A stretch of 64,000 bases of DNA from Deltaproteobacteria bacterium (lineage in GTDB: Bacteria; Desulfobacterota; GWC2-55-46; JAJCZF01), in contig JAJCZG010000119.1 in assembly GCA_029262475.1 (NCBI GenBank), positions 3,378 through 67,377 on the forward strand, written 5' to 3'. The number at the start of each line of letters is the position of its first letter. Position 1 is the first letter of the stretch. Shown in pieces: positions 1-64,000 of this stretch. The position numbers and the translations under genes were made by a program. The notes under the pieces are model-generated. The model made no database searches, was not told the origin of the DNA, and saw nothing but the letters and a program-made list of their open reading frames with translations.

Positions 1-652
1 CTATGGTGCCGGTCTTTATATAACTCTCGACGAGACGAGTATATGTATCCCAGTCTTGAAAATAAAAGGGTATGCCCGCCGTTGGCAGGGTCTCAAAGAC
101 CTTTATCCTGTACGATTTCAGCCCTGTATCTTCCCCCTCCCAAAATGGCGAATTGGCGGACAAGGCAAGTATATACGGGAGGTAATAGAGCATGCGGTTC
201 ATTACGTATATGCTCTTTTCGTCGCCGTCGATGCCGACGTGGACATGCATGCCGAAGATATTAAAGCGGCGGGCGACAAACTGGAGAGTATCAAGGAGCC
301 TGTTGTAGCGTTTGTCGTCTGTTACCTTCTGGTCTCTTGCAAGAGAAAAGGGGTGTGTCCCGCCGCCACTCACAAGGGTATTGTGCTCTCCGGCGATACC
401 GATAAGCCTTCCTATTATCGCCGAGAGTTCCGCGCCGGCCTCCGAAACGCTTCGGGATACGCCAGTAATTACCTCTATATTAGAGTCCATCAGCTCGTGC
501 TTTATGGAGAGCGCCAGAGACGGGTCCTTTCTGACTTCACTGAGTATCTTGCCCGAGGTGCCGGTAAGTGCTAAAGTTTTCCTGTCTACGAGCTGGAGTT
601 CGAGCTCGATGCCGACGGTAAAATCCTTGGAAGCGTTAAATTTTATAACCAT
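1..652 (-). CDS. ybdK: Carboxylate-amine ligase, glutamate-cysteine ligase family 2 (YbdK-like). The gene runs off the window start, so it is partial.
   Basis: Minus-strand translation from the ATG at 652 reads MVIKFNASKDFTVGIELELQLVD...GTHPF...HVHVG...ALSANSPFW..., which is typical of GCS2/YbdK. It is absent from the ORF track because it runs off the window edge. The plus-strand ORFs 56..574 and 312..875 lie antisense to it. Confidence 0.75.
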   Translation of the reverse strand, partial: MVIKFNASKDFTVGIELELQLVDRKTLALTGTSGKILSEVRKDPSLALSIKHELMDSNIEVITGVSRSVSEAGAELSAIIGRLIGIAGEHNTLVSGGGTHPFSLARDQKVTDDKRYNRLLDTLQFVARRFNIFGMHVHVGIDGDEKSIYVMNRMLYYLPYILALSANSPFWEGEDTGLKSYRIKVFETLPTAGIPFYFQDWDTYTRLVESYIKTGTI

Positions 653-914
653 AGACACACCAGCGAAATACCGATTAACTATAATAAAGTTTCGAGAAAC
701 CCGGGGCCCTGCTTTAGCTTTCGGGCGACGGTACAACTATAAATTATTATATCAATTATTAATAAATATTATATCAGAACTTTCACATAAGAGGCTATTT
801 TACCGGCCTATTTCAACGAAGGCGAGTTTTAAGGGGCTCTCGCACTTGACAATAAGAGATCTTAAAGTAAAATAACTTAACGACCGCAAGAATCAAGGGG
901 ATTTCAAGGCCAAC

Positions 915-1391
915 GTGATAAAACTTATAGACGATAAGATAATAGATGCTACCACCCTCCTGGCGAAGGAGAACCCAAGGCTCAGGATGAACCATAACTT
1001 TCACGAGCTGCCGGACCCGCTCCAGAGGATGCTAAATGCCGTCCAGCCCGGGAGCTACATTCGGCCCCACCGCCACTTTACCCCGCCAAAGGTCGAAGTA
1101 TTTATAATTTTAAAGGGCCGGGGGGCGGCCATCCTCTTTAACGACGACGGTAGCATTAAAGAGATCGTCGTAATGGACGCAGGCGGGCCGGTTCGCGGTG
1201 TGGAATTCGCGCCTGGCAGTTGGCATACGATTGTCTCACTTAAGGAAGGGACCGTCTTCTTTGAGGCTAAGGACGGCCCGTACATCGCCATATCGGATAA
1301 GGACTTCGCCCCGTGGGCGCCTGAGCCGTCCGATACGGCAGGGGCGCGCTCCTACCTGAGCGAACTTACCCGCTTCACTCGGAATAGATAA
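915..1391 (+). CDS. WbuC-family cupin-fold metalloprotein
   Basis: The protein is 158 aa. The N-terminal motif ...LAKENPRLRMNHNFHELPDPLQRMLNAVQPGSYIRPHRH... matches the WbuC cupin family signature. Confidence 0.6.
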   Translation: MIKLIDDKIIDATTLLAKENPRLRMNHNFHELPDPLQRMLNAVQPGSYIRPHRHFTPPKVEVFIILKGRGAAILFNDDGSIKEIVVMDAGGPVRGVEFAPGSWHTIVSLKEGTVFFEAKDGPYIAISDKDFAPWAPEPSDTAGARSYLSELTRFTRNR

Positions 1392-1512
1392 AAACCTCCA
1401 TGCCGCTCTCACCCGGAAACACAATAGATAAATTGGATATTAAAGAAAAAAGCTGGTATAGTGTAGCACTTTTATGGGGACAAACCCCTTTTAACGGACC
1501 AAAACTATAATC

Positions 1513-2388
1513 ATGATACCAGATTACCCTGCACTCGAAGAAATAACGATAGATATGAAGGCCGCACTCGATCCTCTCTTTAAGGAGGTAACGAGCGGTA
1601 TATCGGAGTTTACCTTCGCCAATATCTTCCTCTTCCGTAAGGAGCATAACTACCGGGTGACAAGGCTCCCCGGAGATAAATTAGTCTTTACGGGCTCTGA
1701 CAGCGGGGTAAATTTCTTTATGCTCCCCTTCGGCTTGCCGCCAGAGGATATACTAGGTAAGCTCTTCAGTAACTTCGGGGCGGTCAAGAACGCATCGTGC
1801 ATTCAAGCGACAAAGCTCTCGTCTATGGGGGTTTTTACTACCGAAGAGGACAGGGCGAACTTCGACTACATCTACTGGCGCGAAAGCCTCGCCACACTCG
1901 CCGGAAGAAAGTACCATAAGAAACGTAACCTCGTTAAGCTCTTTAACGAAAATTACCGGTGCGAAGAGCGCGTCCTCACCACCGGGCTTGTAGAAGACGC
2001 CGAAAAGGTTCTGGAGAAGTGGGTGGAGGGGCGCGCTGACGACCCCGGCGACTACGAGGCCGCCAGGGACTCGCTAACGTATTTTACCGACCTTGATCTT
2101 TCGGGTCTCGTCTTCTATATCGATTCCGCGCCCGTGGCATATTCCCTCGGAGAGATACTCCCGGACGGCAAGAGTTTTATAACGCACTTCGAGAAGACCG
2201 TACCGGGCTTCAGGGGTCTCGCTCAATTTGTAAATAAAAGCTTCGCTGCCTGGCTCCCGGAAGAGATAAATATCATTAACCGCGAGCAAGACCTCGGTGA
2301 CGAGGGGCTCAGGCAGGCCAAAGAGAGCTACCGCCCCGTCTGCTTCGGCAAGAAATACAGGGTATACCGTGCCGAAGAAAAGGGTTAG
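1513..2388 (+). CDS. DUF2156 family protein (MprF C-terminal-like, aminoacyl-phosphatidylglycerol synthase-like fold)
   Basis: A 291-aa soluble protein. This is a family-level recollection only and no catalytic motif was verified. The gene's 3' end overlaps the start of the next gene. Confidence 0.4.
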   Translation: MIPDYPALEEITIDMKAALDPLFKEVTSGISEFTFANIFLFRKEHNYRVTRLPGDKLVFTGSDSGVNFFMLPFGLPPEDILGKLFSNFGAVKNASCIQATKLSSMGVFTTEEDRANFDYIYWRESLATLAGRKYHKKRNLVKLFNENYRCEERVLTTGLVEDAEKVLEKWVEGRADDPGDYEAARDSLTYFTDLDLSGLVFYIDSAPVAYSLGEILPDGKSFITHFEKTVPGFRGLAQFVNKSFAAWLPEEINIINREQDLGDEGLRQAKESYRPVCFGKKYRVYRAEEKG

Positions 2389-3358
2389 CCCAAACGAACT
2401 CAAGGGGCGCTACTACCCGCTTAAGGAATACCTCACAGAGCGCCACGGCACGGGCGCGTACAAGGTAACCATAGACGCTGGCTTTACGTGCCCGAATAAG
2501 GACGGCACACTAAAGACAGAGACCGGCGGCTGCGCCTACTGCGGCCCGGAGACGCTCTACCCGAACTCCTACGATGTTAAGACCCCATCCATAAGAGAGC
2601 AGCTCGACAAGGGCATCGAAATACTCGAAAAACGCCGTAGGGTGGAGAAGTTCATCGCCTACTTCCAGCTAAATACAAGTACACACGCCCCTCTTGAAGA
2701 ACTCAGAGCAATATACGAGGAGGCCGTAACCGATAAACGCATCTCCGGGTGGGCCGTATCAACGAGGCCCGACTGCGTACCCGACGAAACGCTCGACCTC
2801 TTTAACGAATTAAGCTTGCGAGCGAGCGGCCCGAATAAAAACCCTCTCGACTTCTGGCTTGAGCTCGGCTTACAGAGCGCAAATAACTCGACACTCGCGA
2901 GAATTGACCGGGGGCACACCCGGGAAGCCTTCGCCGACGCCGTAGTGCGCGCCGCAGGTAAGGGCATAAAGGTATGCGCCCATATTATCCTCGGCCTTCC
3001 GGGAGAGACAGAGGAAGATACGTTTGAGACTATACGCTTCATATCCGCTCTCCCGGTCTGGGGGGTAAAGTTTCACCAGCTTCAAATCATTAAAGGCACA
3101 CGCCTTGCAGAGCAGTACCTTAAGGGCTCATTCGGGCTCCTCACGCTTGATGAGTACGCAGAGCTCGTGGTTAAATGTCTGGAGAGGCTACCTGGCGAGA
3201 TCGTTATCCACCGGCTGGTAGGCGACGCTCCGCCTGGCACGCAAATAGACCCGTGGGGGCCGAAGAAGTTCGCCGTACTCGAACGTATCCACGAAAGGCT
3301 TATAGATAAAGACACCCACCAGGGATTTTTAATAGAGAAAAATAATCGCATGGCTTAG
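2369..3358 (+). CDS. TIGR01212-family radical SAM protein (YhcC-like)
   Basis: Motifs AGFTCPNKDG...GGCAYCG give the CxxxxxxC...CxxC layout seen in the TIGR01212 family, and the rest of the sequence is conserved. The ORF track starts at 2297, inside the upstream gene. The in-frame GTG at 2369 gives MPKKRVSPNELKGRYYPLKEY and is the more plausible start. Confidence 0.7.
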   Translation: MPKKRVSPNELKGRYYPLKEYLTERHGTGAYKVTIDAGFTCPNKDGTLKTETGGCAYCGPETLYPNSYDVKTPSIREQLDKGIEILEKRRRVEKFIAYFQLNTSTHAPLEELRAIYEEAVTDKRISGWAVSTRPDCVPDETLDLFNELSLRASGPNKNPLDFWLELGLQSANNSTLARIDRGHTREAFADAVVRAAGKGIKVCAHIILGLPGETEEDTFETIRFISALPVWGVKFHQLQIIKGTRLAEQYLKGSFGLLTLDEYAELVVKCLERLPGEIVIHRLVGDAPPGTQIDPWGPKKFAVLERIHERLIDKDTHQGFLIEKNNRMA

Positions 3359-3379
3359 TTAACCGCATCAGGAGGAGAG

Positions 3380-4450
3380 ATGGCTGACAAACGGATAGAG
3401 AAACTCGCTAAAATTTTAATCGGGCATTCGCTCAAGGTTAAGAAGGGCGAGACCGTAATGATAGTGGCATCGAGCGAAGCGGCCAAGCCGCTGGTGCTCG
3501 AAGTCTACCGGGAAGTGCTTAAGGCCGGAGGGCACCCGCTTACTAGCATAGGGCTTGAGGAGACTGTAAATATATTCTTCGAGCACGCGACCGACGCGCA
3601 GATAAAAAAACTTCCTGAGACAAAACTCCATGAAGCCAGAGAGATAGACTGTTTTGTAAATATCCGCGCGCCTTTAAACAAAAAATCGTTATCGAATATC
3701 GACCCCGCAAAGTCGGCCATGAGGAGCAGGGTTTTAAGCGAGATAAGCGGCATAATAGTAAACGACAAGCGCTGGGTACTGGTAAACTTCCCGACGAACG
3801 CTCTAGCCCAGGAGGCCGAGATGAGCCTCTCGGAGTACGAAGACTTCCTCTACCGGGCTACGAACGTAGACTGGAAGGCCGTTGAGGAGAGAGAAAAATC
3901 CCTTAAGCGCGTCCTCGACAAGGGTAAAATTGTCCGTATCGTCGGAGAAGATACAGACTTAACTCTTAGCATCAAGGGGAGAAAGGCCATCCCCTGCTTC
4001 GGCGAAAGGAACATGCCCGACGGAGAGGTATTTCTCTCCCCGGTAGAGGACTCTGCCGAGGGCCATATATACTACGAGATGCCAGCCATCTACCAGGGAC
4101 GAGAGGTAACGGGCATCCGCCTCGAATTCAAGAAGGGCAAGGTCGTAAACGAACGCGCCGACAAGAACGAAGCGTACCTGAAGTCAGTCCTTAATACCGA
4201 CCCGGGCGCACGCTTCCTCGGCGAGCTCGGCATAGGCGTAAACTACGGTATAAAGAATTACTCGAAAGACATACTCTTTGACGAGAAGATAGGCGGCACC
4301 GTACACCTGGCCGTCGGACGCTCCTACGAGCGCGCCGGTGGCACGAATAAATCCGCCATCCACTGGGATATGATAAAAGACCTCAGAAAAAAGGGCGAAC
4401 TATACGTGGACGGAACGCTCATACAGAAGAAGGGAAAATTTCTGATTTAA
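3380..4450 (+). CDS. ampS: M29-family aminopeptidase (AmpS / aminopeptidase T-like)
   Basis: A 356-aa protein. MADKRIEKLAKILIGHSLKVKKGETV... and the C-terminal ...GIGVNYGI...GGTVHLAVGRSYE... are typical of thermophilic M29 metalloproteases. Confidence 0.7.
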   Translation: MADKRIEKLAKILIGHSLKVKKGETVMIVASSEAAKPLVLEVYREVLKAGGHPLTSIGLEETVNIFFEHATDAQIKKLPETKLHEAREIDCFVNIRAPLNKKSLSNIDPAKSAMRSRVLSEISGIIVNDKRWVLVNFPTNALAQEAEMSLSEYEDFLYRATNVDWKAVEEREKSLKRVLDKGKIVRIVGEDTDLTLSIKGRKAIPCFGERNMPDGEVFLSPVEDSAEGHIYYEMPAIYQGREVTGIRLEFKKGKVVNERADKNEAYLKSVLNTDPGARFLGELGIGVNYGIKNYSKDILFDEKIGGTVHLAVGRSYERAGGTNKSAIHWDMIKDLRKKGELYVDGTLIQKKGKFLI

Positions 4451-4585
4451 AGACAGACCCTCTCACGCTCAAGCAACCAGCGGCGTCATTTAGTTGCTCC
4501 CGGCGGCGCTCCGAAGCATCCGCCTACAGAGGAGAGTGAGATATCCGCATCTTCTAAATCGTAATTTCAAAGAAAGGATTATGAT

Positions 4586-5746
4586 ATGGGAAAGAAGAGA
4601 ATTTTTATCAGCGATATCCACATGGGTGACGCCAGGAGCCAGGACGGGTCAGGGGGGCTCCACAGGTACGGGTGGTTTAATAAGGAACGCGAAGCGCTCC
4701 TTGCAGAGTTCCTGGAGATGGTCTCCGAAGACGCCTCCATTGACGAGCTTATAGTAATAGGCGACATATTCGACGACTGGGTCTGCCCCTCCAACTTCAC
4801 GCAACCCCCGGCAGTTGAACGATTTAAGAAGATAGCCGACTATAACGACAAGGCCATCACCGCATTCAAGAAGATAGCTACAGGGAATAAGAAGCTCATC
4901 TACCTCCCCGGAAACCACGATATGCTCCTAACAAAGGATATCCTGGAGGGTATCATCCCCGGGGTCGTCTACAAAGGTACATCTCCGGGGCTTGGGGCGT
5001 ATGAAGACCCTATTGGCTACCTTATCGCCGAACACGGAAATAAGTACGGCCTCTTTAACGCCCCTGACCCGTTCAGTAACGGTACCGCCCACTCCCTCCC
5101 ACTTGGTTATTTCATGACGAGGGCTTTAGCCTATAAGATGTCGCAGACCGGCGAGGATACCGATTACGTAAGCGCCCTCGCCGACGGCATAAAGGACCTG
5201 ATGGAGGGAGAGAAGCGCGCCAAGGCCGTCTACGAGGCCCTGGCCGAAGCGGCCGGTCTAACTGGAGCTTCGCCTATAGAGATGAACGGCGTGGACAATT
5301 ACGCTAATACGATTAAGTCATCGAAGGTCGCCGAAATATTTAAGGATATCTATAAAAAATGGGCAGACTACAGGCCGGATATCGGCATCACCAGGGATTA
5401 CGCCCAGTACGCTGACTTTATTCAGCTCTTTAAGACCGCCGAGGCCGTTCACTTTAAATTAGACGGCCCGGTAAAGATAGCTATCTTCGGCCATAGCCAC
5501 GAAGTAAGCCTGCGGCGCTATAACGCCTCATACGAAGAGTACGAAAAGCCGCAAGCCGGAGGCGTTGACTTTACTACTCCCGCCTTCATCTACGCCAATA
5601 GCGGCACATGGGTAAACGGCAAGCCCACTACCTATATCGAGACGAAGGAGATAAACGGCGACATCCCCATGCACAGGGTCCGTATAATGCGGTACAAGGC
5701 CGGAGGAGAAGAGATACTTTTAGACGAAGACAAAGTACATATCTAG
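4586..5746 (+). CDS. Calcineurin-like metallophosphoesterase
   Basis: Motifs IFISDIHMGD, IVIGDIFDDW and LPGNHD form the MPE motifs I-III. The ~200-aa C-terminal extension has no assigned function. Confidence 0.6.
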   Translation: MGKKRIFISDIHMGDARSQDGSGGLHRYGWFNKEREALLAEFLEMVSEDASIDELIVIGDIFDDWVCPSNFTQPPAVERFKKIADYNDKAITAFKKIATGNKKLIYLPGNHDMLLTKDILEGIIPGVVYKGTSPGLGAYEDPIGYLIAEHGNKYGLFNAPDPFSNGTAHSLPLGYFMTRALAYKMSQTGEDTDYVSALADGIKDLMEGEKRAKAVYEALAEAAGLTGASPIEMNGVDNYANTIKSSKVAEIFKDIYKKWADYRPDIGITRDYAQYADFIQLFKTAEAVHFKLDGPVKIAIFGHSHEVSLRRYNASYEEYEKPQAGGVDFTTPAFIYANSGTWVNGKPTTYIETKEINGDIPMHRVRIMRYKAGGEEILLDEDKVHI

Positions 5747-5806
5747 CCCGGCATTTAAGGGCGATAATAGACAGGGCTCACAGAAGGCCTCTGTAAAAGA
5801 ACTTTA

Positions 5807-5836
5807 CCGGCCCCTCCTCAACTGAGTAGGGGCCGG
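5807..5836 (+). terminator. Possible rho-independent terminator hairpin downstream of the metallophosphoesterase gene
   Basis: A 9-bp GC-rich stem, ccggcccct...aggggccgg, is followed at a distance by a short T tract (cttttc). The T tract is weak. Confidence 0.35.
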
Positions 5837-5976
5837 TCGAAAGCCGTACCTTTTCATAAGTCGACAATAAGGGGTCATTTCCAGCCATCAAGAGCCCTTT
5901 ATAGACGCAAATCACTCCAAAGCCACCCGCAAAGCCGATTCTTTAGTCATTACGGTAGAAAAACCCCTTTAAACCC

Positions 5977-6005
5977 TTGACACCAAAGGCCCTTGTGGAT
6001 AATAT
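5977..6005 (+). promoter_or_regulatory. Sigma70-type promoter for the gmhA-argH-lysA-dap operon
   Basis: TTGACA (5977-5982), a 17-nt spacer, then TAATAT (6000-6005). This lies ~30 nt upstream of the gmhA ATG at 6036. Confidence 0.5.
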
Positions 6006-6035
6006 TTAGTATTAATTTTCATTCTGAAGGACAAA

Positions 6036-6626
6036 ATGGGTAGAGATATAATAATAAAAACAGTCCTGGAGAGCATAGCGGCAAAGGAACTCTTCTTTAA
6101 TGAAGAGAATAACTCCCTTGTGCTCCGCTCGGCGGAGGCAATAGTAGAGTCCTTTAACTCCGGCGGCAAGCTCCTTATAGCCGGTAACGGCGGCTCTGCA
6201 GCCGACGCCCAGCATATGGCCGCAGAGTTCGTAAACCGCTTCGAGATTGAGAGGCCGCCGCTCCCGGCGCTCGCCCTAACGACCGATACCTCCAATATCA
6301 CGAGCATAGGCAACGACTACAGCTTCGACGAGATATTTTCAAAACAGATTAAGGCCCTCGGCCGCAGCGGCGACGTCTTTATCGCCATATCCACGAGCGG
6401 CAGCTCACCGAATATCATAAAGGCCGTGGAGGCCTCTAGAGAGATCGGCATTAAGGTCATAGGCCTTACCGGAAAGGGAGGCGGCGACCTAGCGCCACTA
6501 TCGGATATACTCTTAAACGTTGAGACCGAGACTACGGCGAGGGTACAGGAGGTGCACATCACGGTGATACATATCCTCTGCCGTCTCGTTGATGAAATGC
6601 TCTTCGGTAACTGCGGGAAGGGATAA
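6036..6626 (+). CDS. gmhA: D-sedoheptulose 7-phosphate isomerase (phosphoheptose isomerase, SIS domain)
   Basis: Motifs ...LLIAGNGGSAADAQHMAAEF... and ...DVFIAISTSGSSPNI... form the GmhA SIS signature. Confidence 0.85.
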   Translation: MGRDIIIKTVLESIAAKELFFNEENNSLVLRSAEAIVESFNSGGKLLIAGNGGSAADAQHMAAEFVNRFEIERPPLPALALTTDTSNITSIGNDYSFDEIFSKQIKALGRSGDVFIAISTSGSSPNIIKAVEASREIGIKVIGLTGKGGGDLAPLSDILLNVETETTARVQEVHITVIHILCRLVDEMLFGNCGKG

Positions 6627-6628
6627 CG

Positions 6629-7567
6629 ATGAAATACAAGCCGCTCGACACCTCCGGTATAAAGACCTACTCCGTAAAAGGAAGAACGAGCAAGGTCTCG
6701 GTCGACGACTTCGCAAGCGTCCCGAAAAAGGGGGTAAGCTTCTCGTCCTTCATGGACGGGCTACCGAATATCCTTGGCGCAAAGAACCTTAAAGCCGTCG
6801 CCGACGCCGTTATAAGTGCCAAGAAGAATAAGAAGACCGTAACGCTCGGCATGGGCGGCCACGTTATAAAGGTCGGCCTCGGGCCGCTTATAATAGACCT
6901 TATGGAGCGCGGCTACCTCGACTCCGTCGCCTTTAACGGCTCGTGCATCGTCCACGACTTCGAGACGGCCTTTAACGGCTCGACATCAGAGGACGTTGAC
7001 GCGGAGCTTGACGAAGGCGCATTCGGCATGGCCGAGGAGACCGGCGGGCTCATTAACGACGCTATTAACGCCGCCCCTGAGAAGGGTTTAGGGCGAGCGG
7101 TCGGGGAGATGATAGAGGCTTCGAACTTTCCGTACAAGGACAAATCCATCCTCGCCGCCGGCGTGAGACTGGATATCCCTGTGACGGTGCATGTGGCGAT
7201 GGGTACCGACATCGTCCATATTCACCCGCAGATGAATGGCGCGAAGACGGGCGAGGCTACTACCGTTGACTTTAAAATTTTCTGCTCGGTCGTGAGCACG
7301 CTCGAAGGCGGGGTCTATATAAACCTCGGCTCCGCGGTGCTCATGCCGGAGGTCTTCCTTAAGGCGATAACCGTAGTAAGGAACCTCGGACACGTGGTGG
7401 AAAAGTTTACAACCGCGAATATGGATTTCATACAGCACTACAGGCCGCTAACCAACGTGGTAAGGAGGCCGACGCAGCACGGGGGCAAGGGGTATAGCCT
7501 TACGGGACACCACGAGATAATGTTCCCGCTCCTCTACGCGCTAATAATCGAAGGAATGGACGACTGA
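6629..7567 (+). CDS. Deoxyhypusine synthase-like protein (DHS family; possible homospermidine synthase-like)
   Basis: Collinear resemblance to DHS: TLGMGGHVIKVGLG...DSVAFNG resembles the DHS NAD-binding block, GGVYINLGSAV resembles YAVYINTAQE, and the C-terminal HEIMFPLLYALI resembles ASLVFPLLVAETF. The similarity was recalled by eye and was not computed. Confidence 0.45.
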   Translation: MKYKPLDTSGIKTYSVKGRTSKVSVDDFASVPKKGVSFSSFMDGLPNILGAKNLKAVADAVISAKKNKKTVTLGMGGHVIKVGLGPLIIDLMERGYLDSVAFNGSCIVHDFETAFNGSTSEDVDAELDEGAFGMAEETGGLINDAINAAPEKGLGRAVGEMIEASNFPYKDKSILAAGVRLDIPVTVHVAMGTDIVHIHPQMNGAKTGEATTVDFKIFCSVVSTLEGGVYINLGSAVLMPEVFLKAITVVRNLGHVVEKFTTANMDFIQHYRPLTNVVRRPTQHGGKGYSLTGHHEIMFPLLYALIIEGMDD

Positions 7568-8952
7568 TGCCCAAAAAGAATGAAAAAAAGCTCTGGGGCG
7601 GGCGCTTTAGCCAGAAGACGAGTAAGCTCCTCGACGAATTCAACGCCTCCATCTCGTTTGACAAGAGGCTCTTCGGCGACGACATAAAGGGGTCGGTGGC
7701 GCACGCGCTCGTTCTTGAAAAGGCAGGGATACTCTCGAAGCAAGAGACGCAGAAGATAATTAGCGGCCTTATGACCGTTAGTAAGGAAATTTCCAGGGGG
7801 AAACTCCCCCTTACAGCGGATAAGGAAGATATCCATATGGCCGTCGAGGCGCGCCTTACCGAACTCGTCGGCCCGCTCGGCGGTAAGCTCCACACAGGGC
7901 GTTCACGAAACGATCAGATAGCAACCGACATCAGGCTCTACTTAAAGGACGAGATTAAAGGGATACTCACTCTCTTAAAGACACTTAAATCGGTCATCGT
8001 AAAGGTCGCCGAAGATAATATCGAGTGCATAATGCCGGGCTATACGCACCTTCAACGCGCCCAGCCCGTCCTATTTAGCCACCACATGCTCTCGTACTTT
8101 GAGATGCTTACGCGAGACGAAGAAAGATTTACCGGGGCGCTAACGAGAACCGACCGCCTCCCTCTCGGCTCCGGTGCGCTCGCCGGGAGCCCGTATAAGC
8201 TCGACAGGAAGTACGCCGCCAAGATGCTCGGCTTCTCGGAGATAACAAATAACAGCATCGACGCGGTAAGCGACAGGGATTTCGCCATAGAGTTCGTCTC
8301 CGCTTCTGCGATGCTAATGATGCACCTATCGAGGCTGAGCGAAGAGCTCATCATATGGGCGACGAGCGAGTTCGGCTTCATAGAGCTCTCGGACGCATTC
8401 TCCACCGGCTCCTCTATTATGCCGCAGAAGAAGAACCCGGATATCCCGGAGCTCGTTAGAGGAAAGACCGCCAGGGTCTACGGCAACCTTATGACCTTAC
8501 TTACGATGATGAAGGGTTTGCCGCTCGCTTACAATAAGGATATGCAGGAAGATAAGGAACCGCTCTTCGATACCGTGGATACGGTGAAGGCGGTTCTCGA
8601 AATAATGAGCCCCATGCTCTTGGAGATGAAGATAAACGCTGAAAAGATGATCGAGGCGACAAAGGAAGGGTTCCTCACCGCCACCGACGCCGCCGACTAC
8701 CTTACGGCTCGTGAGATGCCCTTTAGAGAAGCCCACGAGATTACCGGGAAGATCGTCGCCTACTCCATTAAGGAGGGTAAGACGCTCGAAGACCTTACTC
8801 TAGATGAGTGGCGCTCCTTCTCGGAGCTCTTCGATGATGATATAAAGAAGGTCGTTACGCCCAGGCACTCCTTAAACAGCAGGAAGGTCTTCGGAGGGAC
8901 GGCCCTTACCGAGGTAAAAAAACGCCTTAAACAGATCGAGAAGGAGGGTTAG
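7567..8952 (+). CDS. argH: Argininosuccinate lyase
   Basis: The N-terminus LWGGRFSQKTSKLLDEFNASISFDKRL..., then ...GRSRNDQIATD... and ...SSIMPQKKNPD... are fumarate-lyase signatures. The 461-aa length fits. Confidence 0.95.
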   Translation: MPKKNEKKLWGGRFSQKTSKLLDEFNASISFDKRLFGDDIKGSVAHALVLEKAGILSKQETQKIISGLMTVSKEISRGKLPLTADKEDIHMAVEARLTELVGPLGGKLHTGRSRNDQIATDIRLYLKDEIKGILTLLKTLKSVIVKVAEDNIECIMPGYTHLQRAQPVLFSHHMLSYFEMLTRDEERFTGALTRTDRLPLGSGALAGSPYKLDRKYAAKMLGFSEITNNSIDAVSDRDFAIEFVSASAMLMMHLSRLSEELIIWATSEFGFIELSDAFSTGSSIMPQKKNPDIPELVRGKTARVYGNLMTLLTMMKGLPLAYNKDMQEDKEPLFDTVDTVKAVLEIMSPMLLEMKINAEKMIEATKEGFLTATDAADYLTAREMPFREAHEITGKIVAYSIKEGKTLEDLTLDEWRSFSELFDDDIKKVVTPRHSLNSRKVFGGTALTEVKKRLKQIEKEG

Positions 8953-8957
8953 AGAGG

Positions 8958-9296
8958 ATGCGCCATATTCTTACTACGATAGCCGTTGTGTTTGTAATGA
9001 CGCTCACTCCGTTCATCTCCGGGTGCGGCAAAAAAGCTCCTCCGGAGAGACCTCCTTTAAGGACCGAGCCTGTTAAGCTTAAAGAAGCTTTACCAACGGC
9101 TGAAGTGACCGCGCCCGGAGAGACTACTACAGGAGAGACTCCGGGGGAGGAAGCGGTAAAGCCTGACGCGCTACCTGACGCTACTCCGGACGGTAACGGG
9201 GCGGGCTCCGAAGAGGAGGAAACGGATATCTTTCCGCCCGAGATGACCCCGAAGGAACTTTTGAGGATGGATGAAGCCCCTGAGGACTGGATTTAA
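8958..9296 (+). CDS. Small Pro/Glu-rich lipoprotein, LptM(YifL)/LppL-like
   Basis: A signal peptide plus the lipobox FISGC is followed by CGKKAPPERPP... A small lipoprotein sits between argH and lysA-dapF in many proteobacteria (lppL/yifL). The assignment rests on synteny. Confidence 0.45.
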   Translation: MRHILTTIAVVFVMTLTPFISGCGKKAPPERPPLRTEPVKLKEALPTAEVTAPGETTTGETPGEEAVKPDALPDATPDGNGAGSEEEETDIFPPEMTPKELLRMDEAPEDWI

Positions 9297-9325
9297 CCGA
9301 TCAGCAGATAGAAAGAAGACGCACT

Positions 9326-10651
9326 ATGGACTACTTTAACTTCAAAGGCAAAAACCTATACGCGGAAGATGTGCCCGTCTCACGTATCGCCAAAGAATGC
9401 GGCACCCCTATATATATATATAGTCTAAAGACACTCAGACGCCACTACAAGGCATATACGGAGTCCTTCGCAGGCGTGCCGAATATAATATGCTATTCGG
9501 TAAAAGCTAACTCGAACCTCTCGGTCCTTAACGCCTTTGCTAAAGAGGGTTCGGGCTTCGATATCGTCTCTGGCGGCGAGCTCTTCAGGGCCCTTAAGGC
9601 CGGTGCCGACCCCTCAAAGATTGTCTTTTCCGGGGTAGGCAAGAACGAAGACGAGATAGAGTACGCTTTAAAATCTTCGATACTCATGTTTAACGTAGAG
9701 AGCCCCGGAGAACTTAAAGCCGTAAACCGCGTCGCAAGGAGGCTAAAGACCAAGGCCCCTGTGGCGATAAGGATAAACCCTAATGTCGATCCGAAGACGC
9801 ATCCCTATATATCGACCGGGCTTAAGAAGAACAAATTCGGCATAGAGACCAATGAGGCTTTTAAGGAATATCTCTACGCTAAGAAGAGCCTGAAAAACCT
9901 CTCGCTCATCGGGGTGGACTGTCACATAGGCTCGCAGCTTACCGAGATCGAACCCTTCGTCGACGCCCTTAAGAAGGTTAAATCCTTTATAAAGAAACTC
10001 CGAAAAGAGGGGGTCAATATCAAATACCTCGACATGGGCGGCGGCCTCGGCATCCGGTACGACGAGGAGACCCCCCCTCACCCGAGCGACTACGGCGAGG
10101 CTATAATAAAGGAGACGAAGGCACTTGACGTAACCCTCATCTTCGAGCCGGGACGTTCGATGGTCGGTAACGCCGGCATACTCGCAACTAAAGTCCTCTA
10201 CACGAAACAGGGTTCTAAAAAGAATTTTGTCATCGTGGACGCCGCTATGAACGACCTTACGAGGCCGAGCCTCTACGGAGCATATCACGCCATAGAGCCG
10301 GTTATTTCGCCCGCCGCAGGTTCCGAGACGATACTGGCCGACGTAGTCGGCCCAATATGCGAGACCGGCGACTTCCTGGGGCAAAACATCAGCCTGCCGG
10401 TCCTAAAGGAAGGCGCGCTCCTCGCCGTAAAGAGCGCCGGGGCCTACGGCTTTACCATGTCGAGCAACTATAATTCCAGAAGGCGCGCAGCCGAGGTGAT
10501 GGTTGACGGTAAGGAGTTTAGCGTCATAAGAAAGCGCGAGGAGTTCGAAGACCTTATAAACGGAGAAGCGCTGCCGCGTATAAAGAAGTCGGTAAAAAAA
10601 CCGGTAAAGAAAGCAGCCGCTAAAAAGACTACCGCTAAGAGGGCACAGTGA
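9326..10651 (+). CDS. lysA: Diaminopimelate decarboxylase, with an unusual ~30-aa Lys/Ala-rich C-terminal tail
   Basis: Motifs YSVKANSN..., ...GLGIRYD... and ...EPGRSMVGNAG... are the PLP-dependent Orn/DAP decarboxylase fold. The C-terminus reads RIKKSVKKPVKKAAAKKTTAKRAQ. Confidence 0.95.
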   Translation: MDYFNFKGKNLYAEDVPVSRIAKECGTPIYIYSLKTLRRHYKAYTESFAGVPNIICYSVKANSNLSVLNAFAKEGSGFDIVSGGELFRALKAGADPSKIVFSGVGKNEDEIEYALKSSILMFNVESPGELKAVNRVARRLKTKAPVAIRINPNVDPKTHPYISTGLKKNKFGIETNEAFKEYLYAKKSLKNLSLIGVDCHIGSQLTEIEPFVDALKKVKSFIKKLRKEGVNIKYLDMGGGLGIRYDEETPPHPSDYGEAIIKETKALDVTLIFEPGRSMVGNAGILATKVLYTKQGSKKNFVIVDAAMNDLTRPSLYGAYHAIEPVISPAAGSETILADVVGPICETGDFLGQNISLPVLKEGALLAVKSAGAYGFTMSSNYNSRRRAAEVMVDGKEFSVIRKREEFEDLINGEALPRIKKSVKKPVKKAAAKKTTAKRAQ

Positions 10652-11472
10652 AGATAGAGTTCACAAAGATGCACGGTATTGGAAACGACTTCATCGTCCT
10701 TGACCTTACAAAAAAGTCCATACCGAAGCTTGAAGAGGCTATCATAAAGCTCGGCGACAGAAGATTCGGCGTAGGCTTTGACCAGGCCCTGATACTTAGG
10801 AAGTCAAGGAAGGCCGACTTCAGGATGGATATATATAACGGCGACGGCGGCAGAGTGGAGATGTGCGGTAACGGCATCCGCTGCTTTGCGCGCTATATCT
10901 GGGACAGGAAGCTATCGAAGAAGACGGCCCTCGATATCGAAACGCTCGCAGGCATAATGCGCCCGGAGAAGGCACCCGGCGGCCTCGTAAGGGTAGACAT
11001 GGGCGTGCCCGTACTAGACGGCCCGTCGATACCCGTAAAAACGTCTGGAGAGGTCATTGACCGCCCGCTCGCAGCCGGAGGTAAAGAGTTTAAAATTACC
11101 TGCGTATCAATGGGGAACCCGCACTGCGTTATATTCGTCGACGACGTCGCGAACTTCCCGGTCGCGGAGTACGGTCCGCTAATTGAAACACACAGGTTTT
11201 TCCCCAACAGGGCGAATGTGGAGTTCGTAGAGGTCGTTAATAACCGCCGCATTAAGATGCGCGTCTGGGAGCGCGGCGCGGGAGAGACACTCGCATGCGG
11301 CACCGGGGCATCGGCGAGCGTAGTTGCGGCGAATCTTAAAAAACTTATAAACCGTAAAGCAGTAGTGGAGCTCCTCGGCGGGGAGCTTTCGATTGAGCTA
11401 AGCAAAGAAGACGGAAGAGTGTATATGACCGGGCCTGCCGAAGAGGTATTTACAGGTACGGCTTCGGTATAG
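10648..11472 (+). CDS. dapF: Diaminopimelate epimerase
   Basis: MKIEFTKMHGIGNDFIVLD... and ...RMRVWERGAGETLACGTGA... contain the two catalytic Cys regions. Confidence 0.95.
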   Translation: MKIEFTKMHGIGNDFIVLDLTKKSIPKLEEAIIKLGDRRFGVGFDQALILRKSRKADFRMDIYNGDGGRVEMCGNGIRCFARYIWDRKLSKKTALDIETLAGIMRPEKAPGGLVRVDMGVPVLDGPSIPVKTSGEVIDRPLAAGGKEFKITCVSMGNPHCVIFVDDVANFPVAEYGPLIETHRFFPNRANVEFVEVVNNRRIKMRVWERGAGETLACGTGASASVVAANLKKLINRKAVVELLGGELSIELSKEDGRVYMTGPAEEVFTGTASV

Positions 11473-11490
11473 AAGATCAGGAGGAAGACC

Positions 11491-12363
11491 ATGTTTAAAG
11501 GCGCATTTACCGCTCTCGTAACACCGTTTAAGGACGGCGAGGTTGACGAGGCGGCGTTACGTAACTATATAGAAGAGCAGATCGCGGCTGGCATAAACGG
11601 CCTGGTGCCCTGCGGCTCAACCGGCGAGAGCGCGACCTTAACGCACGAAGAACACGACCGCGTAATCGATATAACCGTAGAGACGACCGCCGGGAGGGTG
11701 CCGGTCATTGCAGGCGCCGGCTCGAACTCTACCCGCGAGACGATAAAGCTCACGAAACACGCGGCCGATGGAGGCGCAGACGCTGCTCTCCTCATAACCC
11801 CTTACTACAATAAGCCCTCGCAGGCCGGGCTCTACGAACATTTCAAGACCGTGGCCGAGGAATGCGACATACCGATATTCCTCTATAACGTACCGGTGAG
11901 GACTGCGGTAAACCTCTCTTCGGAGACGACGGCGCGCCTCTCGGAGCTTCCTGGTATCATCGGCATAAAAGAGGCGACCGGCAATATGGAGCAGATAAGC
12001 CAGACGATACGCCTCTCAAAGGACGGATTTATCGTGCTATCAGGTGACGACGCATCGACCCTGCCGCTCCTCTCCATCGGAGGCTCGGGAGTAATAAGCG
12101 TCACATCGAATATCGCACCGGTGGATATGAGCAGCCTGTGCTCGGCATTCTTCTCCGGAGACCAGGAAGGGGCGAGGAAGATCCACGAAAAGCTCCTACC
12201 GTTATCAGCCGCCATGTTCGTCGAAACGAACCCGGTGCCGGTGAAGACCGCACTTGCGATGATGGGAAAGATAACCGAAGAATTCAGGCTACCGCTGGTA
12301 AATATCGGCGAGAGCGGCAGAAGGGCCGTCGAAGACGCGCTCAGGGAATACGGCATACTTTAA
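11491..12363 (+). CDS. dapA: 4-hydroxy-tetrahydrodipicolinate synthase
   Basis: GAFTALVTPF...INGLVPCGSTGES... is the DapA signature. Confidence 0.95.
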   Translation: MFKGAFTALVTPFKDGEVDEAALRNYIEEQIAAGINGLVPCGSTGESATLTHEEHDRVIDITVETTAGRVPVIAGAGSNSTRETIKLTKHAADGGADAALLITPYYNKPSQAGLYEHFKTVAEECDIPIFLYNVPVRTAVNLSSETTARLSELPGIIGIKEATGNMEQISQTIRLSKDGFIVLSGDDASTLPLLSIGGSGVISVTSNIAPVDMSSLCSAFFSGDQEGARKIHEKLLPLSAAMFVETNPVPVKTALAMMGKITEEFRLPLVNIGESGRRAVEDALREYGIL

Positions 12364-12394
12364 GTAAAGTCTTCCGAGAAAAAAGGAGCGGGAT

Positions 12395-13201
12395 ATGATA
12401 AGAGCGGGCATAGTCGGTGCGGGCGGAAGGATGGGACAGGCTCTCATAAGGAGCGTCCTCGAAGCAAAAGGCATTGAGATAGCCGGAGTAAGCGAGAGGC
12501 CGGGTTCGAGCCTGATAGGAAAGGACCCCGGTGAGGCCGCCTTCACAGGAAAGATCGGCATAAAGGCCAAGGACACCCCCAAAAAGGCTTTTAAGACCTC
12601 CGACGTTATAATAGACTTTTCATCTCCGGAGGCCTCCATGCATCATCTGGAGTACGCCGTCGAGACAGATAAGGCGATAGTTATAGGCACGACCGGATTT
12701 TCAAAGCAGCAGAGAAACAAGATTAAGAAGATGGGCAAGGAGACGCGCATCGTGATGGCCCCGAATATGAGCGTTGGCATAAACCTGCTCTTAAAGCTCG
12801 TAAACACAGCCGCTACCGCTCTTGGCGACCCCTACGACGTAGAAATTGTCGAGACACACCACCGCCACAAAAAAGACGCCCCCTCAGGCACGGCCATCCG
12901 CATAGCCGAGGAGGCGGCTAAAGCCCTTTCGAGGAATTTTGATGAAACAGCGGTTTACTGCCGAAAGGGCATCATAGGAGAACGCAAGACAAAAGAGATC
13001 GGCATTCAAACCCTTCGCGCCGGCGACGTAGTCGGCGACCATACAATAATATTCGCCACACCCGGAGAGCGCATCGAGCTTACGCATAAGGCCCAGTCCA
13101 GGGATACCTTCGCCAACGGTGCGGTAAAGGCCGCCATATGGCTAGTGGAAAAACCAAGGGGGCTCTACGACATGCACGACGTTCTTAACCTTAAGGACTA
13201 A
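12395..13201 (+). CDS. dapB: 4-hydroxy-tetrahydrodipicolinate reductase
   Basis: MIRAGIVGAGGRMGQALI... and ...EIVETHHRHKKDAPSGTA... are the DapB signature. Confidence 0.95.
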   Translation: MIRAGIVGAGGRMGQALIRSVLEAKGIEIAGVSERPGSSLIGKDPGEAAFTGKIGIKAKDTPKKAFKTSDVIIDFSSPEASMHHLEYAVETDKAIVIGTTGFSKQQRNKIKKMGKETRIVMAPNMSVGINLLLKLVNTAATALGDPYDVEIVETHHRHKKDAPSGTAIRIAEEAAKALSRNFDETAVYCRKGIIGERKTKEIGIQTLRAGDVVGDHTIIFATPGERIELTHKAQSRDTFANGAVKAAIWLVEKPRGLYDMHDVLNLKD

Positions 13202-13536
13202 AAAAGCCCTAAGGGCTCCGCCCGAGGATCCGGGCGAATGCGAGACGCGCCTGCCTTGCCCGTCTCGTACGGTTACAGACCTTTTCACCGCAGAGCTCGT
13301 CCGTCCACACCGAATAAAAAAGACCTTTTATAGATTAACTCTTTTGACTCCACCGGCGCTTTACGGTTAAAATATAAAACAAAGCGGGGCAAAGGAGGAG
13401 ACGGCGGGCTCGGAGCTACGGATAAAAGATGCCTGGCTGCCGTATATTGCCGAACTAACAGCCCTAATTCATATAGATTAATGACGGCACCCGGGACGAC
13501 AACGGAGTGCCTGGCGGGAAAAAGGATTTACAGTAA

Positions 13537-15636
13537 GTGATAGATTCGCTCTTTAAAAGCGCTCGTTCCATAAAATACTTCGGGGCCGCTGTCGCGTGCT
13601 TCGCGCTCTATACGGTCGTAACTTCTTTTAACGCTCTATCCCCTCTTCAGTGGGGGATAAGCCTTCTCCTTACGGCTGGCGCAGCGGGTATCTACTTCTC
13701 ACTTAACGCGCCGCCACTAAAAGCGTCCCCCGTAAAGACTTCGCTAACGGTCTTCACCTTTTACATCATAGCCGCACTCCTGGTATTTCACCCCACGATG
13801 CACAATATCTTCAGGAGTGATTACTGGCAGATATCTCTCTTATTTAATAGCATTTCGGAGTTGACCGTAGATGCCGCAAAGAGGCTCTCGCTCTTCGAAA
13901 TCTTCGGAGATATGCGCTTTCAGCCCGCCGCGCACCTCCTTATGTACTTCAGAGACCTTGCCTTCGGTAGCGAGGTCTTACTCTTTCATCTCCTTAATAT
14001 CACTCTCCACTCGGTAACCGGCTTTGCCCTATACGGCGCCCTTAACCGTTTCACGCGAGACCGGGCCTTCTCTTTCATATTCGGGCTTCTTTTTATAGTC
14101 CTCCAGAGCCACTTCGACACCGTTGTCTGGACCTATCATATCTATATAATACTCGGCTCCATACTGCTCCTCACCGCCGTTAACCTCACAAAGCGCTACA
14201 TAGACGGTGAGACGGCAGTCTCTATCTACATAGCGGCCCTCCTGTCAATAGTCTCCATCCTCCTCTACGAACCGTCGATAGCCATCCCGCTCCTCCTCTT
14301 TTTAATGGTCGGCGCGGCCTTCTTAACCAAAGATGGAGGGGTAGATAAGAAGCGGCTTATTATTGCCGGAGCCGGAGCCGCAGCAGTATATATTTTATAC
14401 GCAGGTGTTACGCTATTCGGCTTGTCGCTTACAGAAGGGGCACACAAGGTCGTCTCCGGCGGAGACCTCATAACCGTTGATAATATCTTAAAGGGGCTCG
14501 TTGCGCTCTTTAAAAGCCTCTGGCATACCATCTACCTTGAAAACATTGGCATTACGGCGGAGCTAAATATCGTAGAGATAATCTACATTCATCCGCCGGA
14601 AGAGTTAATTACGAGTTTTACTGCTGTAGTCATAATGGCCCTGTCGCTCGCCCTCTTCTCGCTCATGCGCGCAGACAAGAAGAACCGCTACTTCGCCCTA
14701 CTGCTGATACTTATTGGAATCTCCTACTTTTCGGTAATAGCGCTTGGAAGGGTCCACTCCAATTCGATAAGGTACGTTACCTCCCAGTCCCGTTACTTCT
14801 ACTTCCCGAACGCGGCCATCCTGCTCGCCTCAGGCATTCTCCTCTACCGGAAATACGGTGAGCAAAGCGCAAGGTGGATAATACTCATAATACTAACGGC
14901 CATCTTCTTCTGGAATACCTCGAATACCCAGATGGCGAATAACGCCGTCGATAGGAATATGCGCTTCCTGGACGCCCCCCACTACGAGCTAAAGGCATTT
15001 ACGGCCTCCAACCCTCAGGCGAAAGTATTTATCGACTACATCCCCTTTAACGAGGGGCGCCTCTTCCTCGGCTCCGATATTGCTCTGGAGATAATGCACA
15101 GAGGAGCGGTCACCAGGTATAAACGCCTTGCGACGCATATCTACGACGAGCGCGGTCTAAGGAAGAACCCATCCTACATGGCGGGCGCAGTACCTTCTCC
15201 GACACTCGGCGATTTTACCGTCAAGTGGACATTCCGCTTCTTCAAGCAGGCCGAGTCGTGGAAGGATATAGTCGTCATCGGCTCAGAGAATAATTACCCG
15301 CGCATTACGACCACCCTCGACGGGGTCATAAAACTTGCTCTCGTTAACGTCGAAACCGGCGCTGTAGAGGAGTTAAGCTTCCACCCGTCATACTTGCTAA
15401 AGGGCTATAACGACTGGTTCGAAGTTACCCTTGTAAAAGAAGGGGACGTTATCTGCCTCAAATACTTTGACATGATTAGCGATTCGGTGACCCTTACGTC
15501 GGAGTACGTGAACTGGCGTGCGGACGGCACGGAGCTCCTTGGCCCGCACTACTACGGAAAGGGCGCATCCTCTTACATTGCCGACCTCTTCCTGATGCTC
15601 GACGAAGCCAGGGGCGGGTGCGGAAAGCTCAAATAA
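13537..15636 (+). CDS. GT-C fold membrane glycosyltransferase, TMTC/PMT_2 (DUF1736)-like, paralog 1. It has an unassigned ~300-aa C-terminal domain and uses a GTG start.
   Basis: A multi-pass N-terminal domain carries RSDYW...RFQPAAHLL...FHLLNITLHSV...LFIVLQSHFDTVVWTY. These are collinear with the TMTC blocks DFWG...SYRPLT...YHLLNMIFHA...LFAVHPIHTEAVTGV. Compare the paralogs at 15654 and 31144. Confidence 0.6.
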   Translation: MIDSLFKSARSIKYFGAAVACFALYTVVTSFNALSPLQWGISLLLTAGAAGIYFSLNAPPLKASPVKTSLTVFTFYIIAALLVFHPTMHNIFRSDYWQISLLFNSISELTVDAAKRLSLFEIFGDMRFQPAAHLLMYFRDLAFGSEVLLFHLLNITLHSVTGFALYGALNRFTRDRAFSFIFGLLFIVLQSHFDTVVWTYHIYIILGSILLLTAVNLTKRYIDGETAVSIYIAALLSIVSILLYEPSIAIPLLLFLMVGAAFLTKDGGVDKKRLIIAGAGAAAVYILYAGVTLFGLSLTEGAHKVVSGGDLITVDNILKGLVALFKSLWHTIYLENIGITAELNIVEIIYIHPPEELITSFTAVVIMALSLALFSLMRADKKNRYFALLLILIGISYFSVIALGRVHSNSIRYVTSQSRYFYFPNAAILLASGILLYRKYGEQSARWIILIILTAIFFWNTSNTQMANNAVDRNMRFLDAPHYELKAFTASNPQAKVFIDYIPFNEGRLFLGSDIALEIMHRGAVTRYKRLATHIYDERGLRKNPSYMAGAVPSPTLGDFTVKWTFRFFKQAESWKDIVVIGSENNYPRITTTLDGVIKLALVNVETGAVEELSFHPSYLLKGYNDWFEVTLVKEGDVICLKYFDMISDSVTLTSEYVNWRADGTELLGPHYYGKGASSYIADLFLMLDEARGGCGKLK

Positions 15637-15653
15637 GCGTAGCGAGAGATTAA

Positions 15654-17759
15654 TTGAATAAAGACTATACAAATGCGATTCGCTTCACCGCGCCGGTAGG
15701 AGCTATATTTGCCATCACAGTCGCCTATACGACGTGGAGCTCGCTAAACTCGCTGCCGCCTTATCAGTGGGCTCTGGCATTCGCGCTACTAATAATTGCT
15801 CTTACGGCGCTCTTCTTTATGGAGAAGGGTCTACTAACCGCGAGGAGAGCGGCAGGCGTAACCGTCATCATCTACGCTCTCGTCGCATTTACGGCCTTTC
15901 ACTCCACAACCGGCAATATTTTCAGGAGCGACTACTGGCTAATCGCCGAGCTCTTCAACTCCTTCGACCAGGTAACCATCGATACGCTCAGGAGGATCTC
16001 TCTCTTTGAAATAATGGGCGACCCGAGGTTCCAACCTCTTGCCCACCTACTGATGTATTTACGGTTTCTCGTCTTTAAATTCAACCCGCTGGCCTTTCAT
16101 ACGCTCAATATCGCGCTCCACACTCTAACGGCCTTTCTTATTTACCTTATCGTTAAGGAGTTCACAGCCGAAAAGGGACTGGCCTTCATAACGGGGCTCA
16201 TCTTCATAGTGCTCCAGAGCCAATTCGATACCGTCGTCTGGACCTATCATATATATATTATTACCGGCGGAGCACTCCTCTTCGCCGCCATCCTCCTTGC
16301 CAGGAGATACTCAGTCACAGGAGAGAGGGCGTATTTCATATATGCGGTTCTATTCTCTCTCGCCTCGCTCCTCCTCTACGAACCGGCGGTAGCCGGGCCC
16401 GCCGCCGTAGCAGGCATAGTTTTATTTAACTGGCGACGCGACGGGCAAGCGGCGCCCCGGCGGACCATTTACTCTACTGCTCTAATCGCAATTGCCGCTT
16501 ACATCGCTTATATGTTGGTTACACTCTTCGGCACCTCTCTTACGACTACAAGCCACAAGATGGGCATGGGAGAGCTCACTACCTTATCAAATATTGGCCT
16601 TGCCGTTAAGGCGCTCTTCGTTAACTTATGGCAGAGCTCTTTTATCATAAATACCGGCATGACGGCTACGCTCGACCTCTCCGATATCGTTTACATACGG
16701 ATGCCTGAGGATATATTTACCACGATAAATATCATAAAGCTCATACCGGTCGTCTTTCTTGCGGCATCACTAAGGGCGGTAAAGGGGACGAGGGCTACCG
16801 CCGCGATAATCGCTACCATCGCCCTCTCCTACCTATTTATAATATCGCTCGGAAGGATGCATTCCAATTCGCTCGAATACTTCATAAGCCAGCCGCGTTA
16901 CCAGTACTTCCCCAATGCCGCGCTCATAATCCTTGTGGCCGTACTCCTGAGCGCAAAGTTTAAGGAGAAGATAAAAAAACCGCTTATCAGTGCCGCCCTC
17001 GCAGCTATCTTCTTCTGGAACCTGCAAAATACCCTTATAGCGAATAACAAGGTCTCAGACGGCATGGAGTTCCTCGACTCACACTATTACAGGATAAAAG
17101 ATTTTACCGCGAATGACCCGTCGAGAAAGCTATATATGAACTTTACTCCCGGCGAAGGTTTGAGGTTTGCACTCGGAGCGGATATCGCCCTCGACCTCAT
17201 GCTAGGCGAGCGCCTCAGCTCATTTCCGAGTAAAGCCACGCATATCTACACAGAGGACGATATCATGGAGAACCCTTTCAGGTCGGGCGGCGGCGTGGAG
17301 GCGGCAGAGCTCGGGAACTTCTTTGTCTCGTGGACATACCTTCCGGTCTACAAATTAACTCCGCAAGATGACGTGGAAGTGCTTGGGGGTAAGCACGGAG
17401 GGGCGCGTATATCCATTACCAACACCGGAGAAGTTAACTTCAGGGCAGTAAGGGCCGATACCGGTACTACCGATACTATTACACTAAAAAACCCTTATTT
17501 TGCCTCCTCGTACGCTTCACCGGAGGGCAAAAAAACACTCAAACATATGGCCGTCGTAAAGGACGGTAACGAGATTTGCCTTTACTTTAATAATAGACTT
17601 GCCGATAAAAAGATATTACACTATCCATATAAGAACTGGAGAGTGGACGGAAGCGAGCTCTTCGGAAGCCACTACTCAGGGAGTGGCGGTGCGGCCTACG
17701 TCCTCCGGCTCTTTAAACAGTTGGACTCCTCAGACTACTCATGCTCCAGCGAATCGTAG
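15654..17759 (+). CDS. GT-C fold membrane glycosyltransferase, TMTC/PMT_2 (DUF1736)-like, paralog 2. It is a tandem duplicate of the upstream gene.
   Basis: RSDYWLIAELFNSFDQ...RFQPLAHLL...FHTLNIALHTL...IFIVLQSQFDTVVWTYHIYII. It is collinear with paralog 1 along the whole length, including the C-terminal domain (…KNWRVDGSELFGSHY… against …VNWRADGTELLGPHY…). Confidence 0.6.
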   Translation: MNKDYTNAIRFTAPVGAIFAITVAYTTWSSLNSLPPYQWALAFALLIIALTALFFMEKGLLTARRAAGVTVIIYALVAFTAFHSTTGNIFRSDYWLIAELFNSFDQVTIDTLRRISLFEIMGDPRFQPLAHLLMYLRFLVFKFNPLAFHTLNIALHTLTAFLIYLIVKEFTAEKGLAFITGLIFIVLQSQFDTVVWTYHIYIITGGALLFAAILLARRYSVTGERAYFIYAVLFSLASLLLYEPAVAGPAAVAGIVLFNWRRDGQAAPRRTIYSTALIAIAAYIAYMLVTLFGTSLTTTSHKMGMGELTTLSNIGLAVKALFVNLWQSSFIINTGMTATLDLSDIVYIRMPEDIFTTINIIKLIPVVFLAASLRAVKGTRATAAIIATIALSYLFIISLGRMHSNSLEYFISQPRYQYFPNAALIILVAVLLSAKFKEKIKKPLISAALAAIFFWNLQNTLIANNKVSDGMEFLDSHYYRIKDFTANDPSRKLYMNFTPGEGLRFALGADIALDLMLGERLSSFPSKATHIYTEDDIMENPFRSGGGVEAAELGNFFVSWTYLPVYKLTPQDDVEVLGGKHGGARISITNTGEVNFRAVRADTGTTDTITLKNPYFASSYASPEGKKTLKHMAVVKDGNEICLYFNNRLADKKILHYPYKNWRVDGSELFGSHYSGSGGAAYVLRLFKQLDSSDYSCSSES

Positions 17760-17826
17760 TCTGGAGCTACTACCCATAGGTTATAAGGTATTCCTTGAAC
17801 CACTAACTTTTGAAAGGATCTAAAAT

Positions 17827-18606
17827 ATGATACGCAAAGCCCTGCCAATCTTCTTATTCTTCTTACTCGTAACGCTTATGGCGGCCCTCGCACCTTCCTC
17901 GCAAGCCTTTACCGGTGCCGGGTGCGCTGAAGACTGCACAAGCTGTCATACCCTTGATATAGACGAGGCGAATAAACTCCTTAAAACCGAGAAGTTCGGC
18001 GCAAAGGTGACCGGCGTCAAGATGAGCCCCATTAAGGGTCTATGGGATGTGACCATCGAGAAGAACGGTAAAGAGATGGCTGCCTACGTCGACTTCGCAA
18101 AGCAATTCCTCGTCGAAGGGCGTTTCACACCGCTTGAGAATATTGGAAAGCAGCCGGAAGCGAAGAAACTTGATACATCAACAATACCCCTTGCCGACGC
18201 CGTGGTGATGGGCGACCCGAATGCTGCGCTTAAGGTCATCGTATTCGACGACCCGGATTGCCCGTACTGTAAAAAACTTCACAACGAGATAAAGACGATC
18301 ATTTCAAAAAGAAAGGATATCGCCTTCTACATCAAACTCTACCCGCTCGCCATGCACCCGGCGGCATATGCTAAGAGCAAGGCGATAGTCTGCGAAAGGT
18401 CCGTTAAACTCCTCGACGACGCCTTTAACGGCGTAGAGCTCCCGAAGCCTGAGTGCGATACCGACGATGTGGACAAGACCATAACGCTCGCTAAAAGCCT
18501 CGGCATTAACGGCACCCCCGGCATAGTGCTCCCGAACGGAACCCTCATACCCGGTTATGTAGTGGCTGATACGCTCATAAAAATGATAGACGAAAATACA
18601 AAATAA
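17827..18606 (+). CDS. Periplasmic thiol:disulfide interchange protein, DsbC/DsbG-like
   Basis: A signal peptide is followed by a DsbC-type N-terminal dimerisation region and a thioredoxin fold with DDPDCPYCKKLH (CPYC active site). There is an extra N-terminal GCAEDCTSCH motif. Confidence 0.7.
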   Translation: MIRKALPIFLFFLLVTLMAALAPSSQAFTGAGCAEDCTSCHTLDIDEANKLLKTEKFGAKVTGVKMSPIKGLWDVTIEKNGKEMAAYVDFAKQFLVEGRFTPLENIGKQPEAKKLDTSTIPLADAVVMGDPNAALKVIVFDDPDCPYCKKLHNEIKTIISKRKDIAFYIKLYPLAMHPAAYAKSKAIVCERSVKLLDDAFNGVELPKPECDTDDVDKTITLAKSLGINGTPGIVLPNGTLIPGYVVADTLIKMIDENTK

Positions 18607-18644
18607 CTTTTATTTCAATAGAGATTTCATAGGCACGTTAAAAG

Positions 18645-18686
18645 CCATTGCCGGGTAGATGCTTCTACCCGGTAAAGGCTTTTTTG
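18645..18686 (+). terminator. Rho-independent terminator of the dsbC-like gene
   Basis: The hairpin ccgggtag-atgctt-ctacccgg is followed by taaaggc and then TTTTTT. Confidence 0.5.
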
Positions 18687-18817
18687 ATATCATAAAGGTA
18701 TGAGGGAGACGGTTTGAGGCCCGGGCAGCTAATAAAAAAACCCCTTCCCCGGCCTCCCATTCACACTCTCTCCGGGTAATGGCTTCGCTCCCTCACCTTA
18801 TTAGATACATACAATCC

Positions 18818-18850
18818 AAAAAAACCCCGGCTCTCCAAGAAGGGCCGGGG
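18818..18850 (-). terminator. Rho-independent terminator of the minus-strand 829-aa TPR gene
   Basis: Read on the minus strand, a ~10-bp GC-rich stem (ccccggccct...agggccgggg on the plus strand) is followed by a U7 tract (A7 at 18818-18824 on the plus strand). It lies ~70 nt past the stop at 18917. Confidence 0.75.
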
Positions 18851-18916
18851 CGACTAAATATCACTAAGTAAATCTTTAATATAAATAAGCACGATACAAA
18901 GAGTAGCCGAAGACTG

Positions 18917-21406
18917 CTACTCTTTAGCGCTCTTATCCTCTTTCATATAGAATTTTTTCAGGTTAAATCTGGCGTTGACGTGCTCGGGATCAATCTTCAG
19001 GGCTTCTTTATATGACTTCTCCGCCTCTTTCGTTCTGCCTACCTTTTCATAGAGGATACCGAGGTTATTTAAGGCATAGGCATGTTTCGGGTCGGAACGC
19101 AGAGCCTCCTTGTATGCCTGCTCAGCCTCGGTAAGCAGGCCCATCTTGCCGTATATAATACCCTGGTTATAATAGCCGTTGGCGTAGTCCGGGTCAAGCT
19201 TCAGGGCCTCTTTATAAACATCGACGGCCGAGCGGTGCTCGCCCATCTTGCTGTAGAGATTTCCGAGGTTATTGTAGGTATAGGCATAGCCGGAGTCGAG
19301 CTTTATCGACCTCTTATAGGCCCTCTCAGCCAATTTGAACTTACCTGTCTTGGAGTATAGGTTGCCGAGGTAGTAATAAGGCCACGAGAAGTCAGGGTCG
19401 AGTTCGCTGGCCTTATTGTACTGTTCTATGGCCATCTCACTCTTCTTCATATCGTCGTAGATGGTGCCTAGCCTCAGTGTAAGTGTGGCCTTGACCTTCT
19501 TGTCGTCATGGTCCAGCGCGAGACCCTGAAAGACGTCTTCAAGCGCCTGGTGGAAGTTCTTACCCCTCCAGGCATCGGTTGAGAGAACAAGATAGTCCTC
19601 CGGAGCCCTGAGCTTCGCGTTTCTAAGCTCCGCCTCCTGAACCAGCTCAACGAGGGCCCTTGCGTCCTTCTCCGATGGTTTGTCCTGCGCCGCGCTCAGG
19701 GCAAGCGCCCTCTTCTCAGAGGTAAATGGAATGTAGGTCGGGTCAGTATTTTTGACGTAAAACCTATCCCTTAGATAGGGCTTTGCCACCAGGCCCGCTA
19801 CAGCGAGGATGCACACTATCAAGAGATAAAATATCACTGAGTGGGCCCACTCGCTTCCCTTCTTCTTCGTTGAAACGCTGCTGGGGGCCGGAGCGATATG
19901 GATCCTGCTGTCCATCCTTGAAGGGGCCTTTGGAGGGACGTACGCTCCCGGAGTCGACGGCAGGATTATGCATCGAGCCTCTCCTCGGTTCATCCTGCTT
20001 GATGGCGCCGCCTTGTTAACGGGCGGGGCCATCCACGAAGCGGTCTTCCTTGTGGTAGTCGTAACGGAACTTACCGATGGAGATACGGCGGGGGTATTGT
20101 CTTTAGACGGAGGGGTGCCGGGAGAAGAGACGGCAGGGGCAACATCAATACCTGAAGCTTCTCTTTTAACAGCGACCTTTGCGCTAATGGGCGTTACTCC
20201 TGCGCCATTGCCGCCAGGCTCCACGGAGAGCGCATCCCGTCTACCCTTCTTCTTTGTATAGAGAAAATCCTCTGGAAACCCGGCGCTATCCGTCCCTTCG
20301 AGCGTCTCTTCACCCTCCATTTCAGGCATATCGGACGAATCCAGTTCGTGGAGGTAAGGCACCCTGTGTTCGGCAAAATAAGGCTCTTTAGGCTCAGGGG
20401 CTTCCTTTGCCGCCAGAGCGCTATTTTCTTTGATACCCCTGCTGGAATGCTCTTCCGCTTCAAAGCCTTGTGACTTTTCATCACTTGTCGAGATTCTCCT
20501 CTTCCTCTCGGAGGCGGGGAATTTTTCAATATTTATCACAACGGCATCAGACTTCCAGGCTTTATCATCGGCATCTACGGCAGCCTCTGTAGTCACAGAC
20601 TCATCTTTGCGCCCAGATGAGCCCCCCGTGACATCTTCGGCGGCAGAGGAGGCTAGTACCACCGCAGGTGGTATGATCTCAACTTTACCGGCAGGGAACT
20701 CTTCAATCTTGATTGGAGATCTTTGCTCCGCCGTGGCGGCTTCTCCCGGAGCCTTTAAAGAAGGACGCGAGTGCGCGCACTCATCTTCACTAGCAAGAAC
20801 GGCAGGAAATTTCTCTATATTTATTATACTAGAAGCAAAGCTTTTTACGGAATCAGACCTCTCCGACTCTTCTTCATTCGAAGCGGTTGGCGTTTCTTTC
20901 CCGGTGGAGCGAAATTCTTCTATTACTATCGGCTGGCGCTTAGTGCTCATCACTGAAACCTCGTTGTCGTTATAATCCGCTACCGACTCTTCACGAGCCT
21001 CTCCGGCCTCCTCGGCAGCAGCGTCTTCGATAAGACCTGCTTCGGGAGCCTTCAGCTCCTCGCACTCATCAACTTCACCCGGGAGCCCTACCTCTGCAAT
21101 GATAATGGCGCTCGGGTCCGGGACTTCGATTGGCGAGGCTACCTGGAGATTCTCACTAGCTCCGGACTCAGCCATATCCTCTGTATTAGACGTCTCTGCA
21201 AGTGCACTATCTGGTGCAGCGGATATGGGGGCTTGAGCATTCTCCATAAGCTCATCAGAGAGCACGATAGCGTTATCCCACCTTCCTGCATAACCGCATC
21301 TCAGGCAATACATTACATTTCTGGCGATATTAATTCGCAGATGTGCGCCGGTGTCCGGAGCCATACCGGTATCCTGACAATAAGGACAATTACACTGTTT
21401 ATCCAT
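18917..21406 (-). CDS. Zinc-ribbon / TPR-repeat membrane protein of 829 aa. Layout: cytoplasmic CxxC...CxxC N-terminus, an acidic low-complexity linker with four I(N/E)IE(K/E)F(P/R) motifs, one transmembrane helix, then a C-terminal TPR array.
   Basis: The N-terminus reads MDKQCNCPYCQDTGM...YCLRCGYAG. Four motifs occur: QPIVIEEFRS, SIINIEKFPA, SPIKIEEFPA, AVVINIEKFPA. The transmembrane helix is SVIFYLLIVCILAVAGLVA. At least six TPR units follow, for example AYTYNNLGNLYSKMGEHRSAVDVYKEALKLDP. Confidence 0.7.
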   Translation of the reverse strand: MDKQCNCPYCQDTGMAPDTGAHLRINIARNVMYCLRCGYAGRWDNAIVLSDELMENAQAPISAAPDSALAETSNTEDMAESGASENLQVASPIEVPDPSAIIIAEVGLPGEVDECEELKAPEAGLIEDAAAEEAGEAREESVADYNDNEVSVMSTKRQPIVIEEFRSTGKETPTASNEEESERSDSVKSFASSIINIEKFPAVLASEDECAHSRPSLKAPGEAATAEQRSPIKIEEFPAGKVEIIPPAVVLASSAAEDVTGGSSGRKDESVTTEAAVDADDKAWKSDAVVINIEKFPASERKRRISTSDEKSQGFEAEEHSSRGIKENSALAAKEAPEPKEPYFAEHRVPYLHELDSSDMPEMEGEETLEGTDSAGFPEDFLYTKKKGRRDALSVEPGGNGAGVTPISAKVAVKREASGIDVAPAVSSPGTPPSKDNTPAVSPSVSSVTTTTRKTASWMAPPVNKAAPSSRMNRGEARCIILPSTPGAYVPPKAPSRMDSRIHIAPAPSSVSTKKKGSEWAHSVIFYLLIVCILAVAGLVAKPYLRDRFYVKNTDPTYIPFTSEKRALALSAAQDKPSEKDARALVELVQEAELRNAKLRAPEDYLVLSTDAWRGKNFHQALEDVFQGLALDHDDKKVKATLTLRLGTIYDDMKKSEMAIEQYNKASELDPDFSWPYYYLGNLYSKTGKFKLAERAYKRSIKLDSGYAYTYNNLGNLYSKMGEHRSAVDVYKEALKLDPDYANGYYNQGIIYGKMGLLTEAEQAYKEALRSDPKHAYALNNLGILYEKVGRTKEAEKSYKEALKIDPEHVNARFNLKKFYMKEDKSAKE

Positions 21407-21544
21407 GAAATTCCTCTAAGCTGTAGTCCTGAGAAGATTCCAAAAGAATCGACCGACTGCTCTTAAACCACTTTCCCAGGCAGTTCATAAGATGCAATGT
21501 TGCTAATTTCAACTATTTTTAGACTAAAAACGCAGGAGGAATTA

Positions 21545-21566
21545 AGCATATGCTGTGCATATGCTA
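21545..21566. promoter_or_regulatory. Tandem palindromic element AGCATATGCT-GT-GCATATGCTA, a candidate dimeric transcription-factor operator
   Basis: Two copies of the self-complementary GCATATGC core are separated by 2 nt. They sit ~140 nt upstream of the TPR gene start at 21406. Confidence 0.35.
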
Positions 21567-22030
21567 AGATTGTAATGTTTTTTATAGGCGAGAGTCAACT
21601 TTTATTTCGTATTTTTGAGTTTATTGTACAATAGCGACAAACCAGTTGTCCTTAGAGAGGGAGTTTTATAAGTGCATGAATCTATAGCAGATACTCCTGC
21701 CAGTGGCTTTGATAGTATCTCTTGTTGGCATTATTGTGTCTGAAAAAGATGGTAGAGAGCAATAAAAAGACTGTGCCCTCCCGGTAAAAGGTTACCGGCT
21801 TGCTCTGGAACTAAAATACCCCGGTCTTTCGTCTGATAGAGAGATTTGCATACGAGTTTCGCCAGTAAACGTATATCCGGAGAAATCGCTCGATATAAGG
21901 TTTTGGCTATCTTGCGTAGACCGGAGCTTAAAGATTGTGCGAATCGAAAGATAAAGGATTTGGCAAGGATTTAGTTAGGATCTATTTTGAAGAAGGGAAG
22001 GCTTAGCTGCTTGCAAGTGGTTGTTTTTAT

Positions 22031-22105
22031 TGGAGCCGGAGGGGAGAGTCGAACTCCCGACCAACTGATTACGAATCAGTTGCTCTACCCCTGAGCTACT
22101 CCGGC
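22031..22105 (-). tRNA. tRNA-Thr (anticodon CGU)
   Basis: The minus-strand sequence GCCGGAGTAGCTCAGGGGTAGAGCAACTGATTCGTAATCAGTTGGTCGGGAGTTCGACTCTCCCCTCCGGCTCCA folds into a cloverleaf. It has a 7-bp acceptor stem, a D arm GCTC/GAGC, an anticodon loop TTCGTAA (CGT) and a T arm GGGAG-TTCGACT-CTCCC. The CCA end is encoded. Confidence 0.9.
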
Positions 22106-22116
22106 GACAATTTAAA

Positions 22117-22145
22117 AGATTAAGGGATTAGCATTGTTTTGTCAA
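22117..22145 (-). promoter_or_regulatory. Promoter of tRNA-Thr
   Basis: On the minus strand, TTGACA is followed by a 17-nt spacer and TAATCT, ending ~11 nt before the mature tRNA 5' end. Confidence 0.45.
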
Positions 22146-22279
22146 GCATTTTAAGCCATTCGAGTATCTCAAAAAATCAAAACCACACTTATCTTCAACC
22201 GTTAAATTCCAGAGCAGGCTCTTGTAATAGATTGTACTCTGAAGGCACTCAAGGTTTGGGTAAAATCAGATTTTTTCTG

Positions 22280-22308
22280 TTGACACGTCGCATAAAGAAT
22301 GCTATATG
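22280..22308 (+). promoter_or_regulatory. Near-consensus sigma70 promoter with no downstream ORF. It may drive an ncRNA or a long leader of the GGDEF gene.
   Basis: TTGACA (22280-22285), a 17-nt spacer, then TATATG (22303-22308). The next credible CDS starts at 23123, ~800 nt downstream. Confidence 0.5.
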
Positions 22309-23122
22309 TATTACAGTCAAACAGAGTAAAGTTATCGCATCAGACTACTCAAACACACCACGTTACTGCATCCTGAGATTTGACAACCCGGTCTGAAATA
22401 TACTAATTGAAGACCAGCCATACGAAAAACTGCTCTCGCATCATAAGCTCTTTGAGATAACTCACGAGTTTAGGGTCGCCTAACCAGAATGTGAGATATT
22501 TCATACATTAAATCAACTAGATAAGGGCTTTGACCCCGGTCCGTTTTTCATGCAGGAATCGGGCATTAAGACGCCATCAATAATAGTCAATTTAAGCCGC
22601 TTGAATTCATGACGGACTCAAGCCCTTCTAGTGAAGATACCGTACTCTCACGTTTCATTGTGACCTTGCGGCTTTTTTCTGTAACATATTACTCTAATAC
22701 AAAAGCTATATAGTGGTTAACTCTGATATGATCGAAAAAGTTAGTCGATTATTTCTATAAATAGCTCTAAAACTGGCGGGGCCTCACTCAATATAGAACT
22801 CAAGGATAGCAGGCCTTACTCCTTGACAACACTACATATAGCAGCTAACATTAACGTTACCGTAAAATATATAATTATACAGGCGGACGTCAGCTCCTCG
22901 GTAAATATACATCTATCTGCCTGAATGGAGCCATAAACCGGCCAGTTTTTTAATTTTATCTATAACGGCCTTCAGTATTGCCGTTTGGAGGACGAGCTAG
23001 ACGTATATTTTTAAAAGAAATACGTATGGATTGCGGTTCATTTTACTCTTAAAGTAAAGATATTTTTGCTCTACCAAATATTTCACATCGCATTTTGAGC
23101 AAAATCAATCGTCCTTGTAACG

Positions 23123-24748
23123 ATGAAAGTACCTATGAAAAAAGAAACTCCAAAAGATATTACGGAGATCAGGTCTGAAAAAGAGGCCGGGAGTACCGAT
23201 AAAATTCTAGTTGTGGATGGTACGGATAAGACCCTTGACACTTCCCACAAGGAGGGTTTTGACATCCACTACGCACCCGATCTACAGGAAGCATCCAGGC
23301 TCGCCGAAGAGTTCGAGCAGTGTCTGGTTCTAGGCACCCTTACGACAGAGAAGAAGGTTCCAACCGGCACCGCCGCCCACATGAGCGGGATCACAAAGAT
23401 AAGTAAATCCCTCCAAAGCGCCCTTACGACTGTACACGAGGCCATGAGCCTGGAGGCCGCGCGCCTTGTGGAAAACAACAACGTCGGCTCCGATCAGCTC
23501 GCCTTGATAAGCACCGTCAACAAGTCTCTTCAAGAAGCCCTGACGACCGTCTACGAAGCGATGAATAACGAATCCGACAGGCTTGTGGAGTGCGACTCAG
23601 GCGAAAACTATGTGATTAAACCCTTCGAGGATGCAGAGCTTGCCGTAAGGCTAAGGGGGCTTTTAAGCTCATCGAAGGAGGTCGCCGAGCTACAGGAAGA
23701 GAAACATCGCCTTGAGAGCCTTCTTTCAATCATAAAGTCCGTACTCTCAAGCCTAAATATTGCAGACATCAGGAACGTAATCGTCACCAAACTAGCCGAG
23801 GCGATACAGACAAAAGACTGTTCGGTCCTGCTCCTTAAAAAGGATTACGATGAGTGCTTTGTCCTGGATAGCGCAAGGGGGCTCCCCAATAGCGAACTGA
23901 GGGTAGATCTCAACAACTACCCGGAACTAAAGAAGGTGCTCGACACAAAGGAGCCTCTCGCCATCAGAAATATACTCGAGCACCCCCTGATGTCAGAGGT
24001 AAAGGACTCCATCAAGGACAAGATCGAGACAAGCTCCATGGTCATACCGATAGTCTTTGACGACCCGGTCCTCGGAACGATATTCCTTAAGCTCAACAGG
24101 GGCGGAACCGAGTTCAGCGAAGAAGAGATGACGCTCTGCAGCGCGGTAGCCGAGGCATCATTTTTCGCCATGAAGAACGCCATCATCCACGAGGAGGTTC
24201 AAAAAGAGAAGGACCGCCTTAAGAAGATCGCCATAACCGACCACCTTACCAATATCTATAACCATAACTACTTCTATAAACGTCTTGCCGAGGAGTTCTC
24301 AAGGGCATCTCGTTACGATTCACCACTAAGCCTTATAATGATGGATATTGACGATTTCAAGCAGATAAACGACCTCTACGGCCACAGGGTCGGAGACGTA
24401 GTACTTCAGCAAATTGCAGGGCTACTTAAGGATTCGGTGAGGAAGGCCGATATCGTCGCCAGGTACGGCGGCGAGGAGTTTGCGGCGATCCTCCCGTCTA
24501 CGAGTATTGAAGGGGCGATTGAAGAGGCGGAGAGGATCCGTGAGAGGCTCGAAAGGCACTCCTTTGACGAGATACCTCAAAAGAAGATAACCATAAGCAT
24601 CGGCATAGCCGCTTATGACAAGAAGACCGTCATGAACCTTGGCCAGTTCGTAAATATGGCCGACCGCGCCCTCTACGAAGCCAAGAAGTGCGGCAAGAAC
24701 TGCGTTCGCGTCTCTCCTCCTGCGGACGAAATGAGGCGGCACGCTTAG
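23123..24748 (+). CDS. Diguanylate cyclase with a degenerate, split receiver-like N-terminus, a GAF-like middle region and a C-terminal GGDEF domain
   Basis: The C-terminus has ...RYGGEEFAAILP... (an intact GGEEF) together with the ...YEAKKCGKNCVRV-type ending. Receiver-domain fragments are KILVVDG... and ...NYVIKPFEDAELAVRLRGLL. They are separated by an insert carrying the repeat SLQSALTTVHEAMSLEAARLVE / SLQEALTTVYEAMNNESDRLVE. Confidence 0.8.
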   Translation: MKVPMKKETPKDITEIRSEKEAGSTDKILVVDGTDKTLDTSHKEGFDIHYAPDLQEASRLAEEFEQCLVLGTLTTEKKVPTGTAAHMSGITKISKSLQSALTTVHEAMSLEAARLVENNNVGSDQLALISTVNKSLQEALTTVYEAMNNESDRLVECDSGENYVIKPFEDAELAVRLRGLLSSSKEVAELQEEKHRLESLLSIIKSVLSSLNIADIRNVIVTKLAEAIQTKDCSVLLLKKDYDECFVLDSARGLPNSELRVDLNNYPELKKVLDTKEPLAIRNILEHPLMSEVKDSIKDKIETSSMVIPIVFDDPVLGTIFLKLNRGGTEFSEEEMTLCSAVAEASFFAMKNAIIHEEVQKEKDRLKKIAITDHLTNIYNHNYFYKRLAEEFSRASRYDSPLSLIMMDIDDFKQINDLYGHRVGDVVLQQIAGLLKDSVRKADIVARYGGEEFAAILPSTSIEGAIEEAERIRERLERHSFDEIPQKKITISIGIAAYDKKTVMNLGQFVNMADRALYEAKKCGKNCVRVSPPADEMRRHA

Positions 24749-24766
24749 CCGGCCCCGGCCTTTTTT
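24748..24766 (+). terminator. Short GC hairpin plus T6 terminator after the GGDEF gene
   Basis: gccgg-ccc-ccggc followed by TTTTTT, immediately after the TAG stop. Confidence 0.45.
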
Positions 24767-24971
24767 ACTACAGCAGCGCCGTCACCCTAGATCACCCCAG
24801 TAAATTTACCGCGATAATACCTGATCTTTAGGTGCATCTTCGCCTACCCCCCCCCTTTGCGCGACCCTATCAAAAACGGGAAGATAGAAATACAAATAAA
24901 TATTAATCTAAGCAGACTATCCGGCGCCCTCTCCCCAACCAAACGAAGCGGAGAAGGCGAGCCTTATATTA

Positions 24972-26288
24972 TTATATCGCAGCCTCGTTGGTAATCTTTA
25001 TGGCGCAGAGGCTACCGCACATCGTACAAACGTCTGAGTCTCCGGGCGCGCTCGATTCCCTTAGCGCCCTTGCACGCTCCGGGTTTATCGAGAGCTCAAT
25101 TTGAGTATTCCAATCGAGCGCCTTCCTGGCTCTTGACATCTTTAAGTCCATCTCCATTGCACCGGGGACTCCGTTTACCAGGTCTGCTGCGTGGGCGGCT
25201 ATACGAGAAGCAATGACGCCTTCGGTAACGTCCTCGGCCGTCGGGAGCCTCAGGTGTTCGCTAGGGGTAACGTAGCAGAGGAAGTCGGCACCGCTCTTTG
25301 CGGCTATCGCCCCGCCAATGGCTGAGGTTATGTGGTCGTAGCCCGGCGCGATATCGGTCACCAGAGGACCAAGCACATAGAATGGCGCACCGTTACACAG
25401 CCTCTTCTGGAGGAGCATATTCGCCTCAATCTGGTCCATCGGCATATGCCCAGGACCCTCGACCATAACTTGAACGCCCTTGTCTACGGCCCTCTTCGTA
25501 AGCTCCCCTAAAATAATAAGCTCTTCTATCTGCCCCTTATCGGTTGCGTCGGCAAGCGAGCCCGGCCTAAGCCCGTCTCCGAGGCTAAGAGACATATCGT
25601 ATTTTTTTGCGATCTCAATAAGACGGTCGTACTCTTCAAATAAAGGGTTTTCTTTCTTATTAAATTCCATCCATTCGGCGGTGAGCGCTCCTCCCCGGCT
25701 TACTATCCCCATTACCCTGCCCTCGATCTTTATGCGCTCCACCGACCTCCTCGTCACTCCGCAGTGAACGGTAACAAAATCTACCCCCTCTTTTGCCTGC
25801 TCTTCTATGACCGCGAAGATATCGTCGGCGGTAAGTTCCACAAAAGATTTGCCTTTGAGCCCGGAGTCGTGGGCGGCCTGGTATATCGGCACGGTGCCGA
25901 GCGGGATAGTCGCCTCCGCGAGTATCGCCCTTCTTATGGCGTTTATGTCGCCTCCGGTTGAAAGGTCCATCACGGCGTCGGCACCGGCGTCTATCGCGGC
26001 CCTTAGCTTAACAAGCTCTTCAGCCGGGTCGAGCACATCCTCGGATGAGCCGATATTGGCGTTGACCTTGGTCCTTAAACCTTTGCCTACGGCGAGCGGC
26101 TTTAGGTCGGTGCGCTGTGTATTTCTTGTTATGATTACCGTTCCATCGGCTATTCGGTCTCGAATATACTCGGGGGTTACGCCTTCGGCCAGCGCCACTT
26201 CCGTCATCTCTTCAGTTATAATACCCTTACGGGCGCTTTCTAGTCTCGTCATCTCGGTCCCCTCCTTTATATCCATAAATACAGGCAA
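24972..26288 (-). CDS. thiC: Phosphomethylpyrimidine synthase
   Basis: A 438-aa protein. The blocks ...DLSTGGDI..., ...VTVHCGV..., ...GIVSRGG... and the C-terminal Cys cluster CTMCGSLCAIK are ThiC signatures. Confidence 0.9.
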   Translation of the reverse strand: MPVFMDIKEGTEMTRLESARKGIITEEMTEVALAEGVTPEYIRDRIADGTVIITRNTQRTDLKPLAVGKGLRTKVNANIGSSEDVLDPAEELVKLRAAIDAGADAVMDLSTGGDINAIRRAILAEATIPLGTVPIYQAAHDSGLKGKSFVELTADDIFAVIEEQAKEGVDFVTVHCGVTRRSVERIKIEGRVMGIVSRGGALTAEWMEFNKKENPLFEEYDRLIEIAKKYDMSLSLGDGLRPGSLADATDKGQIEELIILGELTKRAVDKGVQVMVEGPGHMPMDQIEANMLLQKRLCNGAPFYVLGPLVTDIAPGYDHITSAIGGAIAAKSGADFLCYVTPSEHLRLPTAEDVTEGVIASRIAAHAADLVNGVPGAMEMDLKMSRARKALDWNTQIELSINPERARALRESSAPGDSDVCTMCGSLCAIKITNEAAI

Positions 26289-26303
26289 AATTAAATTCTA
26301 TAT

Positions 26304-26969
26304 CTAATACAATTTATTTAGAAATTCTCTAGCGCTCGATTCAACATCGTCTGTGGCCAGTATCCCGGATATAAGTGCAATGCCGTGAGCCCCGTTACCA
26401 GTGACCATCCCGGCGTTACCCGGCTTTATGCCGCCGAGGCCGAAGACCGGTATGGTAAGGGTCTCTACTACATCCTTAAGGGGGGTTAGCCCAACAGGGT
26501 CCCCGTACCGTGCCTTCGACGGCGTAAAGAATGCCGGCCCGAAGGTTATAAAATCCGCACCGGCGGCCTCTGCCTTCCTCGCCTCCGAGATTCCGTGAGT
26601 CGATACGCTTATGAGGCCGTGTTTCCAGTAAGGCCTTATATCACGGGGCGAAAAGCCGCTCTGCGGAAGGTGAACTCCGTCTGCGCCGCAGGCGAGGGCC
26701 ACATCCAGCCTGTCGTTTATAAAAAGCTTTGCTCCGTAACGCTTCGTAATATCTAGAAGCTTACTGGCCGCGTAAAGGAGAGAGCGTCCACGAAGGGCTT
26801 TTTCCCTGAGTTGAACGGCCTTTACACCGGCTTTTAGTGCCTTCTCAACCGCGCTGAGCTTTTCCGCCAGGCGCTCTTCAAATCCCTCCCCGTCCGTAAG
26901 CGTACCGTCGGTTATGAGATAGAGCTTAAAATCTACCTTTACGCCTCCTTCGACCACAGCCTCTTCCAT
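26304..26969 (-). CDS. thiE: Thiamine-phosphate synthase
   Basis: LYLITDG..., ...VQLREK... and ...GADGVHL... form the ThiE TIM-barrel motifs. The start may be later, because of a 31-nt overlap with lgt. Confidence 0.85.
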   Translation of the reverse strand: MEEAVVEGGVKVDFKLYLITDGTLTDGEGFEERLAEKLSAVEKALKAGVKAVQLREKALRGRSLLYAASKLLDITKRYGAKLFINDRLDVALACGADGVHLPQSGFSPRDIRPYWKHGLISVSTHGISEARKAEAAGADFITFGPAFFTPSKARYGDPVGLTPLKDVVETLTIPVFGLGGIKPGNAGMVTGNGAHGIALISGILATDDVESSAREFLNKLY

Positions 26970-27712
26970 AGTATTATCGCGACCATCAACGCGATGAGCG
27001 CGAGGCTTACGAGCTGTGCCGCCTTTAAGGGCCCGAACATCAGGCTGTCGGCCCTGAAATGCTCAACAATAAACCTCCCAACCGAGTAGAGCATGAAGTA
27101 GAGGGCAAATATAAAGCCGTCCTTATGCTCCCTCTTCCTCACCACGAACCAGAGGAAGCAGAATATCGTAACGTTAAAAAGGAGCTCGTAGAGCATGGTA
27201 GGGTGCGTCGGCATCCCCGGGAACTGGCTCCCGGCCGGAGTGTTGAGCGGAAAGACCACGCCCCAGGGCATATCCGTCACCCTGCCGTGGGCATCGCCGT
27301 TCATGAAATTACCGAAACGCCCGAATGCCTGCCCTATTATTAGCGACGGGGCCACGGCGTCGCTCATTTTCCAGAACGGCACCGTCTTCCTCCTTAGATA
27401 TAACCACGCCCCTGACACTCCGCCGATAAGGCCGCCGTGTATGGCAAGCCCCCCATGCCATATTGCCGGAATCTCGGCAGGGTGCGCCAGATATACGTCG
27501 AGGTTAAATACGACGTAATAGAGACGCGCTACGAGTATGCCCCCTATCACGCACCAGGTGATGAGGTTTGGAAGCTCATCTTCTGTAAGTGGGATTGACT
27601 TTCTCTTAACCTCGTGCTTTATAATTATCCAAGCCGAAATGATAGCCACAACGTACATGAGGCCGTAGAAGCGGATAACTATCGGGCCGAATTCAAATAG
27701 TATTGGGTGCAA
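26939..27712 (-). CDS. lgt: Prolipoprotein diacylglyceryl transferase
   Basis: MHPILFEFGPIVIRFYGLMYVVAI..., ...HGGLAIHGGLIGG... and ...GRFGNFMNGD...G form the Lgt signature. The gene is embedded in the thi operon. Confidence 0.85.
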   Translation of the reverse strand: MHPILFEFGPIVIRFYGLMYVVAIISAWIIIKHEVKRKSIPLTEDELPNLITWCVIGGILVARLYYVVFNLDVYLAHPAEIPAIWHGGLAIHGGLIGGVSGAWLYLRRKTVPFWKMSDAVAPSLIIGQAFGRFGNFMNGDAHGRVTDMPWGVVFPLNTPAGSQFPGMPTHPTMLYELLFNVTIFCFLWFVVRKREHKDGFIFALYFMLYSVGRFIVEHFRADSLMFGPLKAAQLVSLALIALMVAIILWKRLWSKEA

Positions 27713-27738
27713 GGGGTCTTCCTCTTTCTTTTATCTAA

Positions 27739-28515
27739 CTAACCTATAAGTCCGTCCAGGGGGCTCGAAGCAGTGGCATAGAGCTTCCTCGGTATCCTGC
27801 CGGAGAGGTAAGCGAGCCTCCCGGCCTCTACGGCACAGTTCATGGCGCGCGCCATCCGTACCGGGTCCCTGGCCCCGGCGATACCGGTATTCATGAGGAG
27901 AGCGTCGCAGCCTAGCTCCATTGCGATAGCAGCGTCCGATGCCGTGCCGACCCCTGCGTCAACGATCACCGGCACGCTGACCGTCTCCATTATAATCCGT
28001 ATATTATACGGGTTCCTTATGCCGAGCCCCGATCCTATAGGGGCCGCAAGCGGCATTACAGCGGCGCAGCCCGCGTCTTCGAGCTTCCTTGCCATAATCG
28101 GGTCGTCGGTCGTATACGGAAGCACCGTAAAACCTTCTTTAACGAGTATGCGGGCCGCCACAAGTAGCGCCTCGTTATCGGGGAATAACGTCTTCTCGTC
28201 CCCTATTACCTCAAGCTTTACGAGATCGGTATCCATCGCCTCCCTTGCGAGCATCGACGTCCTTACCGCATCGTCTGCGGTAAAGCACGCTGCGGTATTC
28301 GGTAGCAGCGTATACTTATCAGTATCTATATGGTCTAAGAGGGATTCCTTTGTCCTGTCGAGGTTAACCCTTCGTACGGCTACCGTTACTATCTCGGCGC
28401 CCGAGGCGTCAAGGGCTGCTATCATCTCTTCGTTCGTTTTGTACTTACCGGTTCCGACCATGAGCCTCGAGCGAAAGACCCTGTCGCCAATCTTAAAAGT
28501 ATCATCACCCGTCAT
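27739..28515 (-). CDS. thiG: Thiazole synthase
   Basis: [25 protein letters not shown]... and ...TVLPY... give ThiG TIM-barrel conservation. Confidence 0.9.
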
Positions 28516-28549
28516 CTCTTATCTCCTCCATTATTCCAGTAGAAATTTA

Positions 28550-28750
28550 TTAGCCTCCGCCGACCATGCGTATCACTTCGACGGTGTCGCCTTCCTTTAA
28601 GCGCGTCTCCTCGTGGCGTCCCTTGGGGACTACCTCTCTATTTAGTTCAACGGCTATGCCCCTCCGTTCTATCTCAAGGGCGTTTAACATATCAAGGACC
28701 GATATGCCGTCGGCCAAAACCTTTTCTTCTCCGTTAAGTAGAAGCTTCAT
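28550..28750 (-). CDS. thiS: Sulfur-carrier protein ThiS
   Basis: A 66-aa protein with the MKLLLNGEE... beta-grasp fold that ends in ...VGGG, i.e. a C-terminal Gly-Gly. Confidence 0.85.
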   Translation of the reverse strand: MKLLLNGEEKVLADGISVLDMLNALEIERRGIAVELNREVVPKGRHEETRLKEGDTVEVIRMVGGG

Positions 28751-28765
28751 AGCATATACCCCCCC

Positions 28766-30151
28766 CTAAAAATAAATATCCCTCTTTCCGTCCTTAAGCT
28801 CTTTGAACTTTTTCTTGAGCTCTTCTTTCACGGCCTCGTTCTTTACTTCACTTAGGGCGTCGTCAATCGAGCCGTTAAATACTGGGGCTGTGCCATTGGC
28901 CCTGCCGTCGAGCAAGTATTCCTTTAAGGTCAGTATGGCGTTTGCGCCGCAAAAGTGGCCCATCTCCCCGGAGGTGGTAATTTGCGTAAACTCCTCACCT
29001 ACCCTGCCGACGCGGTAACATGCCGTACATAAGCTCGGTATATGCCCCGACTTCGCAATCGAGGCCATCACCTCGTCGAGCGAGCGCTCGTCGCTCGTCG
29101 TAAACTGCTTTAAGGTCTCCTCCTTGGCGCCGTCCTTCGGGTTATAGCCGCCGGGGTCGGTGCGTGAAGCGGCACTCACCTGAGAAGCCCCGCACTCTAT
29201 TAGCCTCGCCCTGAGTTCGGCAGACTCCCTGGTAGTAGCCACTACTCCGGCCGAAGGCACCGATAATCTGTAAATACTTACGATTTGCTCCATATCGTCG
29301 TCGGTGACAGTAAACGTCCTATCCTCCATGAGGCTCCCGGTAGCGGGCTTTAACCTCGGGATGGATATCGTATGAGCGTGCGCAGAGAACCTCTCGTATA
29401 GATGGTACGAGTGTGCAACGGTAGCGAGCACCTCGAAGCGCCAGTCGTAGAGCCCTAAGAGAGAGCCTATGCCAACGTCGCCGAAGCCTGCGGTAAGGGC
29501 GCGGTCCATGACCGAGATCCTATAGTCGTAGTCCCGTTTCTTACCTGTAGGGTGCACCTCTTCGTAAGTTGGCCTGTGATACGTCTCCTGAAAGACCTGA
29601 AAGAGGCCGACCCCGGCGCTCTTTAGCTCTCTTAACTCTTCGGTATCCATCGGAGGGGCGTTCACGTGGACTATCCTTATGCCGGTATTTGCGTATATAG
29701 CACGAACCGCATCCTTTATATAGGAGAGCGGCCACCTGGAGTCCTCCCCGAGGACCAAAAGGAGCCTCTTAAAACCCTTTTCTTCAAGAGAGCGAGCCTC
29801 GCTTATTATCTCTTCCGTCGTAAGGGCTTTTCTCTCCACACCGGTATTGGAGCTCCTAAAACCACAGTAGATGCAGCCGTTGGTGCAGTAATTAGTGAGG
29901 TAAAGCGGGGCAAAGAGGACGACACGTTTACCAAAGACTTTTGTCTTCACCTCTGAGGCGGCGGCCCTTATTAGAGCTCTATCCGCCTCACCTGTAGCGT
30001 TTAGGAGGGTAGCGGTCTCCTCTAGCGTTATCCCGCCGGCCTCTTCGGCCTTACTGAGTATTTTCTTTATATCCCCTGTGGAAGGAGCATGGGTTCTCTC
30101 CAGAAGGCTCTCTATTCGATTAGTATCAACTATCATGATCTTATCCCGCAC
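28766..30151 (-). CDS. thiH: Radical SAM tyrosine lyase, ThiH/HydG family, carrying a HydG-type C-terminal CX2CX22C domain
   Basis: A 461-aa protein. LYLTNYCTNGCIYCGF has the CxxxCxxC motif. Near the C-terminus, SLCTACYRVGRVGEEFTQITTSGEMGHFCG has exactly C-x2-C-x22-C, the HydG auxiliary-cluster spacing. The gene lies between a TPP riboswitch and thiS-thiG. Confidence 0.75.
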   Translation of the reverse strand: MRDKIMIVDTNRIESLLERTHAPSTGDIKKILSKAEEAGGITLEETATLLNATGEADRALIRAAASEVKTKVFGKRVVLFAPLYLTNYCTNGCIYCGFRSSNTGVERKALTTEEIISEARSLEEKGFKRLLLVLGEDSRWPLSYIKDAVRAIYANTGIRIVHVNAPPMDTEELRELKSAGVGLFQVFQETYHRPTYEEVHPTGKKRDYDYRISVMDRALTAGFGDVGIGSLLGLYDWRFEVLATVAHSYHLYERFSAHAHTISIPRLKPATGSLMEDRTFTVTDDDMEQIVSIYRLSVPSAGVVATTRESAELRARLIECGASQVSAASRTDPGGYNPKDGAKEETLKQFTTSDERSLDEVMASIAKSGHIPSLCTACYRVGRVGEEFTQITTSGEMGHFCGANAILTLKEYLLDGRANGTAPVFNGSIDDALSEVKNEAVKEELKKKFKELKDGKRDIYF

Positions 30152-30261
30152 GTTATATTCAAAGACGCCCTCTCTCGAGGCGCATGAAGACGAAAAAAGC
30201 CGCCCTGATTAAAAGGCGGCTTGTCGGAGAGAAGGAATAATCTCTCTAAAACAATTTATAT

Positions 30262-30350
30262 AAAGCCGCTTCCCTACGCCGGCATTACCCGGTTCAGGTC
30301 GAAAGGGTCATTCAAACAAGAAACTCTCAGTCCGTGAAGGACTCCCCTAG
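30262..30350 (-). ncRNA. TPP (THI-box) riboswitch in the leader of the thi operon
   Basis: The minus strand reads GGGGAGUCCUUCACGGACUGAGAGUUUCUUGUUUGAAUGACCCUUUCGACCUGAACCGGGUAAUGCCGGCGUAGGGAA. It contains CUGAGA, ACCCUU, GAACCUGA...GGNUAAUGCC and GCGUAGGGA, all in the THI-element order. Confidence 0.85.
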
Positions 30351-30364
30351 CGATTATCGAATAT

Positions 30365-30967
30365 CTACATAAGTTTGCTAGCCGAAATTACCGACTCGGC
30401 GATCTCGTGCATCTTCTTATTCTCCTTCTGAGAATGGCTTTGAAGGAGCTTAAAGGCCTCCTCCTCGCTTATATTACAGCGCTTCATTACGATGCCCTTG
30501 GCCCTCTCGATGAGCTTTCTCGTCTCGATGGCCTGCTTTAAATCCTTTACTTCGTCCTTCAGGCCAAGGAACTGCTCGAAACGCGCCAGGGCGACCTTTA
30601 TCGCCGGCTCAAGGTGTTTCTTTGTGATGGGTTTTACGAGATATGCGAAGACCCCTGCCTCAACAGCCTTATTGGCAAGCTCGTCTGTTGATACTCCCGT
30701 AACGAGGATCACCGGCACGGGATTTTCCTTCGTGATCTCATATGCGGCCTCAATGCCGTCCATCTTCGGCATCTTTACGTCCATTATTACCAGCGAAGGC
30801 ATGTGCTCTTCTGCGAGGGAAACCGCCTCTTCTCCGTTGGATGCGGCACCCACCACTACATAACCAAGCGCCTCCAGATGCCCCTTGAGGCACTTTCTCG
30901 TCTGGGCGTGATCCTCTGCTATAAGTACAGTCTTTCCGTTCTGATGCTGCTTAATTTCTTTGGCCAT
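30365..30967 (-). CDS. ANTAR-domain response regulator (REC + ANTAR RNA-binding antiterminator, AmiR/PdtaR-like)
   Basis: A 200-aa protein. The receiver part has VLIAEDHAQTRK..., ...LVIMDVKMPKMDG... and ...AYLVKP... The ANTAR part has ...RKLIERAKGIVMKRCNISEEEAFKLLQSHSQKENKKMHEIAESVI... Confidence 0.8.
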   Translation of the reverse strand: MAKEIKQHQNGKTVLIAEDHAQTRKCLKGHLEALGYVVVGAASNGEEAVSLAEEHMPSLVIMDVKMPKMDGIEAAYEITKENPVPVILVTGVSTDELANKAVEAGVFAYLVKPITKKHLEPAIKVALARFEQFLGLKDEVKDLKQAIETRKLIERAKGIVMKRCNISEEEAFKLLQSHSQKENKKMHEIAESVISASKLM

Positions 30968-31143
30968 TCTTCACCCGGTATACTGTGTACGTTAAGATTC
31001 ACCAGACCCGTGCGTCGGGTCGATCGCTTATTTGTATTCACTACCTAGTCTATTAAAAATAACCTATATTTAATAGCCCTGTCAAGATAGTTTTTTAGCT
31101 TTAAATGCACTCAGTTAAGATTAAAAGAATATTAAAGTAACTC

Positions 31144-32550
31144 TTATCGCCTAAAGCTACTTGCCCCGTTCTCCCCCCGGCGATCAAGTGAGGTGAATAT
31201 CCTCTCCGAGAGAGTAACGATGGCAAGCACACCCACCACGAAGAACCCGAGGGAGGCGAGATAAAGCCTGTGCTCGAAGATAACGTCTATGATCGGTATA
31301 AAGCTCGAAGTAGGTGATAATGTTATGAAAAACCAGAATATAAAAAATGACGCTACTGCCCCTGTCCCCCGGACGCCGCCAGAAAGCTTGCTGCTTTCGG
31401 CCTCGCCTGTGGCAGGCCCAACGGAGTGGCGAGCGAGGTAAAAGGCCGCGCACAAGATCAACGCCAGTATAAGAAGAGAGACCACGGACGGGGGCTGAGG
31501 GTAATTCAGCACGGTGCCTCCCTTTACCTTCGGGGCCTTGAAGAGTGAGGTTGAAACCGGGAAATCATAATCGATATTCTGGTTAACCGGAACCGCAAGG
31601 AGCGTTATATAATACGTCAGCACGTTTAACTGTGTGTACATATACTCGCTCGGGCTCAGTCCCTTCACGTTAAAACCGGCGCTCTCCCACGACTCCCTTG
31701 GAGCGACACCTTCCGAGGAGACGACCCCGGCGGCGGCTGAGAGACCATCCGAGCCGATGGCTCCGTCACTGAGGTCGCCAAAACCGCCTAGCGGGATGAT
31801 AGTAGAGACGGCGAAGTAGATGAGGAGCGTTAGGAGCAGGGCGTAGAAGGGCGCTCTCTTAACGAGCCCTCTTAGCCCAAAACCACTAAGGAAGTAATAG
31901 TCGTAGAGTATGATAAGGGCTGGGAGCGTAATGGCTATCTCCTTGGAGTAAAAGGCCATTACATAAGTAAATAATACGCCGAAGTAGAGGAGTATCTTCG
32001 ATTGCAGCCGCTTTACTCCGTCGGCGAAGATAAAGAGGAGCAGCGCCAGGAGGCAAAATAATGCGCTAAGGCTCTCCATGCGCTGCACTATATAGGTAAC
32101 CGACTGCGTTTGAACCGGATGAAGGGCGAAGAGGAGCGCGGAGAAAAATGCAACGGCCCTTACCCTCGGCACGGGCCAAGAGAGGCGCGTAAATGTAGCG
32201 GCAAGCACAAAGTACGAGAGTATGGAGCTTATTATGTGTATAAGGGTATTAACCAGATGAAACCCGGTAACGTCTAGCCCGGAGGCCAGGTAATTTAGGG
32301 CGAATGTATGAAAGGTTACGCCGCGTAGCTCCTGAAAGAGTATATACGGCAAGTAGGTGAGGTTCCTTATGCGCGGGTTTCCCGCAATCTGCCTGAAGTC
32401 GTCTAAGTGAAAGGCCGAGGTAAAGGTATTGGAATAGACTACGATAACCGAGGCGCATATGATGGCGGCGGCTACAACGGGAAACAGTCTCGCTGAGAAG
32501 AAGCTACGCATCTCTTCCCTTCTTATCGCTATCTGACACCGCGCTTCCAC
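31144..32550 (-). CDS. GT-C fold membrane glycosyltransferase, TMTC/PMT_2 (DUF1736)-like, with no extra C-terminal domain
   Basis: FHLDDFRQIAGNPRIRN...FHLVNTLIHIISS...ALLFALHPVQTQSVTYIVQR is collinear with the TMTC/PMT_2 motif blocks. The protein is 468 aa and entirely polytopic. Confidence 0.6.
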   Translation of the reverse strand: MEARCQIAIRREEMRSFFSARLFPVVAAAIICASVIVVYSNTFTSAFHLDDFRQIAGNPRIRNLTYLPYILFQELRGVTFHTFALNYLASGLDVTGFHLVNTLIHIISSILSYFVLAATFTRLSWPVPRVRAVAFFSALLFALHPVQTQSVTYIVQRMESLSALFCLLALLLFIFADGVKRLQSKILLYFGVLFTYVMAFYSKEIAITLPALIILYDYYFLSGFGLRGLVKRAPFYALLLTLLIYFAVSTIIPLGGFGDLSDGAIGSDGLSAAAGVVSSEGVAPRESWESAGFNVKGLSPSEYMYTQLNVLTYYITLLAVPVNQNIDYDFPVSTSLFKAPKVKGGTVLNYPQPPSVVSLLILALILCAAFYLARHSVGPATGEAESSKLSGGVRGTGAVASFFIFWFFITLSPTSSFIPIIDVIFEHRLYLASLGFFVVGVLAIVTLSERIFTSLDRRGENGASSFRR

Positions 32551-33175
32551 CAGACGGCTTGGCGCTTCTATTGGACGGCTTACCTGCTGCCCTGCCGGAA
32601 GATTTATTTAATCTCCCGGCGGACGGCCTGGCGCTTCCACCGGACGGCCCGGACTTAGGAGCTCTACCCTTAGCCGAAGGGGATGGCTCACTACTACTAC
32701 CACTACCTGCTTCGTCCGGCTTTGAGGCGGCCTTACCTCTATAGCCGCCTCCTCTTCCTACCCTTCCGGAGCTACTCCTTCCAGTCGGCTTGGCCCCGGA
32801 CGTTCTTCTATCCCTGCCCTTCACCTCACCCGGCTTCCCGTCTCTTGCAAGCTTCTCCTTTAAGAGAGAGAGCTCCTGGGTAAGGACCTTATTCTTGTCA
32901 TAGAGGATGGAGATTACGACAGAGAAGTGAAGGAGTATCAGGATAACGAATATAAAGGCTACCAGGAAGAGCAGCGAGGGGGCGTATGAGACGCCGACCA
33001 TCCCTGCAATCCTGTCCAGAAGGCCGCGCCAGAGCGACAAGATGATAACGACTACGGAGAGCGCGAGCCAGAGGACGGAGTACTTCTCCTTTAGAAGATT
33101 TCGCCTTACGAAGTCCACTACCACTGCGAATAAGAAGACGCTCGCAAGTATGGAAATAATTTGAACGGTATTCAT
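32504..33175 (-). CDS. DUF2304-family small membrane protein with a ~110-aa Gly/Ser/Arg/Lys/Pro-rich C-terminal tail
   Basis: The N-terminal ~110 aa form 3-4 transmembrane helices (…ISILASVFLFAVVVDFVRRNLL…), as in DUF2304 proteins found beside GtrB-like GT2 genes. The tail reads …GRSSSGRVGRGGGYRGKAASKPDEAGSGS…. Confidence 0.55.
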   Translation of the reverse strand: MNTVQIISILASVFLFAVVVDFVRRNLLKEKYSVLWLALSVVVIILSLWRGLLDRIAGMVGVSYAPSLLFLVAFIFVILILLHFSVVISILYDKNKVLTQELSLLKEKLARDGKPGEVKGRDRRTSGAKPTGRSSSGRVGRGGGYRGKAASKPDEAGSGSSSEPSPSAKGRAPKSGPSGGSARPSAGRLNKSSGRAAGKPSNRSAKPSGGSAVSDSDKKGRDA

Positions 33176-33241
33176 AAGCCTCCGAAGCGGAAAACACTGG
33201 TATCTTTATCCATTAAATGTACCATGAGCCGCGCTCTATTT

Positions 33242-33955
33242 CTACTTGTCGGGCCTCCTAAGGAGGTCGACGAAGATGGCGAATAGGACTTTTAGCATAT
33301 AATAGACAGACCACATGGGGGTAATAGAGCTGCTCCCCCCCTTTCTGCCGGTCATCTTAACGGGCACTTCCATTATGCGGAAACCCTTCTTGTGGAGCAT
33401 AACGAGCACCTCGACCTCCGGGTAATCCTCCGGGTAATTCGTGCAATAATACTCTATCACACGCCTCCCGACGGCCCTGAAGCCTGATGTCGTATCCGTA
33501 AGGCGCTCCTTAATGATAAAAGAGACGACCCTTGAAAATATCGCAATACCCGCCCCGCGTGGTATCGACGGCCTGTAGTCCCCGGTCCCCAGGAAGCGTG
33601 AGCCGACGACGACGTCCGCCTCGCCTCTAACGACAGGGGCGACGATCTCTCTAATCTGAATGGCCGGGTGTTGACCGTCGCCGTCCACCTGCACGGCTAT
33701 ATCGTAGCCGTTATCGCGCGCGTATTTATACCCGGTCTGAACGGCGCCGCCTATTCCGAGGTTATAGGCGAGGGTAAGTACCTTCGCACCGCGAGAAGTG
33801 GCAATTTTACCGGTCTCATCCGAGGAGCCGTCGTCTATAACGACAATATCGCCTTCGGGGAAGCCGTCCCTGACCGAATCTATTACAGCTCCGATGGTCG
33901 CCTCTTCCTGAAATGCAGGTACTATAATCAGTGTTTTAGGGATTTTGGGGCTCAT
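33242..33955 (-). CDS. GT2 polyprenyl-phosphate sugar synthase (GtrB / DPM1-like)
   Basis: A 237-aa protein. LIIVPAFQEEATIGAVIDSV...IVVIDDGSSDETG... and ...VQVDGDGQH... are the GT-A DxD/DXDD signature of dolichyl/undecaprenyl-phosphate hexose synthases. Confidence 0.8.
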   Translation of the reverse strand: MSPKIPKTLIIVPAFQEEATIGAVIDSVRDGFPEGDIVVIDDGSSDETGKIATSRGAKVLTLAYNLGIGGAVQTGYKYARDNGYDIAVQVDGDGQHPAIQIREIVAPVVRGEADVVVGSRFLGTGDYRPSIPRGAGIAIFSRVVSFIIKERLTDTTSGFRAVGRRVIEYYCTNYPEDYPEVEVLVMLHKKGFRIMEVPVKMTGRKGGSSSITPMWSVYYMLKVLFAIFVDLLRRPDK

Positions 33956-34028
33956 ATCTGAAGGCCCTTAGAAAGTAAGGTAAATTAACGAGTTACACAA
34001 GAGGGATACAAATACGGTCACAGTAGCC

Positions 34029-34115
34029 GAATGCTTTTTGGTGCCGAAGGGGGGACTCGAACCCCCACAGGCTTTCACCCACTAGAACCTGAATCTAGCG
34101 CGTCTACCAATTCCG
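34029..34115 (-). tRNA. tRNA-Leu (anticodon CAG)
   Basis: The minus strand reads GCCGAAGTGGCGGAATTGGTAGACGCGCTAGATTCAGGTTCTAGTGGGTGAAAGCCTGTGGGGGTTCGAGTCCCCCCTTCGGCACCA. It has a long variable arm, the anticodon loop TTCAGGT (CAG) and an encoded CCA. Confidence 0.9.
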
Positions 34116-34291
34116 CCACTTCGGCCCTTAAAACCCTCTAATTTTGCTTGCAAAAGAGGGTAAATAAAGCTATATTCAGAAGGTCCGGAGCCCTGCTTCG
34201 AAACCTTATCACAATCAACTTCAATCTTAAATATTCGCATACAATCTTTTTTTAGTCAATATATTTCACAGCCGGAGAAAGGGAGACACCG

Positions 34292-34939
34292 ATGAAGTTT
34301 TTTATAGATACGGCCAACATAGAAGAGATCAAAACAGCCGAAGACTGGGGGCTCCTCGACGGCGTCACCACGAACCCTACGCTCATAAGCAGGGAAAACA
34401 GGAGTTTTGAGGAGACGATAAAAGAAATTTGCAGCGTAGTGGACGGGCCGGTTAGCGCCGAGGCCGTGAGCCTCGACTCGGATGGGCTTATAAAAGAGGC
34501 CCATACGCTCGCGGCGATGGACGAAAAGATCGTCGTAAAGATCCCGATGACCCTCGAAGGGCTAAAGGCCGTAAAGGCCGTCTCAAAGGACGGCATAAAG
34601 ACCAACGTTACACTTTGCTTCTCCCCGCTCCAGGCGCTCCTCGCCGCAAAGGCCGGGGCCACATACATAAGCCCTTTTGTCGGACGCCTCGATGATATCT
34701 CCCACACCGGCATGGATCTAATAGAGCAGATAGTCTCCATATACGAGAACTACAACTTCATGACCGAGGTCATCGTCGCAAGCGTTAGAAGCCCGCTCCA
34801 TGTACTTGAGGCCGCCCTCGGCGGCGCCGATATCTCCACCATACCCTTTAACGTCTTAAAGCAACTCGCAAACCACCCCCTTACCGACTCAGGCATAGAA
34901 AAGTTTTTAAAGGACTGGGAGTCGGTGCCCAAAGGCTAG
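34292..34939 (+). CDS. tal: Fructose-6-phosphate aldolase / short transaldolase (Tal/Fsa, MipB family)
   Basis: A 215-aa protein. [14 protein letters not shown]...GVTTNPTL... and ...VKIPMT.EG... give the conserved catalytic Lys region. Confidence 0.85.
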
Positions 34940-34967
34940 AAGCCCCCAAGAGGAGAATTGAACCACC

Positions 34968-36704
34968 TTGTCAGCCCCGGAGACACAAAAGACCATACCA
35001 TACGGCCTCTTCTCTACTACTAAAACCTTTAACAGGGACAAAGTAAGGCTCCTTACCCGAGACGGAACGGCACTCACCCACCGGGAGACCGAGCAGCGCG
35101 TAAGGGGGCTCGCCAGAGGGCTTTTATCCCTTGGTATCCAGCCGGGCGAGAGGGTGGCGATACTCCAGCACAACTCACCGGAATGGATCATAACCGACCT
35201 CGCCGTCGCCTCCATAGGCGCGGTAAGCGTACCCGTCTACTGTGCCCAGAGCAGAGACGAGATCATCTATATCCTTAACGACTCCGCCGTTCGCTCTATA
35301 GTCTTTACCGAAGACGAAGCCCGTAAGGCCCTATCGATAAACAAAGCCGTCCCGATGCTTAAGGAACTCATAAGCACCACAGATAAGAGCGAAGAAGGAG
35401 TTTTGACCGTATCCGCTCTCAGTACCGAAGGAGCAAACGGAGCCTTCGACGAGGAGCTATCCAAGCGGCTCGCCGCCCTTAAACCGGAAGACCTCTTCTC
35501 CATAATCTATACATCAGGCACCACGGGCCGCCCCAAGGGCGTGATGCTTAGCCACGGCAATATCATCTCCAATATCGATTCGGCCCTTAAATCCATAGAT
35601 ATCACAGAAGCGGACCTTTACCTCTCATACCTGCCGCTAAGCCACATCATGGAGCGCATGGTGAACCACCTCCTTATTCGCTCCGGCGCAAAGATTGCCT
35701 ACTCCACCGGCTTTGCCTTCGTCGGGGCCGACGCAGCGCACTTTAAGCCGACCATTATGGCAGGCGTGCCATTCTTCTTCGAGAGGATTAAGGAAAAGAT
35801 TCTGGAAGCGGCCAATGCCTCAGGGCCGATCAAGAAGAAGCTCTTCTACACGGCCATCGGCAGCGGGAAGGAAACTGCGGCGGGAAAAAAATCCGCCGGA
35901 GCGGGCTTTATCCACTCGATGGTGACCAAAAAGGTCCGTGAAAAGGCCGGGCCGAATATCCGCTTCTTCATCTCCGGCGGAGCGGCGCTCTCGAAGGCTA
36001 CGGCGGACTTTTTCTTTGCTTTAGGTTTGCCGGTCCTGGAAGGCTACGGACTAACCGAGACCTCACCGGTTATTAGCTTTAACACCCTTGAGCTGGTAAA
36101 GACCGGAACGGTCGGGAAGCCAATCGACGGCGTAGAGGTAAATATCGCTAAAGACGGAGAGATACTCGTAAAAGGCCCCGGCGTAATGTCGGGCTACCTT
36201 GGTATGCCCGAAGAGAGTAGAAGGGCGCTCAGGGACGGCTGGTTTCACACCGGGGATGTCGGGGATATAGACGATGAGGGCTTCCTTACGATAACAGACA
36301 GGAAGAAGGATATAATCGTAACGAGCGTCGGTAAGAACATCTCTCCGCAAAAGATTGAGACTCTCCTCAGGAGCGACCCGCAGATAAAAGAAGCGCTGGT
36401 CTACGGTAGCGGCAGGGCGCATCTCGTAGCGCTCATCGTTGCCGAGCCGGAGAGGTTTAGGGAATTAGCCGCCGAAGCCGGCGTGGCTGAAGAGAATATA
36501 CTTACGGACGAGCGCATGGTAAAATATTTCGAGAAGATCATCCACGAAAAGCTTAAGGGACTTTCGAGATACGAGCAAATTCGACGTTTCGCCCTCATCG
36601 AAGATACGATAACAATAGAAGCAGGCGAGCTCACCCCTACGATGAAGGTCAAGAGGGAGAAGGTCGGAGAGCGCCTTAAGGCCGCTATCGACGCCCTCTA
36701 CTAA
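34968..36704 (+). CDS. Long-chain fatty-acid--CoA ligase (AMP-dependent synthetase, FadD-like)
   Basis: The AMP-binding motif IIYTSGTTGRPKGVMLSHGNI is followed by the ...GYGLTETS... and ...GWFHTGD... blocks. Confidence 0.85.
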   Translation: MSAPETQKTIPYGLFSTTKTFNRDKVRLLTRDGTALTHRETEQRVRGLARGLLSLGIQPGERVAILQHNSPEWIITDLAVASIGAVSVPVYCAQSRDEIIYILNDSAVRSIVFTEDEARKALSINKAVPMLKELISTTDKSEEGVLTVSALSTEGANGAFDEELSKRLAALKPEDLFSIIYTSGTTGRPKGVMLSHGNIISNIDSALKSIDITEADLYLSYLPLSHIMERMVNHLLIRSGAKIAYSTGFAFVGADAAHFKPTIMAGVPFFFERIKEKILEAANASGPIKKKLFYTAIGSGKETAAGKKSAGAGFIHSMVTKKVREKAGPNIRFFISGGAALSKATADFFFALGLPVLEGYGLTETSPVISFNTLELVKTGTVGKPIDGVEVNIAKDGEILVKGPGVMSGYLGMPEESRRALRDGWFHTGDVGDIDDEGFLTITDRKKDIIVTSVGKNISPQKIETLLRSDPQIKEALVYGSGRAHLVALIVAEPERFRELAAEAGVAEENILTDERMVKYFEKIIHEKLKGLSRYEQIRRFALIEDTITIEAGELTPTMKVKREKVGERLKAAIDALY

Positions 36705-36744
36705 CGCTTCGCACCAGCCGGTAAATGGAGAAAGGAGTTTCCCC

Positions 36745-38190
36745 GTGCGGAAATCTATAAAGTTTCTCATTCTCGCTGCCATGATTACCCTAACCCTGCC
36801 TTTACTCTCTCCGGGGGGCTGCAAGGTTATGGCGGCTGAACTAAAACACTCGACTACGGAGGCGGACCGGAGGTCCGTAACGCTTACAATCTATAGTAGT
36901 GGGCCTGCCCTTATAGCCGATACTAGAGATATTAAAGTCGCCTCGCCCCGTGGCGCCCTTACCATGCTCGACGTACCGAAGACCATCCGCCCGGAGACGC
37001 TTCAGGTAGTAGCCAGGGACAAACGTGGTGGCGCTATAGACGGCTTAAAAGTCCTGGAAGCGAATTTCACATACGACCTCGCCTCAAATAGCAAGATACT
37101 TAAAAAGTTCATTGGCGAAGAGGTTACGCTCGTTGAAGATAACGATTTCCAGGATAGGACGAAGACAACGAAGGCAAGGCTCCTTAGATTTGACGGCGGG
37201 CCGGTATTTCTTATAGACGGAGAAGTTCACATAGGTCATCCGGGACGAATCGTACTCCCTGAAACTAAAGGCTTAACGCTAGCTCCGGCACTTAGCGTCA
37301 GGTACTCATCGCCAAGGCCCACGGCAGTTGACCTTACCGCCGTATATCAGGCGATGAGTATTGACTGGTCTGCGGACTATTCGCTTACACTCTCTAACTC
37401 CGGGACAAGCGCAAAGCTTTCAAGCTGGATAACGGTCGGAAACAATAGCGGCACGGACTTTAGAGGAGCCGGTATTACTGTCGTCGCCGGGGATATAAAC
37501 CGCGCACCCGAGGCGAATTATCCACGCATGAAGAGGTCCATGGTGATGATGGAGGCTTCAAGCGAACCCGTAACTAAGGGCGTCTTTGAATATTACCAAA
37601 TCAAAGTCCCGGGAAAAAAGACAATTCTGGACGGTGAGTCCAGGCACTTCGCTTATATGGCTTCGACCATTACCGGCGTAAAGAAGGAATATACGATCCG
37701 TGACAGAGCGGATTATAGTGGTCAGGCGGACGGGAAGACTAAACTTCCGGTCGAAGTCTCGGTTAAATTTAAGAACTCCAAAGAAAATAACGCTGGCGTC
37801 GCCCTCCCAGCCGGTATAATGCGTATTTACCATAAGAAAGGGAAAGAAGCTCCATTCTTTATCGGGGAAGAGCGCATAGGTAACACCCCGGAAGGCGAGG
37901 CTGTTAAGGTAAAGGCCGGTAGCGCTTTCGACATAACTGCGACGCGCACCGTAACCGACTTTAAGCGCATAAGGACCAGGCTCCATGAAGAGGCTGTAAG
38001 CGTCGCAATTAAAAACAGCAAGAAAGAGCCGGTTACCGTAACGGTAAAGAGTTCGCTAAGCGGCAGCTGGGAAATACTCGCCAGCTCCGAGCCATATAAG
38101 AAACTCGACGCCTATACCATAGGTTTTGATTTGACACTCCCCCCGGGCGGTGAGACGGAGCTTAGCTACCGTTACCGTACCGAACAGTAA
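36745..38190 (+). CDS. Secreted DUF4139 (with N-terminal DUF4140) protein, mucoidy-inhibitor MuiA-like family
   Basis: A signal peptide is followed by a beta-rich 480-aa protein. The family assignment is from memory of the TIGR02231-type architecture. Confidence 0.4.
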   Translation: MRKSIKFLILAAMITLTLPLLSPGGCKVMAAELKHSTTEADRRSVTLTIYSSGPALIADTRDIKVASPRGALTMLDVPKTIRPETLQVVARDKRGGAIDGLKVLEANFTYDLASNSKILKKFIGEEVTLVEDNDFQDRTKTTKARLLRFDGGPVFLIDGEVHIGHPGRIVLPETKGLTLAPALSVRYSSPRPTAVDLTAVYQAMSIDWSADYSLTLSNSGTSAKLSSWITVGNNSGTDFRGAGITVVAGDINRAPEANYPRMKRSMVMMEASSEPVTKGVFEYYQIKVPGKKTILDGESRHFAYMASTITGVKKEYTIRDRADYSGQADGKTKLPVEVSVKFKNSKENNAGVALPAGIMRIYHKKGKEAPFFIGEERIGNTPEGEAVKVKAGSAFDITATRTVTDFKRIRTRLHEEAVSVAIKNSKKEPVTVTVKSSLSGSWEILASSEPYKKLDAYTIGFDLTLPPGGETELSYRYRTEQ

Positions 38191-38220
38191 TATGGTGGAG
38201 CGCTCCGGGAAAGAAACAGC

Positions 38221-40443
38221 ATGCATGATTTAAAGACTGAAATAACCGCCTTTCTGACGGATGAGGCCACGAGGCCTGTCTCAATAAAGGAACTTATACG
38301 CGCCTTCGGCGTGCCGAGGGACGAGCGCGACGCCTTTAAGAGCTTCGTTAAGTCAATGGTCGCGGACGGCACGCTCATGAAGATACAGGGAGGCCGGTAC
38401 GGCCTCCCCTCGAAGATGAACCTCATAAACGGGACGATCACCTGTAACCCGTCCGGCTTCGGCTTCGTAATCCCGGACGAGGGTGGGGACGACTTATTTA
38501 TCGACAGGCGCCGCCTGAAGGGGGCGATGCACGGCGATAAGGTAGTCGCAAGGGTCGAGCGGTTGAAACGCGACGGAAAGAAAGAGGGTTCCATCATACG
38601 TATAACCGACCGCGCGGTAAAGAGCCTCGTTGGGCGGTTTACCAGGAGCAAAGGGTTTTCACTCGTCATCCCCTCAAATGAGCGCATACTCGACGATATC
38701 ATTATACCTCCCCGCATGGCCGGAGGCGCAAAGGACGGCCAGATAGTCGTAGCCGAGATCACACGATGGCCAGCCGAAAGACAGGCCCCGTCGGGAAAGG
38801 TAACCGAGATACTCGGTGACCCGGACGACCCGGATGTCGAGATAGAAGTTCTTGTCCGTAAGTTCAACCTCCCGCTCCTCTTCCCCACTGACGTTCAAAA
38901 GGCCGCCGAAGCCGTTCCGGATACCGTAAGCGAGGCCGAGATAAAAGGCAGAACAGACCTGAGGGGAAAGACCCTCGTCACCATAGACGGCGAGACGGCC
39001 AAAGACTTCGACGACGCTGTCGGGGTTAAGAAGGACGACGACGGCTTCACGCTCTATGTCTCCATAGCCGACGTCAGCCACTACGTTACCCCCGGCTCCG
39101 CGCTCGACACCGAGGCATACGAGCGTTCGACGAGCGTCTACTTCCCCGACCGATGCGTGCCGATGCTCCCGGAAAGGCTCTCTAACGGAATATGCAGCCT
39201 GAACCCCAAAGTGGACCGCCTCACCATGACGGCAGAGCTCTCTTTTAACTCATCGGGTGAAGTGACGAAGAGGAAATTCTACAAGAGCATTATAAGAAGT
39301 AAAGAGCGCCTCACCTACACCGTCGTAAACCATATTCTTAACGGTGACGAGCTTGCAACGAAACGCTACTCGAATGTCGCACGCGATATACTCCTCATGG
39401 GTGAGCTTGCTACACTCCTCGCCGAGGGGAGGAAGAGAGAGGGCTCCATAGACTTCGATCTCCCGGAGCCACAGATAATAATCGATATCGAAGGGCAGAT
39501 TGAGGATATCGTCCGCTCGGAGAGGAACGCGGCGCACCGGCTAATTGAAGAGTTCATGCTAGCGGCCAATAAGGCCGTGGCGCTCGAGTTCTCGCGCCCC
39601 GAGCTCCCCTTCATATACAGGATACACGCCGAGCCGAATGCCGAGAAGATTACGGATTTCATGGAGTTCATAGCGGCCTTCGGATGCGTTGGCCCTCCGA
39701 GGAGTAAAGGCCCCGGCGGGCTGCACAAGTATTTTCAGGCAGTGCTTAAGGATTTCGAGGATAAGCCCGCTGAGAGGCTCGTAAACCACGTCCTCCTGCG
39801 CTCGATGCAGAAGGCCGAGTACTCCGCATCGAATACCGGTCACTTCGGCCTGGCCTTTACGGACTACACTCACTTTACCTCTCCCATAAGACGCTATCCG
39901 GACTTAATCGTCCACAGGCTCCTCACCAAATTCCTCACCAAAAAATACGACTCTAAACTTCAAGAAGAGTACGCTGCCCGGCTGCCGGTGGTCGCAACAC
40001 ACACCTCGGCGATGGAGAGGCGCGCCATGGAGGCGGAGCGCGAGATAACGGACTTAAAGAAGGCCCAGTTCATGAAGGACAAGGTCGGTAACACCTACGA
40101 CGGCTTCGTCTCAGGCGTAACGGGTTTCGGGGTCTTTGTTGAGCTTACCGAGTACTTCGTGGAGGGGCTCGTGCATATTACGACGCTCCTTGACGACTAC
40201 TATATCTTTATGGAGAAGGAACACTACCTTATAGGCGAGAATACAAAACGCGTCTTCCGTGTTGGCGACCCGGTTAAGATAGTTATAAAAAGCGTTGACC
40301 TGGCGCTCAGAAGGATAGAGATGGCCCTCGCTGAGGAAAAAAAGCCCTCAAAGAAACCGGGAGAGAAGAAGAGAGCTAATGGTGGATATAAGAAAAAAGC
40401 CTCAGCAGATAGAAAACGCGGCGGCAAGGGCAAAAGAAGATGA
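38221..40443 (+). CDS. rnr: Ribonuclease R (RNase II/R family 3'-5' exoribonuclease) with a Lys-rich C-terminal tail
   Basis: The RNB domain is conserved across the central region (…DLRGKTLVTIDGETAKDFDDAVGV…YVSIADVSHYV…). An S1 domain and a C-terminal KKPSKKPGEKKRANGGYKKK tail follow. Confidence 0.9.
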   Translation: MHDLKTEITAFLTDEATRPVSIKELIRAFGVPRDERDAFKSFVKSMVADGTLMKIQGGRYGLPSKMNLINGTITCNPSGFGFVIPDEGGDDLFIDRRRLKGAMHGDKVVARVERLKRDGKKEGSIIRITDRAVKSLVGRFTRSKGFSLVIPSNERILDDIIIPPRMAGGAKDGQIVVAEITRWPAERQAPSGKVTEILGDPDDPDVEIEVLVRKFNLPLLFPTDVQKAAEAVPDTVSEAEIKGRTDLRGKTLVTIDGETAKDFDDAVGVKKDDDGFTLYVSIADVSHYVTPGSALDTEAYERSTSVYFPDRCVPMLPERLSNGICSLNPKVDRLTMTAELSFNSSGEVTKRKFYKSIIRSKERLTYTVVNHILNGDELATKRYSNVARDILLMGELATLLAEGRKREGSIDFDLPEPQIIIDIEGQIEDIVRSERNAAHRLIEEFMLAANKAVALEFSRPELPFIYRIHAEPNAEKITDFMEFIAAFGCVGPPRSKGPGGLHKYFQAVLKDFEDKPAERLVNHVLLRSMQKAEYSASNTGHFGLAFTDYTHFTSPIRRYPDLIVHRLLTKFLTKKYDSKLQEEYAARLPVVATHTSAMERRAMEAEREITDLKKAQFMKDKVGNTYDGFVSGVTGFGVFVELTEYFVEGLVHITTLLDDYYIFMEKEHYLIGENTKRVFRVGDPVKIVIKSVDLALRRIEMALAEEKKPSKKPGEKKRANGGYKKKASADRKRGGKGKRR

Positions 40444-42122
40444 ATGTCATTAAACTCCATATGGGGCTACGCAATATCAAGAGGCTCAGGTTTATTACCT
40501 CGACACTGGTAAAGCACGGCTTCTACCCCCTTCTTGACGCCATAGGACTAAGTAAACTCATAAAGGTCAGCGACAGGCTCAGCGGGGGCAAGCGTTATGA
40601 AAGCGAAGAGTACTCGCCTCAGGTTCGCCTAAGGCTCGCCTTCGAGGAGCTCGGGCCGACTTTCATAAAACTTGGGCAGATACTCTCGACCAGACCTGAT
40701 ATCATCCCCGAAGAGTTCATCTCGGAGCTGTTGAAGCTACAAGACGAGGTGCCGCGCCTTCCGTACGAAGAGATAAAAGAGGCGATAGAGACGGAGTTCA
40801 AAAGACCGGTAAGTGAGCTCTTTATATCCATCGACCGCGAGCCGATAGCCGCGGCAAGCATAGCGCAGGTGCACGGTGCAATAACGCCGGACGGAAAAAA
40901 GGCCGTTGTAAAGGTCAGAAGGCCCGGCATAGAGAGGATACTGGAGACGGATGTCTCCATCGTAAAATATCTCGCCTCGCTCATAGAACGCTACATTCCG
41001 GAGAGCCGCATCTACGACCCGACGGGGATTGCCGACGACTTCGCCATATTCATGAAGAAAGAGCTCGACTTTACGCTGGAAGCGAGCCACTCGGAAAAGT
41101 TCAGAAGTAACTTCAGAGACGACCCCTGCGTAAAGATACCGAAGGTATACTGGGAACTCTCTAGGAAGAGCGTGCTGACGATGGAGAGAATCGACGGCAC
41201 CAAGATCGACAACATCAAGGCCCTTAAAGAGAAGGGCATCGATACGGAGAAGACAGCGAGACTTCTGGCGGAGATATTTTTCAGACAAGTCTTTGAACAA
41301 AACCTCTTCCACGGAGACCTCCACTCCGGAAATATCTTCGTCATCAGTGAAAAGACACTTGGCTTCGTGGACTTCGGACTCGTCGGGTGGGTCGACAGGG
41401 AGATGCAGGATAACCTCGCCGATATACTGATAGGGCTAATAAAGGAGGATTTTGACGCCCTTACCAAGACCTACCTGAAGATGGGCATGCTGCCGGATGA
41501 TATCGACGTGGCCGAATTTAAACGCGAGCACACGGATATGCTCCAGCACTACCTTGGGCGCCCCTTCAAGGAGGTAAATATCGGCGACCTCTTCCTCGAC
41601 TACATAAAGCTTGCGAGCAGGCACAAGGTGAGGCTCCCGAGGGAGCTTATACTTCTCGATAAGTGCCTCCTTGAGCTCGAAGGGCTAATAAAGGTACTGC
41701 ATCCGGGCATGAACCTCATTCAGGAGGCCGAGCCGTACGCAAAGAAACTTGTAATGAGACGCCTTAACCCGGCCAGGTTTGCAAAAGAAGGTTTAGAGAC
41801 CTTCTCCGAGCTAACGGAGCTCTTAAAGGAGCTCCCGAGGCAGACTAACCTTATAATAAGAAAGCTTTTGACGGACAAGCTCACCTTTGAGATGAACCAC
41901 CGGGGGCTTGAAGAGCTTACGGGCGAGATAGACAGGGGCTCCAACAGGCTTACCTTCGCCCTTATACTCGCGGCCCTTATCGTTGGCTCTTCTCTCGTGA
42001 TTGCCTTTAAGGCCCCGCCGCTCGTCTACGGATACCCCCTCCTCGGCATCCTCGGCTTTGGCATCTCCGGCTTCCTTGGCGTCTGGCTCGCGTTCCTTAT
42101 ACTTAAATCAGGGAAGTACTGA
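40440..42122 (+). CDS. ubiB: ABC1/UbiB-family atypical kinase
   Basis: ...LGPTFIKLGQILSTRPDIIPEEFISEL..., ...EPIAAASIAQVH... and ...HGDLHSGNIF... are ABC1 kinase motifs. Two C-terminal transmembrane helices are present. Confidence 0.8.
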   Translation: MNVIKLHMGLRNIKRLRFITSTLVKHGFYPLLDAIGLSKLIKVSDRLSGGKRYESEEYSPQVRLRLAFEELGPTFIKLGQILSTRPDIIPEEFISELLKLQDEVPRLPYEEIKEAIETEFKRPVSELFISIDREPIAAASIAQVHGAITPDGKKAVVKVRRPGIERILETDVSIVKYLASLIERYIPESRIYDPTGIADDFAIFMKKELDFTLEASHSEKFRSNFRDDPCVKIPKVYWELSRKSVLTMERIDGTKIDNIKALKEKGIDTEKTARLLAEIFFRQVFEQNLFHGDLHSGNIFVISEKTLGFVDFGLVGWVDREMQDNLADILIGLIKEDFDALTKTYLKMGMLPDDIDVAEFKREHTDMLQHYLGRPFKEVNIGDLFLDYIKLASRHKVRLPRELILLDKCLLELEGLIKVLHPGMNLIQEAEPYAKKLVMRRLNPARFAKEGLETFSELTELLKELPRQTNLIIRKLLTDKLTFEMNHRGLEELTGEIDRGSNRLTFALILAALIVGSSLVIAFKAPPLVYGYPLLGILGFGISGFLGVWLAFLILKSGKY

Positions 42123-42245
42123 GAATCTGTAAATTTTATTTAACGGCCACGGCGCTGAGAGTATTGATTGAACCGGTCATCATGTTGCATGGTATGATTG
42201 ACGTTTATTTCACGGCGTCTTATCTTTAAAATGAATTAAAGGTAT

Positions 42246-43166
42246 ATGAAGATACTTGAGAACGGAAAGATAACTTCCATCACCGGCTCGGTCGTAACAC
42301 TCGGGAACTTCGACGGACTCCACCTCGGGCACAGGCGGATACTTAAGAAGGTTATAAGGAGATCGGCTGAGCTAGGCCTTCCGTCTCTCCTCTATACCTT
42401 CGACCCGCACCCGCTGAAGGTAATACGCCCGGACAAAAGCCCGCAGCTCATTACGACGCGCGAAGACAAAGCCTCACTTATTGAAGCGGCTGGGATAGAG
42501 TACCTTGTATTTGCCCGCTTCACGGCAGATTTCGCCTCAAAGCACCCGCGAGAGTTCGCCGAAGAGGTATTAGCGGGCGAGCTCTCGGCCAGAGAGGTGA
42601 TAGTCGGCCACGACTACGCCTTCGGCAGAGAAAAGCGCGGCACCATAGAGCACCTAAAGGAGCTCGGCGAGAGCCTTGGTTTTACTGTATCTGTCGTAGA
42701 CGCCTACCGGAAAGGCGGGGGCGTGGTATCGAGCTCCAGAATACGGGAGCTTGTGGCAAGGGGCGCTCTAAGGGAGGCGGCGGGGCTCCTCGGGAGGGAT
42801 TTCACGCTTAGCGGGACGGTTATCAGAGGCAGTGACATTGGCGCTAAGATCGGCTTTCCGACCGCGAACATCGAGACCGGGAACGAACTGATACCGGCTA
42901 CCGGTGTATATGCTGTTTATGTTACAATCGAAGGGACTATGCACAGGGGTGTAGCCAATATTGGCATCTCGCCGACCTTTAAAGATAAAAAATTCACTAT
43001 AGAGGCCCATATATTTGGCTTTAATGGCGACATATATGGCAGTACCATTACCCTCTCCTTCATAAGGCGGCTTCGCGGAGAAAGGAAGTTCCGCTCCGTA
43101 GAGGCCCTTGTAGACAGGATAAGGTTTGATATAATACGCGCCGAAGCAATACTAGGAAAAAGATAA
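42246..43166 (+). CDS. ribF: Bifunctional riboflavin kinase / FMN adenylyltransferase
   Basis: TLGNFDGLHLGHRRIL (the FAD synthetase HxGH-like motif), with ...GFPTANI... and ...EAHIF.F.GD.YG... in the riboflavin kinase domain. Confidence 0.9.
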   Translation: MKILENGKITSITGSVVTLGNFDGLHLGHRRILKKVIRRSAELGLPSLLYTFDPHPLKVIRPDKSPQLITTREDKASLIEAAGIEYLVFARFTADFASKHPREFAEEVLAGELSAREVIVGHDYAFGREKRGTIEHLKELGESLGFTVSVVDAYRKGGGVVSSSRIRELVARGALREAAGLLGRDFTLSGTVIRGSDIGAKIGFPTANIETGNELIPATGVYAVYVTIEGTMHRGVANIGISPTFKDKKFTIEAHIFGFNGDIYGSTITLSFIRRLRGERKFRSVEALVDRIRFDIIRAEAILGKR

Positions 43167-43179
43167 GGAGTTTTTACAT

Positions 43180-44052
43180 ATGATCGACTCGGAGACAAAA
43201 GTGCTTGGAATATTCGGCGACCCGATAGGGCACACCCTTTCGCCGATTATACAGAATGCCGCTATAAAAGAGCTGGGGCTAAAGATGGTCTACGTCCCGT
43301 TCCACGTTACACCCGGTAACCTGAAAGACGCCGTCGCCTCAATAAAGGCCCTTGGCATGCCCGGGGTTAATATTACCATCCCGCATAAGGAACGCGTCAT
43401 GGAATTCCTGGACGCTACGACCGACGAAGCAAGGAAGATAGGCGCGGTAAATACTATCGTCAACCGGGACGGACACCTCACCGGTCACAATACCGACGGC
43501 GCAGGCTATATAACCAGCCTCAAGGCGGAGACGGGCTTTGAGTGCAGTGGTAAAAATATCGTCATCCTCGGAGCCGGGGGTGCTGCACGCGGGATAATGG
43601 CCGCTATACTGGCCGAAGCTCCCGCCTCCGTCACGCTGGTAAACAGGACAGTCGATAGGGCCGACTCTCTCGCCGAAGACCTGGGCTCGGAGTGCGCGGA
43701 GGTTAAGATCCATACCGTACCACTCGAAAAGGGACCGCTCCAGCCCCGTATCGAAGCTGCAGATCTACTTATAAACTCAACTAGCGTCGGCATGGGCGGC
43801 AAAGTCCCTTTTAACCCGCTTGTTCTCTCCCTTGATAAGCTGCCCTCGGAGGCGATAGTCTCTGATATAGTATATAAACCACTTAACACTGCGCTCCTGC
43901 GCTCTGCAAAGATGACGGGGCACACGGTACACAAGGGGCTCGGGATGCTTATACATCAGGGCGCTCTCGGCTTTGAACTGTGGACCGGGGAGAAGGCACC
44001 TGTGGAGACGATGCGCAAGGCCGCCTTAAAAGCCCTCGATATAACAGAATAA
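43180..44052 (+). CDS. aroE: Shikimate dehydrogenase
   Basis: ...LGIFGDPIGHTLSPIIQNAA... and ...VLGAGGAARG... are the AroE signature. Confidence 0.9.
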   Translation: MIDSETKVLGIFGDPIGHTLSPIIQNAAIKELGLKMVYVPFHVTPGNLKDAVASIKALGMPGVNITIPHKERVMEFLDATTDEARKIGAVNTIVNRDGHLTGHNTDGAGYITSLKAETGFECSGKNIVILGAGGAARGIMAAILAEAPASVTLVNRTVDRADSLAEDLGSECAEVKIHTVPLEKGPLQPRIEAADLLINSTSVGMGGKVPFNPLVLSLDKLPSEAIVSDIVYKPLNTALLRSAKMTGHTVHKGLGMLIHQGALGFELWTGEKAPVETMRKAALKALDITE

Positions 44053-44067
44053 CGGAAAAACGAAAAA

Positions 44068-44778
44068 ATGAAGATAATCTTTATAGGCGACGCGCACATT
44101 AATGGGCTCGGCGACCCGGGCATGGCACCACTGTGCTCCTTTATAGACTCTCTCTGGCCGATTAACACCCTCGTCATAATGGGCGATCTCTTCGACGTAT
44201 GGACCGGAACCAATAAGGTCACAATGCACGAGTACGGACCACTCTTACAAAGGCTCAGGGTCTTAAAATGCAAGGGGACGCGGATCATCTACCTCGAAGG
44301 CAACCACGACTTCTCCATGGGGCATTTCTTTACGGGAGACCTAATGGCAGATGTTTACCCGGAGAACCATACCCTTGAGATAGACGGCAAGAAGTTATAC
44401 CTCTCGCACGGAGACACCGTCCGCATGAGCGCTAGTGATAAACTCTGGCGCGCTTTTCTCAGGAGCGCCCTCTTTACTATCATCTCAAAACTCCTCGGAC
44501 CGAGGAAGGTCTGGCAGATAGCCAAAAAGCTCTCGAATAAGAGCCGCTACTACGGCGCAAAGAAAGAGGTAGAATCCGCAATAAAGGAGTTTGCAACGAA
44601 GAAACTTATGGACGGGTACGATGGGGTAGTATTCGGTCACTCGCACGTAGGCGGCGTCCTGGAAGAGGCCACAGGCCCCGGCACCGGCTTTTACGCCAAC
44701 CCCGGCGGGTGGGTAAACGAGAGGAGCTATCTAATCTACGAAGAGGGTAAGCTTAGAATGGAAAAGTTCGACGGCTAG
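44068..44778 (+). CDS. lpxH: UDP-2,3-diacylglucosamine diphosphatase (LpxH family metallophosphoesterase)
   Basis: IFIGDAHI..., ...IMGDLFDVWTG..., ...LEGNHDF..., ...SHGDTV... and ...FGHSHV... are collinear with the E. coli LpxH motifs. Confidence 0.7.
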   Translation: MKIIFIGDAHINGLGDPGMAPLCSFIDSLWPINTLVIMGDLFDVWTGTNKVTMHEYGPLLQRLRVLKCKGTRIIYLEGNHDFSMGHFFTGDLMADVYPENHTLEIDGKKLYLSHGDTVRMSASDKLWRAFLRSALFTIISKLLGPRKVWQIAKKLSNKSRYYGAKKEVESAIKEFATKKLMDGYDGVVFGHSHVGGVLEEATGPGTGFYANPGGWVNERSYLIYEEGKLRMEKFDG

Positions 44779-45737
44779 TCGGTCTTCCGAGGCTCCGGTG
44801 GCTCGAAAATTTCGTCTGCTTCGTCTTCACCGGCACCGGACTCGATAACCCGTGTACCGGCTAGCGTATCTCCGATACGGGTCGAGTCGCTCGCCTTATA
44901 GAGCAGCGATGCCTCGTAGGCGACTACGGCAAGGGCCACCACAAAGACGATTAATTTCCCGAAGTACGGTATCCATCCGAGCAGGTAGAATGCCGCCACC
45001 AGTATCCCGAAGATAGAATTTCTAAGAATCGAATCCCTGAAGTCGCACGCTTCTTTGACCATTATTGTGCTCACGACCCTTAGCCCGCCTGCTGCCCTCT
45101 TACCGGGGCTTCCCCCGCTTATGCCGTCTGCCAGGCAAATATAGGCTACCGCCGCTACGGGGCCAACAACTCCCGGCACCTGATAGAGGATGGCGGCGAT
45201 GAGAAAGTCTATAAGTTTAGCGGAGAAACGCTTTGTTACGCGCCTTATGAGCTCCTCCGGGGCTTCAAGGTTTCCCGTATCCCCCGGGTCCGGTTCTTCT
45301 TCCGCGTCACCCGGGTCGGGAGTTGTCTCTTCTGCTTCGCTATCGTCACCTGAAGCACCGGCTTCGTTCTCTTCAGTTGAACTTCCGCCGTAGAGTGAGA
45401 GGATATCGTGTGGCACGCCACCCTCTTCGGCGCACGATTCATCACCGGCGACGTCAGGGTCGCTACTGCTGCCCGCGCCTCTGGATTCCGGCGAAGAAGC
45501 TTGCTCTTCCTCGGGCTCTTCTTTCACGAGAATATCATATTCGGTATCTGAAAAGTCTACTGGTATTTCGTGAGGTGGGGTTATATCGTCAAGAGGATGG
45601 TAGACCCCGGAGTGGCCGCCGGTCTCACTGTCACCGGGCAGTGCGCCTCCTCTCACCTCGCCGGAGGCGGGTTTTTTAGAGGGGGTCTCTACCTCTTTAG
45701 TAGGATCTTGTTTTTCTTTTTCGCCGGAGATAGTCAC
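44775..45737 (-). CDS. RDD-family membrane protein with a ~130-aa acidic, disordered N-terminal region
   Basis: The C-terminal half has transmembrane helices and RDD-like ...LGWIPYFG... The ORF track starts at 45839, but that frame overlaps the upstream DUF4177 gene. The GTG at 45737 overlaps the DUF4177 stop (TAGTG), which suggests coupled translation from there. Confidence 0.55.
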   Translation of the reverse strand: MTISGEKEKQDPTKEVETPSKKPASGEVRGGALPGDSETGGHSGVYHPLDDITPPHEIPVDFSDTEYDILVKEEPEEEQASSPESRGAGSSSDPDVAGDESCAEEGGVPHDILSLYGGSSTEENEAGASGDDSEAEETTPDPGDAEEEPDPGDTGNLEAPEELIRRVTKRFSAKLIDFLIAAILYQVPGVVGPVAAVAYICLADGISGGSPGKRAAGGLRVVSTIMVKEACDFRDSILRNSIFGILVAAFYLLGWIPYFGKLIVFVVALAVVAYEASLLYKASDSTRIGDTLAGTRVIESGAGEDEADEIFEPPEPRKTD

Positions 45738-45922
45738 TAGCCGCCGTCTTCTTCGCCGTTTCTTGTAAAGATGATAAAGGCCATGGATGGACGCTTTGAG
45801 GAGTCCCTCATGGCGAAGGTCATACCATCGTAGGTCCATCCCTCGCGTACCCGGGTATTAATGGCCCGCTCGATATCCTCGTCGGTTACGGTGCTGAGCT
45901 CTACTACTTTATATTCTATCAT
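45737..45922 (-). CDS. DUF4177-family small protein
   Basis: A 61-aa protein. MIEYKVVEL......REGWTYDGM...FIIFTR has the DUF4177 pattern. It is paired with an RDD protein. Confidence 0.5.
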   Translation of the reverse strand: MIEYKVVELSTVTDEDIERAINTRVREGWTYDGMTFAMRDSSKRPSMAFIIFTRNGEEDGG

Positions 45923-45983
45923 AAGCTGGTAATTCCCCCTCCGGCCATAGTCGCCACGCGACCGGAGAGGGAAGAGGTTTCAC

Positions 45984-46901
45984 CTAGTCCTTCTTATCTT
46001 CCTCGACACTGCTCTGCCATATGGCCCTGCCAACGAAGAAGGGTCCCATCTCTTCAATATAGGTCGAGGTCTGCTTTGTGGAACGCATCCTCTGAACGAG
46101 CGCTGAGAGAGGGAAGAGTTCCTTCCCGATAAGACCTATCACGAAGTCGTTGTCATTTTGATCGAGCCCGTTACTGATAAGCCTTATGTCGCGCCCCAGA
46201 CCCTCACTGCCGAAAGCGCGGCCAATCATGCCGTGCTCCATAAGTATCTCGCCCTGCTCTCTTGGCGGGAGCATTGCAAAAGAGCCTTTTCTCCTAAGCG
46301 GATACCAGACGGCCCACTTCATCTCCGGGTCCATTGTAACCCTGGGGGTACGGTCTATTAGCCAGTCCTTCAGGTTCTGCTCGTGTCCGATGGCGTATGT
46401 GCGGCCAAGCATGGTATACTCGTGCCTTTGCGTAAGGTTTTGGAAAGATGCCTTCTTAAGAAAACGCCTGAGATCGTTTACAAAGAAATCAGGGTCCTCG
46501 CTCATGGTGAGGAGTCCGATTCCGTTTGGATTATTTATGTCGCGGTAGAGCACCGATCCAAAGTTGGCATCTTCTTTAAGTTCATTAACAAGCACACTGG
46601 TATTCGGCGAATTGTCGAATACCAGGAGCTGGACGAATATCCTTCTGTCGAGCACTTGGCGCTTGCCGTCTATAGGGGCACCCTTCTCACTTAAATCTAC
46701 GGAGATATTCTGACCCGCACTACCCGGCCCGCCGGGAATGCCTGCGGGGTGTCCACCGCCCGGTTTAGCCCCAGGTCCACCAGGAATTCCCGCAGGATGT
46801 CCGCCGCCGGTTTTAGGTATTCCCGCGGGGTGTCCGCCGCCAGGTTTAGCGCCGGTTTTAGGTATCCCTGCCGGGTGTCCGCCTTCTTTCTTATCTGTCA
46901 T
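45984..46901 (-). CDS. Chlorite-dismutase-family protein, HemQ-like (coproheme decarboxylase-like), with an N-terminal Gly/His/Pro repeat extension
   Basis: WYPLRRKGSFAMLPPREQGEILMEHGMIGRAFG...FVIGLIGKELFPLSALVQRMRSTKQTSTYIEEMGPFFVGRAI is collinear with Bacillus HemQ [38 protein letters not shown]...FGEFGSFFVGTRL. The N-terminus carries 4 x GGHPAGIP(K/G)xG. Confidence 0.75.
   Translation of the reverse strand: MTDKKEGGHPAGIPKTGAKPGGGHPAGIPKTGGGHPAGIPGGPGAKPGGGHPAGIPGGPGSAGQNISVDLSEKGAPIDGKRQVLDRRIFVQLLVFDNSPNTSVLVNELKEDANFGSVLYRDINNPNGIGLLTMSEDPDFFVNDLRRFLKKASFQNLTQRHEYTMLGRTYAIGHEQNLKDWLIDRTPRVTMDPEMKWAVWYPLRRKGSFAMLPPREQGEILMEHGMIGRAFGSEGLGRDIRLISNGLDQNDNDFVIGLIGKELFPLSALVQRMRSTKQTSTYIEEMGPFFVGRAIWQSSVEEDKKD
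46738..46870 (-). repeat. Imperfect tandem ~33-nt coding repeats (4 units) that encode GGHPAGIPKTG-type repeats at the HemQ-like N-terminus
   Basis: DNA units of the form ggtattcccgcggggtgtccgccgccaggtttagc are visibly reiterated. On the plus strand they appear as the spurious Pro/Gly ORF 46738..46953. Confidence 0.7.
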
Positions 46902-46918
46902 TATCCTTCTCCAGCAAT

Positions 46919-48199
46919 CTAGCCTTTTCCGGCCAGCCGCTTTGCCTTCTTAGCTTCATTTGCCGCTTTAGCGACGTCACTCGGCTGATAGGTACAGAAC
47001 GGCTCTTCATCCATATAGTTTTCAGTGAACGCATAGGCCCTAGCCCTGCATCCGCCGCACGAACTCTTATATTCGCAGTAACCGCACCTGCCGTTATAGT
47101 CGTCCCAGGCGCGCATCTCTTTAAAGACACTCGATGTCTGCCAGATCTTACTAAACGGTTCCTCCCTTATGTCGCCGCAAGGGACGTCAAGGAAGCCGCA
47201 TATCTGTACCACTCCCCTGTGGCCGACGAAGGCAAAGGATTGTCCGCCCATACAGCCCTTGCTCATGGCGTCCAGGCCGTGGGTCTGGGGAGTTACTTTT
47301 ATGCCCTTCTCCTTCTCCTTCTGTCTAAATATTCTATAGTAGTGAGGAGCGCAGGTGGGTTTAAACTGGATCGGAGACTTGTCGCGCATCTCGTAGAACC
47401 AGGTAAGTGTCTTTTCGTAATCCTCGGGGCTTATCTCCTGATCCTTCAGGTTAGCGCCCCTTCCGGTTGGCACGAGGAGGAAGGGGTGATAGGCCTTTGC
47501 GCCGAGCTTTACCACGAGGTCCAGAAGCTCCGGAAGCTCGTGGAGGTTGTGCTTGGTAATGGTGGTATTGACCTGGAAATCAAGGCCGACCTTGTTGGCG
47601 TTATCGATTGCCTTCATGACACTTGCGTAAGCGCCCTTTACGCGCCTGAAATTATCGTGGCTCTCTTCGGTAAGACCGTCGATGGAAAAGCTTACCCTCT
47701 GGATGCCTACGTCTATCATCCTCTGAGCCGTCTCCTCGGTTACGAGGAAGCCGCAAGGGGCCATGACCATCCTCAGCCCGAGATCGGTGCCCCTCTGGGC
47801 GATATCCCAGATGTCGTCGCGGAGCATCGGCTCGCCGCCGGTCATAATCATGATGGGCTTGGCAAAGGAAGCAACATCCTCCATAAAGGTCATACACTCT
47901 TCAGTGTTAAGCTCGTTCGGGTACGGTCCGAAGCGCGCAGCGGCCCGGCAGTGAACGCAGTCGAGGTTACAGCTACGTGTGAGCTCCCAGGCAATAAGCC
48001 TCGGCGTCCAAATCTTTTCTCCCGGCTTCTCACCGGGTCTTCCGCCCGGATGGGCCATCGGGTCGCCCGTGCCGGGATGATTTACCGGATGGTCGCCCGG
48101 ATCTCCTGCTCTCTCTTCCATATCTTCTCCGGCGCCAGGATGGCCGCCCTCTATCATCGGGCCGCTACCTGGGTGCCCAGTTGGTGTATTTCCACTCAT
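46919..48199 (-). CDS. ahbD: Radical SAM / SPASM protein of the NirJ / AhbC-AhbD family (alternative heme biosynthesis), with a His-Pro-Gly-rich N-terminal extension
   Basis: SCNLDCVHC is the CxxxCxxC motif. The C-terminal twitch/SPASM cysteines are ...GRCGYCEYKSSCGGCRARAY... The N-terminal 55 aa read MSGNTPTGHPGSGPMIEGGHPGAGEDM...GDHPVNHPGTGDPMAHPGGRPGEKPGEK. The gene sits in the hem operon. Confidence 0.65.
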   Translation of the reverse strand: MSGNTPTGHPGSGPMIEGGHPGAGEDMEERAGDPGDHPVNHPGTGDPMAHPGGRPGEKPGEKIWTPRLIAWELTRSCNLDCVHCRAAARFGPYPNELNTEECMTFMEDVASFAKPIMIMTGGEPMLRDDIWDIAQRGTDLGLRMVMAPCGFLVTEETAQRMIDVGIQRVSFSIDGLTEESHDNFRRVKGAYASVMKAIDNANKVGLDFQVNTTITKHNLHELPELLDLVVKLGAKAYHPFLLVPTGRGANLKDQEISPEDYEKTLTWFYEMRDKSPIQFKPTCAPHYYRIFRQKEKEKGIKVTPQTHGLDAMSKGCMGGQSFAFVGHRGVVQICGFLDVPCGDIREEPFSKIWQTSSVFKEMRAWDDYNGRCGYCEYKSSCGGCRARAYAFTENYMDEEPFCTYQPSDVAKAANEAKKAKRLAGKG

Positions 48200-48281
48200 A
48201 ATCGTTTCTCCTTAGAAAATAGTTCGTGAAGCACTTGCCCGAAGCCCCGGCCTCTTCAAGAGACGCCTTACCAAAAAGGCT

Positions 48282-49253
48282 CTAGCCAAGCAATTTTGCC
48301 GCTTCCTTTGCGAAATAAGTAATTACGAGATCTGCGCCGGCGCGCTTGATGCCCATAAGGGATTCCATCATAACGCGGTCGCCGTCGATCCAGCCCTTTT
48401 CAGCCGCAGCCTTGACCATTGAAAACTCGCCGCTTACGTTGTACGCCGCTACCGGGTAGCGTGTTTCATCCTTGATTCTTCTAATTATATCGAGATAAGG
48501 GAGCGCGGGTTTTACCATAATAATATCCGCGCCCTCGGAGATATCAAGCAACACTTCCCTTATTGCCTCGTCGGAGTTAGGTGCGTCCATCTGGTAGGTG
48601 CGCCTGTCGCCGAACTCCGGCACAGACTCCGCCGCGTCGCGAAACGGCCCGTAGAAGGCGCTTGCGTACTTGGCCGCATAACTCATGATCGGAATATTTT
48701 GGAAGCCGTTCTCGTCGAGCATCGACCTTATCGCCCCGACACGCCCGTCCATCATATCCGACGGGGCCACCATATCGGCTCCGGCTTCAGCGTGCGAGAG
48801 CGCTTCGGCAGCGAGGAGCGTAAGGGTCGAATCGTTATCGACATCGCCATTTTTTATGATACCACAGTGCCCATGTGAAGTATACTCGCACATACAGACA
48901 TCGGTCACTACGACCATCTCCGGAATGGCCGCCTTTATTGCTCTTACAGAGCGTTGTACAGGCCCATCGGGGTCGAATGCGCTCGAACCTGTCTCGTCCT
49001 TCTCCTCGGGTATGCCGAATAGAATTACAGACGGTATGCCGAGCGACCACGCCTCCTCGGCGTCCTTTACGATATTCTCTACGGATAACTGGTAGTGGCC
49101 CGGCATGGAAGCTATCGGGTTCCTTACCCCCTCGCCGTATATGGCGAATAACGGGAGAATAAAATCGTTTGGAGTAAGCACCGTCTCGCTAAGCATCCTC
49201 CTTAGTGTCGGCGTCCCCCTGAGCCTTCTTAAACGTGTAACCGGGAAATCCAT
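48282..49253 (-). CDS. hemB: Porphobilinogen synthase (delta-aminolevulinate dehydratase)
   Basis: ...RRLRGTPTLRRM... and the metal-site region ...DVCMCEYTSHGHCG... are HemB signatures. Confidence 0.95.
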   Translation of the reverse strand: MDFPVTRLRRLRGTPTLRRMLSETVLTPNDFILPLFAIYGEGVRNPIASMPGHYQLSVENIVKDAEEAWSLGIPSVILFGIPEEKDETGSSAFDPDGPVQRSVRAIKAAIPEMVVVTDVCMCEYTSHGHCGIIKNGDVDNDSTLTLLAAEALSHAEAGADMVAPSDMMDGRVGAIRSMLDENGFQNIPIMSYAAKYASAFYGPFRDAAESVPEFGDRRTYQMDAPNSDEAIREVLLDISEGADIIMVKPALPYLDIIRRIKDETRYPVAAYNVSGEFSMVKAAAEKGWIDGDRVMMESLMGIKRAGADLVITYFAKEAAKLLG

Positions 49254-49255
49254 CT

Positions 49256-50818
49256 CTAAACTTCCTTTCTCATCTCGTCAGTTGAGTAAAAGCGTTCCAT
49301 CTCTTCGGTAAGACCGTCGATGGTATAATTTTTTGGCATGATATCCACAGTAATGCCGAACTCTCTGGCCGTATCTGCCGTAACCGGCCCTATGCAGGCG
49401 ACTTTAGTCCCTTTAAGTATCTCTTTAAGGCTCCTCTTGCCGATGATGCTAACGAAGTTCTTAACCGTACTCGATGAAGTAAATGTCACGACGTCGATAC
49501 CTCCGGCGAGGAACTCTTCCTTTATCTCACTAGCCCGCTTCCTGGGAGCAATAGTTCTGTAGGCATCTACTACGTCAATCTTGCCGCCGTGCTTTTTAAT
49601 CTCTACGGGGATTACATCCCTTGCAACGGCAGCGCGCGGGAGGAGAAATTTCTTTCCCTTTATCCCCTCCTTGGAGAGCGCGTCTATAACCGCTTCGGCG
49701 ATAAACTCCCTCGGCGTCAGGTCAACGCCTATATTTTCGTCCAGTACGGCCCGGGCCGTCATCGGCCCTATGGCGCATATCTTAACGCCCTTTAGCTCCC
49801 TTACGTCTAAGCCAAGCTTCGTTAGCCTCGAAAAGAAATGCTTAACACCGTTAACGCTCGTAAAGAGAATCCAGTCGTATGTTGAAAGGCGTTTTATCAC
49901 TCTATCGAGCCCATTGAAGCTCTCCGGGTCCGTTATCTTTATCGTCGGGAAGCTTACCGGGGCCGCCCCCCGCTCCGATAAAATCTTTAAAAAACTCCCG
50001 GCCTGCTCAAGGGTTCTCGTAACGAGCACGCGCCTTCCGAAGAGCGGTTTCGACTCGAACCAGTTAAGGCGCTCCCGTAGTCTTACTACGCTTCCGATAA
50101 CGATCATCACCGGGGTCTGGACCTTTGCCTTTGTAGCAAGTGTAGCTATCGACTCTACCGGGCCGGTAATCGTCTGCTGCGCGCTGGTGGTGCCGTCGCG
50201 AACGAGCGCTACGGGCGTATCCGGGGCCATGCCGCCGCTCATGAGCTTATCGGCAATTAACTTCAGGTTCCTCCGCCCCATGAGGATAACTATCGTCTCC
50301 GAGGCCGTAGCAAGCGCGCTCCACTCCTCGTCTGTCCTTTTATTTACCGCCCCCCTGTGCCCCGATATTACCGTAACCGAAGAGGAATAGTCCCTGTGTG
50401 TAAGGGATATTCCGGCGTATGCCGGGGCCGCCACGACACTCGTCACGCCGGGGATGACCTCGAAGTCTATGCCGTCGGCTGTGAGCCGTTCGCACTCTTC
50501 AGCGCCCCTGCCGAAGAGGAACGGGTCTCCACCCTTCAGGCGAAGGACAATTTTTCCTTGCCGTGCCTTCCTGGAGAGGAGCTTACTGATTTCAATCTGG
50601 TTTGCGCTCTCGTCGCCGCCGTTCTTGCCGACAAATATCAGCTCGGTGTCTTTGCGGGCGTATTCGAGCAGTTCGTTATTAGCCAGGAGATCGTAGACGA
50701 TACAGTCGGCTCTCTTTAGTGCCTCGACCGCCTTCACCGTAACGAGCCCCGGGTCTCCCGGGCCCGCGCCGGTAATATAAACCTTGCCGGTCTTTTTCTT
50801 GAGAGTCTTCGGCGGCAC
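49256..50818 (-). CDS. cobA: Fused uroporphyrinogen-III C-methyltransferase / uroporphyrinogen-III synthase (CobA-HemD)
   Basis: The N-terminal VYITGAGPGDPGLVTVKAVEALKRADCIVYD is the SUMT motif. The C-terminal ~250 aa are HemD-like. Total length is 520 aa. Confidence 0.9.
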   Translation of the reverse strand: MPPKTLKKKTGKVYITGAGPGDPGLVTVKAVEALKRADCIVYDLLANNELLEYARKDTELIFVGKNGGDESANQIEISKLLSRKARQGKIVLRLKGGDPFLFGRGAEECERLTADGIDFEVIPGVTSVVAAPAYAGISLTHRDYSSSVTVISGHRGAVNKRTDEEWSALATASETIVILMGRRNLKLIADKLMSGGMAPDTPVALVRDGTTSAQQTITGPVESIATLATKAKVQTPVMIVIGSVVRLRERLNWFESKPLFGRRVLVTRTLEQAGSFLKILSERGAAPVSFPTIKITDPESFNGLDRVIKRLSTYDWILFTSVNGVKHFFSRLTKLGLDVRELKGVKICAIGPMTARAVLDENIGVDLTPREFIAEAVIDALSKEGIKGKKFLLPRAAVARDVIPVEIKKHGGKIDVVDAYRTIAPRKRASEIKEEFLAGGIDVVTFTSSSTVKNFVSIIGKRSLKEILKGTKVACIGPVTADTAREFGITVDIMPKNYTIDGLTEEMERFYSTDEMRKEV

Positions 50819-50821
50819 CCT

Positions 50822-51763
50822 CTACTCCGAGGCCGGCTCTACGTCGTAGAGCTCCTTCAGTATCTCGTAGGCTCCGTCTTTAAGAAGCTTCTCCGCAAGG
50901 CATATACCGAGAGGTTCGGCCTCACTGACCTTGCCAGTAACTTTATCCTTAATTATCCTCTCGCCATCGGTGCTGGCGACCAAACCTCTAAGGGTTAGCG
51001 AGTCTCTGTCTACCGTGGCGAATGCGGCTATCGGCACCTGACACCCGCCCTCTAACCTCCTTAGGAGCGCACGTTCTGCCGTGACAGCGGCGTCAGTATC
51101 GGGGTGGTTAAAGAAGGCCGCCATCTCGTTAGTTTCGTCGTCGCCAATGCGCGTCTCTATGCCGAGTGCGCCCTGGCCTATAGCCGGGAGCATCACCTCG
51201 GGGTCGAAGTATTCCGTAATGGATTCACCCCAACCGAGCCTCCTAAGACCTGCTCCGGCGAGGACTATCGCGTCGTAGACACCTTCCTTAGCCTTACGGA
51301 GGCGCGTGTCGATATTCCCGCGTAAATCTTCAATCTTTATATCCGGCCTGAGCGCCAGTATCTGCGACTTCCGCCTGAGGCTTGACGTCCCTATGACCGC
51401 GCCCTGCGGGAGCTCTTTAAAAGACTTATAATCTCTCGATATTAACGCGTCCCTCGGGTCTTCCCTCTCAGTCGTGAAGGCGAGCTTTAAGCCCTCGGGG
51501 AAGAAGGTCGGCACGTCCTTCATGGAGTGGACCGCAAGGTGCGCTTCGTTTGCCAGGAGGGCTTCTTCTATCTCCTTGGTAAAGAGCCCCTTGCCGCCAA
51601 CTTGAGCGAGAGGTACGTCGGTAATTTTATCGCCCGTCGTCTTTATCTTATTTAGTTCGACTTCGACCCCGGGGTATCTCTTTAGTAACTCCGAACGAAC
51701 CCACTCGGCCTGCCAGAGCGCGAGCTGGCTGCCGCGCGTAGCTATAATAATCTTTTTACTCAA
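50822..51763 (-). CDS. hemC: Hydroxymethylbilane synthase (porphobilinogen deaminase)
   Basis: IIIATRGSQLALWQAEWV... and ...HSMKDVP... are HemC signatures. Confidence 0.95.
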   Translation of the reverse strand: MSKKIIIATRGSQLALWQAEWVRSELLKRYPGVEVELNKIKTTGDKITDVPLAQVGGKGLFTKEIEEALLANEAHLAVHSMKDVPTFFPEGLKLAFTTEREDPRDALISRDYKSFKELPQGAVIGTSSLRRKSQILALRPDIKIEDLRGNIDTRLRKAKEGVYDAIVLAGAGLRRLGWGESITEYFDPEVMLPAIGQGALGIETRIGDDETNEMAAFFNHPDTDAAVTAERALLRRLEGGCQVPIAAFATVDRDSLTLRGLVASTDGERIIKDKVTGKVSEAEPLGICLAEKLLKDGAYEILKELYDVEPASE

Positions 51764-51842
51764 TCTCTTGCCGCCTTCCTTGGTTTAATAGTCCGCCGGA
51801 AGCTACTACAAGCTCCGGTGGGCCGCCCGTTGATAAAAACCC

Positions 51843-53150
51843 TTAATCCTCAGAGTTCTGGGCCTTCTTCTGTTTATCCAATTCTTCGCTGAGGTCAAAT
51901 AGTTTCCTCGAAGCCTCGATATAGAAATCCCCGTCCACTGTGTCGGCCTCGCGCTTAAGGTGCTGCACGGGGTTATGGAGTATCTTCTTTATGATAGCCA
52001 CCGTCATGGCGTCTATCGTTTCTCGCTGCTTGTCGGTAAGGTCGTCGTTCATCATGGAGAATGCTTTTTGCATCTCGCTTTTTCTTATATCGTTAAAGCT
52101 ATTTTTTAGCGCGATGATAGTCGGAACGACGTTAAGGGACTTGACCCACTGATAGAATACATCTATCTCCTCGTCGATTATCGTCTCGGCCTCGCCTGCC
52201 TCCTTGGAGCGTTCCTTAAGGTTTGCGTTAACGACATTTTCAAGGTCGTCAACGTCGTAGACGTACGAGCCGTCAACGTTATTAACGAGCGGGTCGATAT
52301 TTCTCGGCACGGAGATATCTATAAAGAACATCGGGGCGTATTTTCTCTCACGCATTACCTCGCGCACCATCTCGGGCTTTATGATAAATTTAGGTGAGGC
52401 GGTCGAAGCCACTACGATATCGACCTCTTTAAGGAAGTGCGGAAACTCGCGAAGCATTATCGCCGTACCGTTAAAAGTCCGCGATAACTCGACCGCGCGC
52501 TCGTAGGTACGGTTGGTGATCATTATTTCTCGTACGCCGGCGTTAAGGAAGTGACGGGCCGCAAGCTCGGCCATCTCACCCGCGCCGATGAGCATGACGG
52601 TCTTCCCGGTGATGTCGCCGAATATCTTCTTGCCTAACTCAACAGCCGCAAAACTTATGGATACCGCCGCGGCCCCTATCCTCGTCTCGGTCCTTATCCT
52701 CTTTGCAACGGAAAAGGTCTTGTGATAGAGCTTATTTAGTACCACTCCGGCGGTATCGAAGTGAACGGCGTTACCGTAGGCGTCCTTTACCTGTCCGAGT
52801 ATCTGCGGCTCTCCGACGACCATGGAGTCGAGCCCTGCGGCCACCCTGAATAGGTGTCTTACGGCGTCTTGACCCTTGTGGACATAGAGGTGCTCGTCTA
52901 GCTCCTCAAGCGGGATCTTGCTGGACTCGGCGAGAAAACGTTTCACCTCCCAGACACCCTTCTCGATATCGCTTGAGACAGCTGAGATCTCGACCCTGTT
53001 ACAGGTAGAGAGTATGACGCACTCGTTAACGCCGTATGAGCCGCAAAGAGCCTTTAAGGAGTCTCCGAGGATTTCATCGGAGTAGGATAGCTTTTCCCTG
53101 ATCTCAACCGTTGCCGATTTATGGTTAAGTCCGACTATTACAAGGTTCAT
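51843..53150 (-). CDS. hemA: Glutamyl-tRNA reductase
   Basis: MNLVIVGLNHKSATVEIRE... has the STCNRVE catalytic Cys motif (…ILSTCNRVEI…), and ...GAGEMAE... is the NADPH-binding region. Confidence 0.95.
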   Translation of the reverse strand: MNLVIVGLNHKSATVEIREKLSYSDEILGDSLKALCGSYGVNECVILSTCNRVEISAVSSDIEKGVWEVKRFLAESSKIPLEELDEHLYVHKGQDAVRHLFRVAAGLDSMVVGEPQILGQVKDAYGNAVHFDTAGVVLNKLYHKTFSVAKRIRTETRIGAAAVSISFAAVELGKKIFGDITGKTVMLIGAGEMAELAARHFLNAGVREIMITNRTYERAVELSRTFNGTAIMLREFPHFLKEVDIVVASTASPKFIIKPEMVREVMRERKYAPMFFIDISVPRNIDPLVNNVDGSYVYDVDDLENVVNANLKERSKEAGEAETIIDEEIDVFYQWVKSLNVVPTIIALKNSFNDIRKSEMQKAFSMMNDDLTDKQRETIDAMTVAIIKKILHNPVQHLKREADTVDGDFYIEASRKLFDLSEELDKQKKAQNSED

Positions 53151-53183
53151 CTAAAAAAAATCCTTTTAAAAAAGACGTAACGT

Positions 53184-54002
53184 TTACCTGAGGAGCCCGT
53201 GAGCCCCACCCGCAAGTATATTAATAATAAAGTACGAGCATATCATCACGCAAAACGCGGCAGTTGACAAAAGCGCCGCCTTTCTCCCCCGCCACCCGAC
53301 TGTAAGCCTGCCGTGGAGGAGAGCCGCGTAGAGGAGCCACTCAATTAGCGAAAAGATCTGGCGGTGCTTCCACTCCCAGTAGTTTCCGGTTGCGTATTCA
53401 CTCCATATCGCGCCGGTTATCATCGCGAGCGTAAGGAGCGTAAACCCGTAGCTTATGCATCTGTATCCAACCTCATCGAGCACCTCTAGTGACGGGAGGA
53501 GAAAATATGTCCCGCCAAGCTTTCGGCTCTTAAGGTAGTGGTTCTGTATCAAATACATAAGCGCAAAGAAGAAGGCCAGCGCAAAGCTCGCATTACCGAG
53601 AAACGCGAGAAGTATATGAAACGGCAGCCAGTAGCTCTCTAGCACCGGCGCAAGAGGCACGATCTCCTTTGGCATAAACGACGCCGTTAAAATAAGCATC
53701 AGCGAAAACGGCGCAACGAACGCCCCCAGGACCGAAAGCCTGTACTTATAGAGGATCACGAAGTAGAGCCCCACCGTGACCCAGGCAAAGAGTATGAGCG
53801 ACTCGTGAAAGCTCGCTGCAGGCGTCCTCCCTGCCTCCATCCAGCGTCCGAGTATCGTTATCGTATTCACCGAGAATGCGCCTATAAGGGCGTACTTCCC
53901 GAAGTCGAGAAGCCTTTCGCGGTGGGTGGTCAGATACCCGAAGTACAAGACCGTCGATACTATATAGACAGCTACCGTTATGTAGAAAAAGATTAAACTC
54001 AT
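53184..54002 (-). CDS. ccsA: Cytochrome c assembly protein CcsA/HemX-like (ResC family)
   Basis: A polytopic protein with ...WLPFHILLAFLGNASFALA... and the ...WSEYATGNYWEWKHRQIFSLIEW... Trp-rich region. The chosen start is the internal ATG at 54002, which avoids a 50-nt overlap with the upstream gene. Confidence 0.7.
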   Translation of the reverse strand: MSLIFFYITVAVYIVSTVLYFGYLTTHRERLLDFGKYALIGAFSVNTITILGRWMEAGRTPAASFHESLILFAWVTVGLYFVILYKYRLSVLGAFVAPFSLMLILTASFMPKEIVPLAPVLESYWLPFHILLAFLGNASFALAFFFALMYLIQNHYLKSRKLGGTYFLLPSLEVLDEVGYRCISYGFTLLTLAMITGAIWSEYATGNYWEWKHRQIFSLIEWLLYAALLHGRLTVGWRGRKAALLSTAAFCVMICSYFIINILAGGAHGLLR

Positions 54003-54006
54003 CTGG

Positions 54007-54675
54007 TTATTTCTTCCAATCGACCCCGAGGCCGGATACGGTGAAACCCTCCCCAAAAAGTCCTTTAAGGAGGCCGTTTACCTTATCCTCCGCCCCGTGA
54101 CGGATCCACCCGAGTGCAGTGGGGGTGAGTAGAGAGTCGTATAATCTTTTCAGTTTAACCTCTTTCTGCTTATCTTTCAATAACTTAATGCGTACTGCCC
54201 CGGCAACTTCCAGGAGCCTTGAGTACTCGGGCCCTATCTCGCCTTCGAGTTCTTCTCTTATATGTTTAGCCAGGTACGGGCTCTTTCCCGAGGTCGATAC
54301 GGCTATCTTAAGCGGGCCGCGCTCTATTACAGAGGGGACCAGAAAGTCGCATCCCTCCGGGTCGTCGGCGATATTTACCGGCATCCCGGCGGCCTTGGCA
54401 ATACCGGCGACCCTCTGATTTACGCTCCTCGTAGAGGAGGCTGCGAATACGAGGAAAGCCCCGTCCATATCATCGGCGGAGAAACGTTTTTGCCTGTGGC
54501 TAATACGTCCCCCGGCGAGAAGCTCCGTAAGCCCCGGCGTAAGCCTCGGGCTTACGACCGTTACCGAAGCCCCGCAACCAACAAGGGAGCGGACCTTTCT
54601 CTCGGCCACCTTCCCGCCACCAACTACGAGGCACGGTCTGCCGTCGACTTCGAAGAAGAGCGGGTAGTAGGACAT
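54007..54675 (-). CDS. sirC: Precorrin-2 dehydrogenase / sirohydrochlorin ferrochelatase (siroheme synthase N-terminal module, SirC/Met8-like)
   Basis: FFEVDGRPCLVVGGGKVAERKVRSLVGCGASVTVVSP is the Rossmann NAD site, followed by ...VNIADDPEGCDFLVPSVIERGPLKIAVSTSGKSP... Confidence 0.85.
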   Translation of the reverse strand: MSYYPLFFEVDGRPCLVVGGGKVAERKVRSLVGCGASVTVVSPRLTPGLTELLAGGRISHRQKRFSADDMDGAFLVFAASSTRSVNQRVAGIAKAAGMPVNIADDPEGCDFLVPSVIERGPLKIAVSTSGKSPYLAKHIREELEGEIGPEYSRLLEVAGAVRIKLLKDKQKEVKLKRLYDSLLTPTALGWIRHGAEDKVNGLLKGLFGEGFTVSGLGVDWKK

Positions 54676-54862
54676 CCTTACACTCCAATCAGGTAAACTT
54701 TAATAATTTTAGCACTTGGGCTTATAATTATCCTTAAACGAGTATTAAAATAATTTCACATTCCAAGTGCCAGCCCGACCTGGAGACCTACGGCTATCCC
54801 TAATAGTATATATCGGACTAATTGATAGAGAATTTAAGGAAAAAAGGAGAAGCGCATAGACC

Positions 54863-56110
54863 CTACCGGGTAATTAACCCCTCCAGGTCGCTGCCGGAAG
54901 GGCTTTGGAAGGCCCTGAGGTCGAATTCCCCCAGGACCGCGAGGAGATGATCGAATATATCTGATTGAATATCTTCATAATTCACCCAGTCCTTATCCTT
55001 GCTGAAGACGTATATCTCTATCGGAAGCCCCTTATCGGCAGGGGCAAGCTGCCGTACGAGGAGCGTCATCTCTTTATTAATCATGGGATGATTTTTTAAG
55101 TACGATAAAACGTAAGCCCTGAATGTTCCGACATTTGTAAGCCTTCTGCCGTTTACAGGGCTTTTGTCATCTACCCCCTTGGAGGCGTTATAGTTACTTA
55201 CCTCCTTCTCTTTGGCGTCTATATAGGCGGATATATACTGGACCTTTCTGAAACGGTCGAGCATCTCCGGAGTACAGAGCTTTATCGTGCCGATATCGAC
55301 GTATATGGACCTCTTGATGCGCCTTCCGTCCGACTCGTCCATGCCGCGCCAGTTCTTAAACGAACCGCTTATGAGGGCGTACGTCGGCACCGTGGTGATG
55401 GTCTTGTCGAAGTTTTGCACCTTTACGGTAGTAAGCGTTATCTCCAAAACGTCCCCGTCGGCCCCGTACTGCGGCACCTCTACCCAGTCCCCCGTGGCTA
55501 TCATCCTGTTGGTGATGAGCTGTATGCCGGCGACGAAGCCAAGGATAGAGTCCTTGAAGACGAGCATCAGGACAGCCGTAAGGGCGCCTAGGCCGCTAAG
55601 TATATAGAGCGGCGTCTTACCGAGAATTACGGAGACGACGACTATGGCGCCGAGGAAGAAGATGATTATCTTAAAGACCTGGATAAAACCCTTGATGGGG
55701 ATATTCCTGGAGACCTCATAGGAGCGGTATATATCGACGACGGCGTTAAGAAACGAGTCTATAACAAGGAGTAGAACTATTATCAGGTAGATTAGCGTAA
55801 TGGAGACTACGGCGGCCGAGGCCCTCTCGTATCCGGTAAGCGCCTCTGAGGCCATCAGGTATACGACAAGCCCCGGGGCCAGGTGGGAGAGCTTATTAAA
55901 GACCTTCCTGTCGAGAATTGCGTCGTCCCAGGACGTTCTGGTGCGGCCGATGATACGCGCCACACAGGTGACGATAATACGCCTTGCCACGAAATCGGCG
56001 ACAATGCAGAGAATTATTATTATCGCTACCGCAGCGATACGGACGGTGAGATATGCGGCTACTCCGTCAAGGCCGAGAAGCGTAGCGTATTGTATCAATA
56101 ATTCTAACAT
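54863..56110 (-). CDS. Mechanosensitive ion channel, MscS family
   Basis: N-terminal transmembrane helices are followed by ...GIQLITNRMIATGDWVEV...GDVLEITLTTVKVQNFDKTITTVPTYALISGSFKNW..., the MscS beta-domain signature. Confidence 0.85.
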   Translation of the reverse strand: MLELLIQYATLLGLDGVAAYLTVRIAAVAIIIILCIVADFVARRIIVTCVARIIGRTRTSWDDAILDRKVFNKLSHLAPGLVVYLMASEALTGYERASAAVVSITLIYLIIVLLLVIDSFLNAVVDIYRSYEVSRNIPIKGFIQVFKIIIFFLGAIVVVSVILGKTPLYILSGLGALTAVLMLVFKDSILGFVAGIQLITNRMIATGDWVEVPQYGADGDVLEITLTTVKVQNFDKTITTVPTYALISGSFKNWRGMDESDGRRIKRSIYVDIGTIKLCTPEMLDRFRKVQYISAYIDAKEKEVSNYNASKGVDDKSPVNGRRLTNVGTFRAYVLSYLKNHPMINKEMTLLVRQLAPADKGLPIEIYVFSKDKDWVNYEDIQSDIFDHLLAVLGEFDLRAFQSPSGSDLEGLITR

Positions 56111-56262
56111 CGTAATCCTTAATAAAGATTCATGGCCGCCGGTGACCGTAAGGCTTTAAGCTACCGCCGTCTAACCTGAATTATCATCTGGTTCTGATTT
56201 ACTTTAGAATTTAACATGAGATCAAGCTGAGACCGGGTCTTTAGGCCGCCTTTAGAGCGCCT

Positions 56263-57132
56263 TTAGTAAAATGCGGAACATTCCTTCTCGTAGACCTCGC
56301 CGACTTCGCTGACGAGACCTTCGATCCTGTCGGGCTTTACGCCAAGGAAGGAGGTTGATTCCAATTCTTCGATCACCACAGATTCGTTGGGGATGCGGTA
56401 GCCTATGCCGAGCATTTTACAGATATTATCCGCGAGGTTAATGCAGGCTACCGCCCTCGCCGTAAACATATCCTCAATATCCTCAAGCGCGGATCTCTTC
56501 AGGTGGTGCCTCGCCATAATATCGGAGAAGATCCGGGGAAAACCCCACACCGCTACGACCCTGGAGCCGACCTCGGCATGGTCGTATCCGAAGACCTCCT
56601 GCTCGGCGCATATAGACTCGACATCCTCGTTATAGGTAAGCTTCATTACATCGACATAGGCCTCGGGTATCTCGTTGTTCATTATCACCTTTCCGAGGTC
56701 GTGCATAAGGCCGCCTAAGAAGGCAATATCCTTTAACTCAGCACAGCACATATCGCTTACCTTCTTGGAGGCGATGGCCGTGCCTATGGAGTGGTCCCAC
56801 ATCATCTGCTCGGTTATGCCGAAGCGTTTATACTGGGAACGCGTCGAGATGGTTATTACGAGGTCTTTGATGGAGTTAAAACCGAGGACGAGTATAGCCT
56901 GCCTGAGGCTCGTGACTTCGTGGGCCAGCCCGTAGAAGGGGCTGTTGGCGATCTTGAGTATCTTTGTGGCTATGGACTGATCCTTCTCAATGGTGCTGCT
57001 CAGCTCCTGGATCGAGGTATTGTCGTCGGCCACCATGCCGATAACCTTTCGCGCGACAAAGGGCAGTACCTTCTGGTCCGCGGTATTTTGTATCAGTTCA
57101 TCAATTGTTGGGACTTCCAATGTCGCCTCCAT
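56263..57132 (-). CDS. HDOD-domain signalling protein
   Basis: ...ILKIANSPFYGLAHEVTSLRQAILVLGFNSIKDLVI... and ...GGLMHDLGKVIM... form the HDOD motif. Confidence 0.8.
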   Translation of the reverse strand: MEATLEVPTIDELIQNTADQKVLPFVARKVIGMVADDNTSIQELSSTIEKDQSIATKILKIANSPFYGLAHEVTSLRQAILVLGFNSIKDLVITISTRSQYKRFGITEQMMWDHSIGTAIASKKVSDMCCAELKDIAFLGGLMHDLGKVIMNNEIPEAYVDVMKLTYNEDVESICAEQEVFGYDHAEVGSRVVAVWGFPRIFSDIMARHHLKRSALEDIEDMFTARAVACINLADNICKMLGIGYRIPNESVVIEELESTSFLGVKPDRIEGLVSEVGEVYEKECSAFY

Positions 57133-57310
57133 AAGTAAATGCGGGGTACAGACCGCCTCTGATGCCGGTACATAACAAAAGTGGAAGAATCACAGTAATT
57201 GAGGTATAAATAATATACACCCTTCAAGAGAAATACACAATATTATTTGACTTTTTCGCATATACGCCTGCTTCGGATCTGACCCGGGCTAAGAACGCGC
57301 CAGATGCTTT

Positions 57311-57733
57311 TCAGGAAACTTTCGACCTCTCCTTCAGGAGCAGTTCCCTTCCTTCGAGCGCAAGCTCAGCCATATTCATGCTCTCCAGAGCCTCGATGAA
57401 CTTCTCCTGAGCATGTTTCCAGACAAACGTAGTAGGGCATAAGACCTCCCTTGAACACTCTCCCTTGACGCAGAGGTTAAGAGAGACCGGACCCTCGATA
57501 ATCTCTATTATCTCGCGTACGGTTATAAGGGACGGGTCACGGGCAATCTCAAAGCCTCCGCCGGCGCCCCTCATCGACTTTGCTATGCCTGCCTTTACAA
57601 GATCCTGCATTATTTTGGCCAGATATGTCTTTGGTATATCCTGGGCCTCGCTTATTTCGCTTACCAGAGATACCCCGCCTGCTTCGCGCGAAGAGAGGTA
57701 AAGGACCGCCCTCACAGCATACTCGGCTCGCAT
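57311..57733 (-). CDS. Rrf2-family transcriptional regulator (IscR/NsrR-like, 3-Cys)
   Basis: MRAEYAVRAVLYLS... is a winged helix. ...LCVKGECSREVLCPTTFVW... has Cys residues spaced as in Fe-S-binding Rrf2 members. The start is taken at the internal ATG (57733) rather than the ORF-track start at 57772. Confidence 0.75.
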   Translation of the reverse strand: MRAEYAVRAVLYLSSREAGGVSLVSEISEAQDIPKTYLAKIMQDLVKAGIAKSMRGAGGGFEIARDPSLITVREIIEIIEGPVSLNLCVKGECSREVLCPTTFVWKHAQEKFIEALESMNMAELALEGRELLLKERSKVS

Positions 57734-57897
57734 TGAAATTTTAAACACAGTCTCCCCGCCTTTCTGGTACATTCTCCAAAATTGACATATGGCTCCCCTC
57801 GAGCCCCCCAGTTGCGACGAATGGAGGCGGTAAGAACCGCCTTCACTTAATACGTACCGCTTACTTGAAGCAGCGGTTTATATTAACTCGCCGGGCC

Positions 57898-59337
57898 CTA
57901 CCCTCCGAGCTTCTCTTTAAGCAGCTTATTTATGAGGCCCGGGTTTCCCTGCCCCCTCGTCGCCTTCATAGTCTGCCCTACGAAGAAGCCCATAAGCTTC
58001 GTCTCGCCGCCCCTGAATCTCTCCACCTCGTCAGGGTTGGCGCTAAGCACTTTGTCTATCGCGCCCGAAAGCTCGCCGGTATCGGATATCTGAGTTAGCC
58101 CCTTCTCCTTAACCACGGCTTCGGCAGACTTTTTACTCTTATACATCTCCTCGAAGACGTCTTTCCCGACCTTATTGCTTATAGCACCCTTCTTTATCAT
58201 CCCTATGAGCTCCGTTAAGGCCTCGGGGCCTACCGGACAATCCTCTATGGAGCGGTTCTCCTCGTTAAGGAGCCTTAGAAGTTCGCCCATGATCCAGTTC
58301 GATGCTACCTTGGCGTCTCCGGCGAGCTTTACCGTCTCCTCATAGTAATCGGCAAGTGGGCGCTCCGACGTTAGCACCCCGGCGTCGTAGGGGGGTAAAT
58401 TGTACTCCTCTATGAAGCGCACCTTCTTCGCCGCCGGAAGCTCCGGGAGAGAATCCTTAAGATCCGAAATCATCTCTTCGGTAACTACGAGAGGCATAAG
58501 GTCAGGCTCCGGGAAGTACCGGTAATCGTGGGCCTCTTCCTTGCTCCTCATCGATACCGTAACGCCCCTTTGGGAATCCCATAGCCTCGTCTCCTGCACG
58601 ATCTTCTCACCGTCCTCGATGGCCTCTATCTGACGGTCTATCTCGTAGCTTATGGCGTCCTTTACGAACTTAAACGAGTTTATATTCTTCATCTCCGTAC
58701 GTGTGCCGAACTCCTCCTGCCCAACGGGCCTTACCGAAACATTGGCGTCGCACCTAAAACTTCCCTCATCCATGTTACCGTCCGAGATGCCAAGGTATAC
58801 GACTATGTCGTGGATGGCCTTCAGGTATGCGCTCGCCTCGTCGGGGGTGCGTATATCCGGCTCGCTTACGATCTCTATAAGGGGTACGCAGGTCCTGTTG
58901 AGGTCAACAAAACTCGACCCCGCCTCTTCGGCGGTAGCGCCGTGATTGAGCTTACCCGCGTCCTCTTCCATATGTATACGCGTTATGCCGATGCGTTTGG
59001 TCGCGGCGTCCACCTCGATATCCATGTGGCCGTCTTCGACGAGCGGCTCTTCGTACTGGGATATCTGGTAGCCCTTGGGGAGGTCGGGATAAAAATAATT
59101 TTTCCTTGCGAATACGCTCTCGTGGTTGATGCGGCTCCCTGTGGCGAGCCCCATCATTACTGCATACTCCACGGCGCGCCTATTTAAGACCGGCAGCACG
59201 CCGGGCATCCCAAGGCATACCGGGCAGACCTGGCTGTTTGGCCCGGCGCCGTACTTCGTCGAGCACCCGCAAAAGAGTTTTGATTCGGTCTTGAGCTGGA
59301 CATGTACTTCAAGACCTATTACCGGTTCATAGTTCAT
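57898..59337 (-). CDS. gatB: Asp-tRNA(Asn)/Glu-tRNA(Gln) amidotransferase subunit B
   Basis: [26 protein letters not shown]... matches GatB. Confidence 0.95.
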
Positions 59338-59407
59338 TTAGCCATCCTGATATTTTTATTAATCCGTATAATAGCGTTCCTTATTAACAATCTATACACT
59401 GGCTACC

Positions 59408-60859
59408 CTAGAGCTTCGCCCTCTTCTGGTGCCACTCGGTCCCGGTCTCGTAAGCGTGCGCCGCCCTTAGGACCGTCGCCTCGTCTAACGTATTACCTAT
59501 AATCTGAAGCCCTATCGGGAGCCCCTCGGTGGTAAATCCGCAGGGAAGAGAGATCGCAGGAATACCGGCAAGGCTCGAAGAAATTGTAAATATATCCGAT
59601 AGGTACATCGTGAGCGGGTCGCTGGTCTTCTCGCCAATTTTAAAGGCCGCCGTCGGTGCCGTTGGAGTTAGCATTATATCGCACTCCTTAAAGGCAAGGT
59701 CGAAGTCGCGTTTTATGAGCGCCCTTACCTGGCTTGCCTTCTTGTAGTAGGCGTCGTAGTACCCGGAAGAGAGCGCGTAGGTTCCGAGCATAATCCGCCT
59801 CTTCACCTCCGCCCCGAAGCCCCGGTCGCGCGTCTTCTTATACATCTCAAGGAGCCCGTCTCCGTCGTCCACCCTCTGGCCGTACCTAACTCCGTCGTAG
59901 CGGGCGAGGTTACTTGAGGCCTCGGCCGTGGCGACTATATAATAGACGCTTACGGCGTACTCCGTATGCGGGAGGCTTATATCGACAATTTCGGCGCCCT
60001 GATCCTTAAAGAAGTTAATCGCATTCTGTACGGCGGTCGAGACCTCGCCGTCTATCCCGTCTATGAAATACTCTCCGGGTATGCCTACGCGAAGTCCCTT
60101 TACCCCACCGCCGAGACCGGCGGTATAGTCCGGGACAGGGAGGTCTATGGATGTGGATTCCCTGGGGTCGAAGCCCGCTATCACGCCAAGGAGCTCGGCT
60201 GCGTCCCTCACGTTCCTCGTAATAGGACCGGCCTGGTCGAGTGAAGATGCGAAGGCTATCATGCCGTACCTCGATACCCTTCCGTATGTGGGTTTTAAGC
60301 CCACCACGCCGCAGCATGCAGCCGGCTGTCTTATGGAACCTCCTGTGTCGGTCCCGATGCTCGCAATGCACTCGCCCGCCGCAACCGATGCCGCCGAGCC
60401 GCCGCTTGAGCCGCCCGGAACCCTCGTAAGATCCCAAGGGTTCTTCGTCTTCTTGTAGGCGGAATTCTCCGTGGAAGAGCCCATTGCGAACTCGTCCATG
60501 TTATTTTTGCCGATTATTACCGCACCGGCCTCTTTGAGCTTCCTTACGACCGTCGCGTCGTATGGAGGCACAAAACCTTCGAGTATCCTGGAGCCGCATG
60601 TAGTCGGCGTGCCTTTTGTACAGAAGATATCCTTTACGGATACCGGTATGCCTGTCAAAGAGGTGATTTCTCCGTCGCCGTTCATGCGGTTATCGGCTGT
60701 ATCCGAAGCCTCAAGGGCCTCGTCTTTCGAAACAGTGATGAAAGCGCCGACACTATCATCGACTTCGTCGATGCGGCGAAGGAAGGCTTCCGTAAGCCCC
60801 TTTGAAGTAAGCTCCCTGTTTCTAAACCTTTCCTGCAATTCTTCTATAGTTCCAAGCAA
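59408..60859 (-). CDS. gatA: Asp-tRNA(Asn)/Glu-tRNA(Gln) amidotransferase subunit A
   Basis: The amidase signature ...[14 protein letters not shown]... is present and the 483-aa length fits. Confidence 0.95.
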
Positions 60860-60900
60860 TTTATAATCCCCTGTCTGTACTTGACTTCGTTATAAAAAAT

Positions 60901-61188
60901 TTATTCGATTATCTTCGGCACCTTGAACGAATCCCGCGCGCTCAGTGGAGAGTTCTTGAGGGCGTCTTCGTTCATAAGCCCTTTTATCACGACATCCTCA
61001 CGCATCCTTCCACTTACCGGCGCGGTCGTCGTAATCGGCTCCACACCCTCGGTGTCGAGCTCGGATATCTTCTCTACATGGGCGAGTATTCTCTGGAGCT
61101 GGCCGGTATAGAGTTCGACATCCTCGTCGGTCGGGCTAAGGCGCGCAAGGGCGGCCACGTGCCTGACGTCTTTACTTGTAATTGCCAT
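60901..61188 (-). CDS. gatC: Asp-tRNA(Asn)/Glu-tRNA(Gln) amidotransferase subunit C
   Basis: A 95-aa protein. MAITSKDVRHVAALARLSPTDEDVELYTGQLQRILAHVEKISELDTEGVEP matches GatC. Confidence 0.9.
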   Translation of the reverse strand: MAITSKDVRHVAALARLSPTDEDVELYTGQLQRILAHVEKISELDTEGVEPITTTAPVSGRMREDVVIKGLMNEDALKNSPLSARDSFKVPKIIE

Positions 61189-61396
61189 CTTCTACCACCT
61201 TTTACCTTTTGTTTTATATAATACAGATTTTAATGAATCTACCATATTATAGCAAGCCTTTCAAGGACTGAGGCTTGCGGCGGCTTCTTCCACCCGGGCC
61301 TTCTTTCCCCTCCGGCATGACGCTCCGGCGGGCCGGGTGGATGAAAAGAGGCACGCTTGACCCTACCATCACGGCCCGTACGCCACGCCTTTGAGC

Positions 61397-62632
61397 TTAA
61401 TCCCGGAAGAGAAACTCCCGCCTCTCCTCCGCGGTCTCTACGTAAAGCGCGTCTATCGCCGCCACTGTATCCGGGTGGGCGCGGTAGAGGGCGTCGCGCT
61501 CCTTCCTCAAGGCCAGAAGATGAGCTTCGATATTACGGCTGTCTATCCTGACGCCGAAGCCGCTGCCTGCGGGTGCGCTCCCGGAGGCCGGCTCATCCGG
61601 GGCCTCAAATAAACGCCTAAGTATAAGTTCCCCGAGTTCGCTTCTATAATGGCTTGGTTCCCAGTACCAGCGCATCTCTACCTCCGGGTCTTCGGCCGCG
61701 CCGAAATTTTCGCTATTTACGGGATTGTAGCCAGAAAAATCCCATAGCGCCAAAGGCTCCTTACCGGGGCCGGTTGAAGCCTCTTCGGCCAGAATCGACG
61801 TAAGCTCCCTCTTCCAGCGTTCGAACTCGGAATACGCCCCGGAGACTCTCATGATCTCAAGCTGAAAGGCGTGGACGGGTGAGATGAAGATCTTTAGCTC
61901 CACGCCAGAGTCCCTCGCCCTCTTTACGGCCTTTTTGAAGAGGGCGACCGGCTCGGGTGTATAGGAAACCCTGGAATAAAAGCTCTTCTTTATGATCGAA
62001 CTGCGTAGTATCGCCATAAAGCTGCGCCTCTCCTTACCGGGCCTGTTAAAGTCCATATCCTTCTTATGCCCAAGCAGCGTATAGTCGGCCCTTCGCCCCC
62101 TCGTGTTGTCCTTAACTGTGGCTATACTCCTTTGAAATTCGTCTATGGAAATAAGGCGCGTTAGCCGCCCGGCGCCTGCATCGCCGGAGAAGGCGGACTG
62201 GTAGAAATCCCCTATCCCCTTCATATCCACTAAAAAATTAAAGAAATCGAGCGAGAGAACGATCAATTTCACCTCACCTCTTGATAAAGCCAGGTCAAGG
62301 GCCCGCTCCACCTCATAGAATGTTGAGCCCAGGAGCGAGGCGTTATAGACCTTACGCCCCCCGAAGAAGGGGCTAAGGGGATCCAACCCTATCTCGGCCC
62401 TTGAGGTGCCTACTATTACGGTATTAAAATCACCGGATAAAAGGGCCGTGGCCTTGTCGTACCTCCCGCCGCCCTCCATAAGCTCGGTCTTTTCGTGGTT
62501 AAACCCCTCTATATCCACGTAGCCGTATACCCCGGCCGGGTCCACGATGAGCGTAAAGGCCGCCATGAAGATAAGGCCACCGAATAAAATGACGAGGAGA
62601 GCGGCTATATACTTTTTAAATGACTTTTCCAT
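61397..62632 (-). CDS. MBOAT-associated membrane-anchored periplasmic protein (DltD/AlgJ-like accessory, putative O-acyltransferase partner)
   Basis: An N-terminal transmembrane anchor (…IAALLVILFGGLIFMAAFTLIV…) is followed by a ~380-aa soluble domain. The gene lies immediately downstream of an AlgI/DltB-type MBOAT. The assignment comes from gene context, not a verified motif. Confidence 0.4.
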   Translation of the reverse strand: MEKSFKKYIAALLVILFGGLIFMAAFTLIVDPAGVYGYVDIEGFNHEKTELMEGGGRYDKATALLSGDFNTVIVGTSRAEIGLDPLSPFFGGRKVYNASLLGSTFYEVERALDLALSRGEVKLIVLSLDFFNFLVDMKGIGDFYQSAFSGDAGAGRLTRLISIDEFQRSIATVKDNTRGRRADYTLLGHKKDMDFNRPGKERRSFMAILRSSIIKKSFYSRVSYTPEPVALFKKAVKRARDSGVELKIFISPVHAFQLEIMRVSGAYSEFERWKRELTSILAEEASTGPGKEPLALWDFSGYNPVNSENFGAAEDPEVEMRWYWEPSHYRSELGELILRRLFEAPDEPASGSAPAGSGFGVRIDSRNIEAHLLALRKERDALYRAHPDTVAAIDALYVETAEERREFLFRD

Positions 62633-62638
62633 AACTCC

Positions 62639-64000
62639 CTAAAACTGAAAATACAGGAACTCGCTCACCCTTACGAGGTTGGCGATCGAAACCAGGCAGA
62701 GAACCCCTGTAATGACGGCCCATAGAATAGACGGCTTCCACGCTTGCCAGCTCCGAAGCTCCTCGGGGCGGCGCATCTCGCCGGTTATGGCGGGGCTAAA
62801 GCGTCTCATAACCTCCTGGGTATTCGGAAATACCCATGCGATAAGCAATACGGCAATGATCCATATCAGGGCGTCGTCCCCCTCGAAGAGCCTGTACCCG
62901 GTGAATTTAACGCCCCACTCCGCAAGCGTAGGGCCGAAGGAGTCCCACTTCTCAAGATAGGTTTTATAGAGGGCCACGCCGTTTAGACCCGCCATGCCCT
63001 TTAAAATCTCTTTGGCGGCGCCAAAGGATTCGGCCCTGAAGAAGACCCATGAGACGACAACGGCAAGGAAAGTGAGGAGCGTTCCAGCGTAGCGTCCGGC
63101 AGTAGTGCTCCTGGTAAGGTCGTGGCCGAAGAGACCCTTTCTCGCGGCCTGCCATGCGTGGTTAATGACGAGGTATACGCCGTGGAGCACGCCCCAGAAG
63201 ACGAAGGTCCAGCCCGCTCCGTGCCAGAGCCCGGCTAAGAACATCGTAACGAAGAGGTTAATGAGCGTCACGTATCCCCCCCTTCTGCTGCCGCCGAGCG
63301 GGAAGTAGATATAATCCCTGAAAAAGCGCGAGAGCGTTATGTGCCATCTCCGCCAGAAGTCTATAATATTTACGGCCTTATAAGGCGAGTTAAAGTTTAT
63401 CGGTAGCTTTACGCCGAATAACCTGGCGAGCCCTATGGCCATATCCGAATAGCCCGAAAAGTCGAAGTAGAGCTGCATGGTATAGCCGAGCGCCGCGCTC
63501 CAGGACTCGAAGAACGTCGGGTGAGCGCCGGCCAGAGCGGCGTCGAAGACGGGAGAGGAGAAGAGCGCGATGTTATCGGCGATTATCACCTTCTTAAAGA
63601 GCCCTATGGAGAAGATCGTTAACCCGACGGCGATATCCTCGCCCCTAAGGTTGAAACCACCCTCCCTCTCAGACGTTTCAAATTGGGGCATCATCTCCTT
63701 ATGATGCACTATCGGGCCCGCGATAAGCTGCGGGAAAAACGTCACGAAGAGACAGTACCCGTAGAAATTATACTCGCTCGCCTCCCCCCTGTAGGCGTCT
63801 ATGAGATAGGCTATCTGCTGAAAGGTAAAGAACGATATCCCTAGCGGTAGCACGATCGGCGCAAGCTCCATAAACGAGCCGTCCGACACGGCGTTTAGAT
63901 TATCGACGAAGAAGTTCGCGTACTTAAAGTAACCGATAAGCGCAAGGTTTACGAATATACCGAAGTAAAGGGGCCACTTTGAGGTGGCTGAAGCAAGGCG
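62639..64000 (-). CDS. Membrane-bound O-acyltransferase (MBOAT; AlgI/DltB/PatA-like). The N-terminus lies beyond the window end.
   Basis: ...LGISFFTFQQIAYLIDAYRGE..., ...HITLSRFFRDYIYFPLGGSR... and ...GLWHGAGWTFVFWGVLHG... include the MBOAT catalytic His region. The reading frame continues open upstream of the tracked GTG through position 64000 (…ALIGYFKYANFFVDNLNAVSDG…), so the gene is 5'-truncated by the window. Confidence 0.85.
   Translation of the reverse strand, partial: RLASATSKWPLYFGIFVNLALIGYFKYANFFVDNLNAVSDGSFMELAPIVLPLGISFFTFQQIAYLIDAYRGEASEYNFYGYCLFVTFFPQLIAGPIVHHKEMMPQFETSEREGGFNLRGEDIAVGLTIFSIGLFKKVIIADNIALFSSPVFDAALAGAHPTFFESWSAALGYTMQLYFDFSGYSDMAIGLARLFGVKLPINFNSPYKAVNIIDFWRRWHITLSRFFRDYIYFPLGGSRRGGYVTLINLFVTMFLAGLWHGAGWTFVFWGVLHGVYLVINHAWQAARKGLFGHDLTRSTTAGRYAGTLLTFLAVVVSWVFFRAESFGAAKEILKGMAGLNGVALYKTYLEKWDSFGPTLAEWGVKFTGYRLFEGDDALIWIIAVLLIAWVFPNTQEVMRRFSPAITGEMRRPEELRSWQAWKPSILWAVITGVLCLVSIANLVRVSEFLYFQF

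Follow-up and report, generated by a model that had tools for sequence, protein, structure and literature searches.

A tandem pair of GT-C-fold membrane proteins with a C-terminal ConA-like domain, putative glycosyltransferases of an unannotated family

The assembly and decoration of cell envelopes (LPS, arabinogalactan, teichoic acids, glycoproteins) is work done by GT-C enzymes, of which further families are still being defined singly, as GT136 was in 2024. In the 64,000-nt stretch of Deltaproteobacteria DNA analysed here (the window), two adjacent genes, geneA and geneB (Table 1), code for membrane proteins that a first-pass annotation had taken for TMTC/PMT_2-like glycosyltransferases with an unassigned C-terminal domain. 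The locus raises the question of whether the pair belongs to that family and, if not, what its products are likely to do.

Table 1. Coordinates of the gene pair, its surroundings and the lipid-sugar synthase module in the window
Feature	Coordinates	Strand	Description	Evidence
Leader	13202..13536	+	intergenic dapB-geneA, 335 nt	contains sigma-70-like site and AAGGA box
Sigma-70-like site	13344-13373	+	TTGACT-18-TAAAAT	within geneA leader
Ribosome-binding site	13522-13526	+	AAGGA	upstream of geneA GTG
geneA	13537..15636	+	GTG start, 699 aa; GT-C fold membrane part and predicted periplasmic C-terminal ConA-like domain	ORF, AF2, Foldseek
geneA loop-1 motif	13810..13827	+	F92-R93-S94-D95-Y96-W97, start of predicted first periplasmic loop	conservation
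geneA C-terminal region	14935..15633	+	residues 467-699, predicted periplasmic	helix extension, small alpha/beta subdomain, ConA-like/LamG jelly roll (model)
geneB	15654..17759	+	TTG start, 701 aa; same architecture as geneA	ORF, alignment with geneA
geneB loop-1 motif	15921..15938	+	F90-R91-S92-D93-Y94-W95, counterpart of geneA 92-97	alignment, conservation
dsbC	17827..18606	+	DsbC/DsbG-like periplasmic thiol:disulfide isomerase	Pfam Thioredoxin_2 E 1.6e-19, DsbC_N
Terminator-like hairpin	18648..18675	+	intrinsic-terminator-like, 12-bp stem then T run; closes geneA-geneB-dsbC unit	
31144 gene	31144..32550	-	PMT_2/TMTC-like GT-C without TPR repeats	family HMM, hhalign
DUF2304 gene	32504..33175	-	DUF2304 (GacJ/Rv3632-like) small membrane activator of GT2	Pfam DUF2304 E 3.8e-24, residues 3-106
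GT2 gene	33242..33955	-	polyprenyl-phosphate sugar synthase (GacI/PpgS/DPMS-like)	Pfam Glycos_transf_2 E 9e-22

A paralogous gene pair under purifying selection

The coordinates of both ORFs had been given exactly by the first-pass annotation, and its claim of a tandem duplication stands: the two products align over 682 residues at 40% identity (E 3e-151, far above chance), the geneA stop and geneB start lying 17 nt apart. All the motifs that it quoted were found (FRSDYW, RFQP(A/L)AHLL, LNI(T/A)LH, FIVLQS(H/Q)FDTVVWTYHIYII and NWR(A/V)DG(T/S)EL); every family-invariant residue is present in geneB, and the invariant polar residues are kept in both paralogs. Two further MAGs keep geneA and geneB as a pair. 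Purifying selection acts on both genes, with dN/dS at 0.21 for geneA (against its L009 ortholog) and 0.19 for geneB, and at ~0.2 in both domains of each.

The GTG start of geneA following its leader is likewise real: dapB ends at 13201, an in-frame TAA lies upstream of the GTG, which is preceded by the AAGGA box, and an ortholog 83% identical to geneA begins at the same residue. The leader matched no Rfam family at E ≤ 1, and because promoter-like sites are no more numerous here than shuffling predicts, the sigma-70-like site is suggestive only. It is likely that geneA, geneB and dsbC form a transcription unit of which dsbC is the last gene. The dsbC product matches NCBIfam DsbC at E 2e-20, below cutoff; since the adjacency of dsbC to dapB is ancestral, its functional tie to geneA and geneB is weak.

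The membrane domain and the C-terminal domain

The AlphaFold (AF2) model of the geneA product (pLDDT 86.8, pTM 0.88) shows an 11-helix GT-C core preceded by two additional N-terminal helices, 13 TM helices in all. Foldseek against the PDB matched this model to AglB (3wak and 7e9s, E ~7e-5), PglB (5ogl and 6gxc, E ~3e-4, with a TMq of 0.35 as normalised over the full 699 aa), STT3 (6ftg_5) and DPY19 (7zlh, E 1.2e-3), at sequence identities of 10-13%. As modelled, the N-terminal domain has what defines the GT-C fold superfamily, namely a polytopic core (7-13 TM) structurally like solved GT-C enzymes, and in assigning it to that fold the earlier reading was right.

Three indicators bear on topology. 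Lys and Arg residues in the short loops number 20 in 70 cytoplasmic residues vs. 3 in 40 periplasmic ones for geneA, and 21 in 68 vs. 2 in 40 for geneB. Long relatives have a signal peptide, a periplasmic Laminin_G_3 domain and one TM helix, then TM1-FRSD, an arrangement that places the FRSD motif in the periplasm. Finally, Cys640 and Cys695 covary (both present in 23 cases, both absent in five, one alone in none). By the positive-inside rule, the fusion relatives and this cysteine pair, loop 1 and the accessory domain are predicted to face the periplasm, with the N-terminus of the protein cytoplasmic and the C-terminus periplasmic.

Loop 1 of geneA (residues 88-146, with three short helices within) has the FRSDYW motif at its start. 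In 28 of 28 members D or E occupies position 95, between an invariant R93 and an invariant W97, which gives the loop the GT-C hallmark of a conserved acidic residue near the start of a long first extracytoplasmic loop. D95 is on this pattern a candidate catalytic acid/base. Invariant Arg, Asp, Glu and His residues occur at the periplasmic helix ends of the family, and R93, D/E95, W97, R127-F-Q-P, D194...H201, Y244-E245, G404-R405 and R419, all predicted to face the periplasm, would make up a probable donor-phosphate/catalytic site.

The C-terminal domain had been described as some 300 aa long, unassigned, and possibly a periplasmic, lectin-like module. It is shorter, the whole soluble region measuring ~233 aa, with the jelly roll of geneA at about residues 556-690. 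The suggestion of a periplasmic lectin-like module was a good one, and although no curated family claims the domain, its fold is well known, since the AlphaFold model shows a ConA-like/LamG jelly roll, that is, the beta-sandwich by which the ConA-like lectin/glucanase fold is defined. A domain-only AF2 model (pLDDT 83.5) had 165 PDB matches at E ≤ 1e-3, headed by clostridial neurotoxin (BoNT) HCN (E 5e-7, TMq 0.45-0.50), and the best 50 of the 165 were all clostridial-toxin receptor-binding chains (HCN lectin-like subdomain). Matches of the full-length model include BoNT HCN and also NEL protein, in a region that we take to be its LamG/TSPN domain. By sequence, Laminin_G_3 (PF13385) does not match geneA and matches geneB at E 0.047 (14.3 bits vs. 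a gathering cutoff of 27.6); it is found sub-threshold in 4 of 16 family domains (best E ~1e-3), and hhalign of the domain with a true Laminin_G_3 segment gives a probability of 2.9%. The C-terminal regions of geneA and geneB gave no match to TPR. Jelly roll identity is 31% between the two paralogs vs. 83-85% between orthologs.

Distant relatives and a linked lipid-sugar synthase

The two-domain family is narrowly distributed, with 23 matches in 5.8 billion proteins, in 10 of 185,579 species, all of them "Deltaproteobacteria"/Thermodesulfobacteriota MAGs. The membrane domain, by contrast, is that of a large family (at least 5,600 clusters at 50% identity) that is represented in neither Pfam, NCBIfam nor the PDB and in which the C-terminal module is TPR, discoidin or none. 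Glycan or lipid-sugar synthase clusters repeatedly host family members, among them 866-aa members that lie within a GT2/LPG_synthase_TM/NDP-sugar cluster and are flanked by LPG_synthase_TM proteins.

A functional link of the pair to the GT2/DUF2304 module had also been proposed, and it was strengthened here: a family member lies immediately downstream of the module in operons of five species (L012, L013, L014, L015 and L017), in the gene order GT2-DUF2304-GTC3-member-ANTAR-ThiH. Within the window the module occupies 31.1–34.0 kb, the GT2 standing 13 kb from geneA and geneB. The family is in this way linked to a polyprenyl-phosphate sugar synthase, as three-component (Gtr/Gac-type) systems are. 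The GT2, whose best NCBIfam match is PpgS (E 4.5e-30), followed by AglJ and Dol-P-hexose transferase (all below cutoffs), and whose best PDB match is DPMS (5mlz, E 3.7e-11), is the likely maker of a lipid-linked donor; its DUF2304 neighbor has an unusual ~115-aa tail rich in Lys, Gly, Ser and Pro. From the operon linkage in five species, a lipid-phosphate-linked sugar is the likely donor for the pair as well. No GtrA, Wzx, MATE, SMR or GacK/Wzx-type flippase was seen in the immediate operons.

The GT2-DUF2304 operon has its cognate GT-C gene at 31144, and the kinship of this gene with geneA and geneB is no more than distant. The product of the 31144 gene has no direct Pfam match and more than 3,300 homologs, and the HMM of its family (A4) strongly matches PMT_2+TPR proteins (E 1.5e-73 and 2e-79). 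Kinship with the pair is visible by profile-profile comparison only (hhalign 95%, E 3.5e-8), and there the FRSD motif falls opposite an FDD motif that is invariant in A4. Of the three TMTC-like paralogs claimed earlier for the window, this one is truly PMT_2/TMTC-like, but it is related to the pair at the superfamily level only.

This link, together with C-terminal TPR repeats in 7 of 44 distant relatives and a family member (L004) that adjoins an A4-TPR fusion, speaks for the first-pass view of geneA and geneB as genuine protein O-mannosyltransferases of the TMTC/PMT type (GT39/GT105-like), which would modify periplasmic proteins with polyprenyl-P-mannose as donor and in which the ConA-like domain replaces TPR or MIR. 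We nonetheless consider that view unlikely. The homology is limited to the N-terminal half (the first ~210 columns); none of the Pfam, NCBIfam or PDB sequence profiles matches either product, PMT_2, DUF1736 and every other GT-C model of Pfam/NCBIfam failing at E ≤ 1 with either half of both proteins; and hhalign of the pair's family profile with a genuine PMT_2 protein gives 0.2%. Because no profile matches, PMT_2/DUF1736/TMTC membership, and with it a 'DUF1736/PMT_2-type' N-terminal domain, is unsupported at the sequence level. The best 50 Foldseek matches listed include no Pmt1 or Pmt2 chain (OST and DPY19 are found instead), and what the linked GT2 most resembles is a HexNAc-P-polyprenol synthase (PpgS) rather than a mannose synthase in particular.

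It is quite improbable that the proteins are not glycosyltransferases at all, and act instead as a Wzy/WaaL-like polymerase or ligase, a transporter, or a scaffold with a lectin-like domain for binding only. The lack of a sequence match to any characterised family would fit such roles, as would faint TgpA_N matches, a Wzy_C_2 match in 1 of 44 distant relatives, and the modest Foldseek scores of the membrane domain; against them stand the GT-C layout of loop 1 and the invariant residues at helix ends, the recurrence of members in glycan or lipid-sugar synthase clusters, and the 50 Foldseek matches listed, in which no match of the membrane domain is to a non-GT-C fold. We give very little credence to an oligosaccharyltransferase-like enzyme (PglB/AglB/PglL-like) that would hand over a preassembled glycan as one block, taking it from undecaprenyl-pyrophosphate and placing it on protein or another acceptor: AglB, PglB and STT3 are indeed the best structural matches of the membrane domain and one distant relative faintly matches NCBIfam archaeo_STT3 (E 5.5e-4), but a reading of both translations reveals no WWDYG-type motif, the C-terminal domain folds as a ConA-like jelly roll rather than an OST-type periplasmic domain, and the partner kept beside the family in genomes is a monophosphate-sugar synthase with a GacJ-like activator, suppliers of monosaccharide donors.

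Proposed function and comparison with known systems

We favor, as reasonably probable, the reading of geneA and geneB as periplasm-facing GT-C transferases that use a polyprenyl-P-sugar and carry a C-terminal acceptor-recognition domain, in a Gtr/Gac-type system. They would be two old paralogs in an unannotated family of integral membrane glycosyltransferases with the GT-C fold. Together with its GacJ-like DUF2304 partner, the GacI/PpgS-like GT2 would build the donor, likely a polyprenyl-monophosphate sugar, at the cytoplasmic side of the membrane, from where it would be flipped to the other side, and because of this putative donor the pair would serve as extra periplasmic transferases of the three-component system. 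The beta-sandwich after the last helix, presumably disulfide-stabilised, would probably recognise the acceptor, just as CBMs do in the Emb, AftD and GT136 enzymes. Envelope glycans or proteins may be the targets decorated, and since the jelly roll is the most diverged part between them, geneA and geneB probably differ in acceptors or sites.

More tentatively, the pair might be the tip of an undescribed large GT-C family with interchangeable periplasmic acceptor-recognition modules, often in tandem arrays, a bacterial counterpart to the TMTC logic. If so, a new CAZy family would be merited, the C-terminal module would set the target, and geneA and geneB could each serve acceptors of their own or join in a heterodimer like that of Pmt1/Pmt2. 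The curated profile libraries have all missed a sizeable family of GT-C-like membrane proteins, whose swappable periplasmic modules offer a simple route to predicting acceptor classes. The ConA-like subfamily is tied to an experimentally understood (GacI/GacJ-type) kind of lipid-sugar synthase module, which yields a testable donor-supply hypothesis for uncultured sulfate-reducer-related bacteria, and a starting alignment for Pfam/CAZy curators is at hand.

With TMTC1-4 and the bacterial PMT_2 (PF13231)+TPR and DUF1736 (PF08409) proteins the pair shares the GT-C superfamily and, through A4, a distant TM1-TM6 homology with the acidic loop-1 motif aligned; unlike them it has no HMM membership, a jelly roll in place of TPR, and the two additional N-terminal helices. 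AglB/PglB/STT3 and DPY19 are its nearest solved structures, whereas its donor is likely a monosaccharide linked through a monophosphate, that of oligosaccharyltransferases being a pyrophosphate-linked oligosaccharide.

GT136 ORF12 (Citrobacter youngae), EmbA/B/C and AftD have a GT-C core with a periplasmic beta-sandwich CBM after TM11, and GT-C enzymes with a CBM also work inside three-component systems (PMC11127046). The order in the pair is the same, with the predicted periplasmic binding module after the last TM helix, but it takes the form of a ConA-like/LamG jelly roll whose nearest match is the clostridial neurotoxin HCN subdomain, and a literature search found no described case of a GT-C with such a module.

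GacI/GacJ(DUF2304)/GacL of Streptococcus pyogenes, where the role of GacJ has been described (bioRxiv 10.1101/180810), and PpgS/Rv3632/Rv3779 of M. tuberculosis are precedents from side-chain glycosylation. They follow the same logic, a cytoplasmic lipid-sugar synthase feeding a periplasm-facing GT-C transferase, with a GT2 and DUF2304 partner in the window and GT-C genes directly downstream in the five related species; the comparison of the pair with GacL and Rv3779 is one of system logic. Deletion of gacL makes the lipid-linked sugar accumulate. Unlike those systems, the hosts here are Gram-negative-type Thermodesulfobacteriota MAGs with two or three GT-C genes per genome. The two-gene pair adds a variant to a well-known kind of glycosylation system, an advance for the catalogue rather than a new principle.

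The geneA-geneB locus

The first-pass annotation had placed two co-directional ORFs at exactly the positions of geneA and geneB, and every motif it quoted was found in them. The two proteins align end to end (40% identity, E 3e-151), and 17 nt separate the geneA stop from the geneB start. The annotated GTG start and 335-nt leader of geneA also agree with the sequence: 335 nt lie between dapB and the GTG, an in-frame TAA and an AAGGA box precede it, and an ortholog that is 83% identical begins at the same residue. Rfam returned no known RNA family for this leader at E<=1, and on that result a riboswitch was dropped from consideration. Further along, the low-GC DNA (0.44) that separates the TPR gene from a GGDEF gene contains a tRNA gene (RF00005 in Rfam, 70 bits).

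Features of the geneA-geneB locus and of the GT-C/DUF2304/GT2 genes in the window
Feature	Position	Strand	Remarks
geneA	13537..15636	+	start GTG, 699 aa
geneB	15654..17759	+	start TTG, 701 aa
DsbC-like gene	17827..18606	+	directly after geneB
Hairpin (strong) + T run	18648-18675		end of geneA-geneB-dsbC unit
TPR protein gene	18917-21406	-	829 aa; convergent with geneA-geneB-dsbC unit
tRNA gene	22034-22105	-
GT-C gene	31144..32550		PMT_2/TMTC-like
DUF2304 (GacJ-like) ORF	32504-33175	-	223 aa; overlaps longest reading of downstream GT-C gene
GT2 gene	33242..33955		GacI-like

Predicted fold and orientation

Searches of Pfam and NCBIfam with the full proteins and with each half of geneA and geneB yielded nothing significant and no match to PMT_2 or DUF1736; the sole matches, all faint, were TgpA_N, ORMDL and Laminin_G_3. 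PDB sequences gave nothing meaningful against our profiles A1, A3 and A4 (the last from the family of the GT-C gene at 31144). A full-length AlphaFold2 model, based on an alignment of 21 family members (pLDDT 86.8, pTM 0.88), predicts 13 long hydrophobic helices to about residue 466, with helix continuing to about 491; a beta-rich domain follows. Foldseek comparison with the PDB gave separate signals for the two parts. The modelled membrane part matched the GT-C enzymes AglB (3wak, 7e9s), PglB (5ogl, 6gxc), STT3 (6ftg_5) and DPY19 (7zlh), at E of 7e-5 to 1.2e-3, which supports a GT-C fold. For the C-terminal part the matches were clostridial-neurotoxin receptor-binding chains, aligned over 140-180 columns that we take to be the lectin-like HCN subdomain, and the NEL protein, presumably through its LamG/TSPN domain. 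Modelled alone (pLDDT 83.5), this domain had 165 PDB matches at E<=1e-3, with TMq of 0.45-0.50 to HCN domains, in keeping with the lectin-like character proposed for it from sequence; Laminin_G_3 was touched by 4 of 16 family C-terminal domains, always below threshold. By its fold matches the domain, as modelled, is a ConA-like jelly roll that no curated family claims; its earlier description as unassigned thus holds for family and not for fold.

Taking the helices of the model as transmembrane segments, we counted Lys and Arg in the short loops: geneA has 20 in the 70 residues assigned as cytoplasmic vs. 3 in 40 on the other side, and geneB 21 in 68 vs. 2 in 40. By these counts the N-terminus is inside, and loop 1 (88-146), the C-terminal domain and the loop at 300-360 are outside. 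This orientation, and with it the periplasmic location originally suggested for the C-terminal domain, fits two independent observations. First, in relatives of 1,229-1,339 aa (P0052, P0053, P0056, P0058) a signal peptide leads into about 350 aa of soluble region, then a genuine Laminin_G_3 domain (E as low as 2.6e-20) and one TM helix, followed by TM1 and the FRSD motif, an order that makes FRSD periplasmic; since Laminin_G_3 precedes the GT-C core, these proteins carry two periplasmic ConA-like domains. They are not fused tandem copies (which might have served as a Rosetta stone for a geneA-geneB complex), as their N-terminal half has no second membrane core. Second, the jelly-roll cysteines Cys640 and Cys695 occur together in 23 sequences and are missing together from 5, with no sequence having just one, the pattern expected of a disulfide. 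The joint losses are in a groundwater clade linked directly to GT2-DUF2304 (L012, L014, L015, P0009, P0011), and all members outside it keep both residues. A functional tie between this pair and the DsbC-like neighbor was not supported, the dapB-dsbC adjacency being ancestral.

The invariant or nearly invariant polar residues (R93, D/E95, W97, R127-F-Q-P130, N154, H158, D194, W198, H201, Y244-E245, N336, G404-R405, Q417, R419 and N425) lie in periplasmic helix ends or loops, and all are kept in both proteins. A hallmark of GT-C enzymes is an acidic residue opening a long, helix-containing first outer loop; D95 may be catalytic, and R405 and R419 may bind phosphate.

Family extent and the gene at 31144

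Among 5.8 billion clustered proteins the two-domain family had 23 matches, none named and none with a Pfam domain, and among 185,579 species representatives it occupied 10 loci, all in "Deltaproteobacteria"/Thermodesulfobacteriota MAGs save one contig binned as Marinicaulis, an alphaproteobacterium. That contig (L011, JAJFGF010000036.1) has the order dapA-dapB-member-member typical of Deltaproteobacteria MAGs, and its assignment to 'Marinicaulis sp.' is probably a binning error. At E<=1e-3, an exhaustive profile search reached 5,604 cluster representatives. Some 55 of them have the full architecture, and the remainder match in the membrane domain only; by hhalign (100%, E 6.5e-62), the two-domain and membrane-domain profiles are clear homologs. 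Neither Pfam nor NCBIfam covers the membrane domain of these distant relatives. In C-terminal modules they vary: of 44, 7 have TPR, 5 have F5/8 type C (discoidin) and the others none that could be detected. The distant relatives often form tandem arrays within glycan-biosynthesis loci. One locus (L020 3804-8608) has three consecutive membrane-domain-only members and another (L022 1419-8599) four consecutive Pfam-less ORFs, two of them members, with epimerases, GT1/GT4, WecA-like and PMT_2+TPR genes as neighbors. The pair is of note mainly for bringing to light a GT-C family that is large, has escaped curation and has modular acceptor-binding domains.

The gene at 31144, previously counted as a third paralog, belongs to another, much larger family (>3,300 matches, proteins of about 430 aa). 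Its family HMM, A4, matched genuine PMT_2+TPR proteins (E 1.5e-73 and 2e-79), so this gene is PMT_2/TMTC-like. Its link to the pair exists only at the profile-profile level (hhalign 95%, E 3.5e-8, about 210 columns), in an alignment that pairs FRSD of the geneA/geneB family with the invariant FDD of A4. The 829-aa protein, conserved in L009 (65% identity), has an N-terminal Cys-rich, zinc-ribbon-like segment (CNCPYCQ...CLRCGY), a long acidic low-complexity middle, a single TM helix and, at the C-terminus, at least five TPR repeats; the TPR-less, PMT_2-like GT-C at 31144 could have in it a separately encoded TPR partner. The DUF2304 ORF matches its family at residues 3-106 only, and the rest is a Lys/Gly/Ser/Pro/Arg-rich tail missing from the 125-aa L002 homolog.

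Genomic context and proposed role

In five species (L012, L013=L002, L014, L015, L017) a family member lies directly downstream of GT2, DUF2304 and an A4-type GT-C gene, and upstream of an ANTAR regulator and thiH, bearing out the suggested link to the GT2/DUF2304 module. At 12395-33955 the window shares with groundwater MAGs L013 and L015 a syntenic block of about 20 kb, comprising dapB, dsbC, GGDEF, thiC-thiE-lgt-thiG-thiH, ANTAR, GT-C, DUF2304, GT2. In the window's lineage the member stands at the other block end, between dapB and dsbC, where the pair is inserted in this lineage only; the opposite positions imply relocation within the block. The member is duplicated at the dapB-dsbC end in the window, in L009 (699 and 703 aa) and in L011. 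In the related MAG L003 (10169-12460) the geneB slot is taken by an unrelated 763-aa protein that matches YfhO (GT-C) weakly, suggesting a replaceable GT-C cassette position flanked by the family member and dsbC; hhalign (0.4%) rejected this protein as a diverged paralog.

In a neighbor-joining tree without bootstrap support, geneA clustered with the L011 pair's first gene and geneB with L016, an unlinked second copy from MAG OFTM14. Grouping with copies from different MAGs makes the duplication old; a recent, local duplication was rejected, as geneA and geneB are not sisters in this tree (again without bootstrap support) and each type is also found in other MAGs. Against L009 orthologs, dN/dS is 0.21 for geneA and 0.19 for geneB, and low in both domains. 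Between geneA and geneB, identity is 50% in TM1 and loop 1 and only 31% in the jelly roll, which is conserved at 83-85% between the orthologs of each. The pattern is in line with both enzymes being active and with divergence of their acceptor-binding modules.

The cluster around the 866-aa members (GT2, LPG_synthase_TM, NTP-transferase, dehydratase/epimerase, dTDP-sugar isomerase, methyltransferases, acetyltransferase) and the window GT2, closest to PpgS, AglJ and Dol-P-hexose transferases (solved match DPMS 5mlz), likewise point to glycan synthesis. Of the initial interpretation, the GT-C fold, the periplasmic lectin-like domain and the GT2/DUF2304 link stand; "three paralogs" was an overstatement, and membership of the pair in PMT_2/DUF1736/TMTC was wrong or overstated, since no curated model recognizes either protein or half. 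Most likely, geneA and geneB are periplasm-facing glycosyltransferases that would take a polyprenyl-phosphate sugar from the GacI/GacJ-like module as donor and would differ in acceptor preference; the donor, the acceptor and the catalytic residues are inferred. Among known systems, a gacL deletion makes GlcNAc-P-Und build up. The DUF2304 proteins GacJ and Rv3632 bind and stimulate the polyprenyl-P-HexNAc synthases GacI and PpgS, and outside the membrane a GT-C enzyme uses the product of those synthases (10.1101/180810), and a periplasmic binding module after the last GT-C helix is established in GT136 ORF12, EmbA/B/C and AftD (PMC11127046).

Follow-up and report, generated by a model that had tools for sequence, protein, structure and literature searches.

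Gene structure and expression signals

We analysed a 64,000-nt stretch of DNA from a Deltaproteobacteria bacterium (GCA_029262475.1, JAJCZG010000119.1:3378-67377), hereafter the window, with positions counted from its first nucleotide. The minus strand carries a complete ORF for an 829-aa protein, hereafter the target, which reads as an N-terminal zinc ribbon, a long linker with four copies of a short motif, a single transmembrane (TM) helix and a C-terminal tetratricopeptide repeat (TPR) array (Table 1). An earlier note on this DNA had described the same architecture, and the same parts were found when the ORF was read again. Public gene calls begin at Met15 (P0001, 815 aa; P0002, 823 aa) and lose the first CxxC. 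Given that the Shine-Dalgarno sequence and the N-terminal extension are conserved in the L001/L003 orthologue, which keeps the ATG, the Shine-Dalgarno sequence, an in-frame stop just upstream, the CPYC and all four zinc ligands, we prefer the longer start. Its flanking signals mark the target gene as monocistronic, with a promoter-like site, a Shine-Dalgarno sequence and a terminator that belong to it alone.

Judging by dN/dS against the L003 orthologue, every part of the 829-aa protein is under purifying selection, with a value of 0.35 over the whole ORF and of 0.18 for the zinc ribbon, 0.51 for the linker, 0.155 for the TM and juxtamembrane region, and 0.14 for the TPR region. The long form was found in three closely related uncultured bacteria only, and one of these orthologues lies on a frameshifted contig of 3x coverage and is without its N-terminus. 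No member of the long-form family was detected in 185,579 GTDB representative genomes or in two JGI metagenome scans.

Table 1. Features of the target gene and its surroundings, with positions in the window.
Feature	Position	Strand	Residues (aa)	Basis and remarks
Terminator-like hairpin, strong, 12-bp stem, end of the parA-parB-dsbC unit	18648..18675	+		Sequence scan
Intrinsic-terminator-like hairpin and T-run, 3' of the target stop codon	18825..18840	-		Sequence read
Complete ORF (zinc ribbon, disordered linker, TM helix, TPR array)	18917..21406	-	1-829	Upstream ATG start
Five canonical TPR_1 repeats and capping helix, predicted periplasmic	18917..19486	-	641-829	Pfam, AF2
Juxtamembrane region and degenerate helical pair, family-specific	19487..19786	-	541-640	Common to the short paralogs
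Single TM helix, VIFYLLIVCILAVAGLV	19787..19837	-	524-540	Kyte-Doolittle peak 2.83
Low-complexity linker, probably disordered; first ~350 aa acidic, last ~120 basic and PSTAG-rich	19838..21247	-	54-523	Composition, AF2
Distal linker with more conserved islands	19838..20386	-	341-523	Three-way alignment with L003 and L008
Motif copy 4, AVVINIEKFPA	20513..20545	-	288-298	AVVINIEEFPV in L003; GVVINIEESSI in L008, Phe lost
Motif copy 3, SPIKIEEFPA	20690..20719	-	230-239	PSIEIEEFSS in L003; TSIEINVFHT in L008
Motif copy 2, SSIINIEKFPA	20801..20833	-	192-202	SGIIHIEKFPA in L003; copy amplified in L008
Motif copy 1, QPIVIEEF	20912..20935	-	158-165	Identical in L003; QPVVIEEF in L008
Primase-type zinc ribbon (C7, C10 ... 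C34, C37), no catalytic domain behind	21248..21406	-	1-53	phmmer, PHROG
Shine-Dalgarno AGAGGAA	21411..21417	-		4 nt 5' of the ATG; AGAGGGA in L001
Sigma-70-like promoter candidate, TTGACT-18 nt-TACAAT	21569..21598	-		Consensus scan only, 10/12 matches
tRNA-Thr(CGT), 3' end bounding the variable slot that holds the target	22031..22105	-		Same tRNA in L003, L006 and L007

Zinc ribbon

The ribbon is 42-52% identical to the N-termini of Toprim primases of 240-320 aa (exhaustive phmmer, best E 2.5e-8), and ten viral contigs encode relatives of it within primase ORFs of ~300 aa. The family phrog_47 ("DNA primase") was hit at E = 1.5e-4 with the ribbon alone and at 1e-20 to 1e-33 with the ribbon relatives, while a PDB profile search gave marginal matches to the DnaG zinc-binding domains 1d0q and 2au3. 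Ribbon and primases have in common the pattern NCPYC-x3-G-x-[ST]PD-x3-HL-x-IN-x7-C-x-RC-x3-G, located at the extreme N-terminus in both, and the phmmer alignments end near aa 53, at most at aa 102. On this alignment evidence, the ribbon and the zinc-binding domain of small phage Toprim primases share a common ancestry. Given that Cys5 of the target is Ser in the orthologue, the candidate zinc ligands are C7, C10, C34 and C37. Between aa 46 and aa 575, Pfam gave no Toprim or DNAG_N match up to E = 10, and by its domain content the 829-aa protein is not a primase.

No primase remnants were detected elsewhere in the window by tblastn. In the five primases that resemble the target ribbon most, a strand-like phi-x-phi-x-x-F element directly follows their own ribbon. 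We also considered a zf-HC2 anti-sigma reading, which was set aside given no zf-HC2 or RsdA match at E <= 10 and no adjacent sigma-factor gene.

Linker and repeated motif

The linker comprises ~470 aa with a net charge of -35 and is bipartite, with aa 46-400 at net -45 and aa 401-523, rich in Pro, Ser, Thr, Ala and Gly, at net +10. A description as acidic, low-complexity and ~450 aa long had been given before; the low complexity holds, while the length is slightly greater and the acidity is limited to the first of these segments. This acidity is not kept in the L008 orthologue. Exhaustive phmmer with aa 1-575 found no linker homologs among 1.84 billion representative proteins, a word-seeded search with aa 1-632 returned only the target itself and one orthologue, and Pfam at E <= 10 gave nothing useful for ribbon and linker. 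AF2 predicted no helices in aa 46-518 and pLDDT stayed below 50 along the whole linker, in a model built on a shallow three-sequence alignment in which the ribbon was also unmodelled. Judged from composition and from this low pLDDT on three sequences, the linker is probably disordered.

The four motif copies quoted in the earlier note were all recovered exactly (aa 158-167, 192-202, 230-239 and 288-298). As aligned, the most prominent linker motif is [ST]x[IV][IV]x[IV]E[EK]FPA, with four positional copies conserved across orthologues. The shorter pattern [IV]x[IV]E[EK]F, drawn up from motifs already seen, was observed four times against 0.0027 expected, and none of 20,000 composition-preserving linker shuffles held two or more copies of this same after-the-fact pattern. 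The motif is independently conserved in both orthologues, L003 and L008, and is always multi-copy, with four copies each in the target and in L003 and 15 in L008, the last counting a tandem amplification in which a 90-bp unit around copy 2, encoding KGFDSSV[IV]DVEEFPA..., is repeated 12 times. Copies 3 and 4 are degenerate in L008, and a DNA-level repeat family (D3) joins copies 2-4 of the target. The conserved multi-copy pattern fits the earlier suggestion of a putative reiterated docking peptide.

Beyond the motif, at least five linker islands are conserved in three lineages, with the sequence between them down to ~50% identity; those of the distal linker include PYFAEHxxxYLHEL, GFPEDFxY, SWMAPPxNKxAPS and AYVPP..PSRMDSR. 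Outside the islands the linker is, by its dN/dS, weakly constrained, and its frame is open over 1.5 kb in both complete orthologues. Among known short motifs, the beta-clamp-binding motif, the PIP box, the SSB C-terminal tail, the FtsZ C-terminal peptide and the Hsp70/90 EEVD peptide were poor fits. Binding of an EEVD-type motif to the protein's own TPRs was likewise discarded, with the two predicted on opposite sides of the membrane.

Membrane topology and TPR domain

The TM helix is conserved in L003, L008 and P0029 and is helical in the AF2 model. Counting charges around it gave a tie of +2/+2 over 15 aa. We nevertheless prefer an N-in/C-out orientation because the 523-aa N-terminus is signal-less and holds a Cys4 zinc site, the membrane-proximal segment carries a charge of +10, and the inter-TM loop of the short two-TM paralogs is basic (KMRK). 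Most likely, on these sequence features, the TPR array is periplasmic while ribbon and linker are cytoplasmic. Periplasmic TPRs had been proposed from the positive-inside rule; here the predicted placement draws on these other features, the local charge count being even.

Pfam TPR_1 matched five stretches (E = 1.2e-44; 148.8 bits, gathering cut-off 27.8), with canonical units spanning aa 641-810 and a degenerate helical pair before them. In the AF2 model, the TPR region forms helical pairs at pLDDT 80-95 and is the only confident part of the full-length protein. The array had been counted as six or more units; its presence is borne out, and with five canonical repeats and a cap that number was slightly generous. 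No LysM or PG_binding Pfam domain was found in the target.

The TM and TPR half belongs to a family of short paralogs, TPR proteins of ~355 aa with two TM helices (P0040 and P0041, and the more distant P0042 and P0043). P0040 and P0041 are 62-64% identical to the target over the last TM helix, the juxtamembrane segment and all TPRs, and the juxtamembrane sequence DPTYIPFTSEKRxLALSAAQDKPSEKDARALVE is shared by P0029 and P0040-43. The short paralogs have the same predicted TPR-out topology but carry a 40-aa TM hairpin where the target has its 523-aa zinc ribbon and linker. P0040, 64% identical over the TM/TPR part, occurs in the same assembly as a long-form orthologue (GCA_029262495.1), on a different contig, and in this sister genome the short paralog lies between STAS and HDOD genes and beside an Mla operon, with no GT-C gene near. 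From these comparisons, the TM and TPR half of the target arose by duplication of a short two-TM TPR gene, which the sister genome still carries. P0040 and P0041 are 86% identical and the TPR regions of the long-form orthologues 85%, which fits a duplication older than the species split. By tblastn, no short paralog was found elsewhere in the window.

Genomic slot

The target occupies a variable slot in the syntenic block lysA-dapFAB-parA-parB-dsbC-[slot]-tRNA-Thr-GGDEF-thiC, which is present in related genomes; parA and parB are our names for two paralogs that resemble GT-C glycosyltransferases. In L007 nothing occupies the slot, and in L006 an unrelated membrane protein of 481 aa is encoded there. 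Rfam detected only the tRNA in positions 18000-23500. Direct repeats of the att kind, matching the 3' end of the tRNA, were not found on either side of the target, and one exact repeat of 12 nt (18605 and 21597) is no more than chance would give (~0.4 expected); without att repeats, we found no evidence that the target is a recent integrative island. There was also no integrase or other mobile or defence gene near the target, and a defence-system reading was dropped given that PADLOC returned generic TPR matches only.

Origin and proposed function

By the homologies of its parts, the gene is a lineage-restricted chimera of a phage-primase zinc ribbon, an orphan linker and a duplicated TM/TPR domain. 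Its first ~53 codons, including the start, come from a phage primase of the small DnaG/T7-gp4 Toprim type, namely from its zinc-binding domain, and its last ~300 codons, covering the TM helix, the juxtamembrane region and the five TPRs, from a duplicated short two-TM TPR gene.

As our best reading, held tentatively and with somewhat less than even confidence, we propose a trans-envelope scaffold with a reiterated cytoplasmic docking motif. The protein would be a bitopic inner-membrane scaffold or adaptor with ribbon and linker in the cytoplasm and the TPR superhelix in the periplasm. The TPR domain would hold an extended periplasmic or envelope ligand, probably of the same kind as that of the short paralog, while the cytoplasmic linker would act as a multivalent array of docking peptides recruiting several copies of one cytoplasmic partner. 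Alternatively, the zinc ribbon of the same molecule could itself bind the docking peptides, with the partner competing as in GltJ of Myxococcus xanthus. In either case, the primase ribbon would have been exapted as a protein-binding, possibly nucleic-acid-binding, head. A more specific form of this idea, which we consider unlikely, is that the domesticated ribbon docks reversibly on its own [IV]x[IV]E[EK]FP strands in competition with the partner, that copy number (4-15) tunes valency, and that ligand binding by the periplasmic TPRs is coupled to partner recruitment. On that view the motif may descend from a ribbon-contacting segment native to primases, with the phi-x-phi-x-x-F element of the closest primases as a possible hint.

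A near-neutral origin would explain the orphan linker with its relaxed dN/dS, the tandem expansion in L008, typical of slippage-prone sequence, the variable slot beside a tRNA 3' end and the extremely narrow distribution, with GTDB representatives and JGI metagenomes negative. Here, a duplicated TPR gene would have landed in a tRNA-adjacent hot spot behind the 5' remnant of a phage primase; only the TM and TPR part, redundant with the paralog, would be functional, and the N-terminal 520 aa would be drifting baggage that expands by slippage. However, the ribbon is under strong purifying selection and keeps its ligands, start codon and Shine-Dalgarno sequence, the motif copies and at least five islands are conserved while their flanks diverge to ~50% identity, and the 1.5-kb linker frame remains open in both complete orthologues. 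We regard such an accident as improbable.

Primase zinc-binding domains, such as those of DnaG and T7 gp4, recognise template DNA, and tRNA genes are common integration sites. Together with the position next to a tRNA gene and with nearest ribbon relatives that are all phage-type primases, ten of them on viral contigs, this would suit a role in which the ribbon binds ssDNA or mimics a primase domain, making the protein a membrane tether of DNA or of a replication factor, or a phage decoy or sensor. Such zinc-binding domains bind DNA only weakly without the catalytic core, however, the surroundings contain no integrase, att repeat or mobile or defence gene, and it is not evident what periplasmic TPRs would do there. 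We consider this role very improbable.

Should the scaffold reading be true, a phage primase zinc-binding domain would have been exapted as the protein-interaction head of a bacterial envelope protein, and the different copy numbers of the motif array in sister lineages would offer a rare view of multivalency evolving in a bacterial disordered region. For the present the impact is small, as the family is confined to three uncultured relatives.

Neighbouring GT-C-like paralogs

The eukaryotic O-mannosyltransferases TMTC1-4 belong to the GT-C/PMT clan and have C-terminal luminal TPRs fused to the GT-C domain. The earlier note had taken the paralogs near the target for TMTC-like enzymes without TPRs and the target for their possible trans-acting TPR partner; in such a model the periplasmic array would be an acceptor-binding subunit of a split TMTC. 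The target is indeed ~1.2 kb from the paralogs in both genomes with known context, as had been stated (1158 bp in the window, with a DsbC-like gene between), and its TPRs are predicted on the side that GT-C active sites face. They are of the TPR_1 class as in TMTC1, fragments of which were among generic TPR matches at 26-35% identity, and one related MAG (L005) encodes a truly fused multi-TM and TPR protein. ParA and ParB have an OST-like TM fold of GT-C type resembling STT3, PglB and AglB (Foldseek E 2-5e-4).

Although this fold is present, PMT_2 (PF13231), TMTC/DUF1736, YfhO and the other Pfam and NCBIfam GT-C models gave no significant match in ParA or ParB, PMT_2 and TMTC profiles found none in 18 members of the family even at E <= 1, and the precomputed Pfam field was empty ("-") for all 23 homologues of the neighbours. 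The target itself has no GT-C domain. Both paralogs carry their own periplasmic jelly-roll domain of ~200 aa, lectin-like, and are therefore not obviously without an acceptor-binding module. The target lies on the opposite strand, convergent to the parA-parB-dsbC unit and with a separate terminator-like hairpin, and so is not co-transcribed with it. Moreover, near the ParA homologues of L005, L006 and L007 there is no TPR gene of this kind, the syntenic slot is empty in L007 and otherwise filled in L006, and the closest relative of the TPR half sits in the STAS/HDOD/Mla neighbourhood. Adjacency of the target and the pair was seen in two genomes only, and given that their ParA proteins are 83% identical, these genomes are too close for it to be informative. 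The split enzyme would also leave the 520-aa cytoplasmic part unexplained. Nothing in the profiles, the convergent orientation, the variable slot or the paralog context supports a partnership, which we consider very unlikely. ParA and ParB are an unmodelled GT-C-like family with its own lectin-like domain, and this negative result is useful for their annotation: they should not be annotated as TMTC or PMT_2 enzymes with a split TPR subunit.

Comparison with known systems

DnaG/T7-gp4-type primases (phrog_47; Zn_ribbon_DnaG, PF01807) are homologous to the target over the ribbon at the identities given above, but the target has no RNA-polymerase/Toprim core, and its ribbon is fused to a membrane protein instead. 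PodJ, a polar scaffold of Caulobacter crescentus, is bitopic, with a charged-block disordered region in the cytoplasm that recruits PleC, a single TM segment and a periplasmic TPR domain (PMC8980812). The target likewise has a large N-terminal part predicted in the cytoplasm, a single TM anchor and putatively periplasmic TPRs. Six coiled coils mediate the self-assembly of PodJ, which also binds peptidoglycan through a domain in the periplasm (PMC8980812); unlike PodJ and HubP, the target has a zinc ribbon in place of a coiled coil, an oligomerisation domain or a peptidoglycan-binding domain, and it shares no sequence homology with PodJ beyond generic TPRs.

In GltJ (AgmX), of the Agl-Glt gliding machinery of Myxococcus xanthus, a cytoplasmic N-terminal zinc ribbon and a disordered linker with a docking motif precede a TM segment and an extracytoplasmic portion; the ribbon is docked on the linker motif of the same molecule until MglA-GTP displaces it, and once free it recruits MglB (PMC11135422). 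The likeness is one of architecture only, in that the target also has an N-terminal ribbon predicted in the cytoplasm, a flexible linker and a TM segment, and both organisms fall broadly within the former "Deltaproteobacteria", a label also carried by a ParA-family homologue of a related MAG. In contrast to GltJ, the target has no GYF domain (no Pfam match in aa 46-575), the surrounding genes that were examined include no Glt or Mgl gene, and its ribbon is of the primase type, the PDB profile search not having returned the GltJ ribbon. The target motif is reiterated 4-15 times where GltJ has a single copy, its linker is ~5x longer, and its predicted periplasmic part is a TPR array. If the proposed docking is true, the target would represent a second, unrelated example of the GltJ-type design of a zinc ribbon plus a linker motif.

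Architecture and Start Codon

The 829-aa ORF of the long form contains every element listed in the earlier note: an N-terminal zinc ribbon with CPYC...CLRC, a linker with four short peptides (QPIVIEEFRS, SIINIEKFPA, SPIKIEEFPA, and AVVINIEKFPA), a single, strongly hydrophobic helix at aa 524–540, and a C-terminal TPR array matched by Pfam TPR_1 in five stretches (148.8 bits). The AF2 model of the TPRs has five canonical repeats and a capping helix, with a degenerate helical pair before them (pLDDT 80–95). The description of the linker as acidic holds for aa 46–400 (net charge -45), whereas aa 401–523 are basic, with a net charge of +10 and a high content of Pro, Ser, Thr, Ala, and Gly.

Public gene calls (P0001, 815 aa, for this protein; P0002, 823 aa, for its orthologue) start at Met15, which removes the first CxxC and truncates the zinc ribbon. 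Given that a Shine-Dalgarno sequence (AGAGGAA) is located 4 nt 5' of an upstream ATG, and that the orthologue keeps the ATG, Shine-Dalgarno sequence, and CPYC as well as an in-frame stop just 5' of the ATG, with synonymous and conservative changes, the sequence favors this ATG as the start codon. The NCBI call of the orthologue in GCA_029262495.1 (837 aa) begins at this upstream start. Since Cys5 is replaced by Ser in the orthologue, the zinc ligands would be C7, C10, C34, and C37.

Coordinates of the features discussed in the window and at related loci
Feature	Locus	Coordinates	Strand
ParA, GT-C-like paralog	window	13537-15636	plus
ParB, GT-C-like paralog	window	15654-17759	plus
DsbC-like gene	window	17827-18606	plus
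DsbC-like gene	L003	14296-15075	
DsbC-like gene	L006	14710-15504	
DsbC-like gene	L007	20620-21393	
Variable slot, from dsbC to the 3' end of tRNA-Thr(CGT)	window	18607-22030	
Long-form ORF	window	18917-21406	minus
Public-call start, Met15	window	21362-21364	
Upstream ATG	window	21404-21406	
tRNA-Thr(CGT)	window	22031-22105	minus
Interval from tRNA to GAF-GGDEF gene	window	22106-23122	
PMT_2, fused multi-TM and TPR protein, PMT_2	L005	18532-22178	
Linker tandem repeat, 90-bp unit	L008	219-1307	
Linker tandem repeat, 42-bp unit	L008	1765-1980	

Chimeric Origin

The protein is a chimera of a primase ribbon, an orphan linker bearing short linear motifs, and a duplicated TM and TPR module. In phmmer searches, aa 1–53 matched the extreme N-termini of ten proteins of 79–321 aa (29–52% identity, with E-values as low as 2.5e-8). 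Most of the full-length relatives gave Pfam signals for Toprim and for a DnaG-type zinc ribbon, and all six that were scanned matched the PHROG family phrog_47 "DNA primase" (1e-20 to 1e-33), which the ribbon alone matched at E = 1.5e-4. A profile of the aligned ribbons gave marginal matches to DnaG zinc-binding domains in the PDB (1d0q, E = 0.013; 2au3, E = 0.13). Relatives were also encoded on ten IMG/VR viral contigs (32–50% identity), and the two inspected were both within ~300-aa primase ORFs. These similarities indicate that the ribbon is a primase zinc-binding domain. According to Pfam, nothing like a primase catalytic core follows it, and no other primase remnant was found in the window.

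In the five primases nearest the ribbon (P0030, P0031, P0037, P0038, and P0039), a strand-like [IV]-[EDN]-[IL]-[FY]-x-F element occurs shortly past the ribbon, at aa ~55–75 (IELYSF, IDIFSF, IELFNF, VELFPF, and VNLFSF). Its phi-x-phi-x-x-F register is common to the repeated motif of the long form, a likeness that may be chance.

A search with aa 503–829 retrieved P0040 and P0041 (~355 aa, 62–64% identity) and remoter proteins of ~340–370 aa. These short forms match the long form in all TPRs, in the last TM helix, and in a juxtamembrane segment specific to the family (...YTPFSSEKRExAL..KDRPSEKDA.ALVEL..EAELR...PED.LVLST.AWR...), while a short TM hairpin replaces the ribbon and linker. P0040 is flanked by a STAS gene and an HDOD gene, with an Mla operon next to them. 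It comes from the assembly that also contains the long-form orthologue, where it occupies a different contig, and is therefore a paralog. At 86% identity, P0040 and P0041 have diverged to the same extent as the TPRs of the long-form orthologues, which would fit a duplication of the TM and TPR module predating the species split. The inter-TM loop of the short forms is basic (KMRK, +3), and the segment after it is acidic or neutral; from this charge pattern, their TPRs are predicted to lie outside the cytoplasm. This agrees with the N-in/C-out orientation predicted for the long form from its 523-aa signal-less zinc-binding N-terminus.

Rarity, Linker Motif, and Selection

Long-form proteins are extremely rare. 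When aa 1–632 were compared with 5.8 billion clusters in a word-seeded search, the sole matches were the protein itself and an orthologue that is 66% identical overall, about 53% identical in the linker, and 83–89% identical in the ribbon, TM helix, and TPRs. Exhaustive phmmer with aa 1–575 against 1.84 billion representatives found no linker homologs and gave a 105-aa fragment (P0029), which pointed to a third orthologue, missing its N-terminus, on a frameshifted 3-kb ENA contig with 3x coverage (L008, from ERZ26222911). Neither long nor short family members were found in 185,579 GTDB representative genomes or in two scans of JGI metagenome contigs. The three known long-form members all come from uncultured organisms.

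The motif pattern occurs four times in the protein against 0.003 expected, and two or more copies were seen in 0 of 20,000 shuffles. In a three-way orthologue alignment, the diverged linker retains islands of identity, namely the four motif positions, E[DE]VTGG, PYFAEHxxxYLHEL, GFPEDFxY, SWMAPPxNKxAPS, and AYVPP..PSRMDSR. Copy 1 is QP[IV]VIEEF in 3/3 orthologues and copy 2 is GF[AD]S[SG][IV]Ix[IM]EKFPA, while L008 has only degenerate versions of copies 3 and 4. There, copy 2 sits in a 90-bp unit repeated in frame 12 times in tandem (89% identity), which encodes KGFDSSV[IV]DVEEFPA[VA]PAGKAKExKKASPS; a second in-frame unit further downstream (42 bp, five times) encodes GDTDLKKPRLAExK. The total in L008 is about 15 motif copies, although copy numbers are provisional given the 3x coverage and two frameshifts. 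The expectation of a conserved motif, present in multiple copies in every case, was thus borne out, with copy number varying between orthologues. In the window, copies 2–4 (repeat family D3) are still 79–83% identical in DNA over 24 nt and therefore arose by duplication. With its alternating hydrophobics and acidic-Phe-Pro end, the motif would suit beta-strand addition.

Purifying selection acts on all parts of the protein: dN/dS against the L003 orthologue was lowest in the TPRs (0.14), followed by the TM and juxtamembrane region (0.155) and the ribbon (0.18), and highest in the linker (0.51). These ratios indicate a real coding gene under selection with a relaxed linker. The ribbon value and the conserved linker islands both argue against a near-neutral chimera in which the TPR half alone is important, an explanation that we consider improbable.

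Genomic Setting

The plus-strand gene order is lysA-dapF-dapA-dapB-parA-parB-dsbC-like, followed by the long-form gene (-), tRNA-Thr(CGT), a GAF-GGDEF gene (+), and thiC (-). A terminator with a 12-bp stem is present 3' of dsbC, and the long-form gene has its own predicted transcription signals, a promoter-like site and a terminator-like hairpin; it would therefore be a convergent, monocistronic unit. The same gene block occurs at three other loci. In the slot that separates dsbC from the 3' end of the tRNA, L003 holds the orthologue, L006 an unrelated polytopic protein (481 aa, other strand), and L007 nothing, with only about 480 bp from one to the other. What the slot contains therefore varies, the long form being one of several occupants. 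Neither an integrase nor att-like repeats were found at the slot. The AT-rich interval between the tRNA and the GAF-GGDEF gene (about 1 kb, longest ORF ≤85 aa; GC 0.44 across 22–24 kb of the window) is for the most part, up to ~22870, ~73% identical to L003 and had no Rfam match.

The DsbC-like thioredoxin-fold protein has a CPYC active site. Right after the signal peptide, its mature N-terminus carries a conserved C-x3/4-C-[TS]-x-C-H (GCAEDCTSCH), a segment similar to the CxxCH c-type haem-attachment motif and kept in 4/4 related loci.

ParA and ParB are tandem paralogs (40% identity) of a small family with ~23 known members. No Pfam or NCBIfam model matched the paralogs or the 23-member family, apart from weak Laminin_G_3 matches in two members. 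In the AF2 model of ParA (pLDDT 84.6), the TM domain resembles oligosaccharyltransferase-type GT-Cs (AglB, STT3, and PglB; E 2–5e-4, TM-score 0.30–0.38), and the last ~200 aa are similar to jelly rolls of the lectin-like kind (BoNT receptor-binding domain, with E-values as low as 5.6e-6). The proposal that these neighbors are TMTC-like GT-Cs was therefore only partly retained: "GT-C-like" is a reasonable label for the modeled fold, but PMT_2/TMTC membership failed. At L007, GT2 and DUF2304 genes precede a lone ParA homologue, a context that would fit a polyprenyl-phosphate-sugar pathway. The paralogs seem to represent a GT-C-like family not described before and to form, with the DsbC-like gene, an operon that lies 3' of the lysine-biosynthesis genes.

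We regard it as very unlikely that the TPR protein acts in trans as the missing TPR partner of ParA and ParB, as the earlier note had proposed. The expected co-occurrence did not hold, as ParA-family genes at L005, L006, and L007 have no Zn-ribbon/TPR neighbor, and the modeled paralogs would already possess a periplasmic binding domain. The L005 cluster, 6 kb from a ParA-family gene, encodes a fused multi-TM and TPR protein (TMTC-like, 537 aa) between two PMT_2 genes, so genuine GT-C and TPR fusions exist in a related lineage. The adjacency itself is seen in two genomes only, with ParA 83% identical, and therefore carries no evidential weight. A DNA- or phage-related role of the primase ribbon is equally improbable, with no supporting neighbor genes and only generic PADLOC matches.

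Possible Mechanism and Comparison With Known Systems

We are highly confident in the anatomy and origin described here. The scaffold or switch mechanism, guided by two precedents, is doubtful by comparison, and the best explanation overall, which joins anatomy and origin to mechanism, is tentative and falls somewhat short of probable. The long form would be a bitopic scaffold or adaptor, in which the periplasmic TPR superhelix may bind an extended ligand in the envelope, similar in kind to that of the short paralog, while the cytoplasmic linker may display a multivalent docking array.

In GltJ of M. xanthus, an N-terminal zinc ribbon docks onto a motif of its own disordered linker until displaced by MglA-GTP, after which it is free to recruit MglB; the authors point out that modules of this type are joined to a variety of transmembrane and extracellular regions (PMC11135422). 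In PodJ of C. crescentus, PleC is recruited by a cytoplasmic IDR, and the protein also has a TM anchor and a TPR domain in the periplasm (PMC8980812). In contrast to GltJ, the long form has no GYF domain and a different ribbon lineage, and in contrast to PodJ, it lacks coiled coils and a PG-binding domain; it belongs to neither family. No counterpart with its combination of domains has been described, and one would not expect to find a primase zinc-binding domain attached to a membrane TPR protein. The general design, a cytoplasmic ribbon or IDR followed by a TM helix and a periplasmic repeat domain, is already known.

Follow-up and report, generated by a model that had tools for sequence, protein, structure and literature searches.

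The window, i.e. the whole stretch of 64,000 nucleotides analysed here, originates from an uncultured, metagenome-assembled genome (MAG) of a diderm-type, deltaproteobacterium-like organism. It comprises three neighbouring genes for a GT2 glycosyltransferase, a DUF2304 protein and a GT-C fold glycosyltransferase, in the following termed the triad. A check of the open reading frames recovered all three, co-oriented on the minus strand, at the coordinates first called. The features are as follows:

33242..33955, minus strand: GT2 glycosyltransferase gene, 237 aa, PF00535
32504-33175, minus strand: DUF2304 protein gene, 223 aa, PF10066
32855..33175, minus strand: DUF2304 membrane domain, residues 1-107, PF10066
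32504..32854, minus strand: low-complexity basic tail of the DUF2304 protein, residues 108-223 plus stop, by composition
31144-32550, minus strand: GT-C candidate as first called, GTG start at 32550
31144..32511, minus strand: GT-C fold glycosyltransferase with corrected start, 455 aa
32398..32403, minus strand: codons of D37-D38 (FHLDD), first periplasmic loop, predicted catalytic acidic pair
31666..31764, minus strand: hypervariable low-confidence insertion of the GT-C, residues 250-282, pLDDT below 50
31267..31275, minus strand: codons of E413-H414-R415 (FEHRLY), before the last transmembrane helix (TM), predicted donor lipid-phosphate site

In an earlier note on this DNA the genes were described as partly overlapping. 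With the corrected GT-C start, DUF2304 and GT-C share 8 nt; GT2 and the directly downstream DUF2304 gene are separated by a gap of 66 nt. The length of 468 aa first given for the GT-C has to be corrected to 455 aa, with the ATG at 32511 almost certainly being the true start. A purine-rich Shine-Dalgarno-like stretch (AAGAAGGGAAGAG) lies in front of this ATG, whereas none was found in front of the GTG at 32550. Furthermore, the public gene calls start at the ATG (P0001), and 39 relatives align with the GT-C from its Met. Based on the 8-nt overlap, the Shine-Dalgarno-like sequences present for both the DUF2304 and the GT-C gene, and the synteny described below, the three genes most likely form one operon. 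A promoter-like site was observed ahead of the gene next to the triad and a TPP riboswitch ahead of thiH. No polysaccharide gene is found in the flanks of the triad in the lineage of the window, where it stands alone.

The Pfam domain matches of the GT2 and the DUF2304 protein lie far beyond what chance would give, the GT2 matching PF00535 at 9.3e-22. Its best matches in NCBIfam, all below the cut-offs, were PpgS (4.6e-30) and AglJ (7.7e-27), with a Dol-P-hexose transferase (1.7e-21) and ArnC among the further ones. Since the protein falls far short of every NCBIfam equivalog cut-off and passes the generic GT2 Pfam model only, with 104.7 bits compared to a cut-off of 370 for the PpgS equivalog (NF058614), it is no PpgS orthologue and the sugar specificity of PpgS cannot be transferred to it. 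Among PDB sequences, the best match was the Pyrococcus DPMS (5mlz, 3.6e-11, residues 7-213), and ArnC and GtrB were among those that followed. The protein contains a DD motif at residues 41-42 and a DGD motif at 91-93. Its hydropathy showed a single, marginal hydrophobic helix near the C-terminus (214-232); a TM hairpin of the GtrB type is missing. The grouping with PpgS, AglJ and DPMS supports the initial assignment to the polyprenyl-phosphate-sugar synthases, and from its sequence the GT2 is predicted to be the catalytic subunit of such an enzyme, similar to GacI, PpgS and DPM1. The dN/dS was 0.07.

For the middle protein, the family first assigned was confirmed by a match to PF10066 at 3.8e-24 (residues 4-107, 85.4 bits compared to a cut-off of 25.5). 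It is a small protein of 3-4 TM; 40 columns of its domain are invariant among relatives, and the dN/dS of the membrane part was 0.05 compared to the closest relative. The Pfam search showed no similarity to GtrA and a weak sub-threshold match to PIG-P, a small subunit of an ER glycosyltransferase complex. The view that DUF2304 merely occupies the slot of GtrA has to be given up, since the protein belongs to the GacJ/Rv3632 family, shown by experiment to bind and stimulate GacI and PpgS; according to the literature, its members serve such synthases as activating membrane subunits and are not flippases. GacJ co-purifies with GacI in a stable complex, shifts the Km of GacI for Und-P from 18.7 down to 1.1 uM with a ~340-fold rise in Vmax, and natural GT2-DUF2304 fusions are reported as well (bioRxiv 10.1101/180810). 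Likewise, PpgS is stimulated by Rv3632 (PMC9671496), and the arrangement of a GT-A plus a separate membrane protein is recognised (PMC8035078). By analogy, the DUF2304 protein is predicted to anchor the GT2 at the membrane and to stimulate its activity.

The tail of the DUF2304 protein, pointed out as unusual before, is real and comprises 116 aa, rich in Gly, Ser, Ala, Arg, Lys and Pro (G 20%, S 20%, A 12%, R 12%, K 11%, P 9%), with a net charge of +18. It is predicted to be cytoplasmic and disordered, and the GT-C start falls within its last 8 nt. However, the long form is confined to two genomes, i.e. to this protein and P0122, while the other family members comprise 122-176 aa with short, non-homologous ends rich in G, S, R and K. 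Compared to the membrane part, the tail showed an increased dN/dS of 0.29; its frame is kept in the one close relative that shares it, through five in-frame indels with 15 gap columns in total.

A structural comparison placed the third protein in the GT-C fold, as proposed, with Pmt4 and Pmt2 as best matches and ArnT among the others; its membrane core is similar to the ArnT/PMT type. The motifs quoted in the earlier note (FHLDDFRQIAGNP, FHLVNTLIHI, LFALHPVQTQSVTY) are present, but neither of the Pfam families named there, PMT_2 and DUF1736, matched the protein, even at E=10. DUF1736, which human TMTC proteins match below 1e-30, was found in none of 40 family members scanned and in none of seven further relatives at E<=0.01. 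One of the 40 relatives matched PMT_2 (PF13231) weakly at 4.2e-4, one matched Glucos_trans_II weakly, and the GtrII model missed the GT-C of the window. The family profile yielded no ArnT or Pmt match among PDB sequences, and the single-sequence search of the PDB returned non-GT-C chains only, with E of at least 0.18. At the profile level, the suggested relation to the TMTC proteins was recovered. With hhalign, the GT-C family proved homologous to the TMTC membrane domain, represented by 12 animal TMTC sequences from Additional file 1 of PMC7801869, at 99.86% and E=2.2e-31, with 24% identity over 360 columns. The loop equivalent to DUF1736 (TMTC TM7-TM8) can still be aligned from profile to profile (TQ..YY..LL.P.NQN.DYD vs TR.LT..YL..N.WLLL.P..L..DW).

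The GT-C comprises ten TM and ends after TM10. Only 43 residues with one hydrophobic segment follow the EHR motif, and both TM11 and the TPR domain are missing, whereas TPR-bearing relatives show a second hydrophobic segment and then the TPRs. Due to this absence, the C-terminus is predicted to be cytoplasmic. A long loop that faces outward, between TM7 and the helix equivalent to DUF1736, holds the insertion at residues 250-282; in the alignment of relatives this region ranges from absent to ~100 residues (~140 columns), with A, S, P, E and G being frequent. The dN/dS of the GT-C was 0.20. Within the TMTC-like superfamily, the protein belongs to a clade with 10 TM and no TPR, and it is predicted to be the periplasm-facing transferase for the polyprenyl-phosphate-sugar.

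The conserved acidic residue looked for in the first outward loop was found in the form of D37, which is invariant among 40 relatives, and D38, which is conserved in at least 90%. Both align with D52/D53 of TMTC1, which have been equated with D55/E56 of ArnT and D77/E78 of Pmt1 (PMC7801869). E413, H414 and R415 are all invariant, and the EHR motif aligns, with a shift of one residue, with the AERV motif of TMTC1 (E403/R404); a lipid-phosphate role of the corresponding Arg is known for STT3, PglB and AglB (PMC7801869). R63, E146, K190/E191 and D314/Y315 also align with functionally assigned residues of TMTC1. Except for D38, all of these catalytic-site equivalents are invariant, with relatives being 47-84% identical. 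The SHKS segment of TMTC, implicated in phosphate binding, is absent from the GT-C alignment.

The GT2 and DUF2304 genes lie directly upstream in 26 of 29 TPR-less GT-C relatives (missing in 3) compared to 1 of 40 TPR-bearing ones. The same gene order and strand were observed in 29 further loci from two phyla with differing other neighbours. The triad alone is shared between the deltaproteobacterial clade and the Nitrospirota loci, the latter being flanked by GT2, GT4, GDP-mannose dehydratase, methyltransferase and WbsX genes. Hence, the three genes are syntenic in relatives. The outcomes named in advance as speaking against the proposal, a third protein outside the GT-C fold or missing synteny together with an ordinary GT2, were not obtained.

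Further GT-C genes, absent from the earlier note, are located 13 kb from the triad:

13537..17759, plus strand: two tandem paralogous GT-C genes, 699 and 701 aa, 40% identical

Each of them encodes a C-terminal lectin-like beta-sandwich domain. A member of this family is the fourth operon gene with the triad in some relatives, and the lectin-domain GT-Cs may draw on the same lipid-linked sugar as further transferases.

Altogether, with a probability of roughly 0.7, the triad is an operon for multi-component extracytoplasmic glycosylation with a single sugar, the acceptor more likely being a membrane-proximal envelope glycan or glycolipid. Regarding the components of such systems, a synthase of the Pren-P-sugar type is found by homology and a GT-C is co-encoded, but a flippase was not found. 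According to the homologies, DUF2304 would hold the TM-less GT2 at the cytoplasmic face of the membrane and activate it, and the GT2 would load undecaprenyl phosphate with one sugar taken from a nucleotide sugar. As a weak guess by analogy, this sugar may be a HexNAc, since GlcNAc-P- and GalNAc-P-polyprenol are the products of the two GT2+DUF2304 pairs characterised so far. The lipid-linked sugar would then be flipped by a protein encoded outside of the operon and the window: neither contains a flippase of the GtrA or Wzx type, and the polytopic open reading frames of the window comprise lgt, the three GT-Cs, DUF2304 and four distant ones without assignment. A flippase encoded elsewhere is known for several multi-component systems (PMC8035078). 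As indicated by fold, motif conservation and synteny, the GT-C would finally bind the lipid phosphate via EHR and, by means of the D37/D38 loop, pass the sugar on to an acceptor at the periplasmic face. This acceptor would more likely be the LPS core or O-chain, or another surface polymer, than a protein. A glycan is more likely because the GT-C carries no TPR or other soluble domain, because the Nitrospirota triads sit among polysaccharide genes, and because the lectin-domain GT-Cs are operon partners in some genomes.

The missing flippase gene, the 3 of 29 TPR-less relatives without the upstream pair and the absent SHKS segment count against the main reading. Counting against a glycan acceptor, proteins are the targets both of the closest characterised homologues of the GT-C (the TMTC O-mannosyltransferases) and of its best structural matches (Pmt4 and Pmt2). 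The same machinery could therefore perform Ser/Thr O-glycosylation, e.g. O-mannosylation, of periplasmic, inner-membrane or outer-membrane proteins, and would then correspond in bacteria to eukaryotic TMTC/PMT O-mannosylation as well as to the actinobacterial Ppm1/Pmt. The best PDB sequence match of the GT2 being a Dol-P-Man synthase and the lack of glycan-polymer genes beside the triad in the lineage of the window point in the same direction. Nevertheless, a protein acceptor is considered unlikely, although it has a real chance. The TPR domain of TMTCs is thought to engage protein acceptors, and it is missing here together with TM11; moreover, the linkage to GT2+DUF2304 is nearly exclusive to TPR-less forms. 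The polysaccharide clusters around the Nitrospirota triad, the carbohydrate-binding-type domains of the partner GT-Cs and the best family match of the GT2 to a HexNAc-P rather than a Man-P synthase argue against it as well.

It is improbable that DUF2304 acts, instead of or besides activating the GT2, as the missing flippase in the role of GtrA. Its position equals that of GtrA in gtr operons, its 3-4 TM would fit, operon and window offer no other candidate, and the flippase of the PpgS/Rv3632 pathway in M. tuberculosis is still unidentified (PMC9671496). On the other hand, GacJ alters the kinetics of GacI in membrane preparations, where no flipping is needed, and the natural fusions fit a synthase subunit (bioRxiv 10.1101/180810); in addition, the group A Streptococcus (GAS) cluster has a separate Wzx-type flippase, GacK (PMC8035078), and no GtrA similarity was detected. 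An incidental adjacency, with the GT2 as an ordinary enzyme with a cytoplasmic product and the GT-C-like protein non-catalytic or part of an unrelated pathway, would agree with the match of the GT2 to no specific equivalog and the missing Pfam assignment of the GT-C. This explanation is largely refuted by the order and strand kept across two phyla, and the translational overlap of DUF2304 and GT-C, the conserved catalytic-site equivalents and the low dN/dS of both enzymes render it highly improbable.

As a rather unlikely, more far-reaching possibility, Thermodesulfobacteriota-like bacteria and Nitrospirota could have an undescribed pathway of envelope glycosylation with the triad at its core. 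A dedicated synthase of the GacIJ type would there supply a minimal 10-TM TMTC-type enzyme, which would O-glycosylate protein or prime an acceptor for extension by the operon-linked lectin-domain GT-Cs. If true, the TMTC superfamily, of which ~89,000 clusters at 50% identity match the profile, would gain its first tractable model in bacteria for which the donor supply is known. In the ordinary case, the triad is one more decoration system for LPS or a polysaccharide. In detail, the GT-C profile matched 89,416 cluster representatives at 50% identity (12,825 at E<=1e-30), and nearly all best-scoring ones show a bacterial GT-C membrane domain followed by TPRs and carry no functional annotation. 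No paper on an experimentally characterised bacterial member of the superfamily was found in the literature, and no solved structure was found by sequence with the family profile, which suggests that the TMTC structure is unsolved. Human TMTCs are disease genes. The TPR-less clade represents the smallest version of the TMTC-type catalytic module and the only one here genetically tied to a donor synthase, which opens a direct route to identify the sugar, reconstitute the reaction and obtain a structure. Furthermore, diderm anaerobes are added to the carriers of the split synthase of the GacJ/Rv3632 type, on which studies so far concern Gram-positives and Corynebacteriales, and a second, rare GT-C family with a lectin domain was uncovered, which appears to work beside the triad.

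Compared to known systems, the Gtr-like template first proposed does not fit, given the GT2 without the GtrB hairpin, the missing GtrA gene and a DUF2304 protein of the GacJ/Rv3632 family. Gtr (GtrA-GtrB-GtrX of Shigella and Salmonella phages) and ArnC-ArnT share with the triad the general scheme of a GT2 Pren-P-sugar synthase, flipping and a GT-C, there acting on LPS, and ArnT and GtrB/ArnC are among its structural and sequence matches. However, the C-terminal TM hairpin of GtrB/ArnC is replaced by a separate DUF2304 subunit, the GT-C misses the GtrII and PMT_2 models, and, in contrast to Gtr, the genes are not on a prophage. In human DPM1-DPM2-DPM3, small membrane subunits tether and stabilise a catalytic GT2 that has no TM of its own; this likeness of DUF2304 to DPM2/DPM3 is meant as a functional analogy only, not as family membership. 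The eukaryotic TMTC1-4 (CAZy GT105), which O-mannosylate cadherins and protocadherins, have a homologous membrane catalytic domain with common DD, R, K-E, D-[W/Y] and E-(x)-R motifs, and their TM11 + TPR architecture occurs in more distant bacterial relatives. The GT-C of the triad differs by lacking a DUF1736 match, TM11, TPR and SHKS segment, by its adjoining dedicated donor synthase, and by a donor lipid that would be undecaprenyl instead of dolichyl phosphate.

The closest templates are GacI-GacJ-GacL and PpgS-Rv3632-Rv3779. In Mycobacterium tuberculosis and Corynebacterium, PpgS (Rv3631), the best NCBIfam match of the GT2, and the DUF2304 homologue Rv3632 act with the GT-C Rv3779, which completes the transfer of GalN to arabinogalactan (PMC9671496). 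Unlike there, the GT2 is no orthologue of PpgS, the GT-C belongs to a different family, and its gene overlaps that of DUF2304, while Rv3779, as inferred from its locus number, is not adjacent to ppgS. GacI-GacJ-(GacK)-GacL of Streptococcus pyogenes adds the GlcNAc side chain of the group A carbohydrate. Here, a short TM-less GT2 and an adjacent DUF2304 protein make the Und-P-sugar, the gene order is the same, and a polytopic GT-C transfers the sugar outside the membrane (bioRxiv 10.1101/180810; PMC8035078). GacL, however, is a GT-C of another type than TMTC, GacK is encoded in the GAS cluster whereas the triad operon has no flippase, and the monoderm host carries the polyrhamnose acceptor in the same cluster, in contrast to the solitary triad of the diderm-type host. 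The triad is accordingly a variant of the GacIJL and PpgS-Rv3632-Rv3779 kind, a type of pathway already known, which here ends in an unstudied bacterial enzyme related to the human TMTC O-mannosyltransferases but reduced to a minimal form.

Three co-oriented ORFs on the minus strand were found exactly at the positions read from the sequence in the earlier note:

33242-33955, minus strand: GT2 gene, 237 aa
32504-33175, minus strand: DUF2304 gene, 223 aa
31144-32550 as first placed, minus strand: GT-C ORF, likely start at ATG 32511, 455 aa

The partial overlap described for these genes applies to DUF2304 and GT-C, which share 8 nt when the GT-C starts at ATG 32511, while GT2 and DUF2304 are separated by 66 nt. 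Translation of the GT-C most likely begins at this ATG, and a length of 455 aa is favoured over the 468 aa proposed before. The Shine-Dalgarno-like stretch AAGAAGGGAAGAG stands before ATG 32511, and no such sequence lies ahead of the GTG at 32550. The ATG is also used in the public gene calls (protein P0001), and the equivalent Met is the start in 39 of 39 aligned GT-C relatives.

Synteny was analysed with ORFs called in 79 related loci, against which the three window proteins were searched. GT2 and DUF2304 genes lie directly upstream on the same strand in 26 of the 29 TPR-less relatives, counting complete relatives with enough upstream sequence, compared to only 1 of 40 TPR-bearing relatives (locus L028). 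The conservation of the three-gene neighbourhood, for which the earlier note proposed a survey, extends over two phyla. The deltaproteobacterial clade keeps the whole neighbourhood of transaldolase, triad, ANTAR gene, thiHSG and lgt, and the triad is the sole part which eight Nitrospirota loci have in common with it. Since only the triad is shared by both lineages, gene order points clearly to a functional unit. The Nitrospirota triads are flanked by genes for GT2, GT4, GDP-mannose 4,6-dehydratase, methyltransferase and WbsX-type transferase (for example L043, 3573-8333, and L030, 3248-8118), a context that is read as a surface-polysaccharide cluster. The flanking GT2 in these loci (L030-L044) is larger and TM-bearing, and the methyltransferase is of the SAM type.

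Immediately downstream of the GT-C lies a further gene on the same strand:

30365-30967, minus strand: ANTAR-type response regulator

This gene is found at this place in 17 of the 21 triad loci from the deltaproteobacterial clade versus none of 8 in Nitrospirota. As a part of the triad it was rejected, being lineage-limited, absent from the Nitrospirota triads and preceded by its own promoter-like site (TTGACA-18-TATTTT, 31085-31056) between the GT-C stop and the ANTAR gene. Within the deltaproteobacterial clade, the thiH/S/G, lgt and transaldolase genes are conserved to the same degree as the ANTAR gene, whose location is best explained by lineage synteny. A tRNA-Leu(CAG) (34039-34125, minus strand) is encoded in the same orientation as the GT2, 83 nt ahead of its start, and is itself preceded by a promoter-like site at 34259-34230. 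Directly upstream of thiH-thiS-thiG, a TPP riboswitch (Rfam RF00059, 75.4 bits; 30254-30358, minus strand) sets the thiamine operon apart from both the triad and the ANTAR gene. The Rfam scan matched only this riboswitch and two tRNAs, with no match inside the triad. Based on the upstream tRNA-Leu, the promoter-like site before the ANTAR gene and the riboswitch before thiH, the triad is best read as a separate transcription unit.

The GT2 matched PF00535 with 9e-22, and its best specific NCBIfam matches, all far under the equivalog cut-offs, were without exception polyprenyl-phosphate-sugar synthases (PpgS with 4.6e-30, AglJ, a haloarchaeal Dol-P-hexose transferase and ArnC). The top PDB match was the Pyrococcus Dol-P-Man synthase (3.6e-11, residues 7-213), with ArnC and GtrB also among the matches. 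The protein carries the motifs DD(41-42) and DGD(91-93). Since its C-terminus comprises a single marginal hydrophobic helix, it lacks the TM hairpin present in GtrB and ArnC. The middle protein matched DUF2304 (PF10066; 3.8e-24, residues 4-107). For this family a role as synthase partner is described: GacJ of S. pyogenes is co-purified with GacI, a GT2 whose Km for Und-P drops in the presence of GacJ from 18.7 to 1.1 uM while its Vmax increases from 54 pmol to 18.5 nmol/min/mg (bioRxiv 10.1101/180810). The GacJ homologue Rv3632 of M. tuberculosis assists the GalNAc-P-polyprenol synthase PpgS (PMC9671496), and GT2-DUF2304 fusions occur naturally (bioRxiv 10.1101/180810; family covered in review PMC8035078). 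DUF2304 is thus more than an unstudied occupant of the slot of the GtrA flippase. Because of this partner role and the natural fusions, GT2 and DUF2304 are interpreted as a split synthase of the GacI/GacJ type, not as a GtrB/GtrA pair.

Residues 108-223 of the DUF2304 protein form a tail with 20% Gly, 20% Ser, 23% Arg+Lys and a net charge of +18. A comparably long tail was found in only 2 of 243 detected homologues, the window protein and P0122 of a close relative, whose GT-C is 84% identical to that of the window. The other homologues comprise 122-176 aa and end in short G/S/R/K-rich stretches that are unrelated. What sets the tail apart is its length rather than its kind. Between the two genomes, five indels (15 gap columns in total) all leave its reading frame intact, and dN/dS amounts to 0.29 in the tail versus 0.05 in the membrane domain. 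These values argue for a translated, fast-evolving, disordered extension. A cytoplasmic location is suggested by its positive charge and by its GT2 partner, which lies on the cytoplasmic side.

The proposed assignment of the GT-C to PMT_2/DUF1736 failed at the level of HMMs, since neither Pfam nor NCBIfam gave a match, even at E=10, and PDB sequence and profile searches returned no GT-C structure or other relevant match. Among 40 GT-C relatives scanned, only isolated matches were obtained, one weak to PMT_2 and one weak to GtrII. The structural comparison established the GT-C fold: an AlphaFold2 model from a 40-sequence alignment (pLDDT 82.8, pTM 0.85) ranked ArnT, Pmt2 and STT3 at the top in Foldseek, with weak E-values. 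For the likeness to TMTC, 12 sequences from a published membrane-domain alignment of animal TMTC1-4 (PMC7801869, Additional file 1) were compared with the family profile by hhalign, resulting in 99.86% probability, E=2.2e-31 and 24% identity over 360 aligned columns. TMTC1 residues with assigned roles in catalysis and donor binding (PMC7801869) map onto the window GT-C (455-aa numbering) as follows: D52/D53 to D37/D38, R93 to R63, D169 to E146, K219/E220 to K190/E191, D330/W331 to D314/Y315 and E403/R404 to E413-H414-R415. The mapped residues are invariant across the family except for D38, which is found in at least 90% of the relatives; the acidic residue sought in the first periplasmic loop is accordingly present and conserved. 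The likeness noticed from motifs is thereby borne out, though the Pfam models miss this clade. A literature search yielded no paper on a characterised bacterial TMTC-like enzyme, in agreement with the earlier note.

Relatives at about 35% identity comprise 550-830 aa and C-terminal TPR repeats. Beyond the EHRLY motif, these TPR-bearing proteins show two hydrophobic segments followed by TPRs, like TMTC, versus one hydrophobic segment and then the end in the window GT-C and its triad-linked relatives. The clade therefore represents a 10-TM catalytic core lacking both TM11 and TPR, with a C-terminus predicted to be cytoplasmic. The TMTC SHKS segment had no counterpart in the alignment to TMTC1. 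Residues 250-282 (31666-31764, minus strand) form an insertion in the long periplasmic loop that is hypervariable and rich in A/S/P/E/G. Among close relatives it is missing in some and reaches roughly 100 residues in others, and it shows a pLDDT below 50.

The GT-C profile matched 89,416 cluster representatives (50% identity), of which 12,825 reached E<=1e-30, and more than 586 GTDB species genomes contain a relative; the short TPR-less form is limited to roughly the ten top-ranking clusters. TPR-bearing TMTC-like genes are frequently arranged as tandem groups of two to five paralogues, with no GT2/DUF2304 pair nearby (L062, 3221-12643; also L040, L051, L060 and L061; one example is a Bacteroidales MAG). 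L028 (4899-7944) holds the sole triad-linked GT-C found with TM11 and TPR domain kept (664 aa), and may be a transitional form linking the TPR-bearing superfamily to the truncated clade.

Two further GT-C genes are present in the window:

13537-15636, plus strand: lectin-domain GT-C, 699 aa
15654-17759, plus strand: lectin-domain GT-C, 701 aa

These tandem membrane proteins of about 700 aa are 40% identical and gave no convincing Pfam match, only a weak sub-threshold one to TgpA_N. The family core (23 proteins detected in all) shows remote homology both to the triad GT-C (95.3%, E=2e-8) and to TMTC (96%). Members directly follow the triad as a fourth gene in two other genomes (L081 and L082), adjoin a TPR-type TMTC-like gene in a third (L085) and lie inside a deoxysugar/GT2 cluster in a fourth (L086). 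The window thus holds three GT-C genes versus one recognisable lipid-sugar synthase, which fits the use of a common donor by more than one of them; several transferases drawing on one donor have been described for other bacteria (PMC8035078).

Two other genes were considered:

18917-21406, minus strand: 829-aa protein, C-terminal TPRs at about 640-825, hydrophobic segment near 520
36745-38190, plus strand: 481-aa protein, weak sub-threshold DUF4139 match (30.9 bits, cut-off 31.8)

The 829-aa protein adjoins the tandem lectin-domain genes and a DsbC-like gene, and its N-terminal 640 aa or so gave no Pfam match. It was rejected as a TMTC-like paralogue or trans-acting TPR partner, being unrelated to the family (hhalign probability 0.3%) and having TPR repeats alone in common with the L085 protein. 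In L088, the closest relative, the gene of the 481-aa protein has kept its place beside the acyl-CoA ligase-like gene.

Altogether, fold, homology, conserved catalytic residues and synteny are established by the analysis, and the best-supported reading is a three-step pathway, for which we infer activities, sugar and acceptor. The GT2-DUF2304 complex would make an Und-P-monosaccharide at the cytoplasmic face, a flippase, of which no gene was found within the 64-kb window, would carry it across, and the minimal TMTC-type GT-C would pass the sugar to an acceptor at the periplasmic face. A glycan or glycolipid is favoured as acceptor, given that TPR is absent, that the Nitrospirota triads lie among polysaccharide genes and that partner GT-Cs carry a lectin domain. 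A protein acceptor stays a serious rival, since the closest characterised homologues of the GT-C and its best structural matches are protein O-mannosyltransferases.

The logic of such a synthase-flip-transfer system is already known from GacIJL, PpgS/Rv3632/Rv3779 and wider three-component systems. New is the final enzyme, which comes from an uncharacterised bacterial TMTC-like superfamily outside Pfam coverage and is present in a truncated form. Also new are its tight coupling to a GacIJ-type synthase in two diderm phyla and the rare lectin-domain GT-C that sometimes joins the triad.
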